A DNA stretch of 63,987 nt, filler included, from Hyphochytrium catenoides (Eukaryota > Protista > Hyphochytriomycota): NCBI GenBank assembly GCA_900088475.1. It is 14 parts of 14 records of this genome, joined end to end, with 100 filler letters (N's around TTAATTAATTAA, not from the genome) between each part and the next. Parts side by side here need not be neighbours in the genome. Positions count along the whole stretch, not along the records: positions 1 to 6,573 come from FLMG01004459.1; 13 more parts are not named here. One strand, 5' to 3'. Made by a program: the position numbers and the translations under genes. This document shows, piece after piece, positions 1 through 63,987 of the stretch. The notes beneath the pieces were generated by a model that was given only the letters and a program-made list of their open reading frames with translations, was not told the origin of the DNA and did no database searches. The first letter of the stretch is position 1, and every line of letters begins with the position of its first letter.

Positions 1-930
1 AGAGAGAGAGAGAGAGAAGAGAGAAGTGTAAGAACAACTGGTGGAGCGTGTGTCCTCCATTCTCTCACATGATCAATGTCTTCCTGGTGTTGATAGATAA
101 TAATATGACCGGAACCCTGAGATAAGACAAAATTGTACTAAGTGACAGCAGTAGTAATACATGGTAAAGTGGGGTGGACAACCGCTAAAAGGTGTGTTAG
201 GTAAGAACCAGCAGCCATGGAAAGCGAGGGATAAGAGCTACCACGTAACATACATTTGGGTAGGTGGCCTCTGAGTATGGGGACAGCGTGCCCTTTGGGC
301 GCCTTCAAGCTTCGGTTCTGAATGATGGGAGATACTGGAGGAGCTGTGTGTGTGTCTGTCTGTCGAGCCTCCATCCTTCTGATGAACCACCGATGGGAAA
401 GCAAGAATAGAATCTCAGAGGAAGACAAGCTGGCGACTGAGGTTAGCGGTCATTGTGCGCAGTAGGAGGTAGGCAGCAAAGCAGAGGGATGCCAAGGAAT
501 GTATGGGTTGGTGATGAGAGCAACAAGTTCTTCACTGTTAAATGAGTGAGGAGCGAGAGAGGAAGTGATGACTGTATACCAGCAAGTGGGAGAGAGAGAG
601 ATCCTCTCAGCTGGGTGATCCTGTGTGATTGAGTAATTCCTTGGAGCTCTGAAGACCTCATTGGACTCCGCTGTAGAGTCTCTGAGCCCATTCTTCCTTT
701 ATAGAGCTTATGTCTTCTGATAGAGCTTAACAGCTCTGAGCGGCTAATAATCAACCTACAAACGCCTGCACGGGGCCACGGCCTAGTAGCAGTGGAACGG
801 GGAGAGACGAAGCTTCTTCCAGCAGTAACATAGCTTCGTTCAGATGGGCCTTAAAGACGCTGATGGAACAGACCTCGTCCCTCCCCGCTCCGATGCCACT
901 AAGCCGCGGCCTCGTCCAGGCTCTTGTAGA

Positions 931-992
931 TTGATTATTAGCGGCCATTGTGGTTTCTCGAGGTTGATTATTAGCGGCCATTGTGGTTTCTC
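931..992. repeat. Tandem duplication, 29-nt unit, period 33
   Basis: TTGATTATTAGCGGCCATTGTGGTTTCTC occurs identically at 931-959 and 964-992. Confidence 0.9.
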
Positions 993-3779
993 CTAGAAAG
1001 GGAGGACTCTCTGTCTTTCTCTGCCACAAACCTTTATGCTCCAATTGCTGCTGTGCAGAGGCAGAGGACAGGGCTGAAGCCACTGCTGCTTGTGGTAGTG
1101 CAGCTGGGAAGGAGAATTGTCCTCCGCCTCCTGGGACAGGACAGACAAATACCAACAAGGTAGGAGGGTAGGTTGGCTAAACAGCGGACACTCTTTGCAT
1201 ATATAGTGTCCGTGTATCCCAATTCCTCAGTCTGTCGGTCCTTATGAACAACCTTTGACTGCGGTCGGCTATGAGTGCTTATAAGTCTTGTCTCCCTCAT
1301 CGCACCAGAGCTATACTCTATATACATTCCCCTCTGTCTCCGCTTCTCTTCTGGCATTCTCAGTTACCTGTTTACCGCCTTATTTATACCACTGTCTTCT
1401 CAAGTAGTCGGCTCCTCTTATCATTGCAAAACATGAAGGGGGGCTTTCCACTTCTTTTGCCTAGGGAAAGAAGAGGGCTGCTCCCAAAGCCTCATCATCT
1501 GCCCCCACGAAGCGCAAGGTAGCTTCTTCTCGATGCAGTCAACCGGAAGACTGCTGGTCTAGACACGCGGCCTCAAAGCCCGGAAAATGGCATGCACCTG
1601 GTAGGCTTAAAAGGTAACACAGTGGCTGCGATCCCTGCCAGCCTGCAGCAGGAAAAGAAAATCGTGTAGAGGTAAGGATCCACTTACACTTTGCCTCTTT
1701 GGTCCAGATCTTTTCCGTCTACAGCTTTGTTTGATCTGCTCCTTTCTTTCACTGGTGATGGTATATTTCGGAAGCAACTGTCTGGAGCCTGCTTGAGTCT
1801 AAAATTCTTCTCTCATCTTGTACTTCTCTCTACTCAATTGACTTCAATCGCTCTATCTATGGCCCGATGACAGCTTCCTAAGAGTCACCACACGCTCTCT
1901 TTAATAATCCTAGGCCGATGTACTATCGCATGTTCGATCATTGTTCGAGACGATTCTTCTGGAGGACTAGTAGTCTAAAGGAGAACAGCCTTGCTTGTCA
2001 AGAAGAGCCAGATGGTAAGGATCCAGCCAATTCATTCTTACCTATATCTGACTTCAGTCATTGCTGCTACGAAAAACACTTCCTTCCGTTCTTCGACCCC
2101 TGGGCCTTTGTGCTTTCTCCTGCCTTCTTCTTTTTGGCGTCTATCCCCACTCGCAATCTTCCTTTCTCACCGCATCTTCTTCATTACTCTTAAGGCGTTA
2201 ATCTTTCCACTGGTTCCGCTTGGAATGAGGCTCTCCCTTCTTCAAGCCTTGCTCTCCTCGCATGTGTCCTCCCCTCATGAAGAATTCCAGCAGAGCAGAG
2301 CTTGACTACACCTTCCTCTTGCATCATCGTGGTGGGGGGCTATGACTAACACTTCTGCGTGCTTTCCTGATTGCTCTTCCTTCTTGTTTAGTTTGCCTAG
2401 TAGATGGTTTTCGAGAAGTTCGCTGCCAAGAGGGCCTCTTTCTGTGCGTGACGAGCTCGTTCCGAGTCCTTGCTGTGAGGAGTAGGTAGGAGATGTCCTG
2501 CGTATCGGCGATACGGTTGGGCGTGGTGGCCAGCGGCTGGGCAAGAAGGGCGTCTTCTCGCTACAATGGCTCAACCCAAAGGAGTGTTGGACAGAAATGG
2601 TTGCTGCTTGTCTTTTTTACTTAGTTTTCTCGATCGCTCTTATAAAAATCTCTTCTTATACTATCATTGAGATGTGACCCTTTGGTATCAAGAAATTAGT
2701 AAAGACTGTGTAATCGACTACTGTTTGAAGAAGCAGAAGAGAAGCAAATATGTACTACGAAGCAACAAAAGAGAATGGAGAAAGAGCTGAAATAGGCCAG
2801 AAAGAAAGGAAGAGCACAGTAGCTAGGACCTCACCCGGCCCCCAAGGGCCGGGAATTGACAGTAGAAAGCAACTGTGGGGCTACCAAGGAGGCGGCGGCG
2901 GCGGGGAGATCGTCCTCCTCTCCAATACTTCGAGAGAGGAAAAAGTCTTGCTCCTGCTCACGGTCAACAACCGAGTGTTTGGAGTGAACATAACATCATC
3001 ATCACTACTGTCACCAAGACTGTCACCCACGACGACGCACAGTAGTAGAAGAACAGCTCTGCCTGTAGTCTCTCCTCACCCATACATAAGCGCGTACTGC
3101 TGCTGATGAAGAAGAGTAGACCTAGGTAGTAGCTAGCAGGTAGTACTTTTGCTTTTATCGATCAATCCCAAGGAGCAGTCAGCCTTGGAGGAGGAGGATG
3201 ATAGTGAGTGCGAAAGATTGGTAGTTCCTGGTAGTACGAGCAGGTTTGAATGTTGAATGATGAGCTAGTAGCTATAATGATGACTACCTACTACGTACCA
3301 GCAGCTCCGGTAAAGATTCTGAGCAAGCGGCAGAGGCTAAGACTGACCGAGGAAATCTGAAAGTGACGGAGGAGGAGGTCAGCCCCATCCTACAACCGCG
3401 CCAGCAGGAAAACCTAATTGATATCCCTCCCTGGATATTCCAACGGTACGTCAGCCATAATGAGTTGTTCTCGTCTCGAAGTTCTTGATGGTAGCCTTCC
3501 ACAACTCTGCAGCTAGCAACAACCTGGTGATCGGGTAGTGAGAACTGTGATAATAGCGGTGCCCTGCCCACCAACCTATCCTCCTCTTTCTCTTTCGAAC
3601 CTCCTCAACAACGTAGTGTTAGCCGCCACTACTACTTACAAAAAAGTATGTTATTAATTAGCAGTCCTTCTACTATGAAAAATCGCTTTCTTCTTTCTCG
3701 TCGTCAGAGACTGTGTGCAGCTCCTCACTACGTCAAAATAGTATTGGCCATGATGAGGACGGACTGCCCCAAGGTACTT

Positions 3780-4526
3780 TTATGTAGAAGAAGATGTTAT
3801 AATCTTGCGCCTCTTAGTCCTACTCATATTGTGCTCCAGAAGAGATATTCTTTCACTTTTTCTTCCACCACCACCAGCTTTTTCTTCACTCTGGAGTCGT
3901 GATGATGCGGCTCCTCCTTCTTTTTCTGAACCCAGCGGCTTCAATTTTTTGTCCCGACAACAAGAATCTCGTCGTCGCAATTCTGCTCTCAATTCCATCA
4001 GCAGCGCTCCTCCAGCGAAAGCATCTCCCTGATAGCCCCGGGAGACGTGTGAAAGCACAGCATCCTTCGTGTTGAGAAGGAGATCTCTATACTCGAGCAT
4101 GTTAAATTTGCACCTCAACGCCTTCTTGATAACATTACGTTTGACTGAGTCCCATCTCCTCAGTTGGTCCTTTGTCAAATGGAGTTTCCTTTTTCCGGTG
4201 CTCCTCTTTGCATCCAAAGTGCTCAAACGTTTTATTCTTCTATTTATGATTCGAATGTCTTCGCCGCTAACGACATGAACTTTGTAACCATGGAAGTAAT
4301 GCTCAACCGACGGCCATGGTAGCCCCTCGTCGTCGACGAAGTTGCATGGATAGAAGTTGGACAGCTTTTGCCTGAAGTTTGTGAAGGCTATGTCCTGAAA
4401 ATCGTCGCCAGGACGCAATCTCTCCCCAACTCCGCAACCAGGAGCTGCATCTTTAGATCTGCTGAAGTATCGAAACAACGAAGGCTGCTGCCGATCGCTA
4501 TTACTACTACTACTCGAAGAAGCCAT
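3780..4526 (-). CDS. NADAR (YbiA-like) domain protein, intronless, with N-terminal PIP-box-like motif and basic C-terminus
   Basis: 248-aa ORF with NADAR hallmarks LSNFY, WPSVEHYF..YK, W...KRNVIKKALRCKF, LLLNT.DAVL, LLMELR; QPSLFRYF at residues 14-21; SRTKRRK near the C-terminus. Confidence 0.85.
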   Translation of the reverse strand: MASSSSSSNSDRQQPSLFRYFSRSKDAAPGCGVGERLRPGDDFQDIAFTNFRQKLSNFYPCNFVDDEGLPWPSVEHYFHGYKVHVVSGEDIRIINRRIKRLSTLDAKRSTGKRKLHLTKDQLRRWDSVKRNVIKKALRCKFNMLEYRDLLLNTKDAVLSHVSRGYQGDAFAGGALLMELRAELRRRDSCCRDKKLKPLGSEKEGGAASSRLQSEEKAGGGGRKSERISLLEHNMSRTKRRKIITSSST

Positions 4527-4920
4527 TGTTGGTTGTTGATTCTTCTTCTTCTTCTTCTGCAGCGCTTTTCACCGGTGCATAAATATAACCAACAAAAAGG
4601 ATGATGGTCTCTTCGTTCGTTCGTTCCGAAGAAGATGGAGACAACTCACTGGTTGCCACTATTATGATGATGATTGTGCTTTATGATGTGTGCCAGAGCT
4701 TGGAAAGAGAGCGTGATGTTATGCAGCGCGGCGCGGGATGATGCTTGTGGTCTCTCCTATCAAAAAACTCTGCCTAGGACGATGAGGAAGAAGAAGTAAG
4801 GAGGTCGGGGCAGAAAAGTAGCACAGTAAATATACTGAGGATCCTTTATTTGTCTGCTGTACAGTTAGGAACATTGCCCTTTCATCCCTCAATCAATGGG
4901 TTGTTCTACAATAGAAAGTA

Positions 4921-4959
4921 CCTAACCCTAACCCTAACCCTAACCCTAACCCTAACCCT
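4921..4959. repeat. Interstitial telomere-like repeat (CCCTAA)x~6.5
   Basis: cctaaccctaaccctaaccctaaccctaaccctaaccct, internal to the contig with unique sequence on both sides. Confidence 0.9.
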
Positions 4960-6573
4960 CGAGGAACTTATTAGGAACCTAAATAAAGACCTTTTCCTTA
5001 TGGGTGACACCGATATTGGTGGATTCAGAATATGCTATCTATCTCAAACCGAAATCTGGAAGAAGTGACATGATATCCAGGATCACAATCTGCAGACCTG
5101 TTTAGGCGCCTTTGATGACTTTCACAGTTCCCGCTCCGTCCTCACTTGTTGTGGAGTTTAGAAAGGCTTTTTAAAATGGCAATAATAAAATTGCAAATCT
5201 TTTTCTTCGAAGGATGTCTCCATGAAGAAGGTGGTGTTAGCATCATCTTGAGAGACTTCCCACTACTTTCTTGTCTGGGAGCTTCTCCATCCTCCCTTCT
5301 TATGATTTATGTTCGCGGCGGCGGCGGCGGTTAACGTTGTTGCTGCTAGCTGCTGCTGCTGCTGCATGCGCCGCGGGCAGCAGATGATTATTGCTGCTGC
5401 AATGTCACTTCTTGAGCTGCTGCATAATAATAACAGAAATAATAGTAGGAAGCTCCCATCATCATGGATGACAGCAGTCCGTCTTCGTCGTCGTCGCGGT
5501 CAACAATAAATCGACGAAGTATTGAGAATGGCGTTTCTACCACCCGTACTTCTTCACTGTCACTTCCATTATCCTCCATCCACCACCTAAATATTGATGA
5601 TGAGACTGCTGCCACCAGCAGACCACTCATCACTCGGCGACAATAGTAACTTCATCACTCTTTCCAACCATAGATGATAAAGAGCTCGTCTTGTAGTAGT
5701 TCTACTACTGCACCTCTTCCTCCTCCTCATTTTTTGATGATTTCCACTGATGATGATCGATCAAAGGCTGCTGGCTACCCAGTGGAGGGATACAACAGAA
5801 GAAGAGAAGAGAGTTTCCTCCTCCGAAAGGCCGCGCGCACCATCGCGCGCGGGGCGGTCTCTAGTACCAGTAGTAGTGGAGAGATTATTAGTGCCACGAG
5901 TGACGTAATTTTTGGTCAATAATGCTGTTGTTATCAGTAGAACAAGCGGAAAAAGGAAACTAGTCGTCATGATGATGAATAATAATAGTCCTCTTCAGCA
6001 CCGCACGAACACTCTTTCATATTTCACGCTTTATGATTCTCTATGCTACTAGAAAATCAGCAGCAGCGTTCTTCTTGTTGGAAGATACCATGATGTGATG
6101 CAAGGATAAAAATGTACTGCGAGTAACACCGACTACCAGCTTCGGTAAGGTTGGAAGCGACAACAGCCATGATGGGCAGCTCTCTTACTCGAGATGTCAA
6201 TGGTACCAGCAGCAGCCAACATACTCTGCTGCAAGATGGACAACGTAGTAACAGTGCGCAGTTATTAGGCCATAGTACTCGTAGGCCACAAGACGGAAGT
6301 ACGTCCGTAAGCACTTCCGTCACGCAAAGAAGAATCTCATGATATGTATGGGGTACCTCAGGATCAAGTGGTGCTTGTTACTTTTGGGTATCCGAGGTTA
6401 GTACAAGAAACCTCGCTAAATACTTCAGCAACGCAAGAACCATCCGAGAATAGCAACAAGTTCGAGGATAAGAGTAACGGACCTTTAGTGGTATGTTGAA
6501 TCCTTGGGAAAGATCCTCTTTGGCTCCTTCACTCCCTCCCTCTCTCTCTCTCTCTCTTTCTCTCTCTCCCTCT

Positions 6574-6673
6574 NNNNNNNNNNNNNNNNNNNNNNNNNNN
6601 NNNNNNNNNNNNNNNNNTTAATTAATTAANNNNNNNNNNNNNNNNNNNNNNNNNNNNNNNNNNNNNNNNNNNN
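6574..6673. other. Artificial contig spacer (100 nt: Ns + TTAATTAATTAA + Ns); same spacer at 17840-17939, 19749-19848, 21021-21120, 25389-25488, 26538-26637, 30606-30705, 32390-32489, 39557-39656, 44402-44501, 59610-59709, 61360-61459, 62668-62767
   Basis: Identical 12-mer giving stops in all six frames, centred in each 100-nt N block. Confidence 0.97.
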
Positions 6674-9600
6674 CCTCGGCGGAAGTACTCAGCCGAAGAG
6701 GTTGCACAGATTAAGAAGCGCACCTTGTCCAGAAGTGGTAAGGATACAACGGAACCCTATCTGTATCTTTGACCTCCACGATGTCCTTTTTGTCCCTCGT
6801 CTCACCTGCCTTATCTTTCCGGTTATGCGATGACGTTCATCTCCATCCTTTCGCTATCTCATCTCGGTCTCAGGTTCCGTGGCCTCTACACATGAACTGG
6901 ATCCGATAGATGCCGAAATATTGTTTGAAGGGTACCTTTTACGGGCCGAGGGCTCACTCATCCTCACCATGGAGAAGAGGTGAATAGGGAAGCGATAGAG
7001 CCTGCAGTCTTCAGGCCTCCCTATCTCCTTCTAGGCGGCCCTATATGGAAGAGTGGAGCTTCTTGTCTACTCTTATGTTGTCTCTTGCGCTGCCTTGCGA
7101 CATCTTACGTCTTACGCTTGTCCTCAGATACATCGTTCTGTGTGGAGATCAACTCAAGATCTTTCCCTCTCGGGAGCACCATCTAGGAAACAAGAAGTTT
7201 ACCTCGTTGCACGCCGCGAATGTTGGAGACTGGGACGGGCATGGAACCACTAGTCCCACGTCCCACGGGTTCAAGGTGCAACGCACTAGAGTCTAGCACG
7301 TTTACCTGTTACATTCCCCTTCTCTCGCACCTTTCTCAGGCTTGACTTCGATAGAGTACCATTCCGCTCCTCTCCCCGTTTCGGTGTCGTTTCCGACCCG
7401 ATTGTCTTCCATTTTCCCGCTCTTACTTTGTCTCTATGTTTGCTCCGCTCCCTTATCATCGATCTTCTTGCGCAGGTGGACACACATGAGCAGAAACCGC
7501 AGTATCTGGCAGGACTGAGTGAAGATGATAAGCAGAGCTGGATGAAGTTTATACGTCAGGGCATTACGAAGAGAAAGATCAGAGAGGAGAGTAAAAGAGG
7601 AGGCTCCCTTCACAGGTAAGCGTTTCTCATCATCCCGGTGACAGTCGTGCTCCTTCATCTGTCGCACTCTCTCCTCCTCTCGTAGGATAGTACTCGTTCG
7701 CTCCATAAGTCTCTCTGTTCTCCTCCTACACTTCTACCATTTGCCTCCATTGACAGCTGGTGTTGATTTGAAGTACTCGCATTCTCACCTGCAGATTGAG
7801 AATTTTATGTGCATGGCTGCTGTCCACTGCCGTGCTTCGCTACGAATAGAAGAATTCTCTCATCTTCATGAACGTTCTAATCGACCTTCTCATGCTACCG
7901 CCTTCTCTTCAAACGTCTAGCTCTCCTACCTACATGGAGCTTCTGGATAAGCTGAAGCTATACTTCAAGGTCGTGCACCTGTAAAGAGGCACCAATATCA
8001 GGCCACCTTGCCCTCTGTCTTTCTTGTCTTCCCTTGTTTTTTACTAGAGCATACTTTCTTACTCTTTGCCGCCTGGTCTACGCTTCTCTATCGGTAGTTA
8101 CCGTCGTGACCCGTCCCTCTACAAGTTCTTCTTTATCTTTCTAGCAAGATATTCATGGCGACTTACGCTTAGTATGAATATATGGCTCCTATCATCAGGT
8201 CTATGACGTGCAAGGCACAGATCCTGAATCTACCCTGTATCTCTGGAAAGGAGACTATCCTGGCATGTTGAAGAGTCTTGATGAGAAGTATAAGACAAAC
8301 ATTGCCGAGGACGAGGAATGGAAGCGGCTAACCAATGCCCTGGAGAAGATCAAACAGACTCTGGAAGCGAGGTACATGGAGAAAAGATCACAGAGAGAGA
8401 GGACCGGGATATGCCCTTCACTATCCGAGCACCCTCACCTTCTCAACTCTGCCGCCACTTCCCTTCGTCATTGTCCTGATCTTTGTTCCCTTTAGTGAGA
8501 AAGGCGCAATGATCAAGAAATGCGATATGGAAGGCTATATAAACATGAGAGGGCCCAAGGGACTGGCCATGAAACTGAGATATGGAGTCCTGCAAAAGAC
8601 CAAGTTTTCCTACTTCTCCTCTTGGGAGGTAAGTTTTATAATGAGGAAGAGATCGGGGAGAAAGTGAGCGGCGAGATGAGTGCTTTAGACAGAAATGGTG
8701 TGGCGAAAGCTCTTACGTTATCAATGGCTTGTGTTCTTTCCTTAGCGCTTTGAGCTTCTCTTTGTACTGCCTTCTCTCGTCTACCACTCTCCGTCGCTCT
8801 TGTCCGACTTGGTGTTTCCTCTTTCATCCATCGGTCACTCAAGTCTTCACCTTGTCTTCAGGATGCTGCTGGTACAAGGCCTCCTCTGGGAGAGATAGAG
8901 ATCACGAACGTGCTGGAGTGGGATGGCCGTCAGACCTTCCGCGTGGACTATCAACACGCATTCCTCATAGATTCAAGACACAATGGACGATTCCACTGTG
9001 CCTGTGAGACAGCGGAGGATAAGAGTAACTGGACTAGCGCCATCTTGGCAGCTTTAGGAAAGGTAAGGATTGATATTCAGATGGATGGCCAACAGAGCTT
9101 CGAGGCGTAAGGGAAGCGCAATTCAGTCGTTGAACTCAGTTGTCAGCTCAGCCGAAGGTTGAAGGAAGCAGGAAACTATACGTAGAACTTCATAGGCGGA
9201 CAAGACAGTGAGGAGTCACCAACCCTCTCTACTTTGCCTTCAACTGCTCACATCATTTAGGTCAGGGGCACAACCGGCGGAGAAGATATAGAGAAGACAA
9301 TCGCTCGGAGGAAGCTGAAAGAGAAACTCTCTTCCTACTATGAGACGCATAACAAAGAAGCGATGGATAACATTGATGCACACATGGGACTCCAAAGATC
9401 TGTCAAGGACTATCTTCTCAAGCTGGATGAGACCTATGATACCAGGTGCGTCCCATCAGTCAGTCTACCTCGTTCGGTCTTCTATCTCTTTCTACCATTC
9501 GTCCCTCTCGCATTTACATTAGCTGTCGGTTGGGCGGCGTTCGATAACTACGAATGGGTCCCCGCCATGCCTGTGTAAAAGATCTCCTTCGACTGCTCCT

Positions 9601-12600
9601 CTTCACTTATCGCTCTACTGCCGCTTCACCTTGATCAAAGATTGCGATCCGTAACGGTCTGCTATTGTTTTCATTAGTATTGCCAATGATCCAGAGTGGC
9701 TTGCATTAGTGGAAATACTGGACAAGCAAGAGGAAGAAGAGGTAGCCGAAGGAGATACTCTATTGTCCTGAGCATGCTCTCGTTCAGAGTGCCGCCTTTC
9801 TCTTTCTTTCTTCTCCTATCTCTGCGTCCGCGACGACGTCCCATTCCCCTGAGATTGTTGATGATGTGTAGCTTCCCCATACAGCTCTGTGTATCTTCAC
9901 GTTTAAGAAGTCTCTCTTGCAGGAGGTGGGCATCCCCCGGGTCGAGGGGTACGTGGAGAAACAAGGCCACGCGGTAAAGTTGATGAAGAAACGATATGCT
10001 GTCGTTACGGGTGACCAGTTCAGATACTATGAGAGCCAATTTGCAGAGCGCTGTAAGGCACAAGAATATTGCCCATTTCCTCTCTTACTGCACGTTGCAT
10101 TTCTTCCTCTTCCCTACTCCCTAGTGAAAGGATGTCGCTTCTCTCTCTTTCCCTGCTATTTGGTTCCCACTTTCAGGGTCTTTCTAGAGGTTCTTTCTAA
10201 TGGGTGAGACTTATCTTCACTCTTCTTTCTAGGTACTTACTCCTCTATCGCCGCTTCTCTATTGCCCTCACTTCATCTCCTACAACCAGCCCAACCCGAC
10301 GATCCTATCGATCTGGTTCTCCTTGTGTCCATTCAGTCGTGGAGCGGGACTGTGGGCCTCAAGTACTATCCACATGGTTTCCAGCTTACCACTTCCAAGA
10401 ACAAAACGTTTAACTGTGCTGTGGCCACCGAGAGAGAGAAAGAAATGTGGATCAGGGGAGTAACAGAATCGCTCGCATGGGCCAAGAGCCATCACACGAG
10501 GAAGAAGAGCATCCTGACGCAAGAAGAGCACGTATGATGTTAGAGCCAAGAGAGACAATCCATGACCTCTCCGCTTGCGTGACTTACCTGGCTTACTTCC
10601 TCCCATTGATGTGAACCTAAACCTCTATTTTTTGCTGCATCTTCCCCTTTTTTCCTTCTCCGCTCTCTATTCCCTGACACTCAGGTTTTCTCTTCTATTT
10701 TTGGCTTCCTAGGAACGGCGGGAGAGGTTGAAGATGGAGCAAGCGACGTTACTCATACAGCGCCGTACCCGAGCCTGGTTGGCTCAGAAGAAGATGAGAG
10801 CGCAGGGTTTGTCTGGGACGGAGATGGAGGAAGCTCAGAAAAACCTCAATCAGGACGTCAATGTGATGAAGATGATTGCGATGATGAGGGTAGGTTCTTG
10901 TCACCTTCCTTTTAGGAAGAGAGAAGTTTGTCAGCTCGGCCACTATCTCTTTGTCCTCTATGTCACTTTGTTTCCTTTGCTAATTGTCACTGGATTGAAG
11001 CATCCCTCTGGCATGCCCTCCCACTTGCGCTGAAGGTTAAGCTCTGACCTGATTCATCTAACATGATGCCTTCCTCCTCATCTTCCCAATTTTGGTTTCT
11101 CTGTAGGGCTCGGCTGTTAGCAAAACGGAGAAGCTGAAGGTCCGATTAGAGGCCATTTTCCGGTCCAGAGCGGAGAAGCTCCTCACACATGTTGATGCCC
11201 TACTCTTCAGCTACAGGTTGCCACTTTGCCTCTCTCTCTCTTTCGCTCTCGCTGCTTCTCGCTAGGTCCGCAGTTTCTCCAATAACTCCATTGCATCAAA
11301 TTGCTGCTCTTATGTCCTCGATAAGCGGTCAGGGGTGCCGCAGTGCTCTGTGTGGTACTCCTTCTTGTCCACTGTAAATACATGTCCTCGTCGCTCAAAG
11401 TCTCTGACATATCTTCCTACTCCTGACCCAAAGAGGTGACCCTCTAAAGCTCTTAGTAGACTTTGACCGCATTTATGGAACCTCTTTGGCCACGGACTCT
11501 TCCCTGAGGTCCCTCATGGACTTGGGTACAAAGGAGAAAGAGAGGATCCACTTCCTCACAGAGACATTGGGCAGCGGCTCAGCCGATAGCAGCATCCCAC
11601 ATATGGAGGGCTTCCTGAACAAAATGGTTGGTTAGGGCTCCCTTCGTAGCTTCATCACTCTACTCGACTCATTTACTAGTCCACGAGCTCCCACTTTCCT
11701 TCGGTGGAAAAGGTGTAGCTTTGTTCGCTGCTTGACACGTCGAAGCCGGTGCGCTGTGGCTATTTCCTGTTCTGAATCCTCTCTATTCTCCTTAGAGGTT
11801 TTCTTCTCCGTATCCTGAGGACCTTACATGATTGCGCAACCTTATGTCGTCGAGGCGTTGGCTCCTAGTCTGACCTTCTTCTTCTCCTTACCTTAACCGT
11901 CTTGTGCCGATGAATAACAGAATGAGAAAGCTCAAAGAAATCAAAGAAAGTATGTCCTTCTACATGGATCAGACCTCAGTGTCTACGATAGCCGGGAAGA
12001 GTACAAGCAAGCTAAACAGGGACAGACAGAGAGAATGAGTATACTCGCCGTCTATGGTAAGATACCAGCTTAGAGTGACCCCCGACTACCTTTCCTTCTC
12101 TAAGTTCTTCTATTGGCTGGCTTTAATCCGTTCTTTGTTTTTCTTGGCTTAACCTCTTCTACTCTGGGCTTTGGTCTGCAAGAGCAACCTCTGTGCCTCC
12201 TGCGTGGATATGTACCTTCAAGCTCCGGTCACGAGCAATCGACGCCTAACGTTGTGTTCATCCTCAGACTGGGATGGTCTCGTGAATCTGCCCCCCGGCA
12301 TGGACCCGCTGGGTATCATCGCAGCCACAGTTGGCCGATCGGAGTGGGGCTTTCAATTAGAGTGTGAAGATGGAGGAAGCAGAAAGATTATCTCTCTTTC
12401 TGCGGCGACAGAGCAAGAGAAAAAGCACTGGATGCATCAAGCGAGGTGAGACCGGATCATTGCTTGCTTCTCTTTTCCGCTTGGAGCCTAAGAGCCACAC
12501 TTATCTCTTACTAAGGTTATCCGTTGCCACGGCGCGTGTGCGTAAAGTGGAAGCACTTGCAACAACTCCTAAAAAAGCGCCCCTGGCCACGAAGCTAAGG

Positions 12601-15600
12601 GAGTTCTTTGACCAGATCTGCCCGCAAAAGTCAGCTTTCGTGCCTCTCCTGTTGATGGCCTACGAGGGCAATGAGAAGGAGCTACTCCTGGCTGTGGACA
12701 AGGTACCTCAAACCTCTATCTTTCTCTTCGGTGACTTCCCTTAGCTTGATTGCATTCATCACTCTAACCGCAGCCCTGTGAATGATAGGTCCTCTCACTT
12801 TAACGTTATCTGTGTCCTTGAGACTGATCTTTGGCTCCCATTTCTTTAGCTATACGGACGCAGGTTCTCTTCTGATGAAGCGTGGATCTCTTGCCTTCCC
12901 TCACCTGAAGGCTTTCCAACGACATCTGAGGTTCACATCAACGAGTGGGAGACAGTGGAAGGCTGGCTCGCAATCAATGACACCACCTTTGCACTCTCAA
13001 ATGTCACCAATGTATTCGCGAACATAATGGGTTCTGCACGCTTCTTCTGTGCACTCAGTGACTTGACCCTGGCTCTTTACCCCTCGGACACAGGTGCGCT
13101 TCCTTCCGTTCGTCTCATTCCACGTTAACGCCCAATGACTCTTGGATTGCGGCTGTTTGACCCATTCCTTCTATTCACTGTTAATTCTGTGCTTGTTTCG
13201 GTGCCTGCTCATAGGCTCGGTTCTTTGCTCTTACTTTTATGCAAGTTGAGCCATGACTGTCTAACCACCCATCGGTCTTATCTTTCTCTACGTGGGGCTT
13301 TTGCCATTTTAACATGCTCTTCACTGTTTGCACCAGACCGGATGAAAGGAGAGCCTGCTTCCTATGAATATAAGATTGACTCATTCTTCCCGGGAAGAGA
13401 CTTGAGAGCAAATAACTTCGAAATCCACACCATGGAGAAGAAGTCTTTCTCTTGTCAGACAAAGGAGTCGAAGTCCATTGGAATATGGAGAAAAGCTCTC
13501 TCTCGGGCTTGTGACAGGCAGCTGGTCAAGGACTTGGAGCTCTTGTCCACCAGAGAAGTAAGTGACAAGCGCTTGCGCTCATTAGGCCGAACCCTTTCCC
13601 TCATTTAACTGCTTTATCTGCCTTGACGGTGTTTACTGGCCACGTATCTGTCACTCACACTAATGTTCCCCTAGTTCGTGCAAGCGCCTCCTCTTGAACC
13701 TCTAAAGGATGCTTGCATTGAGGGATACCTCCGAGCAGCTTCGAAGTTCAGCAACAATGAGGAGGTAAGGAGAGAACGAGGACTGGAGACTACCTGGGAA
13801 GAGCTATCTCCAGCCCTGTCTTTCATTAGTTACCTGCGTTCTCACTTCTCCCTAACCCATGACAGAAATTCTTCACTTTGATGGGCTCCGAGCTTTATTG
13901 CTATGATAACAGGGCTTGTGCGCTAGCGGGCGCCAGCCCGACCCAGATCTGGCAGATAAAGCACTTGGTCAAGCGGAGCAAGGTGAGGGTAGTAGGACTC
14001 TTGTCCTCGCGTCAGATCCTTAGTGTGTTGAATAGTGAGCGCCTTTCCAGAACCAGTTCTGAGCAGCACCCTTCTTTGGCAGTCAGTCAAGCTCCTGCTC
14101 TCGACGAAGCGCTTCTCCTTTGACATGAACCTCAAGAACGCCACGAAGCGCTTCAGTCTCTCTTTCAGTCTTAAACTTTATCATACTCTGGCGCCCATCA
14201 GACACATTTTCAGTTTTTTGTCGCGTCGTCTTCTTATGTCTCCTAGCTGCATTCTATTCTCCGATTACCCTCGGTGTGATAATAACTACTTCGCTTTGCT
14301 AGGATATGGAAGCAATGCCCACCGCCTTCTGGGTAGCGGCGGAGAACGAGGTAAGAATGGGCTAGACTAAGCGTTTTGTCTCTTTAGTAGGTCTCTCTGT
14401 TGCTAACGGAGCCAAAGCATCAATCTTTTGAAGAACCCGTCAGGATGTCTTACGCACCCTACTTCTCAGGAACTGCACTTCAACACCGCGCTACCGGTGG
14501 AGAAGGAAGCATGGACAAGGAAGATCGATGAAGCTTCTGACATTGCGTTTGGACTTAATCTCTTGGAGGAGAGCATAAGAGAACCGGTGCGCTGTGGGCC
14601 TCCCTTCTTCTTCTGCGTTGTCCAAGAAGTGCAGCTCTTCTCTTTGGGTCTCTGCTTCCGATATCTCTCTCTTTCTCTCGGTTTTTCTCTTTGTTTCAAG
14701 CCCTGAGCTTATCTCATGTGGTCCAATCTGTCCTCAACACTCTGAGCAGTCCGTGCCTATGGACATGAAAATTGAAAACTCGACGATGGAAGGCTTCCTT
14801 ACCCTGCGACGGAATGACCTCGGATTTACCAAGGAGATGTAATGACCCTTGCGGAACTAGTTGTACTCTTATCTCCGTTCTTTTCCGACCTTTGGGCTTA
14901 TTCGTCTTTGCAAGCCTTCTTAAAGGCTCTTTCCTTGTCTCACTTCTGTATCCCTTCCATCAAACTCTTATGTTAGCTGGTGCCTTGTAGATTTGAGTCT
15001 GTCATCCTCGCCCTCTCTCTTTCTTATCCTCTTGGCGCCATAGGTACTGCGTGCTGAGACGCACAGCTCTTACCTGGTACGCCTCGCGGGCGGATGCTGT
15101 CAGTGGGGAGCAGCCTGTTGGAAGAATCGAAATTCTCGGCATTGCGGACTGGGATGGGACTTCTCTTCCGGGCTTCAGACTCGACGGCATGAACTTGCAG
15201 GTAAGAGGGACCAGGTGCTCGTCCTTTCTCGCCCGTTCGGCTTACAGTCAATTCTGCATAGGCTCTCTTTTGCTCCACAGGGTCTGTGCAGGACAAGAAC
15301 CGGTGGAAGACAGCCATAGAGACAGAGATTCGGGCAAGGAAGGGAGAGAGTCTCATGAAACGAGATGTGGACCTCAAGACAGCAGAGAAAAAATCAGGTC
15401 AGGCCACGACAGGCTGTGCAGGATACTCTTTGAGCCTTTTATTGGTACTCCTTTTTCTCTCCCTCTTCCTCTCTACTTCCATACTGTTCTCCTTCTCAAG
15501 CACGCCTTAAACACGCGCCACTGCTCGTCTCTATTGCTGTTATTTTGTTCATTTCAAGTTTCATCTTCACGCTTCTCATTGGCAATCCACAGATCAAACT

Positions 15601-17839
15601 GTCCGGGGTTCCAGTCTCGAGGGATATCTGAAGCGCATCAATGAGTACGTTCCCGGGGTCATTACGTCTCAGACAGAGTTCTACTGTGTGCTGCTGGGCC
15701 ATAGAGTGCTGCTTTTCAAGAGCGAGATGTCCGCCAGGAATGAGGAGCCACCGGTGGAGGAAGTTGAGATAACAAGGTAAGCGAAGCTCAGCAGCATGGA
15801 GAGTTCAGGAAGATATGAGACAGAAGGGAGAGAGAGAGAGAAGCGGGAAGATGGGGAGAGGCCGGGGAAGCAATGTTCACAAGAAGGATTCCTTTAGATT
15901 GCTTCTACTTTGACTTCCTCTGCGCTTTCGCGGCTCCGGCCTATGCGCAAGCTTACGATTCTGCTCCTCCAGCAGTTTTAAGATTTAGATTTCTCTTCAA
16001 ACTTAGTCAAAGAGTCTAGCAAGTCATCGTCACAATCTCTCTCAGGCCCTAAGCTTTCTATTACTTTCATTTCTCACTCGGAATGTGAACTCATCCGTAT
16101 TGGTGACCATTGTCCCCAGCTATCGTTCCTGTTGGGAGTTGCTAATAAACTCTGTCTGTCGCAGTGTCTCCAAATGGGAATACAAGGGCAATCAGCTGCT
16201 TGGCCACACAGTGAATCATGGCTTCTCCATTCAGTCTCTTATCCACGGTACCATCGTCTTCAACGCTGGAGACGCCCAGCATCGCGCTGCTTGGATTCAG
16301 AGCATCGAGGATGCGCTGAATCTTAAGCTGGCCCTGGAGGTGATGGATGACAGCAAGAAGACCTACACTAAAGGGAAAAGTAAGGAAGGGATTCCGCAGC
16401 ACCTGCCCCTCCCTACTTCGTCCATTCTCTATGTCTGGCTCTTCTATATTTATTGGATTCACTTCGCTCCTTTGTCTCTCTCTCTTAAATCTTCTGACAG
16501 CCCTTCCCTTGCTATTGCATAGAGCGCTCTTCCAGAACCGAGGAGTGTGAGGGATACTTGAAGATGCGCTCTGGGACGCTTGATCTCGCCATGAGAGAGA
16601 AGTTTTGTCGCTTATCGGGCACCTCTTTAATTTACTATGCCAGCCAGGAAGCGTACAAGGTTGTTGACGACTCTATATATCCACCTGTCTTTCCTTTGGT
16701 TTGAAGTTACCCCTCCTGCTACCTGCTCTCGGGCGCCACACCACCCCTACTGTTCCTTAGTCTACATCGGCCAGTATTTGTATAGCTCATAATGGGTCAT
16801 GATTGTTTTAGGCTGGTGAGGATCCTCAGGGCATAGCCATGGTAGCTGGCTGCAAGGAACTGAAAGGCGATCTGCCGTTGGGTCTGAACGCTCTCAAGTT
16901 AGGAGAAAGAAATGAGAGCTTTGCTTTCGAGGTGTTCACTCTTCAAAAGACTTCCATTCAGTGCTCTGCATACACTCTAGAAGAGAAGAAAAGGTGGATG
17001 GAGGCACTGATAGAATGCACATGTCTCTATCCTGAAGAAAAGGTCATTGCAAGGTAAGCGACAAAGAAACAGGAAAAGCGAAGGCCGAGTCTAGACCTCA
17101 AACCCTCAGCCTGTACTGATTCTCTTTCGCTCTGGTGGTCCGTTCCATCTCACTCCATACAGAGAGTTCAATCTTCTTCCCTTTTTCTAGTTCTCTAATA
17201 TCTGCCCCTATGCACTCTTCTTACCTCTCTTTCACCGAAGAGACATCTGTTCTCTTTGTGGCCTCTCCGCCTTCTTATCTTACGCGCGATGACTCGCACC
17301 TGACGGCCACCTTCTCTATAGAAACTGGGCCCTTCCAAAGGTGGCCGGTGCCGCTATCGAAGGTTTCCTAGAAAATGTAGGAAGTAAGATCCCGACCAAG
17401 GTCCGCATATATTGTGTCCTGCTGGGACCCTCCATGCTTTATTATCAGTCCCAAGAGGAGGCCATAGCAAACGCTGTGCCCCTGGGAGTCACAGAAGTCC
17501 ATTCCGTGGGAGAGTGGGATGGAGGCACAGGGGGCCTGACGTCTCTCGTCGCTGTCGTTGGAGGCCTGGCGTCACAAGACAACGGGTTTAAGGTGAGAGA
17601 TAGCACTATCGTTGTGGGCCTGGGGAGGAAGAGAGGTAGCGCAGAAGCAATAGAGAAGAGAAGACTTCAAAAGAATATCCATGTTAAAGAGACAGGATGT
17701 AGGATGCCGGGACTTGAGCTGACGTTGTGGCGCTTCTGTGCCCTTAGATTGTGGATACAGAAGGGGAGCTCTTCTGCTGCATCGCTTCAAGCGGGGTGGA
17801 GAAAAGGCTCTGGATGGACCAGATCAGGACCCAGGTGGA
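6674..17839 (+). CDS. Large multi-exon protein with >=10 tandem PH domains, 4 helical repeats and an IQ motif (partial at both ends)
   Basis: GT-AG splicing gives repeated PH units (EG[YF/W]L...[RK]Y.VL.G..L.YY...WDG...GF...E...W...I), approx. 6900-7580, 8500-9060, 9925-10500, 11595-12445, 12950-13550, 13710-14550, 14780-15330, 15615-16330, 16545-17020, 17350-17839; IQ motif IQRRTRAWLAQK near 10755-10790. Confidence 0.85.
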
Positions 17840-17939
17840 NNNNNNNNNNNNNNNNNNNNNNNNNNNNNNNNNNNNNNNNNNNNTTAATTAATTAANNNNN
17901 NNNNNNNNNNNNNNNNNNNNNNNNNNNNNNNNNNNNNNN

Positions 17940-19748
17940 GGTCAAGAAGATCTTTGAGGGCAGCGTCCATGGAGAAGCTCACCCTCCCATGGGAGAAATG
18001 GAACCTCTTCACTCTTTCGACAGCCTAGTAGACGCGTCGCCACAAGCCCGTGAAAGCTGGTATAAACTTGGTATTGAGGCTATTGCTAGGGGAGAAGTGG
18101 CATTGAACGTCCTGAGTGGAGGCCAAGGGACGAGGCTGGGCTTCGATGGCCCTAAGGGCATGTATGACATCGGCCTTCCTTCTCACAAGTCTCTCTTCCA
18201 CCTCTTCGGAGAGAGATTGCTTCGTCTCCAACGACTGGCAGAGCAAGTTTCTTCCTCCTCTTCTCCTGTCATTATCCCGTGGTACATCATGACTTCACAG
18301 ATGAATGACGCGATCACTAAGAACTATTTCAAGGAGAAGAACTACTTTGGTCTCTCAGAGGATCAGGTCATCTTCTTCTCGCAAGGCGTTCTTCCTGCTC
18401 TTACCTTGGAAGGAAAGATCATCATGGAGACGGGTAGTAGCGTCTCTCTTGCTTCTGATGGAAATGGAGGTATCTATCCTGCACTAGAGCACTCTGGCGC
18501 TATCAAAGATATGGAAAGAAGAGGCATCAAGTACGTCCACACCTACGCCGTAGATAATGCACTGTGCCGGGTAGCAGGTAAGGTGCCAAGATGAGGACGA
18601 AGAACGACAAGAGTGCTTCTCTCTGGCCTTTTATCATTCTGTCTCTTGGTCTCTGTTAAGTTCTGTTCTATCTAGAGCGGGATCATTCTTGAGAAGAAGC
18701 CCGATTTTCCCTTTCAATCTCTCTATTGCCTCTTGGCAGCCCTTTGTCACTTCCTTCAACTCTGTCTCTTCTGATTCGTTGCCCGTCCACTGCTGGGTCT
18801 TTCACCTCATACAAGCCTTCTGTCTGTTGAACCTCTTTGCTGCTTCCTCCCCGCCCATATATACACTCTCTCTCTCTCTCTCTCTCTCCTACTCATTTCG
18901 TTGTTCTCTCCAGACCCCACGTTCATTGGATACTGCATCTCAAAGGAAGCAGATTGCGGCAACAAGGTGGTTTGGAAGACGTCTCCCAATGAAGCAGTGG
19001 GAGTAGTTGCACGCAGGGGCGGCAAGTTCTGTGTGATCGAGTACAGCGAACTTGACGCGGCCTCTGCAGCAAGGACTGATGCCAATGGGAAGCTCGCGTT
19101 TGGCGCAGGAAACATTTGCAATCACTTCTACACGCTGTAGGTCTTCTTGGGTTTTCCTCCCTTCCTCTTCCGCGGTTACCATCGCTTCCGTCCTTCTTCA
19201 ACTGCCTCGTCCGGTCTCTTTCTCTCTCTACATATAGCCGTTCCTTTATGTGTACGGGTGCCGTCCATCTTACCATTTCTCTAACTCTCTCTTTGGTCTC
19301 GCCGATGCAGCGACTTCTTGCGAGACGTAGTGATCCCGAACATGAATTTGTCCTATCATGTGGCGCATAAGAAGATCCCGACTGCCAACGAGGAAGGAAA
19401 GCCCGTAAAGCCAGAGAAGAACAATGGGATCAAGCTTGAGTGCTTTATCTTTGATGCCTTTCCTATGTCAAAGAACATGGCCGTGCTAGAGGCAAAGAGA
19501 GAGGAAGAGTTTTCTCCCGTCAAAAATGCACCAGGGACACCTGTGGACTCTCCTGACAGTGCCCGCTCTATGGTTTCTGACCTGCATAAGAAGTGGTTCA
19601 CCGCTGCAGGAGGAAGAATTACCGGAGACCACGCTGCTTTGTTTGAGATCAGTCCTCTCCTTTCCTACGGAGGAGAAGGACTAGAGAAAGCAAAGGGCCA
19701 CAAAGTATCTCTTGCTGAACCTGACACTCCTGTCCACTTGGAGTCACT
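17940..19748 (+). CDS. UAP1: UDP-N-acetylglucosamine pyrophosphorylase (partial; exons ~17940-18577, 18914-19136, 19311-19748)
   Basis: LSGGQGTRLGFDGPKG, PWYIMTS, SDGNGG, VDNAL, EYSE, GNICNHF, KLECFIFDAFP, EEFSPVKNA, EISPLLSYGGEGL. Confidence 0.95.
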
Positions 19749-19910
19749 NNNNNNNNNNNNNNNNNNNNNNNNNNNNNNNNNNNNNNNNNNNNTTAATTAA
19801 TTAANNNNNNNNNNNNNNNNNNNNNNNNNNNNNNNNNNNNNNNNNNNNAAAGCTCGAGTGGGGCAAATTATCTTTCATTCATTTGCGTGAAAGGAGCAGC
19901 AAACGGAATG

Positions 19911-20062
19911 GGCGGGAAATGGAGTTTGCGGGGAGAACGGCAACAGCCAGTGGGAGCAGAGGAAACGCTAGATAGTTCTATAAGACTCCCAAGATAGCAG
20001 AAATTGGTGAGACGGTTTTGTAATTCCGTTTGGCGCGCAATGGAGAAACATTTTGGCGGGAA
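19911..20062. promoter_or_regulatory. Cluster of E2F-consensus-like sites
   Basis: GGCGGGAAA (19911-19919), TTTGGCGCGC (20029-20038), TTTTGGCGGGAA (20051-20062) within ~150 nt. Confidence 0.5.
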
Positions 20063-21772
20063 CAATTTAACCTGATTCGGTAACGAAGGGCTACATATGC
20101 CAGAAAAGGGTGACAAAACGAGGCCATATTCGGGATCCATTTTCAATAGTAGCAAACGAGAGATTTCTCCCCTTTCCTTTGGGTACAGTAAGAGGCAAAC
20201 TCCTGTGTCAGCTTTCTTGCAGATAAACCAAGGAGCCGATTGTTGGAATCTGGAGTTTGTTCTTTCCCTTGCCTTCTTGTGCCAACATAGGAAGCGTTAT
20301 AGATTCTAGACTGGAGCAATGGACGCGTGGCAGGTGCTGCAGTGCAGAAGCTCTGCCTAGACTCTAGCAGGCCTCAGATCTCAGGCGACTTCACCACACA
20401 CCCTCTGGTGTATATTCTCACTGCTATTGGTTACTGCCTCGACGCCGGTGATCTCTCAGAAGCTTTTCCTTGTTAATGCTTGCATTTGGAAAGACTCAAT
20501 TGAGATTATTATGCTCAGCGTGTTTCGGATCATGACCAAGCTATGTTTATCATAATGGCAGATATTGGTCAGCAGTGGGTGGGCATTGTGGGCTCCTTAG
20601 ATTTATAGCCTGCCCCACAGCAGCGGTATTGAAGTGCCGTGGGCAATTGCCGTTTTGCCCGGCTAACACCAACTAGGGCTACGAGAAAAAAGCTGACGGA
20701 ACTTTTCCGCGGTCCCTCACCTTGTCCATCTTGAAAGTGGTCTCTCGCCCTCAAAGTAAGTCTCCACGCTTTGTTCACGGTTAAGGTTCGCCACCAGAAA
20801 CACTTAGCTTTTTTGGTCACTTCGATCCAGCCAAGCTCCATGCCTTAATAGGCCTTCTATACCTGTTCTGAGCTCGCAGTCCATATCTGTGAAGCGTGGT
20901 TTCCTTGTATCTTGCCTTCCTGGCGAGTGAGGGGTTCACTCCGGCCTTGTGAATATGTCTGTACCGCAGCGGTACCCTGAAGGTTATTGCTATCTAAGCA
21001 ATCCGTCTTCACTTCTTGCCNNNNNNNNNNNNNNNNNNNNNNNNNNNNNNNNNNNNNNNNNNNNTTAATTAATTAANNNNNNNNNNNNNNNNNNNNNNNN
21101 NNNNNNNNNNNNNNNNNNNNGAGAGTAAGTGAGAGACAAAGACAAATCAGAGCTCAGTGGACGGTGCCTAGACACCGTTCTCCTGGCCTTTAGCTCCCCA
21201 CGGTCTCTCTTCTACCGCCGAGCTTTCACATACCTCTACCTTCGCGTTGACTACTGTCAACGCTTACACCTGTCCCCACCTTAAGGGGCACCCTTTGATT
21301 GTTCCCCGCTGTCGGAGGTGTTAACTTTGGCTGGCCCGTAGCTCTGTCGTATCCCCTGGACGATTGCCCCAGACGTCTCTCTCGGAGTGCAAGTCTTCCT
21401 GACTATTTTGCCCACCAAGAAACCCTACGGAGTAGCATTAGACGCCAGGAAAAATGTGCCTCTGCAGGTCTCACAGCTATTAGAGACAATGTGGCTTTTC
21501 TATCTGCCTGCTTCCATTCAAGCCTCTGTCACTTGACTTGCCAGTTCTGTCCTTGGCAATCTGATGTTTTTTTCAGAACAAGTTCTCAAAAAGCTACTCC
21601 TTTGCCATCATTTACCATCTAAGAGCTCTGTCTATCACAGTCCGAACACTCGACCTCCCGCGCCTACTCTCTCAGACGTCCTTGATCTGTCATATATATC
21701 CGTTAGTCCTCGCACTTTCTGAGATCGAAGAGTTCGAGTTCCATGTCGTCCTCTGAGTGAGCGTTCAAACAG

Positions 21773-23667
21773 GTGGAAACGCGATGGATGTGTGAGGATA
21801 CCGCGGAGTACCTCTCTTCAAACCAGGTTAAGACGTACCAGCAGCTTGGAGATGAGAGAGTCTACATCACCAAGCAGGAAGTCAATGCCATCAAGGAGAT
21901 CGGTGATCCAGGTAAGAAAGAAAGCTTAGAGCAAGGAGGTGGATGTAAAGAAGAACAGGAGAGAGTATTTAAGCTTGCGTGAAGAGAGAAAGGCTTCTCT
22001 GAGTTTGGGCACCCCTGTGGGTCTAACTCTGTCTGCTGTCAGGACTCAAATTGCTGGGATTCTATCCGCTGTTTGCACTAAAGGATTATTATAACCTGCG
22101 TTCTCCATACTTCTTATATCCCGATGAGGTGATGTTCTTCCTCGCTCTCTCTACGTTCCTCTGAGCTCAACTTTGCTTGCTCTCCTCCTTCCTACACCCT
22201 CTCAAATGAGTTGTCTAGCGCTGGGTCCTTGTTTCTTAGCCTTACCCTTCTTCCACTACTAGGACGCGATCAAAGGTAGCACTACTGCCTTTATTGCTTT
22301 GCAACAGAGCATGCTGAAAAGGAAGGTCTTTGCCTTCGCAACTATGATTCCCCGGACGAATACGACGATGAAGCTAGTTGCCCTGCTTCCTCAGGTAGAA
22401 TCTCTTCCTAGAGAATAGGCTCCTACGGCCTGGCCTACGACGTTGGACCCCTTCGTCCTTGAACTGCCAGTATCATGCACTTTCCTTATTTTGATATTGC
22501 CCTTACAATGCCAGGCGGAGATCCGCGATGAGCTTGACAACCAGCGCGAGCCGCCTGGCTTCTATGTCATAACTCTGCCTTGGGCAGATGACATCAGACA
22601 ACTCAATGTCGAGCAGTATGCCACAGGTAACCAGAAGCTAGTGAACCAGGCTATGCCTGTTGCCCACCTACCTACACGCTTCTGTCTTGCTTCTTGGATC
22701 TCTCTGTCCTCGCCTTTGACTCTCAGCAGCCTTACTGGGAACTTAGCAAAGCTAGGCAACATCTCTCTTTACGTCTTCCGTCTCTGGTTTATCACTCTTT
22801 CTTACTTGAGACCATCACTGCTGGTTCTAATGCGTTGTGCATCTTCCTCTTTAGCTGAAGAGGAAGACGTAAATGTTGCATCGAAGATGGTGACCGCCTA
22901 CAAGCTCAAGAAGTTTCAGAGCACCTCCTTTGAGAACCCAGGTACGCTTTGTGTTGGCTTTGTTTGCTACACTCCTTTTTAGTAAATGCCCGGTCTCCAG
23001 TCATCCAGAAGTTTTGGGCGCTGCTGCAGGCGATGGCCTTGGAGGAAGAGGAGATAGACTTTGATGATGAAGAGGGAGATTTGATCAAGCCCAGACCGGA
23101 CGAAGAACTAGGCGCAATCCTTGTAAGCTCTCATATGTTCTCTCACTCTGCCAGCTACCAGCTCCTCCTCTCTCATCTCCCAGGCACCCCATCTCTACTC
23201 CCTCCGTGTCGTGCTTGCCAGATGTTTGATCTGAGGCGACAAGTTGTCCGTCTTGGCTGCTTCTCCAGCTTCCTACAGTGTACACTCCTGACTCTCCTCT
23301 TCCTCACTGATGGGATTCCCTCAATCGTATCTTCGCAGCCCAAAATCGAGAACTTCGTGGCTAGGTTTGGCGGCTTTGAAAAGAAGGATACCAAGAGAAG
23401 GGTGCGCCTTAGTACCGATATCGGTTTTGTTGCTGTGCACCCTTGCATTGCTTTTGTGGTGTCACCCTTTCCTCGAAGTGTTCCCTAGATATTGTGACTC
23501 TAACGTTGTTCGGCCTCACCTCCTAGCGAGAGCCGGCGGTGAAGGATGAAGATGCAGAGGAAGAGCACAAGCCCGGCAGAGGAAGAGGGCGAGGAGCTGG
23601 AAGGGGAAGAGGCAGAGGTGCGAAGGCAGCCGCAAGAGGAAGGGCAAAGAGGGGCCGCAAGTCCTAA
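21773..23667 (+). CDS. KU70: Ku70 (beta-barrel and C-terminal arm; 5' part missing)
   Basis: Spliced exons give GLKLLGF, FLYPDE, KGSTTAFIAL, LVALLPQ, EPPGFYVITLPWADDIR, SFENPVIQKFWALLQAMAL; last exon 23527-23667 ends in TAA. Confidence 0.9.
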
Positions 23668-23999
23668 AAGAGGTCGTGGAAACAGCGCAGGTCGAGAGAC
23701 CACGCCTCACATTGAGCAAGAGGTCTGGCTTAGCCAGAGTAGTAGTACTCAGGGGAAGAAGAAAGAGCGGGCTGTGATGCAGCCCAGACCCACTGACAGA
23801 AGGTGGAGGAGGACCTAACTGTGGCAGAGAGAGTGGCAGAAAGGAAAGGTCACAGCGCAGAGACCATTTGTCGACTTTCACCGTCTTCTGGTCGCAATAA
23901 ATTATAAAACGCCAGGAAAGGACTGGATCTTCTTAACCTTCCCTTCTCTCACTTTTTCTCTCTCCCTCTTTCTCACGGAGTCTGTCTCTTTCCAAATCC

Positions 24000-25388
24000 T
24001 CAGACTATGACACAGTTCTGCTCCTCTGGAGAACTTTCATCCACTCCAGTCACAGCTCCATTCTCTCCTAGTCTTCCTTCTGCTTCCGCACGCGTAGGAG
24101 GAGACCTTGGAGAGGTCTTTTCATTATCAGTTTCTGTCCAAACTGGCCCCAGTCGCCTCTTAGGCGACGGCAGGGCAGCCAACAGAGGCTTTTCCCAGCT
24201 TGTAGTCTGATTGATATGGTCAATGTAGAAGATGCGGCCGTTCTCTGTCAATTGCGCCTCCCACCCAGGAGGAAGAGGCTCCTGCAGAAGAGAAGGAGTT
24301 GCTGGAAGTGTCTCTTTCAGGTCTTCTATGGCTTGACTTCGCTCCTGAGAGACTGCTATTGGAGCCTCAGATACCGCAACTCCCTCCTTTTCGTCCATTG
24401 TCGTCCTATCTGCCACCGGTGCTGAGGACGAAGGAGAAGCCGTTCGGGTCTCGCTGCCGACCGCTGGCTCAGTCTCCAAGCGTTTGGGGTGTGTGTCAGA
24501 GGCACCCAACGCACCTTCAACACGCGGTTCTCGTCCCTTAAGAGACAGAGACGGTCGTCTCTCGCTTCTCAATTCGCTAGAGGCCGTGGGCTCCAGGTGC
24601 TGCACGGGACTGACCGTCTTCGCCGGCCGCTCCTGTGGCTCTAAAGTAGGTGTAGGGAATGAGTGATAGATACCCTTCGATAGAAGCAGGGCCGAAAGAG
24701 ACTGAAGGTGCTGACGTAGCAGCCTGTCTGATTGCCTGAGCCCATCAATCTCCATCTTTAGCGGATCCTGCACCAGTCGCAGGCTCCTGATCTCACGCTC
24801 CTGCAGGAGTGAAGCAAACCATGAGCCATACAGAGAGAAAGGGAGATAAGGAGACTCGTAGATGGGGGTTGGACACGAATGAGAAGCAAGCAAAGGGAGA
24901 TAGGACCGAAAATCTGAAGTGCAGGCAGAAGCAGGAGAATAATTTTTCCCCTCCACGGTTCTATTACCTGCTCCTTTACTCTCTGAGCAAGCTGGTTTGC
25001 CTCCTTAGCCTGCCGCGCCGCCAACTCATTCAACGCCAACTTCTCAGCTCGGAGCTTCTGAAGACTTTGCGTCTGCAGGGCAAGGAGGCGCTGCGCCTCT
25101 TGTGCTTCTCTCTCTGCAGCATACAGCCGAGCCGCAAGATCTGTGCTGGCCCCGTCCATAATCTCCGTCTGCACGTCATGCTCCCGTTCTGTGCTTAGTC
25201 GCTCCGTCGTTGCTGAGACGTCGACTCTCGCTACGGCTGCAGTCCCTTCCTTGGCAGAAGGCCTTGGCGTTTTCTCTAGAGCAGCCAATATATTTATAGT
25301 GCTCTTTGGCTCGGTGCCGCTATCACCGTTTACCTCGTGTACAGCTCTCTCTCCCACATTACCTTCTGTGTAAGGGGCTTTCCGGGGA
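24000..25388 (-). CDS. Coiled-coil + WW-domain protein with C-terminal CaaX (partial; exons 25388-24968 and 24800-24000)
   Basis: PLPPGWEAQLTENGRIFYIDHINQTTSWEKP is a canonical WW domain; ends NCVIV-stop; GT-AG intron 24967-24801 keeps frame. Confidence 0.85.
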
Positions 25389-38545: not shown

Positions 38546-39556
38546 NNNNNNNNNNNNNNNNNNNNNNTCTATCTATTAACAGCTGACTGATCTGAGCGAA
38601 GGCAATTGACGGTCTGACAACATGAAGAGGCGTTCTCCCCTCTGCGTCCCGTCTGCCACCTTCAGCACCACGCTTCAGTAAATACTCCACCGCTTCATAG
38701 CTCCCTCCTCTGACAGCCGCATGGAGAGCCGTTCCAGACCAACCAGTGGTTGACAAAGGAGCAGTGGCTGACTGAGAGGAGTGAGGAAGAGGGGAAGATT
38801 GCTCAAGGAAGGAAGGATCTGGACACTGTCCGCATTCATGACTGTTAACATCAATGGCTCTGCGGCGTAAGAGAGTCTCCATAGCCTTCACCTGTCCCTT
38901 TCTTGCTGCTCTACATAGAGCAGACACCCATAGACCTCCAGGGTTGCTGTCCTCTTCTTCATTCTCTTTCTCTCTATCTTGCCCCATTTCGCCTTCCCCG
39001 TTCTTGAGCCAGGCTTCATAGCGTTGCCGAGTAATAAAAGAGAAAGTGGCTGGCCTTGGGGCGGACTTCACTGCTTCCATTATGTCCGCAAAAGGAGAAA
39101 GAAGAAGGAGAGTACCGTCGATGGACGCCAAGAAAGACCCTAAGGGCACTTTTCTGTTTCTTCCCATCGAGGGAGACGATCCTGTTCCTCTCTCTCTGGA
39201 CCAGCCTCTGTCTCCTTTCTCCGCTACCACGGCATCAAAGTTCCAGGGCCCAGGAGAAAAGCGGATGCCCAGCTCTTCCAAGCTCTTTACGTCCACGTGG
39301 ATAAATTGCTGGCCCTCTGGGTCTACTTGCAGGATAGCTTCCAAAAGAGAGAGAGAGGAAGACAGCAACGAGAGGTATGGGGCATACTTTTCTCCCTCGC
39401 ACTCTGCAGGAACGAAGGTCTCCATGTACCTTTGTGTAAGGAAAGGACGGAAGAGACCCGAGTGCGCGATGGCATAAGAGAGAATCTCACGCATATCCTC
39501 TAGCCTCAGACTCACTCCTCTTTCTTTCTTGCTTGTTTCCTCTATCGCCTGGCATG
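33982..39556 (-). CDS. Ankyrin-repeat RasGEF (REM + CDC25) with N-terminal PDZ-like and VPS9-like segments (5' partial)
   Basis: Ankyrin motifs (GTALHAAVRGG, GMTPLMLLARDG, GRTALHDAAERG); REM-like LVAGNLASIVE and AFVWGCGFYATVDDLL; CDC25 motifs DPGLVAQQLTL, LNNLDSFMAIIFGLQSNAVHRLAITW, PPCMPYIGTFLQ, LINFDKLR, YAISLLLEPR; same strand and contig, no intervening gene end seen. Confidence 0.8.
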
Positions 39557-40017
39557 NNNNNNNNNNNNNNNNNNNNNNNNNNNNNNNNNNNNNNNNNNNN
39601 TTAATTAATTAANNNNNNNNNNNNNNNNNNNNNNNNNNNNNNNNNNNNNNNNNNNNCGCGGGTTATTCAATCTTTGGCTCTAGCGGCGTCCGCTTCTCTC
39701 TTTCCTCGAGTAGATGTGTCTCTTCGTTTTTCCTCGAGCTTCTGTCTCTTCGCGGTCTCTTCAACTTTTAGGTTATCAGAGATCTGTCTTGAAGGATAGC
39801 CAAGCTTTCTTCCTTCTCCCGTTTTGTCTGCTGTTGCTGGATGAAGCTTCAGATCCCGATGAGCTCTTTTCCGATTATCTGGTGTGCACTTTTGAAGATT
39901 GGACGTGAGGCTACGTCGTGCACCAGGGTTGCAAGCGATGAGGAGGGACAGAGAACGAGAGAGAGAGAGAGAGAGAGAGGGAAAGAGAGAGANNNNNNNN
40001 NNNNNNNNNNNNNNNNN

Positions 40018-40050
<33 letters not shown>

Positions 40051-41038
40051 AGAGAAGGGGTGACGATGAAGAGACATACGCTTTCTATCGGAGAGGAAGA
40101 ACATCAGGCGCTTGGAACGCCGCAGCAGGAAAGAACTGGGAAGAGAAGAGGCAAAAAAAGAGGGAGCGAGAAGAGAAGAGTGAGACCGAGAGAGGGAGAG
40201 ATATGAGGATGAAGAACAGATAGGAGGAGGGAGATAGAGGGACGGAGAGAAAGACCGAGAGAGAGAGAGAGTTAGAAAGGACAAGGGCGAGAATCTCTCT
40301 CTCTCTCTTCTCTGCAAAAACTTCCTCCCCATCTTCTGGGCAGTAATAATAACCTGAGGAGGCCAAACACTGTGCTTATGAAACAATAATGATCAATAGT
40401 ATACGACATGAACTGGGGTCCGTATCGAATCTAAGATCAGTTACTGAACCTAGCCAAGAGTGATTTGACATTGTCAACTGATTCTTAGCCAAAATGAAAC
40501 TTTACAACTTAAAACCTTCAGGGCGGATCTTTCCAGATTCCTTACAAGCTAATACATCGAGGATCAAAAGAGCCGAAATAATTCAGAAACGAATATTCCC
40601 CTTCACACTTTACAGGTCGAAGTGACATGAGAAGAACAAAGCCTCGCTCTGTCTCCTTTGCATCTATCCCTCCCAGACGTCTCTTTGCGCTCTGTCTGGG
40701 ACACTATAGCTAAGGACCCCTTTGTTATTCATCTCTTAGTGAGCTCTGTCTCCTGTCTGGTCTGTGTCTCTCTCCTTTCTCTGGCACTTGTCCTCCTCCC
40801 CTCTCTTTGCCCCATCAGGCGCCAGGCCATCACTCACCATCAGAACCCTCTCCTCGCCTTTCTGTCTTTCTCTCTCTCAGTCTCTGTCTTTGTTGCTCAC
40901 ACTCTCTCCCACTGCTCTCTTTCTTCTCTCACTTCCTGCTCTGTCTCACCAGCCTCTGTCTTCCATTCTCAATCTGCTCCTCCTTGCTTCCATATTCATC
41001 TCTCTTTCTCTGTCTCTCTCTGTCCCTCTCTTTCTCTC

Positions 41039-41071
<33 letters not shown>

Positions 41072-41487
41072 TTCTCTCTCTTTCTGTCTCTCTGTCTTTC
41101 TCTCTCTGCCTCTCTGTCTGCCTCAGTCACTGTTACATGGACTGTCATCCATCACATACTGTACCACTCTGACGTTGTTTGATGGAAAAGAGAGTAAAGA
41201 AGACCTGTCAAAGAAAGCAAGAGCAGCGAGAGAGAGAGAGAGAGAAAGAGCGAGCGAGCGAGAGGGAGAGAGCGAGACAGAGAGAGAGACAGAGGAAGGA
41301 AGGAACTGTCTCTGAGAGAGTAGACCGTAGTTCCTAGAGCTTGAACGCGTCGGTCGGTGGTGATTGCCTTGCTGAGCGGCACGCGTCGAACGACTCGCAG
41401 ACAAATCTGCAGAAGGAGGTGGCACACAGGATCAGAGGCAAGTTGCGAAGAAGACTGGGAGAGAAAAGAGAGAGACAGAGAGAGACG

Positions 41488-44014
41488 ATGCCTCCCGCTT
41501 CCCCTCCTCTCCCCAGCGTCAAACTGCCGAAGGGGCTCCCACAGCGGATCGCGATCCCTTCGGCGGACATCTCTCTCCCTCCTGATGCAGATCCACTAGT
41601 GTACGGACAGAGAGAAACAGAGAGAGATAGCGAGCCTTCTTTCTTCTCATGGTCTGAGCGCCCACGAACATTAACTATAGGGACGATCACCGTTCTCTTC
41701 TTTCTCTACGCTATCTTCAAAGATACCCCGCCTGACGCGGACCTGGAGTACAATGTGAAGAGAGGCATCAAGTACGCGTGCTTCTTCTTCCTCATCTATT
41801 GCGTCTGTGAGGTAAGCTGAAAGAGGAAGGATGCTCTCCCAGTCTCTCTCTCTCTCTCTCCCTCTCACCTCGCTGGGTGCCTTCCACTTTCGCTGCTGTT
41901 TCCTTCTTTCCCTCCCTCTCTCTGTCACAGAGACTGTCGCTATGGTATGTTCATGTCCTTGCCTGCCCTTTGGCTTCTCTGTCCGCTCTCCCTCTTTTGG
42001 TGCTCTTCCCCCCTCTCCCCCGTCCCTTCTCGCTCTCTATTCCTTTCTCCATTATCCTCTTTCTCTGTCTTCATCTCCTCTCTCTCTCTCTCTCTCTCTC
42101 TTTGCCCCTCTCTCTCTCTCCTGTCTCCGTTCTTCTCTAAGTGCTAAACCTTGCCTTCATCCTTTCCTTTGCAATGTCCGTCCTTTCAGCTGCGTGATGG
42201 TCACTTTATCCGCCCTCATCCCGTTGTCTGGCGCCTGGTAACCGGCTGCTTCATCCTCTACGAGATGTTCCTCGTCTTCTTGCTGTTTCAGGTACAGAGC
42301 ATCCATCTTCTCTTTCTCCCTTTTGTCCAGGTCGTGGGTCTTCCGCCGCTCTCTCTCTCTCCCTCTCTCCTCTTATGTCTCCGCCTTTGTGATCTAATCT
42401 TTTCGTTTACTTTCCTGCGTTGGCTCTCCCTTGGTATCTATAGTTCTCCGCTGCAACTGTCTCTCAAAGTTGGCAACCTATCTTCCTCTTTTCTCTCTCT
42501 CTCTCTTTTCTTCCTCTTCCCCCTTTCCGCACTTGCCCTTTCCGCATTCCTTGTCCCCTCTCTCTTGGTCTCTCTGTCTCCCTCTCTTTTTTCTGTACTT
42601 CCTTTTTCTTTTCCTTTCTGTCTCTAGCACGCCTCAACCCCTTTCTAAAGCTTCTGTCTATCTGTCTCTCACTCTTGTGCTCCTCTCTCTTTCTGCTTCT
42701 CTCTCTTTGTTCTTTCCCTCGCTTAGAGCACAGATGACGCTCGTCGGCTGCTGAAGTACTTGGACCCTTCCCTTGGAGTTGAGCTTCCGGAGAGAGCGTA
42801 CGGAGAGGACTGTCGGGTCTACACGCCCGAGGATCCTTCCTCGTCCTTCAGAAACTTAAGAGACACGCTCTTCGATGAATTCGTCCTCATGCACGCTATA
42901 GGATGGTTCGTCGGAACCCTCATGGTGAGCAAACATCCTGACAATGAAGAGAAGAGAAGCAGGGGAGAGAGGGAGAGAGAGAGAGAAAAAGGGGGAAAGG
43001 AAGAGAGGCAGAGACAGAGAACTAAGAGAGAGAGAGAGAGAAAAAAGCTAAGAGGGAGAGCAAGAGAAGTGAAAGGAAAGACGTCAGATGTTACCTTGAA
43101 AGCGCGATGAGAAGTGAATGCGGAAGGGGCAAGGGGTACTACGCCACCTCCATCTCCTCTCTTGATCCTCTCTAGCTCTCATCTTGTTCATGTCTCTCTT
43201 GCGGTCTCTAGATTAGGGATTACTTTATATGCTGGACATTGAGCATTCTCTTTGAGTTTTATGAGATGACTTTCTCGCATTGGCTGCCCAACTTCAATGA
43301 ATGCTGGTGAGTGAATGCCAGGGAAGAGAGGAGAGGGAGACAGAGAGAGAGAGACAGGGAGAGACAAAGAGATACAGAGAGTCAGGGGACAGGACAGCAG
43401 AGAGTCATGTCATTGTCCCGCCTTCTCTACTTCCCTTATTCTGGCTGGCAGTCTAGGCGCCGCACTTTCAGTTCTCTTTCCTTCCTCTCAGTGTGTGCCT
43501 TTCTCTCGCCCTCTCTCTTTCTCTCCCTTTTCTCTCTTCTGGCATGTCCTTCGCTCACACATTTTCACTTATCTCTCCCTGCTATGTCGACTGTAGGTGG
43601 GACCACGTCTTCTTTGACGTCTTAATCTGCAACGCGCTGGGCATTTACTTAGGAATGAAGACGTGCAAGTGGTTTGAGATGAAGCAGTACAACTGGATGG
43701 CCATCAAGCTTGACCAGTCTAAAGCGGCAGAGAGCCAAGACGGAGGCCAGGAGAGGAAAGAAGGAGGGAAACAAAGGAGAAAGAGAGAGGCTGCCTGGGG
43801 AGCAGCAGATAAAGCTATGAGCTTCTTGATGCCCGCTGGCTGGATCAGATACCGTTGGGGCGTCTTTGAGTCTCCTTCGCGGTTCTTCTTCGTCATGTTT
43901 ATGATTGTCGGCATCTCCGTCATGCTGCTCAATGCTTTTTTTCTTAAGGTGAGAGACCTCTGTTTATTCTGCCCTTTTCTCCCTCTCCACTCTCTCTCTC
44001 TCTCTCTCTGTCTC

Positions 44015-44061
<47 letters not shown>

Positions 44062-44401
44062 CTCTCCTGGTATGTTGATTCATTGTACGGAATCACGGAT
44101 CTCTCGTCTTGGACGGCCTGTTCTGTCCTTGCCCTTTCCCGTAGCATGGACTTCTCTCTCTCTCTTGCTTGGCTCTAACCATTTCGTACAACTTTGTGCT
44201 CGGAGCTATGCATATCCTCCTTGCCCTTTCAAGGTCATAAGTCTCTCATCCCTTTGCAGCGCTCTTCCACCTTTCTGTTCCCTTCTCTTAGCAGGATCGC
44301 TACTTACATTTTTTTATTCTCTCTCTGTCTAATCTGCTTCCGCGCTCTCTCGCTCGCTCTCTCCGTCATCTTAGGCTATCCTTTGGATCCCTCCGCCCAA
44401 C
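41488..44401 (+). CDS. PTDSS: Phosphatidylserine synthase, base-exchange type (PTDSS1/2 family), 3' partial
   Basis: Spliced motifs [94 protein letters not shown]. Confidence 0.95.
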
Positions 44402-47400
44402 NNNNNNNNNNNNNNNNNNNNNNNNNNNNNNNNNNNNNNNNNNNNTTAATTAATTAANNNNNNNNNNNNNNNNNNNNNNNNNNNNNNNNNNNNNNNNNNN
44501 NGAGAGAGGGAGAGAGAGGGAGAGAGTGTGAGAGAGAGATTGCAGGAGAGGGAGAGGGAGAGAGAGAGAAAAGGAGAGGAAGAGAGGAAGAGACAGAGAG
44601 AGAGAGAGAGAGAGAGAAGGTAAGAATGGAGGGCTTTACGTGAAACCTCTCATGCTCTTTAGAACTATCTGTCTCCCGATCCTTTCTACTCGGAGAGATT
44701 AGCTTCGTCCGCTTCCCTTTCTTGCTCGATGCGGAGTCGTTCTCCGTCCGTCTCCTCTCTCTCCATATTCATTTCTCTCTGTCTCCGTCTCTCTTTCTGT
44801 TTCTATAGTGGCACAACTATGTCTCTCTCTCTCTCGTTTTCCTCTCTCTCCATTAAATTTCTCTCTATTGTCTCCTCCACCTGTTTCTCTTTCTGTCTCT
44901 CCTCTTTTTCTGTTCCTTGCCTTTGAATTTCAGAAGAAGCTCTCTGTTCTCTATGATGCTGGTGACTTCCCCGTCTTCTTCGTCCGTCCTACCTCCTCCT
45001 TCTGTTGGCTGTTCCACGACTGTATGGATTTGGGTTTTTGGGAAGTCGTTGAGAACCCAATCATGTTGGTCGTGCTTCTTACCTTCGACAGCCTTGTTCT
45101 GCACGGAGATATCCTATAGAACTACTGATGGACTGAGGATTGATTCTATGGTGGCCATCACTAGTCAACGCATAACCGCTGCTGACCAAAGAAGGTAGGC
45201 AAGGAATATCGTTAGCGTGCCTCTATCACACGTTTTCTATAATAATAAAAAAAAGGGAGCAGGTTCGAGCTGAGATGATGGAAGAGCCTAAGGCTTCTTA
45301 GCTTTTCTCCTCTTCTTCTTCCTCTTCTTCTTCTTCTCTTTCTTCTTCTTCTAGAATTAGTCTGTTAGTAGTAGCGATAGTAGTAGCAACCCTAATAAGC
45401 ATAAAAAAAAAACGCAAGTCCGGCCGGGCTGGCAGTTTTATGTACTAGAAAGGGGCATGACTTCAAGCATGCGCACCGCCAACAAGGAAGACGATGGCAG
45501 GCAGAGCGTTGAACAGCAATCTTGACGTCCTTTTTATAATTTTTACAAAGAGCTTCCGTAATATCGTCGCCAAGGTCAGCAACCATGCAACTAGCTTATG
45601 CAAGGGACTGGGTGATACTCTCTCTCTTTGCAGCTGGTTTTTAGATTATGCAGCTAACTAAATGGAATCATAGCTAGACTGCCCTAGTCCCGCTAGACCG
45701 CCCTAGTCCCGGGGGCCAAACGGGAGAGTCTAAAGAAGAACTGGAGGCCCAAGAGCTATTGAGAGACCTCCCTAGTGGTGCGAGAGCAAAAGATCCGTAT
45801 CCGTGCCAGGGCTGGATGTGGCTGCGCTAGCGCGCTCGTAGGAGGAGAGAAAGAGAAAAGATGGCAACAACGGACACAACTAGCAGCCCCAGAAGAAGCA
45901 CCCGAAGTAGGAGATGGGACCAGGCTATCACAGAGAGAAGCTGGAAGAGAATGTCCCTTCAATGTCCGTGTCACAATCATCCAGGGAGAGGCACTTGCTT
46001 ACTCACCAAGAACTTCTGGTACTAGATTATGCTCGAAATGACCCGATCACGAATGGCAGACGTCTTAGCCCTGGACGCAAACTGATGATGATCAAAAGTA
46101 TCGCCGGTTGAGACGTCGCCCTGTTGAGAGACGCTAATAGCCACAGACTAAGGGGGGGAATAGAGTTCATTTGCTTGACAAGCGTGGCAGGCAGCAAAGT
46201 GTGTACTTGCTCCCTCAATCTCTTTCTCAACCCGGAGTCGGTTGTTACCCACAACAAACAGCTGACGGCCGCACAGCGAGCTTGGTCTTTCGAGCGCGAT
46301 CCGTTACTGAGATGTCAAAAGCGGAGTCGACCGTTCAATCAAATCCACCATTCATGATCAAATCGTCAGGCTCGGACGATAAAAGATAGAGAGAAGAAGG
46401 TCGAGTGCTTCTGTCCTGGCTCATCCTTGAAAGGAGGCATTTTTCCTTCATCAGGAAGTATCGGACGCGTCATCATCTTCAAGTAAGCCTGTTCCCGGTC
46501 TTCTTCGGGCATGAGCCCACATTGGTCTCTCGGTTGCGTTCAGCTTCAGGTCACAAATAGGTCTTCTTTGACTCACTCGGCTAATAAACAAGTCCTTCAC
46601 GTCTCACACAGGTGCCCAGCAAGTCTTTCAGGACCCTACCGGGTTGCCCGCCGTGGTTCGGATTCTCATCAGGTCCCAATAAATGGAGGTCATGTTAGGT
46701 GATAGAGGAAAAAAATCTTGATGGTTGTTCTTGTACTATCGTGGCGGGCGTTCTTCACTACTCTCTGCACAGGATAAGGTGCCTAATATGAATAACTTCC
46801 AAATAATGATGAACCAGTTCGTCCTCTTGTTGTTGCTGATCATCACCACGAGCTCTTCTTCTTGTTGCATCACTACTAACCCTATAACTCTACACTACTA
46901 CTCTCACCATATGCTTGCTTATCTACTACTGGTAGTAGGAGGACGGACATGCATGACCCGCTCACCTTGACCGTAAGAGAGTTAGAACCGTAGCTGAGGA
47001 CGGAGGAGTAGGTTGAGACCAGATGATGATGCCGCTGGGTAGTAGCGCCAGGTCCTCCTCCAGCTCTGCAGCAGACCACCAACGGCGCGGGTGACCGAAG
47101 ACGCCAGGAAGACGACGTAAAACGGTACAGTACCAGTTACTGCACATTAGAGGCGGCGACCAGTCCTTTCCTTAGTCCCTGGGTAGGAACTACAAAGCGT
47201 CAGTTACTATTCAACTGATTCTTGCTTACTACCAAAGCATGTGATTTTACTCTTTGATTCCTGATCTTTGATTCCTGAACAGAGATTTCTACTGTACCGC
47301 CAAAGCCCTTTTTGTAGCTGCTTGAAGTTGGCAGCAGATGCAGATGAACATCCCCGATCCTCGCTCCTGATGAATCACCAGCAGCTTCCAGCACAGCGTC

Positions 47401-47726
47401 AGCAAGCCAGCAGGGATATTGATGATGGGGACAGCAAGGAAGAGATTGTGGACGGATGGAGACCGAGCCCGAGAGGTTCTCCAGCGCTTCACGTCAGTAT
47501 GTGTTTGAAGGGTTGCGTCAGTGGAGGGCGGAAGTAGCCTCGGGTTACTTTACATATCACTAGAACAACGAGCGAGGAAGGGCTAGAACACGTTCTAAGG
47601 CAGACCTATGCTGGAGCATACGTAGGTGACATGGATGTCGATAGTGTTTATTAGGGGTCGAGTGAGTGTGTGTCGTCTACTAGACACGGTGTGTCCTTCA
47701 AGGTTAACAGTGGCTAGAGCGACGCA

Positions 47727-50700
47727 ATGACTTCTTCGACAGTATTATGCGCGGTGTCAATAGCAGTTGCAGCGCTCCTGAGAACGTCAAGCTTACTGCT
47801 TCTGCCTTCTTGCACGGCACTTCCTGAGGAAGGCTCACTCGCCCTGCTGCCCAGCAAGAGCGTGCAGCATGAGACAGTTCGAAAAGAGGTAATCACGTCC
47901 CTCAACGCTTATCCCTAGCCAGCGGCTCCCTTGTCTTATCATGTCTACATATTCTCGTCGGATAGCTTCCAGAATTGTTGAAGTACCGCCCTCATATGCT
48001 GCAAGCGCTCTGTCTTTCTCTTCCCTATGGCCAATACATCCTAATAATCATCTCGGCTCTCCCTTCTTCCATCCCCCTCACATGTCTATCCTGCCTCTCC
48101 GCCTTCTCTCGCTCCATTCTTCCTCTTTTCTTTGAATTGTCATCTTGCGCTGTCATGAGTGACCACCTCAGCAAGTTCTTCCTCTCTTCATGTCATTCTT
48201 GGAGCAGAATGTGGATAGTGCTCTCAGCACCAAGAGAAGAGAGCGCCTTATATCTTCCTGTCATCTACAAGGCTGGCCTTCCACGATCCGGAGAGGAGAG
48301 GACAGCGGAGAGAGAGACACAGAGGATGACGAGGAGAATGCATCTCTCTCTCCTTCCTCTTGCTGCTCCGCAGAGAAGGCTATGGTCATTCCTAGGGGAG
48401 TGACGGCTCCTCCCATCTGTGCGGGCAGTATAATAGGCGACTACCAGCTCACTGAAAGAACGGCATCGCTAGGACTCTTCGGGCACTCAACAGAAAACGA
48501 AGGAGAGGACAAGAACGGGGAGGCCTGGTGCGCTACGGAGTTTGAAGAAGGACAGGAAGAGGTCTGCCAGCTTCAGAAGACTTTGCCCAGCGCTTCGGAG
48601 CAGGCCTCTCTGGAATACCAGGCAAGACGCCGGGGTGAAGGAGGTTTGTTCTCAAAGCAGTAAAGCACAGTCACTCAGTCAGACATCAACAAAAGGAAGA
48701 CCGGCAGAGAATGAGATCTTAGAGGAAAGATGAACTAGGAATGGGAAGCTAACATTGAACATGGAACGGCCTCTAATGTTAGTGCTTTAGGAGACAGCGG
48801 AGTCAATGGTCTTCGTTAAGCGAGGATACAAGCTGGGAGGAAAGTTTAATCGAGGCAGCCACGGCGAAGTGTGGCGCGCGCAAAAGATAGGCGACGAAGG
48901 AGGATACTCTGGAGGGAGGGGCTTTGTGCTGAAAAGGATCTTCCTAGTAAGTTCCTCCCTGGGACTGCTCTTGTGCCTAACTGGCTGTCCCCAGCTAAAC
49001 GTCACCTTTGACCCGCTCTTTTGCGCTCATTTACCGCGCCTTCTTCGCTGTCATCTGGGACTCTTGTCGCGACGGATGTTCCTTGGCTCTGTTGAATGTA
49101 TACTGAAATTGGTGTGTGCTCTAGGAGTTAGGGGAGCACATCCATCAAAGTGGACTTAGGGAGATTCACTTTGGAAAGCTGCTAAGGAAAGAGCCCCACG
49201 TCGCGAGGTAGAGAAAGAAAGGTCTTCTTGTCACAAGTCTCTTCCTCGCGCTTAGTACTTTAGGCATGAACTCCAACGCTTCCCTCAGATTTCTGTGTGT
49301 CTCTCTGTTCCTCCTTTCTCTCACTAATCTATCAACGTTTTATGCCATTTTAGCTCTTCTCCCTGTGACTCTATGTTCTCCACATCGCCAATCACTTTTT
49401 CCCAGTGTTACGCCTTTCTGACAGGTCAATCAGGGTCTTCTATCGCTCATATCTCTGAAACCTCTCGTCTTCCATTATGACTCAAGACATCTTTTTTCTT
49501 TCCGGACAGATATGTAGAGCACTTTTACCGCGATGTCGTAGTCACTAGAACCCAAGAGGAATCACCATCAGGACGCGGGCCGGTTGATGGGGATGTGACT
49601 CAAGGACCTATAACTCAGGAGGAGAGGGACGGGCAAGGGCTAGCCCAGGAACAAGTCGCCAAGGAGCTGTGGCTTGTATTTCATGACGAAGGGACATCTC
49701 TGCGCAGTCTTCTTTATGACATGACCGAGGCCGATGGCTCTATCGTGTACCAACCCTCGGTAAGGCGCCCTTAAGAACAGTCTCGTCCATTGCCACCCTT
49801 CTGTTTTTCTCCTACCGAACCACGTTACAAGGCTTACTTAGCTGTACATTCCTTTACATTTAGGTCTTTTGGAGACGGATGCGGACAGAAGAGGAGGGAG
49901 AAGATGTGATGAAGGAGATGATGAGACAGCTTCTAGAGGGCCTGGCGGCACTTCATGAGAGTAATGTGACGCACAGGTCAGGCTACATATCTAAAAACTC
50001 CTCAGATTCCTCCTCCGCCGCCGACTTCCTTCTGGCCCCTTTCCTTCTTTGCTGTCTTGAGTGCTCTCTTGCTACTCACCTAATAAAATCTTTCTCATCT
50101 TTACTCTCTCTGCCATTTGAACCTCTGGTATCTGGAAACCCGCTAATCCTCAGGGACATCAAGGTACGGCCGTGCAACCTGCAGCCTTACTCGCTTCTCC
50201 TTAGGACTCATTGATAGGCTGACATATCTGCCCTTAGCCTTCCAACATCTTAGTGAACGATGACCATATTCCCGCCACCGTAAAGCTCGCAGGTGGGTTC
50301 GCATAAGAGAAGTAGGAACTATAAATGGATAAGGATACAGTGATGAAGTGCAGACGATGCTTAGACCACAGGCGCAGAGAGACGAAATCCCCTTACGCTA
50401 AATTTGTGACTCAATTTCCCCCAGACTTCGGTTCGGCTATCGACAGCTACTCGCTGCGGCACCTCTATGACTACATGGGGCCCTCCCAAGCTGAGGAAAC
50501 GAAAGAGTATCAGCCTCCAGAGGTATGTCCGCTTCTTAGAGTCCTCCCTCCAAGGTCTAAATTCTATTCTTTCCCTGCACGACGGTCCGGCAATTTCAAA
50601 GCATGCTGAGGTTCCACCTGCTTTTTGCTGCTCAAGCCTCCTTCTACCTTAGTCCGAGTTATCAGGTCTACTCTTACACTGGCCACCTCGTACGTCTTTT

Positions 50701-53700
50701 CTCTTCTTGGTAGGTTCTCTTTGACCCCACGTTGCCATACCACTACCCTCGTCCATCTACTTATGACGTTTGGTCTGTCGGAGTCGTCTTTCTTGAGATA
50801 ATATTTGGGACCTCCTCCGTCTTTCGTATCAGCGGTCGGAGGAGAGCAGAGCTAGAAAGAGAGCTACGCCTTGCGGTGCGTTCGTAGTCTAAGCTATCTA
50901 CCTCGAGTATAGTCTTTTTGCCCAGAGTGTCCCTGGCTCTGCCGATTCAACCCTAAGGTTTCTCCGTACTATGCGGGTTAGGTTTGATCGTTGCTCTCGC
51001 TAAACCTAGTCCTTCATCTCTAGCCTAATCTCCAGTACCCTATGATTGCCCTTTTCATTCCCATAGGACGATGAAGTTCGCCAGAAGACTTATCTCCTCT
51101 ACGCCCTTAGTGAGTTCTGCATCTACTCTCCCACAGACCTTGAGCACTCCACGGAGCGCTATGCGCTGGTTAGAAGCAGGTACATGGCTCAACTCCGCGG
51201 TTGGTCGCTCTTCATTGGGCGTCCGTTCGTCGTTCTTGTCTTCCACCAAACCTTTTGTCATAACGAAACTGGGGATATCGCTGTGACTGCTGGTGGGTCT
51301 ACTCATCTCTGCCCCTCGGCACCTGATAATCGGCTTGCTGAAACGCGTTACCTCTTGACCATGGCTTTGACTCTGGTCACAGTCATCGCTCCGTGAACTA
51401 ACCGTCTGGTTGCCTTTCGCCCATTATTTGTTTCCGATTCCCCACAGATGTTCCTTAGCCGATTTCCACCAACATCTCATTGCTCGAGATCCCATAGGAA
51501 CAGGGCTACGGGACCACTGGGGGGTGCATCTCCTCTATCGCCTCCTGCAATGGACTCCAGAGAACAGGATATCGATCCGTGATGCTCTCCAACATGTGAG
51601 GCAATCTTTAAATGTGGCGTCAACTATCGGGCGACCTTGTAATATCTTCCCAAGTCACTTCCGATCCTCTCTTAGCTCCCACCGCACTGAATGACCTTCT
51701 TTTAAGGCTCATATTCCTTCTATTTCCTCTTCCCTAGGCTTATTTTCAAGGTCCTTATGTCTGCAACCTCACCGGCCGAAGCTTTGCGTTGCCAGAGGAC
51801 TTGCGAGCTTTTCAGGAGTACTTGGAGGCAAAGAGTGAGATGGAGGAAGCGAGGGATATTCCGGTGATGCATCAGGAGCCAGAGGTGCGATTAGCCTCCT
51901 TCCGCCCTGTCATCCTTCCTGCTCTCACAAAGGGTGAACAGTCTCTTCGCTTGCTGGGTCGTCTATCTTTCGTTTCGCTCAAGGCTTCGAACTGCCCTTA
52001 TTCAGGTTGAATATTATTGTCCCAAGTGCGGAAGGGCTTTCTCGCTCTGGCACAGCTGTGACTTGCATGTGAAGCTGAGAAACCACTCTCGGTACGCTGA
52101 CACTGGGAGGACGTAAAGGATGGAGAAAAAAGGGGATTGTAGATGTAGGCGTCTGCTTTTTTAAAGAGGTCTGACAATTAGCGTCTTCCTCACCAGGTTC
52201 TGCTCGTATGACGTGGAATCCCTTCCCCTGCCGGTCTCAACTTTCCCATCTGCGCCCTTCATTGGAGCCTTTGACCTTAAAGGGAGAAAGCCGTATATGG
52301 AGGATGTCTTCTACCACGAGGTCTTTTCCCTTTCTTCATTGAATCTCTTTGCACTTATTTAGGGTTCTTTGTCGTATGATACCCTGGCTCTAAAAATTTT
52401 GCCGGGACCCATGCTCGCCCTAGTTGAGGGCAAGCTGAGTAGCGCTTTTCCTTGTTGTCGCGTCTCCTTCTTGGCCAGTTGAGCTCTATACTCCGCTTTG
52501 TTTCGCCTCTCAATGGGTCCTGTTTTATTGCCGCTTCTAGGCAGGACAGTCATGCCTTGGATGGTCTCTCCATCTAAAACTATCCTTTGTCTCGTTTGCC
52601 GCAGGCCTTTCTAGGCTATGATATATTCTATATCTTTGACGGCCATATGGGATCAACAGCAGCGACCTTTCTAAAAGAGAATCTCCCAGCTCTCCTGCAC
52701 CGCCACCTCACTCAAACCAGGGAGAGTTCGTTGCAGATGGACCTTGTACTGCGACAGGTTATTACTTCTCTCTCTCACCCTCTCCTATTCTCTCCTCTCG
52801 CTATCATCTCTCCCCTCCTCGTGGTACTGAAAATTTCCCTTCCTTCCAATGACGATATTGTGAGTGATTCCGATGCCCTTTCTTGACAAGAATCGTTCTC
52901 CTAGCGTTTCATTGCGTCGCAGCAGGGCTTCCTTTTCAGGAATGCATGCGATGCACGATAACGGCCTGTCTCTCCTGTCTGACTTCACTCATTCCTGTTC
53001 GGGTCTTTCGCCAGGTCTTTTGGGAAGTAAACAATCAATGTCTCTCGGAGAGCCCTGAAAGTGACATCAGCGGGTCTACGGCGACCGTGGTCCTGCGTAA
53101 GGGAGACTTCATAATAGCCGCCAACGTTGGGGACTCTAGGGCGATTCTCTGCTGTGACCACAGAGGTTAGCCATCTTTGCCATGGCGTGGAATATCTGTC
53201 ATCCGGCTTTTAACTGGAATTGGGTTTTGACTATCCAATTGTCTGTCTTGGCTTCCCTCTTCTGAGCTGACGACATGAATTCCCGCGGTTGACGTGAGCA
53301 GGAGAGCCGATACAGCTTACTGTGGACCATGTTCCAGACCACCCTCTTGAAAAACGAAGAATAGAGCTGAGTGGCGGTAAGTACGCTCTGAAGTAAGAGG
53401 TAGAGAGACAGAGAGAGAGACATGAGAAAAAGAGAGAGAGAGTCTGGATGGACCCGAAAGACCTAGAGAGCGGCAAGGTAGTAGAGCAGTGTGTGATAGT
53501 AAGTTCAAACTCTTGCCTGACTGAGAAAGGCAACTCATAATACGGAAGAGACGTACCATAAGAGTGATCTGTCGCTAGCGGTAGAAGATGTGGCATATGT
53601 GCTGACGCGGTATCTAGGTTTTATCGAGCACCACGGCGTCTGGAGAGTCGTGGGAGTGCTGGCTGTCAGCCGCACCATCGGCGACCGCACCTTTCGTCAG

Positions 53701-54342
53701 TATTTATCCAGTGAGCCACACGTAGCTCACTATAGATTAGGAAAAACCCATCGGTACCTCGTAAGTCTCTCTCTTGCCTGCTTTTTCTTTCAAACTTCTC
53801 CAAAGCCTATTACATTGATTTCTGCCTCTCTGGTGTCTGCTAAGGCACCGTAGGCATTCTTTGCATTTACTGTCGCGGAAGTAAGTTATTTTGACGTTGT
53901 TCTTTGTGCAAAGATCATTGCCAGTGACGGACTGTGGGATGGCCTGAGCAACGCAGATGCAGTCGGGTAGGCGTCTCTCCTGTGTTTGCTTGTGTTATGG
54001 TTCCTAGCTTTGCCAACCTCTGTTCTTCTCCACAATTTCCCCTCTTTCGTCGATAAGTAGATAGCCAGTTTTGGCTGTCCTCTATTCCCGCTGACTATCG
54101 GCCATCTCTGACTCTGGGCTTGAGCATCGCTGCCTTCTAAAAGTCGAGGTTTATCAGCTGTTCAAGACCTGTCGCCATCCTAATACTAACACTCCTTCAC
54201 CAGTCTCGTTGACGAGGAGTTTGACTCTTGCACAAAGTTTGCGCTGGGATGTGCACAGAAGGCTGCGCAACGATTGGCTTACGAGTCGTTTGTTCGTGGA
54301 ACGACCGACAACATAGCCACCATGGTCTGGGACTTACGGTAG
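47727..54342 (+). CDS. Ser/Thr protein kinase - C2H2 zinc finger - PP2C phosphatase fusion (first two exons tentative)
   Basis: Kinase: RGSHGEVW, FVLKRI, GLREIHFG, HRDIKPSN, DFG, EYQPPE, YDVWSVG, RISIRDALQHAYF; finger: CPKCGRAFSLWHSCDLHVKLRNH; PP2C: GRKPYMED, FDGHMG, GSTA, NVGDSR, SRTIGD, SDGLWD, DNI; stop TAG 54340-54342. Confidence 0.9.
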
Positions 54343-55052
54343 CGAGCGTTGCCATACGTCCGGGCTGATTGTCGGAGCGGCGTGTCCTAAAATGACGTAT
54401 TAGAATGGTCAGACAACTCCTTCCCGGAAGGCTTTGATGGTGGCGGCCATCCGACCTCTCGCACTCACGGTGCCATAAGATTAGAAAAAACGCGTTATGG
54501 AACAGAGAGCAAGCTTTCCTTACAGTTACAGAGTTCACAATTAGACATTCAAGACTATGTCTCTACAACTAGCATTTCGGAAAGAGGACAGCTGCATCCA
54601 AGGCCACAACGTTTAGCCCCAAGCTCTAATCGTCCTGCTAATAAGCTCTGACCCCGCCGTTGAAGCTTCAGAAACTTCAAGCTCAAGATCTGCCAAATCT
54701 GCAGATGCTGCGGAGATTTCATAGCCAAGAAAAACGCCTTGTACTTTTAACTTCGTACTTTTACATTTTACAAAGCGCCAATATACAGATTGAAAGCGAA
54801 TGGCATGAGCATAAAGAGCTGCATAAAGTATCTGTTTGTGAGCTTATGACACTTTCAGAAGCGTCAGATCTATAAATATCTTGCGTGTCAAAGTTTTTCT
54901 TGTGTGCTTTCTGCTTTCTTCAACTTGCTCTCTGGATCACTGCGCAGACTTGAGAATCGCTTTGTGAGCTGCCGCTGGGTGAGTCTGCATGTTGAGCGCT
55001 CAGGTAGGAGCTGCAAGACTAATAGAGCTGAATATACTCTGGTCTCTTTCCA

Positions 55053-55532
55053 ATGGCAAATCTTGACGAGGCCCGCACGGCTGGAAGAAAGAGGAGCCGA
55101 GCAGAGGGGATGCAGAACTGCCACCCGTCGTCGCTTGTGATCCCGTCCTCAGTTGCTGGTTCCTCTCTGAAGGAGCAGCAGATATGGCCCACCTACAGGG
55201 TGAAAGAAGGTAAACCGAACCTCATCAAAGGTCTTGGATGCCCGCAGCATTGTCCGCGTCAGGACACCCAAGATGTAACAGCTTCCGATGCGAATCGTAA
55301 AAATGGGCACGACACCTTTGTGCCGACGGCTGGGCCTGTCCAAGTACTCGAAAAGACTATTGCACTCATGACCTTCCACCCTGGAAGCGTTAAAGATAAA
55401 GGAAGAGAGACAAACTCTGGACTTGCTGTCAAGAAGCCCCATCACCGAAGAATTCTTCAGCTGCGTCGAGATCTGCCTGATCCTTGTGTTGGAGAGAAAG
55501 CTGCTCGGTTTGCTAAGCGACGACGGATGTAA
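55053..55532 (+). CDS. Hypothetical 159-aa ORF
   Basis: Open frame in non-repetitive sequence between two gene 3' ends; basic termini; no recognised domain; an antisense 133-aa ORF overlaps it. Confidence 0.25.
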   Translation: MANLDEARTAGRKRSRAEGMQNCHPSSLVIPSSVAGSSLKEQQIWPTYRVKEGKPNLIKGLGCPQHCPRQDTQDVTASDANRKNGHDTFVPTAGPVQVLEKTIALMTFHPGSVKDKGRETNSGLAVKKPHHRRILQLRRDLPDPCVGEKAARFAKRRRM

Positions 55533-55955
55533 GCTTGCAGCTTCCCTCAAAGAGCTGTATAATACTAAGAGCCCTACATCTAGAAAGAAGTCTGGGGCGT
55601 GGAGTCTATTTGGGAATTGGCGTGGCGGTTAGAGCGGTCATACGCAGCCACCCACACAGGCAATGACCACTGGCCTTTGTGGGAAAACGTCAGCAAGATA
55701 AGCTGTCAGCTAGAGCTCGAGGAAGGAAGGATATTAGCAAGAATCAAGGGATAGGACAAGAAAACATGGTCCACAGAGTATGCGAAGAGTTAAAGCTCGA
55801 CGGCGAAGATTTACCAGAGACTAATGCACTATTTATGCTTGTTGCTAGTCCTTGTGATTGTGGCTTGTATACTTCTACAGCCGTACAGGGCGAGATGATC
55901 CTCTATTGTTCGTACACAGCCTCACGGGGAGATATCTAGTACGTCTTGTCACTAG

Positions 55956-58900
55956 CTATCTAGCTTTGGCCGCCTTCTTTGCTTTCGCCGCAAGCTTTGT
56001 CCGCTCCCGCGCGCTTGTGCTTTTCAGCTTCTCCACTTTCTTCTGATTCTTCTGCACTTTCTTTCCCTTGTCTTTGTAAGGATTGTCGCTTGTCTTTACC
56101 TTCAGTCTTACGGGCACGCCATGTAACGCAAACTCCTCCCTAAGCTGGCTGCTAAGGAACCTGTCCGCGCAAGTGGGAAGCCAACAAGGATCAGGACCAT
56201 GACGAAGGAAATGCCATATGGGAGAAAAAAGAAACAGCCGACTAGTCGGGTAGAGTTTCAGGGGGAAGTGTGACGCATCCATATAACGGCAGCAGTCAAG
56301 AGGGTAAACTAGCTTGAACAGAGGTGATCGGCAATGGAGATGGAGTAAGAAGGGCTTCTATAACGGAAGGAGAAGAGAAAGAGCACAAGAGCAAGAAAGA
56401 AGCAAGGCCAAGACTTTGTGAGACGCAAGCGTAAGAAAAGAGCGACGGACTTGAGATATGCTTCAAGGAAATCCTCCTCCCTGTTTGAGAAGAGGACAAA
56501 GGTTGGCGGTCTGCTCTTGATCTGTGTGAGGTACTTCAGCTTGATTGCTTTTCCCTTAATGGAGGGAGGAGGATGGTGGCGCAGGATAGACTCCAGCCAA
56601 CGATTCAACTTTCCAGTGGACACGCGGAAGTTCCAAGCGTCATAGGACCTAAGCCTAAGGCACCCGATACAGGATGCAGGAGATAGACAGGGAAAGGAAG
56701 AAAGGAACATGAGATTAACAAGTTGCGGAGGTGAAGGCGAGGATCGGCCCTCGCAGACCATCATGATAAGCAGAAAGGAGAAATATCTCCGTGTCCACGA
56801 CGCAGAGAGAGAGCTGGAATGAGGAAGAAGTGATGAGGTCAACGTACACTTGCGGCATGATCTTGTCCACTCGGTCGCCTTGCAATGCTGACACAGGAAG
56901 TAGAGGAACCTTGCCGGCCTGGGAATAAGAATCGGACAGTGAGAGACGCGATAACGGAGAACGGAAGGATTGAACAGAGCAGCTCAAAGTCGAGGACGTA
57001 AGCTTTAAAAATTTACCTCTGCCAAAGACCAGCCAAGTTGCTTCCTAAATTTCTCGACCTCTTGTTCAGGGAGCTCTGCTTGGTCAGCTTTGTTTGCAAT
57101 TAGGATCAATGCTCTGCCCTCATTCAATGTCTATTGGAAAGCAGGTATGATGGAATGGAGAGGGAGAGGCGTCAGGTGCTAAGGTCCCCAAGCCCATACT
57201 CTGCTCCGTACTCCAAGTACAGCTATGAACAGTACCTTCTGCGCTATCGAGAGGTCCATCTTATAGAATTCTGGTTGGTCTATCTCAAAGACGACTGCTA
57301 CTACTTGCGCAAACGCCAGAGCTCTCTCGGCATCCCTGACAGCCAAATCTTCAATCGCATTGGAATGGTCTCGCTGCAGTGAGGAGAACATTGATACTTG
57401 GTTACTATACACTTGTCTCTCCTCCGCTTCTGGCCTTGGTCCGCCCCTGGCTGTAGCCGTCCTACCTTTGCAACTCTTCGAATGCCTGCAGTGTCGACGA
57501 GGCGGATCTTCTTATCTTTGTACTGCCATTCTACTGCGATTGCATCTCGAGTAAGCCCCGGCGTGGGCCCCGTTAAGACTCTGTCTTCGCCTAGAATACG
57601 GTTGAGCAGTGTACTCTAGAAAGAAGTGGAGAGAGACAAGGAGGGTAAAGTGAGGCCCGAGAGACGAGAACAAAGATGGCCAAGTCACGAAACCCTCCCT
57701 CCTGGTGCTCTGACCGGTGCAACAAAGCTAAGAAGTGAGGAGAAGCTAAAGAAAGAGAGATGAATTGTTTCTTTTCGGTGACCAGACAGTTTGAGAACGC
57801 GAGAAGTTGCATTTGCGGGATATTTAATAAGGCAGGGACTCGGGACAACGGGATAAGAAAAATCGAGGACACTACTGGCAATGAAGAATAGAAAGTTGTA
57901 CCTTGCCCACATTCACTCTTCCGCAAATAGCTAGCTGCAGAATGCTCTCATCTAGAGTGTCCGGCGCGTCTAGCCCCTGGCCATCCTGTTTGTACAAGCA
58001 TTAGTAGGTAGACGTTTGGCTGCTTTCTGTGTCCCTGATACTTTCTTCCCTTCCTATCCTTTACGTCATGGGGCTGCCACATATCTCTTTGTGTCCGTCA
58101 ATAGTAGACTTTTATGTCTAGAAGCTGTAGTCTTACCCTGATGACTTCTTCTTCTCTCTCTTTGGCAAGTGGAAGAAGAAGGTCAGCGATATCACCGAGG
58201 CCCTGTCCATGCTCTGCTGATATCGGAATAGGATCGCCTGTGTGAGCCACATAATTAGTACGAATATCTCAGCTGCCCAACTGCAAAGATGTGTGCAGCT
58301 GGTAGGACTAGTGGAGCCGATGTTGATATTAGAACAAAGGAGCACGTTACCAAAGCCTAGACGATATAGCTCTTCTAAAGCTTCGTCTCCCACTTGATTT
58401 CCCTCGCACTTATTAGCTAGAAGATGCACTTCGACCTCCTTCTTCCGCCTATGAAGCCACCTATGGAAGCGGAAAACAGGGAAGAGAGTGAGATACAACT
58501 GCGCAAGCTAGGTGAGGACATAGAACGGCACCTCCAGGGGCGCAAGTATCAAGGAAGGTGAGGCAGCATGTAGAAAACTAGCCGCCCAGCAGGAGAAGAG
58601 ACAGTAAACGAAAGGGACCTGGCGAAATGACGATCAAGTGGCGTCACTCCCTCTCTAGCGTCCACCACGAAGAAAATGATGTTTGCTTCTTCTAGTGCTC
58701 TCTCCACCTGAGAGACGATGCCCAACTCCATACTGGCAGAGAGAGTGGCGTTAGAGACTCCAATCTCAAGAATCGACTACCGGGAGAGTCACACCAGCAA
58801 AGAAATCTTGACATTCGGAGGAATGTGAAAAGGGAGGACCACAGCAAGGCTACGCGGCCCCGACATTAGATAAAGGAACAAACGGTAGCTTGCAGCAGAC

Positions 58901-59551
58901 ATTGCAAGCTGGAAGAATAGGGAAGCCGAGAGCATCAAGATTAGAACCTTCCGTCCTTGCCCTCTTCCAGTCCACCCGTGTCCACTACGTTGAAGTTCAT
59001 ATCGGCCAACTGGCCCTGGAAAAACGGAGGGGTGAAAAAACTCAGTGAAGGCGGTGGACAGAAAGGACGGTCCGCTAATATATGGAGATATTCACGAAGA
59101 AATAGACTCGCCATTCACGAGGAAGGAGGATTGAGGTAGAGAGGGCCCATGATCGGCTAACCTTGCCCAGCCTACGGTCCCGGGTAGTCCCAGGCACGTC
59201 GTGGACAATAGCTGAGCGCGTCCTAGTCAGTCTGTTGAAGAGCGTTGATTTGCCCACATTTGGTCGGCCCACCAGAACCAGATTGAATGGTCTTGGCTTA
59301 ACTTTCGGCGTTTCCTTGGCAGCTCTAGCTGAGTTCGCAGTTGACAACGTGCGACAAAGGACGAGGTTCCTCCTCCTACTCTGGCGCTGACCCAAGGTCC
59401 ATGTCTGTGTTCTGATAAGAGGAGATAGCAGCAGGCACCTCGAGCCTTGTAAGCCTTGAGGCCAAGGTCGGGCCAGCACATCTGATTGTCTTGTGCCACG
59501 GCTAACTCTTGACACCTCGCTCAGGTGCCTGATCATGCGCCTGCTGATCAT
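55956..59551 (-). CDS. der: Der/EngA double GTPase, nucleus-encoded with organellar (probably mitochondrial) presequence
   Basis: GD1 [32 protein letters not shown]; GD2 [34 protein letters not shown]; KH-like [15 protein letters not shown] and GVPVRL..KTSDNPY; Arg-rich, acid-poor ~80-aa leader. Confidence 0.95.
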
Positions 59552-60096
59552 TATAAGGGTGGCCGGTTCGCCTTTCTGACTTTTGGCGAAGTAGTCCCCT
59601 GACCAAGCANNNNNNNNNNNNNNNNNNNNNNNNNNNNNNNNNNNNNNNNNNNNTTAATTAATTAANNNNNNNNNNNNNNNNNNNNNNNNNNNNNNNNNNN
59701 NNNNNNNNNCCGCCCCGCCAGCGTCATCTTTCCTCCTTGGAAATAAGAGAGAGAGACGCCGCACGGCTCCTGTCGTCTTCTATAACGCCTTTCTCTCTCT
59801 CTTTCTTGTCCGGAAGACTACAAAGATCGGCTTGCTGAGATAGAGAGCAGTTGGGCTTCCCTTTGTCAACTCTTAACAAATAGCAAGAGAGAGAGAGAGA
59901 GAGGGGGAGAGAGAGAGAGAGAGAGAGAGAGATCAGAGGCGCAGGGAAGGAAGGTAGGCTGGGAGATGATGATGGCCGCGGAGGAGTGAAGGCTCACACA
60001 GCCATTTTATTGGATGTGGGAGGAGGAGGAGAAGACAGAGAGAAAGAGGGAACAGAGGAGCACCAAAGAGACAGAGAGAGAGAAAGGGACAGACAG

Positions 60097-60130
<34 letters not shown>

Positions 60131-62767
60131 CAGACGGAAAAGAGAGTGAGACAATGGTTACAGACACAGAGGGAGAGACAGAAGAGTGACAGCCAGAGAG
60201 GCGGAGAGAGGGAGAGGGTAGGGGAGAGAGACACGAAGGAACGTGGGCACATTCATAGCTCCAAAGTAACGTTAGCGGCTAGTAAGGGATAATTGCTCAG
60301 GGCGGACGATGAATGGCTGTCAACAAACTCTCTCTCTCTCTCTGCCTGTCTCTCTCTCTTTCTCTCTCTCTCTCGGTGTCTCTCTATCCCTCCCTCTCTC
60401 CCTCTCTCTCTCTTTTCTCTCTCTTTTCTCTCTCTTNNNNNNNNNNNNNNNNNNNNNNNNNNNNNNNNNNNNNNNNNNNNNNNNNNNNNNNNNNNNNNNN
60501 NNNNNNNNNNNNNNNNNNNNNNNNNNNNNNNNNNNNNNNNNNNNNNNNNNNNNNNNNNNNNNNNCTCTTCTCTCATTCCCTTTCTCTCTCTCTCTTCTCA
60601 ACTTCTCAACCTCCTCCCCCCTCTCTCTCCCACTTCTTTCCCTCCCTTTTTCTTTCTTTCTTCATCTCTCTTCCTCCCCCTCTCTGTGTCATATCTCTCT
60701 CTTCATAGTCTTCCCCTCTATAACCGTTACTCTTCAAGCCTCGGAGCCCTGATGAAGAAGAGAGACAGCCCGGACTCGCTGGGCATTGTGCATGCCGCTG
60801 GCTTCTTAGTACCGCGTCTCTCTTGGAAAGAAAGAGAGAGAGAGAGAGATGTGAAGAGCAAGGAAAGGACCATCAGAAAGGAGAAGAGAGAAGATTAGAG
60901 TTGAAGACAGGAGAAGAGAAAGGAAGACAGATGGAGGCAGAGGAGAAGGGAAGAGAGAGAGAGAGAGAGCACAGGAGAGACAGATGTAAGGAAAGAGGGA
61001 GACAGGGTAGAGACAGAGGGAGGGTATAAGAGGAAAAGAGAGGGAGTAAGGGAAAGCGTCGACCAGAAAGTAAGTGTGCTCAAGCTTTTATGTACCATAC
61101 GCGAGAGTCTCTCTCTCTCCCTGCGCTAACTCTCTCTCTCTCTCTGCCCAAGAAGGGCTGAGCTTAACAGTGAATGCATCTCTTCCACCCCGTGAGTCTG
61201 TCATACAGTTGCCATTCTCTTCTCTGAGTAGGAGAAGAACGCACTGCCGTGCAAAGAGGCGCGCGTGCGAGAGAGAGAGAGAGAGACGAGAGAAAGAAGC
61301 AACAAATAACGAATGGCTCTTCTCTCGCTCTCTACTTGTTGCTCTCTTAGCATCCCTTCNNNNNNNNNNNNNNNNNNNNNNNNNNNNNNNNNNNNNNNNN
61401 NNNTTAATTAATTAANNNNNNNNNNNNNNNNNNNNNNNNNNNNNNNNNNNNNNNNNNNNTATAACCTCACTGGAGGCCTCACCACCCATACAGCCATTTT
61501 TATAAATAAGAAAAACTTAACTATAAGGTAGTAGGGGCACCATCATCCGTTATCATCATCACCATCGCCATGATCACCTTTCATAATAAGTGGAGAAGGA
61601 GGATAAAAGAGGAGGGAGAAAGGGAGGGAGAAAAAGGAGACAGGAGGAACTTGGTCACAAGAAAGAGAAGACGACTACCAACATTTAAGGGCAAAAGATA
61701 GAAGCAGCACAAGAAGCAGAGAGAAGAAGAGGTAGGAGAAGAAGAATAAGTGAAAGAATAATAAGAGGAAGGGAAAGGTAAAGAAAAGAAGATAAAAAGG
61801 GGAAAGAGGGGAATCTGAATGAATAATGTACATCTTGTGAAGCAGAACGAGCCGTCCGACTCGGTCTGTGTCACGGATCGTTTAGCAGACACGGAGCTAA
61901 GGTAACTTATTAGTTGTCGAAGTAGGCGTGCAAAGACATAAGAAGCTCTTCTGCAGAGTTTTTACCGACCAGTCAGCTCTACAAAGCACTACCGGAGATC
62001 GACAAAGCGTGCAGAAAGAGTTAGTAGAGCAGCTTTATTGACTGCTGGTTTGCTTCCGTAACTGAAAGCAAAAGACAAACTGCTCTTAGCACTGTAGGAA
62101 GAAGCTCACTCCCTCCCTCTTCCTTTGTTCATCACTACTACTAGTGAAGAACCTCCCTCATGCTAGTCCCTCTTTAGCTCTCGTGGTGCTACTAGAACTA
62201 TGCTAAACCCTACTAGAGGGTCCGTGTCTAACTCTATCTTTCAAGTTCCCCCTCTCATCACCCCTTACTAGACCTACCTTGGGCAGCTCATCTTCACTCT
62301 TTCTTCTCCAGCTGGCTCCAAGCTTCAATGCTTTTATTGTTGATCTGCCCCTCCATATGCAGCACTAACTTGACCGCTCGCCTTCCATATCTACTACAAA
62401 TAGAATAGTGACTCCTCGTCCTATTTCAGCTCCGAGCCCAAGTGCCTCGCACTTCTGAACCAATCTGGAAGCAGGTGCTTCTCCACCCTGTTGTACCCTG
62501 TTACATTTTGTACTGTCTCTTCTGCTGTTTTCTGTCTCTTGCGTACACACTGGTTGGCCTGTTGACTAGCACCAACGACATATATAACGAGTATCCGGAG
62601 GAGCACACTCAATAACCTCCTGCGCACTCGTATTCAGAGTATTGTAGAAGTGGGGGGGGGGGGGGGGNNNNNNNNNNNNNNNNNNNNNNNNNNNNNNNNN
62701 NNNNNNNNNNNTTAATTAATTAANNNNNNNNNNNNNNNNNNNNNNNNNNNNNNNNNNNNNNNNNNNN

Positions 62768-63050
62768 GCTTTGCAGCTGGCTTACTATCTTTACCCTTAA
62801 TGCGCGATTTCCACCGCGCCGGACGACGATGAGCATTGGCCTCCAATTCCCAACATAGTTCTGCACGATGGTCCGTCCATTGCAATGAGGACAAGGATTG
62901 CGTCTTCCTTTCCGGGATCTCCTTTCTGAGGATCCGGGCGTTCGGTGTGATAAGCTCCTCTTTCACCAGTAGTAGCCTCCCGCTGCGCAGCTACAGCTCT
63001 ACGGCGATTAATCTCATTGATGAGAATCTCTTCCACTTGATCAGCTGTTG
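62768..63050 (-). pseudogene. Frameshifted/degenerate coding remnant, possibly transposon-derived
   Basis: Two overlapping minus-strand frames (EEILINEINRRR... then KEELITPNARILRKE...) read like one disrupted ORF; no family recognised. Confidence 0.2.
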
Positions 63051-63987
63051 AATATTCAGCTTCGACCCTTCACCTTAGGGAGTTCGAGCTGCGGGGAGGT
63101 GTTGGGGTCTGAGGGCACAGCTATGTGGACTACAAGCTAGCAAGCTTAACTACCAAAGTTTCAGCTCTAAACTCCCAGTAGAAGCCGAGATATGAAGCAA
63201 ACGAGATACCCCTGTTTATATCTATGGCTTATGGTCAGTACCCCGGAATACCTTCAGGGCTGACTGTTCTAGACAGGGACTTCTCTATGAGTGAATATCT
63301 TAGGGTTTATTAGGAATAGTTGGCATAGTCGGAATAGCTCTAGTTTATGGGACCCCAGTTGGGCTTATAAGTGGAGCACTCTCATCTAATGACATTGTCC
63401 AATCATTCCATACAAATTCAACAGGTTATGGGCCCACGCGTCCCCCAGGACTCGGAAACTTGTTCTGAGGCCTCTGAGCCAACCATTGCGATCCCGACCG
63501 AGACCAAGATCAAGTCGGCCCCCTGGAGCAGCCAACGAGCTCCACTGGGCAATAACGGTTACACGGTCCCGCCAGCTTCTAAAACAACTAGCCAGTACCG
63601 GCTACCGGTACAGTCATTATAGCTGCTAACGGCAATCCTGTTCCATTGAAACTTTCGGGAATATTTCGGTGAAAAGTGCAGGGGAACATTCGAAACATTG
63701 GAAAGTTTCATCCAAAATTTCGGTATAAGTTTCAACCCCTCCACCGAAAATTTCAACCATACGAGCACTTTTATAAGGGAAAGTTTCAAGCACGATTTCG
63801 GCCCAAAATCAACTCTTTCCGGAGCTTTCAAAGAGTGACAGGGGGTAAATCGGCATCGCTGAGTTCATTGGTGCCATTATTTTCTGCTGAAACCCCTTCG
63901 TGTTGGAGATATCGTTCAATTTATCAAGGCAAGAAGAACATCAAATCCTACGGACACAAAGTCTCATATTGTCCATTTCTCTTTCCA

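What the first reader, a model, noticed from the sequence alone, without database searches (positions are those of the whole stretch)
3780..4526. Eukaryotic NADAR hydrolase carrying a canonical PCNA-interacting (PIP) box and an NLS-like tail
Seen: residues 14-21 QPSLFRYF (motif region nt ~4487-4452) match Q-x-x-[LIM]-x-x-[FY]-[FY] exactly, sit in a low-complexity N-terminus, and have a Lys four residues after the second aromatic (the basic position of CRL4-Cdt2 PIP degrons, although the TD is absent). The C-terminus has SRTKRRK. Known: bacterial NADARs act as antitoxins that remove ADP-ribose from guanine in DNA (DarT1-NADAR), and YbiA acts on riboflavin intermediates. Inference: a nuclear NADAR riding on PCNA would be a replication-coupled eraser of DNA base ADP-ribosylation in a eukaryote, either as repair or as counter-defence. 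I know of no description of this combination. No cognate ADP-ribosyltransferase was seen in the window.
Basis: partly seen in the sequence, partly recalled or inferred. Interest (0 to 1): 0.8.

Follow-up and report, generated by a model that had tools for sequence, protein, structure and literature searches.

The report
NADAR enzyme; the "PIP box" is structural
The gene is a real ADP-ribose-removing (NADAR) enzyme of a type found mostly in giant viruses and a few protists, but the supposed PCNA-docking motif is the first beta-strand of the enzyme's fold, so there is no sign that it rides on the replication clamp.

Summary
The 248-aa ORF at 3780-4526(-) is real and passes Pfam's NADAR threshold. 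Its model matches solved NADARs (Z 14.6 and 14.1). E75 and K82 are kept. The last strand carries His160 where the YbiA family has Glu, as in phage gp30.3/AdfN.

QPSLFRYF (residues 14-21) does fit the PIP pattern, but it is not a disordered docking motif:
- Residues 17-20 are a confident beta-strand, and the structural match with YbiA and Phytophthora NADAR begins at residues 13-14.
- The aromatic pair belongs to a family signature (hydrophobic-F-x-F-[YF]-S-x-S-[KA]-D-x-x-P-G-x-G-x-G-E) found in 140 homologues. These include giant-virus genomes, where it lies hundreds of residues inside larger proteins.
- Gln14 is kept in 7 of 101 homologues, and a near-orthologue has Glu.
- E. coli YbiA, from an organism without PCNA, reads QDTIINFY at the corresponding N-terminal stretch.

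The 62-residue basic tail (KRRK) exists, is predicted disordered and occurs in no homologue. As an NLS it is weak and untested.

Relatives are mostly Nucleocytoviricota, plus chytrids and Naegleria. A second allele in public DNA runs differs at 9 synonymous and 4 non-synonymous sites, so the gene is probably functional.

Verdict: an ordinary new member of a known enzyme family. The PCNA reading is not supported.

The parts
3780..4526 (-). Intronless ORF of 248 aa (stop codon included) encoding a stand-alone NADAR-domain protein
   Evidence: ORF list and sequence. Pfam NADAR 41.1 bits against a cut-off of 35.1. 644 homologues at E<=0.001.
4488..4526 (-). Residues 1-13: poly-Ser, low-complexity N-terminal extension, not conserved
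   Evidence: A1 alignment. pLDDT 69 for residues 1-10. The second allele in public DNA runs has one extra codon (+3 nt, in frame) in this serine-rich tract and N9S.
4464..4487 (-). It is the entry to, and first beta-strand of, the NADAR fold.
   Evidence: DSSP strand 17-20 at pLDDT above 90. Model 13..196 aligns with YbiA 12..168 and model 14..189 with 8bau 6..187. The family profile aligns this stretch with YbiA QDTIINFYSTSDD, weakly (-2.2 bits). Column counts.
4371..4463 (-). Residues 22-52: subfamily-specific insertion S-x-S-[KA]-D-x-x-P-G-x-G-x-G-E ... W/F-R between strand 1 and the LSNF motif. E35 is invariant; G30, G32 and R52 are nearly invariant.
   Evidence: A1 alignment. The canonical NADARs P0003 and P0004 lack it. 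Column counts over 140 homologues. pLDDT 96-97.
3969..4370 (-). Residues 53-186: core NADAR helices and last strand, with LSNF (55-58), E75, K82, W125 and His160 in the last strand (157-160). The canonical D-x-YWG-x-G loop is deleted.
   Evidence: Pfam match 53-162. PDB sequence alignments. Column counts: E75 137/139, K82 137/139, H160 124/136. Residue roles from PMC11543638.
3780..3968 (-). Residues 187-248 plus the stop codon: lineage-specific, basic, disordered tail with KKLK (193-196) and KRRK (238-241)
   Evidence: No other sequence in A1 reaches its KRRK end; a few have unrelated shorter extensions. Block-mean pLDDT falls from 74 (residues 191-200) to 47-58 (201-240). The frame stays open in only 1% of shuffles of its DNA; a run of four or more K/R appears in 12% of tail shuffles and K[KR]x[KR] in 33%.

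Best explanation
The ORF encodes a stand-alone NADAR-superfamily N-glycohydrolase. It belongs to a subfamily found mainly in giant viruses (Nucleocytoviricota) and patchily in protists and chytrid fungi.

Three features mark the subfamily:
- a His (His160 here) in the last beta-strand, where the YbiA family has Glu, as in phage gp30.3/AdfN;
- a roughly 30-residue ordered insertion (S-x-S-[KA]-D-x-x-P-G-x-G-x-G-E ... W/F-R) between strand 1 and the LSNF motif;
- loss of the canonical D-x-YWG-x-G loop.

By analogy with characterised NADARs, it most likely binds ADP-ribose through K82, K106, W125 and K129 and cleaves the ribose-base N-glycosidic bond with E75 and H160. That would remove ADP-ribose from a nucleic-acid base, with guanine N2 as the default guess. 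The fold and the conserved residues are shown here. The activity and the substrate are inferred.

The sequence QPSLFRYF is the first strand of this fold. By inference it pairs with the strand that carries His160. It is not a PCNA-docking peptide. The host-specific basic tail may help nuclear or nucleic-acid targeting, but that is speculative.
For: - Pfam NADAR is above its cut-off. All 37 aligned homologues hit NADAR and 13 also hit Phage_30_3 weakly.
- The AF2 model has mean pLDDT 86.8, with 93 or more for residues 11-190. VIA-align gives Z 14.6 to YbiA 2b3w (model 13..196) and Z 14.1 to Phytophthora NADAR 8bau (model 14..189). Foldseek E-values are 1.9e-8 and 1.1e-6.
- Column counts over 140 homologues: F18 hydrophobic 131/135, Y20 aromatic 136/137, S22 118/136, S24 128/136, G30 124/128, G32 125/128, E35 125/125, R52 126/128, E75 137/139, K82 137/139, H160 124/136. 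In contrast, Q14 is kept in 7/101, and position 17 reads V36, K26, R21, I18, L5.
- The close homologue P0002 (59% identical) starts MNEPSLFRYF, with Glu in place of Gln.
- YbiA has QDTIINFY at residues 13-20, and its first secondary-structure element starts at T15 (PMC11543638).
- Giant-virus MAG loci L005-L014 carry ...IIFRFYSKSKNVAPGEGKGE... about 400-500 residues inside larger ORFs.
- Other relatives sit on giant-virus-like contigs with a D5 primase-helicase, F-box, ankyrin and RING genes. Atlas clusters are 60-73% viruses, mostly Nucleocytoviricota. BFVD hits are Marseillevirus, Mimivirus, Tupanvirus and Pithovirus NADARs.
- The literature describes His in place of Glu in phage NADARs, and the roles of E43, K50 and E125 (PMC11543638, PMC11125620, PMC11825919).
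- The second allele shows 9 synonymous against 4 non-synonymous differences, and its only length change in the deeper runs X1 and X2 is an in-frame 3-nt insertion.
Against: - No biochemical data exist for this subfamily. The substrate is extrapolated from NADARs about 30% identical.
- The pyrophosphate contacts W133 and D130 of the Phytophthora enzyme lie in the loop that is deleted here, so binding geometry may differ.
- Pfam aligns only profile positions 11-123 of 163.
- No RNA-seq run was listed for this organism, so expression and the 5' end are unverified.
Burial of L17, Y20 and F21 is inferred from the strand assignment, pLDDT and conservation, not measured.
- The sequence-level match of this stretch to YbiA residues 13-25 is weak (-2.2 bits), and VIA-align reports ranges rather than residue pairs, so the exact register rests on inference.
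Confidence: 0.85

Rival explanations
1. One reading: QPSLFRYF is a working PIP box that tethers a nuclear NADAR to PCNA for replication-coupled removal of ADP-ribose from DNA bases.
For: The literal pattern matches and Lys lies at +4. The motif is near the N-terminus. The near-orthologue P0001 keeps QPSLFRYF. Naegleria P0018 reads QPSVLFYY. A basic tail is present.
Against: The residues form a confident beta-strand inside the fold and fall within the structural alignment with solved NADARs. The aromatic pair is conserved in viral homologues, and the canonical NADARs P0003 and P0004 and E. coli YbiA carry one at the corresponding stretch. In giant-virus proteins it lies internally. Gln is kept in 7/101 homologues and is Glu in P0002. 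Conservation has a period of 2 (F18, Y20, S22), which marks a strand rather than a 3-10 helix. E. coli YbiA matches the same pattern. The observed number of pattern matches equals the chance expectation from column frequencies. The TD of a PIP degron is absent.
Confidence: 0.04
2. The enzyme is targeted to the nucleus, or to nucleic acid, by its lineage-specific basic tail without involving PCNA. There it removes base ADP-ribosylation as repair or as defence against ART toxins from viruses or bacteria.
For: The tail is 24% K+R, contains KKLK and KRRK, is predicted disordered, and its frame stays open in only 1% of shuffles. Eukaryotic NADARs hydrolyse ADPr-guanine in vitro (PMC11543638).
Against: The tail is absent from every homologue, including the 65% and 59% identical ones. 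The basic-cluster pattern arises in 12-33% of tail shuffles. The tail DNA is purine-rich. There are no localisation data and no ART gene in the window.
Confidence: 0.25
3. It is a metabolic N-glycosidase that clears reactive riboflavin-pathway intermediates, like E. coli YbiA and the plant enzymes.
For: TIGR02464 (riboflavin intermediates N-glycosidase) gives 45.1 bits. YbiA is the best PDB match by sequence and fold.
Against: The score is far below the curated cut-off of 73.7 bits. The YbiA-type Glu is replaced by His, and the D-x-YWG loop is deleted. There is no fusion with or neighbourhood of RibA or RibD. The subfamily is concentrated in giant viruses.
Confidence: 0.08
4. It is a decaying or unexpressed remnant of a giant-virus insertion with no present function.
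For: The nearest relatives beyond two orthologues are viral. The gene is intronless and isolated among non-coding sequence. No RNA run was listed.
Against: The ORF is intact, with all conserved catalytic and signature residues. The second allele shows 9 synonymous against 4 non-synonymous differences, and in the deeper runs X1 and X2 its only length change in the ORF is in frame. GC content matches the flanks. No other viral gene lies nearby.
Confidence: 0.08

Closest known systems
Phage gp30.3 / AdfN (T4 anti-DarT factor NADAR; Pfam PF08010)
   Same: NADAR fold with His in place of the YbiA-type Glu in the last strand. Small stand-alone protein. Viral association. AdfN removes ADP-ribose from guanine in DNA (PMC11825919).
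   Different: PF08010 scores only 18.4 bits against a cut-off of 36. This subfamily has the roughly 30-residue S-x-S-K-D-x-x-P-G-x-G-x-G-E insertion. It occurs in giant viruses and eukaryotes, not in T4-like phages.
Phytophthora nicotianae NADAR (PDB 8bau)
   Same: Eukaryotic, not linked to DarT, and the same fold (Z 14.1). The equivalents of E43 and K50 are conserved. It has an extension of the YbiA fold next to the active site that is encoded partly by an insertion (PMC11543638).
   Different: 28% identity. It has Glu125 in the last strand and keeps the W133/D130 loop. Its insertion differs in sequence and position.
E. coli YbiA (PDB 2b3w; TIGR02464)
   Same: Best structural match (Z 14.6). 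Same strand 1, including a literal Q-x-x-I-x-x-F-Y.
   Different: It has Glu rather than His, lacks the insertion, and keeps the canonical YWG loop. It is a riboflavin-intermediate N-glycosidase. TIGR02464 scores below its cut-off here.
DarT1-associated NADAR antitoxins (BC4488 family)
   Same: Same superfamily and presumed chemistry (ADPr-guanine hydrolysis).
   Different: They have Asp in the last strand, an N-terminal beta-beta-alpha extension, and an adjacent DarT1 gene. None of these is present here.
Canonical PIP-box proteins (p21, FEN1, Cdt1)
   Same: The eight-residue pattern Q-x-x-L-x-x-Y-F, with Lys at +4.
   Different: In those proteins the motif lies in a disordered region and folds into a 3-10 helix on PCNA. 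Here it is a strand of a folded catalytic domain, and the Gln is not conserved.

Membership tests
NADAR superfamily (PF08719) | Profile match above the curated threshold | tested here: met
   41.1 bits against 35.1. 37 of 37 aligned homologues hit NADAR.
NADAR superfamily (PF08719) | YbiA-like fold: helical core flanked by small sheets | tested here: met
   The AF2 model matches 2b3w at Z 14.6 and 8bau at Z 14.1. The next hit scores Z 4.2.
NADAR superfamily (PF08719) | Conserved Glu and Lys of the active site (E43 and K50 in Phytophthora numbering) | tested here: met
   E75 and K82 align to them and are kept in 137/139 homologues.
NADAR superfamily (PF08719) | Hydrolysis of an ADP-ribose N-glycosidic bond | not testable with these tools
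   Needs an enzyme assay.
Phage-type (gp30.3/AdfN) NADAR | His in the last strand in place of Glu or Asp | tested here: met
   H160 lies in strand 157-160. The column reads H 124/136 and E 9/136. The exact register against YbiA's VEH is ambiguous by one residue.
Phage-type (gp30.3/AdfN) NADAR | PF08010 profile above threshold | tested here: not met
   18.4 bits against a cut-off of 36.
YbiA family / riboflavin-intermediate N-glycosidase (TIGR02464) | Equivalog profile above threshold, and Glu in the last strand | tested here: not met
   45.1 bits against 73.7. His is present instead of Glu.
DarT1-NADAR toxin-antitoxin (BC4488 family) | Asp in the last strand and an adjacent DarT1 gene | tested here: not met
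   His160. No other Pfam domain appears among ten of the longer flanking ORFs of the window (81-135 aa).
PIP-box PCNA-interacting proteins | Pattern Q-x-x-[LIM]-x-x-[FY]-[FY] | tested here: met
   QPSLFRYF at residues 14-21. At this position the pattern also occurs in P0088, and E. coli YbiA has it at the corresponding N-terminal stretch.
PIP-box PCNA-interacting proteins | The motif lies in an accessible, disordered segment able to form a 3-10 helix on PCNA | tested here: not met
   Strand 17-20 at pLDDT above 90. The stretch falls inside the structural alignment with solved NADARs, which begins at model residues 13-14.
PIP-box PCNA-interacting proteins | The motif-defining positions (Q, aliphatic, aromatic pair) are conserved in orthologues as a motif, apart from fold constraints | tested here: not met
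   Q is kept in 7/101 homologues and is Glu in P0002. Position 17 is often K or R. The aromatic pair is conserved across viral homologues, and the canonical NADARs carry one too, as part of F-x-F-[YF]-S-x-S.
PIP-box PCNA-interacting proteins | Physical binding to PCNA | not testable with these tools
   No complex prediction or pull-down is available.
CRL4-Cdt2 PIP degron | TD at motif positions 5-6 plus a basic residue at +4 | tested here: not met
   Positions 5-6 are F-R. K25 is part of the family motif S-x-S-[KA]-D (K 46, A 47 of 134).
Classical monopartite NLS | K-[KR]-x-[KR] cluster in an accessible region, conserved, and functional in import | tested here: inconclusive
   KRRK at 238-241 and KKLK at 193-196 lie in a disordered tail. 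The pattern arises in 33% of tail shuffles, and the tail is absent from all homologues. Import is not testable here.

The most novel reading that the evidence does not exclude
A protist has taken up and kept a giant-virus-type NADAR. In this type, the subfamily-specific ordered insertion (invariant E35, nearly invariant G30, G32 and R52) replaces the canonical D-x-YWG pyrophosphate-binding loop and, together with His160, gives a substrate specificity different from the known ADPr-guanine erasers, for example another base or RNA. That would make it a piece of a virus-host conflict over nucleic-acid ADP-ribosylation in eukaryotes that has not yet been described. The host-specific basic tail would then direct it to the nucleus.
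Probability: 0.15. Interest if true: 0.55.

Novelty: new member of a known kind. Interest (0 to 1): 0.15.

Why it matters
If the PCNA link had held, it would have been the first replication-coupled eraser of DNA base ADP-ribosylation in a eukaryote. It does not hold. The case shows how a short linear-motif pattern can arise from the core strand of a fold: even E. coli YbiA carries the same pattern.

What remains is modest. It is one more eukaryotic NADAR. It belongs to a subfamily rich in giant viruses, with His in the last strand and an ordered insertion, and no member of that subfamily has been assayed as far as I could find. The roles of eukaryotic and giant-virus NADARs are an acknowledged open question (PMC11125620), so the subfamily as a whole, rather than this gene, may merit a biochemical look.

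Tried and rejected
- No RNA run was listed for the gene, so expression and the transcript start could not be checked.
- Rfam and tRNA scans of the piece found nothing.
- A Pfam scan of ten flanking ORFs found nothing credible. No ART, PCNA or other partner gene is in the window.
- tblastn of all ORF pieces from L001-L004 against the window matched only the NADAR gene, so there is no synteny.
- The search for related loci with the 37-sequence alignment failed for lack of a conserved stretch. With the single protein it found no viral relative. With the 8-sequence alignment it found 19 viral loci.
- The literature searches for NADAR with PCNA and for NADAR with giant viruses returned nothing relevant.
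- The neighbours of L001 gave only a GNAT acetyltransferase, which is uninformative.
- The bacterial promoter and terminator scan is irrelevant here.
- I considered and rejected a start codon downstream of the motif. The next Met is residue 143, inside the domain.
- I could not compute solvent accessibility because model coordinates are not exposed to scripts.

Full report
**Observation.** The piece holds one long ORF, at 3780-4526 on the minus strand. It is 248 aa and starts at an ATG in a good context, caacaATGg. The protein begins MASSSSSSNSDRQQPSLFRYFSRSKD. QPSLFRYF therefore occupies residues 14-21 and fits Q-x-x-[LIM]-x-x-[FY]-[FY], and Lys25 lies four residues after Phe21. The C-terminus reads ...NMSRTKRRKIITSSST. 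The next Met is residue 143, so a start downstream of the motif is not plausible. Pfam NADAR scores 41.1 bits against a cut-off of 35.1, over residues 53-162 and profile positions 11-123 of 163. Phage_30_3 scores 18.4 bits, below its cut-off. NCBIfam TIGR02464 scores 45.1 bits, below its cut-off of 73.7. The literal observations are correct.

**What the N-terminal segment is.** An exhaustive HMMER search found 644 relatives at E<=0.001. Most of their alignments begin at query residues 14-19 and at residues 2-10 of proteins 165-190 aa long. The homology therefore already includes the supposed PIP box.

A 37-sequence alignment (A1) and a 141-sequence alignment show a family signature: hydrophobic-F-x-F-[YF]-S-x-S-[KA]-D-x-x-P-G-x-G-x-G-E, then about 15 variable residues, then W/F-R-x-x-L-S-N-F.

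| Position | Count in homologues |
|---|---|
| Q14 | Q in 7/101 |
| L17 | V36, K26, R21, I18, T12, L5 |
| F18 | hydrophobic in 131/135 |
| Y20 | F or Y in 136/137 |
| F21 | Y or F in 110/136 |
| S22 | 118/136 |
| S24 | 128/136 |
| K25 | A47, K46 |
| G30 | 124/128 |
| G32 | 125/128 |
| E35 | 125/125 |
| R52 | 126/128 |

The strongly conserved side chains fall at i, i+2 and i+4 (F18, Y20, S22). That spacing marks one face of a beta-strand. It does not fit the i, i+3, i+4 plug of a PIP 3-10 helix. The defining Gln is not conserved, and the close homologue P0002 (59% identical) begins MNEPSLFRYF, with Glu.

Canonical short NADARs (P0003, P0004) align their PIYFF[TS] strand to SLFRYFS and then run straight into LSNFYP. 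Residues 22-52 are thus an insertion between strand 1 and the LSNF motif.

**Structure.** AlphaFold2 with A1 gives mean pLDDT 86.8 and block means of 93-99 for residues 11-190. Strands are assigned at 17-20 and 157-160, with short two-residue strands at 62-63 and 69-70. Foldseek finds only YbiA (2b3w, E 1.9e-8) and Phytophthora NADAR (8bau, E 1.1e-6). VIA-align gives Z 14.6 for model 13..196 against YbiA 12..168, and Z 14.1 for model 14..189 against 8bau 6..187. The next hit scores Z 4.2. Residues 14-21 therefore fall within the structural alignment to the start of the solved folds; the tool reports ranges, not residue pairs.

The family profile aligns this stretch with YbiA residues 13-25, QDTIINFYSTSDD, though weakly at -2.2 bits. 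[quoted passage not shown] YbiA's QDTIINFY is itself a perfect match to Q-x-x-[LIM]-x-x-[FY]-[FY], in a bacterium that has no PCNA. This is a natural negative control.

Since 17-20 and 157-160 are the only four-residue strands, I infer that they pair. The strand at 157-160 carries the catalytic His160, so pulling strand 1 out to bind PCNA would break the active site.

**Chance.** Multiplying the column frequencies predicts the strict pattern in about 1% of family members and the loose pattern (V allowed) in about 2.4% (my arithmetic). Among 137 other homologues, 2 match strictly (P0001, P0088) and 4 match loosely (adding P0018 from Naegleria fowleri and P0061). That is what independent columns predict.

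**Giant-virus relatives.** P0007 and P0008, at 44-46% identity, lie on gene-dense contigs with a D5-type primase-helicase, F-box, ankyrin, RING, 2OG-Fe(II) oxygenase and chitin synthase genes. The nearest ESM-Atlas clusters are 60-73% viruses, mostly Nucleocytoviricota. BFVD hits are NADARs of Marseillevirus, Mimivirus, Terrestrivirus, Tupanvirus and Pithovirus.

A scan of IMG/VR with the closest eight sequences returned 19 loci, many of them GVMAG assemblies, matching query residues 17-184 at 26-31% identity. Translation shows ...IIFRFYSKSKNVAPGEGKGE......DIFKFYSRSADSIPGKG... and ...TVFMFYSKSASKPLPGKGSGE..., about 400-500 residues inside larger ORFs, and ...KLQHIVR... or ...KLIHHSRG... in the last strand. 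An internal strand of a viral multidomain protein cannot be a terminal PCNA-docking peptide.

Named cellular relatives are from Naegleria fowleri and the chytrids Physocladia, Obelidium and Blyttiomyces.

**Active site.** According to PMC11543638, Phytophthora NADAR uses E43 and E125 on the distal ribose. It uses K50, K75, R79, W89, R93, W133 and D130 on the pyrophosphate. The last-strand Glu is Asp in DarT1-linked NADARs and His in phage NADARs (also PMC11125620; PMC11825919).

Here E75 and K82 align to E43 and K50 and are nearly invariant, as is W125. K107 is invariant among the eight closest sequences. His160 occupies the last-strand position, where the column reads H 124 and E 9 of 136. 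The register against YbiA's VEH differs by one residue between the profile and pairwise alignments.

The canonical D-x-YWG-x-G-x-D-G loop, which holds W133 and D130, is deleted. I infer that the ordered insertion, with its invariant E35 and nearly invariant R52, may take over that role. This would parallel the YbiA-fold extensions next to the active site that are described for other NADARs.

The protein is thus a His-type NADAR. It is related to gp30.3/AdfN but is not a member of that family by the Pfam score.

**Tail.** No other sequence in A1 reaches the KRRK end of residues 187-248; a few have unrelated, shorter C-terminal extensions. Block-mean pLDDT falls from 74 for residues 191-200 to 47-58 for 201-240. 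The tail is 24% K+R and contains KKLK (193-196) and KRRK (238-241). A run of four or more basic residues appears in 12% of tail shuffles and K[KR]x[KR] in 33%. The frame stays open in only 1% of shuffles of the tail DNA. The tail is therefore probably translated and basic, but calling it an NLS is a weak and untested guess.

**Locus and gene status.** No other ORF in the piece has a credible Pfam match, and nothing but the NADAR gene is shared with the relatives' contigs. Low coding density, a (CCTAAC)6.5 interstitial telomere-type repeat at 4921-4959 and a (CT)n tract all fit a eukaryotic nuclear contig. GC content is uniform across the gene and its flanks.

Three public DNA runs of the same organism hold the region. 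Over 3993-4691 their contigs carry a second allele. Within the ORF, 13 substitutions were seen across the three runs. Nine are synonymous and four are not: N9S, R100S, S109G and D187E, the last seen only in X3. In the deeper runs X1 and X2 the only length change in the ORF is an in-frame 3-nt insertion in the serine-rich N-terminal tract. One-base deletions at 3950 and 4190 appear only in the low-depth 2011 run X3; 3950 lies in a run of A, and I take these for sequencing errors (my reading, not tested). This pattern points to purifying selection and hence to a working gene. No RNA run was listed.

**Verdict.** The NADAR assignment and the eukaryotic setting stand. The PIP-box and PCNA interpretation is not supported, because the motif is strand 1 of the fold and matches by chance. 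The NLS is possible but weak.

The gene is a new member of a known enzyme family. It belongs to a subfamily rich in giant viruses whose biochemistry, as far as I could find, is untested. Its most likely mechanism is removal of ADP-ribose from a nucleic-acid base through E75, K82 and H160. That mechanism is inferred, not shown.

Noticed in passing
window 4921-4959: Perfect (CCTAAC)x6.5 array, a rotation of CCCTAA and so a TTAGGG-type telomere repeat, lying about 400 bp upstream of the NADAR gene inside the contig. Contigs of the public runs X1 and X2 give zero depth over 4924-5071.
   Followed up: partly
window 3370-3443: Word depth in run X1 jumps to about 3000, against about 300 in the flanks (111 against about 30 in X2). 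This suggests a short dispersed repeat of about ten copies just downstream of the gene.
   Followed up: no
window 3993-4691: All three public DNA runs carry a second allele of the gene region: 11-12 substitutions (9 synonymous and 4 non-synonymous within the ORF across the runs) and an in-frame 3-nt insertion in the serine-rich N-terminal tract. The window's own allele was not among the contigs listed there.
   Followed up: yes
window 6532-6573: (CT)n / CTCTCTCCCT microsatellite at the very end of the piece.
   Followed up: no
L005-L012 (IMG/VR giant-virus MAG contigs), match at about 4001-4600: In these giant-virus genomes the same NADAR subfamily domain is the C-terminal part of ORFs that extend 400-500 residues upstream. 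At least three different N-terminal regions occur (starting MVVSKIDPALEYKEN..., MVLSILNNSINYKEN... and MCDDFGPKYKEY...), and their function was not examined.
   Followed up: no
P0008 (L003 5449-6153) and P0011 (chytrid Physocladia): These homologues carry a further insert of about 60-100 residues inside the subfamily-specific loop, between G-x-G-E and W-R. That loop therefore tolerates large additions.
   Followed up: no
L001 2298-2744: The metagenome contig that holds the 59%-identical homologue P0002 has a GNAT acetyltransferase next to it and a higher gene density than the window. There is no synteny with the window.
   Followed up: partly
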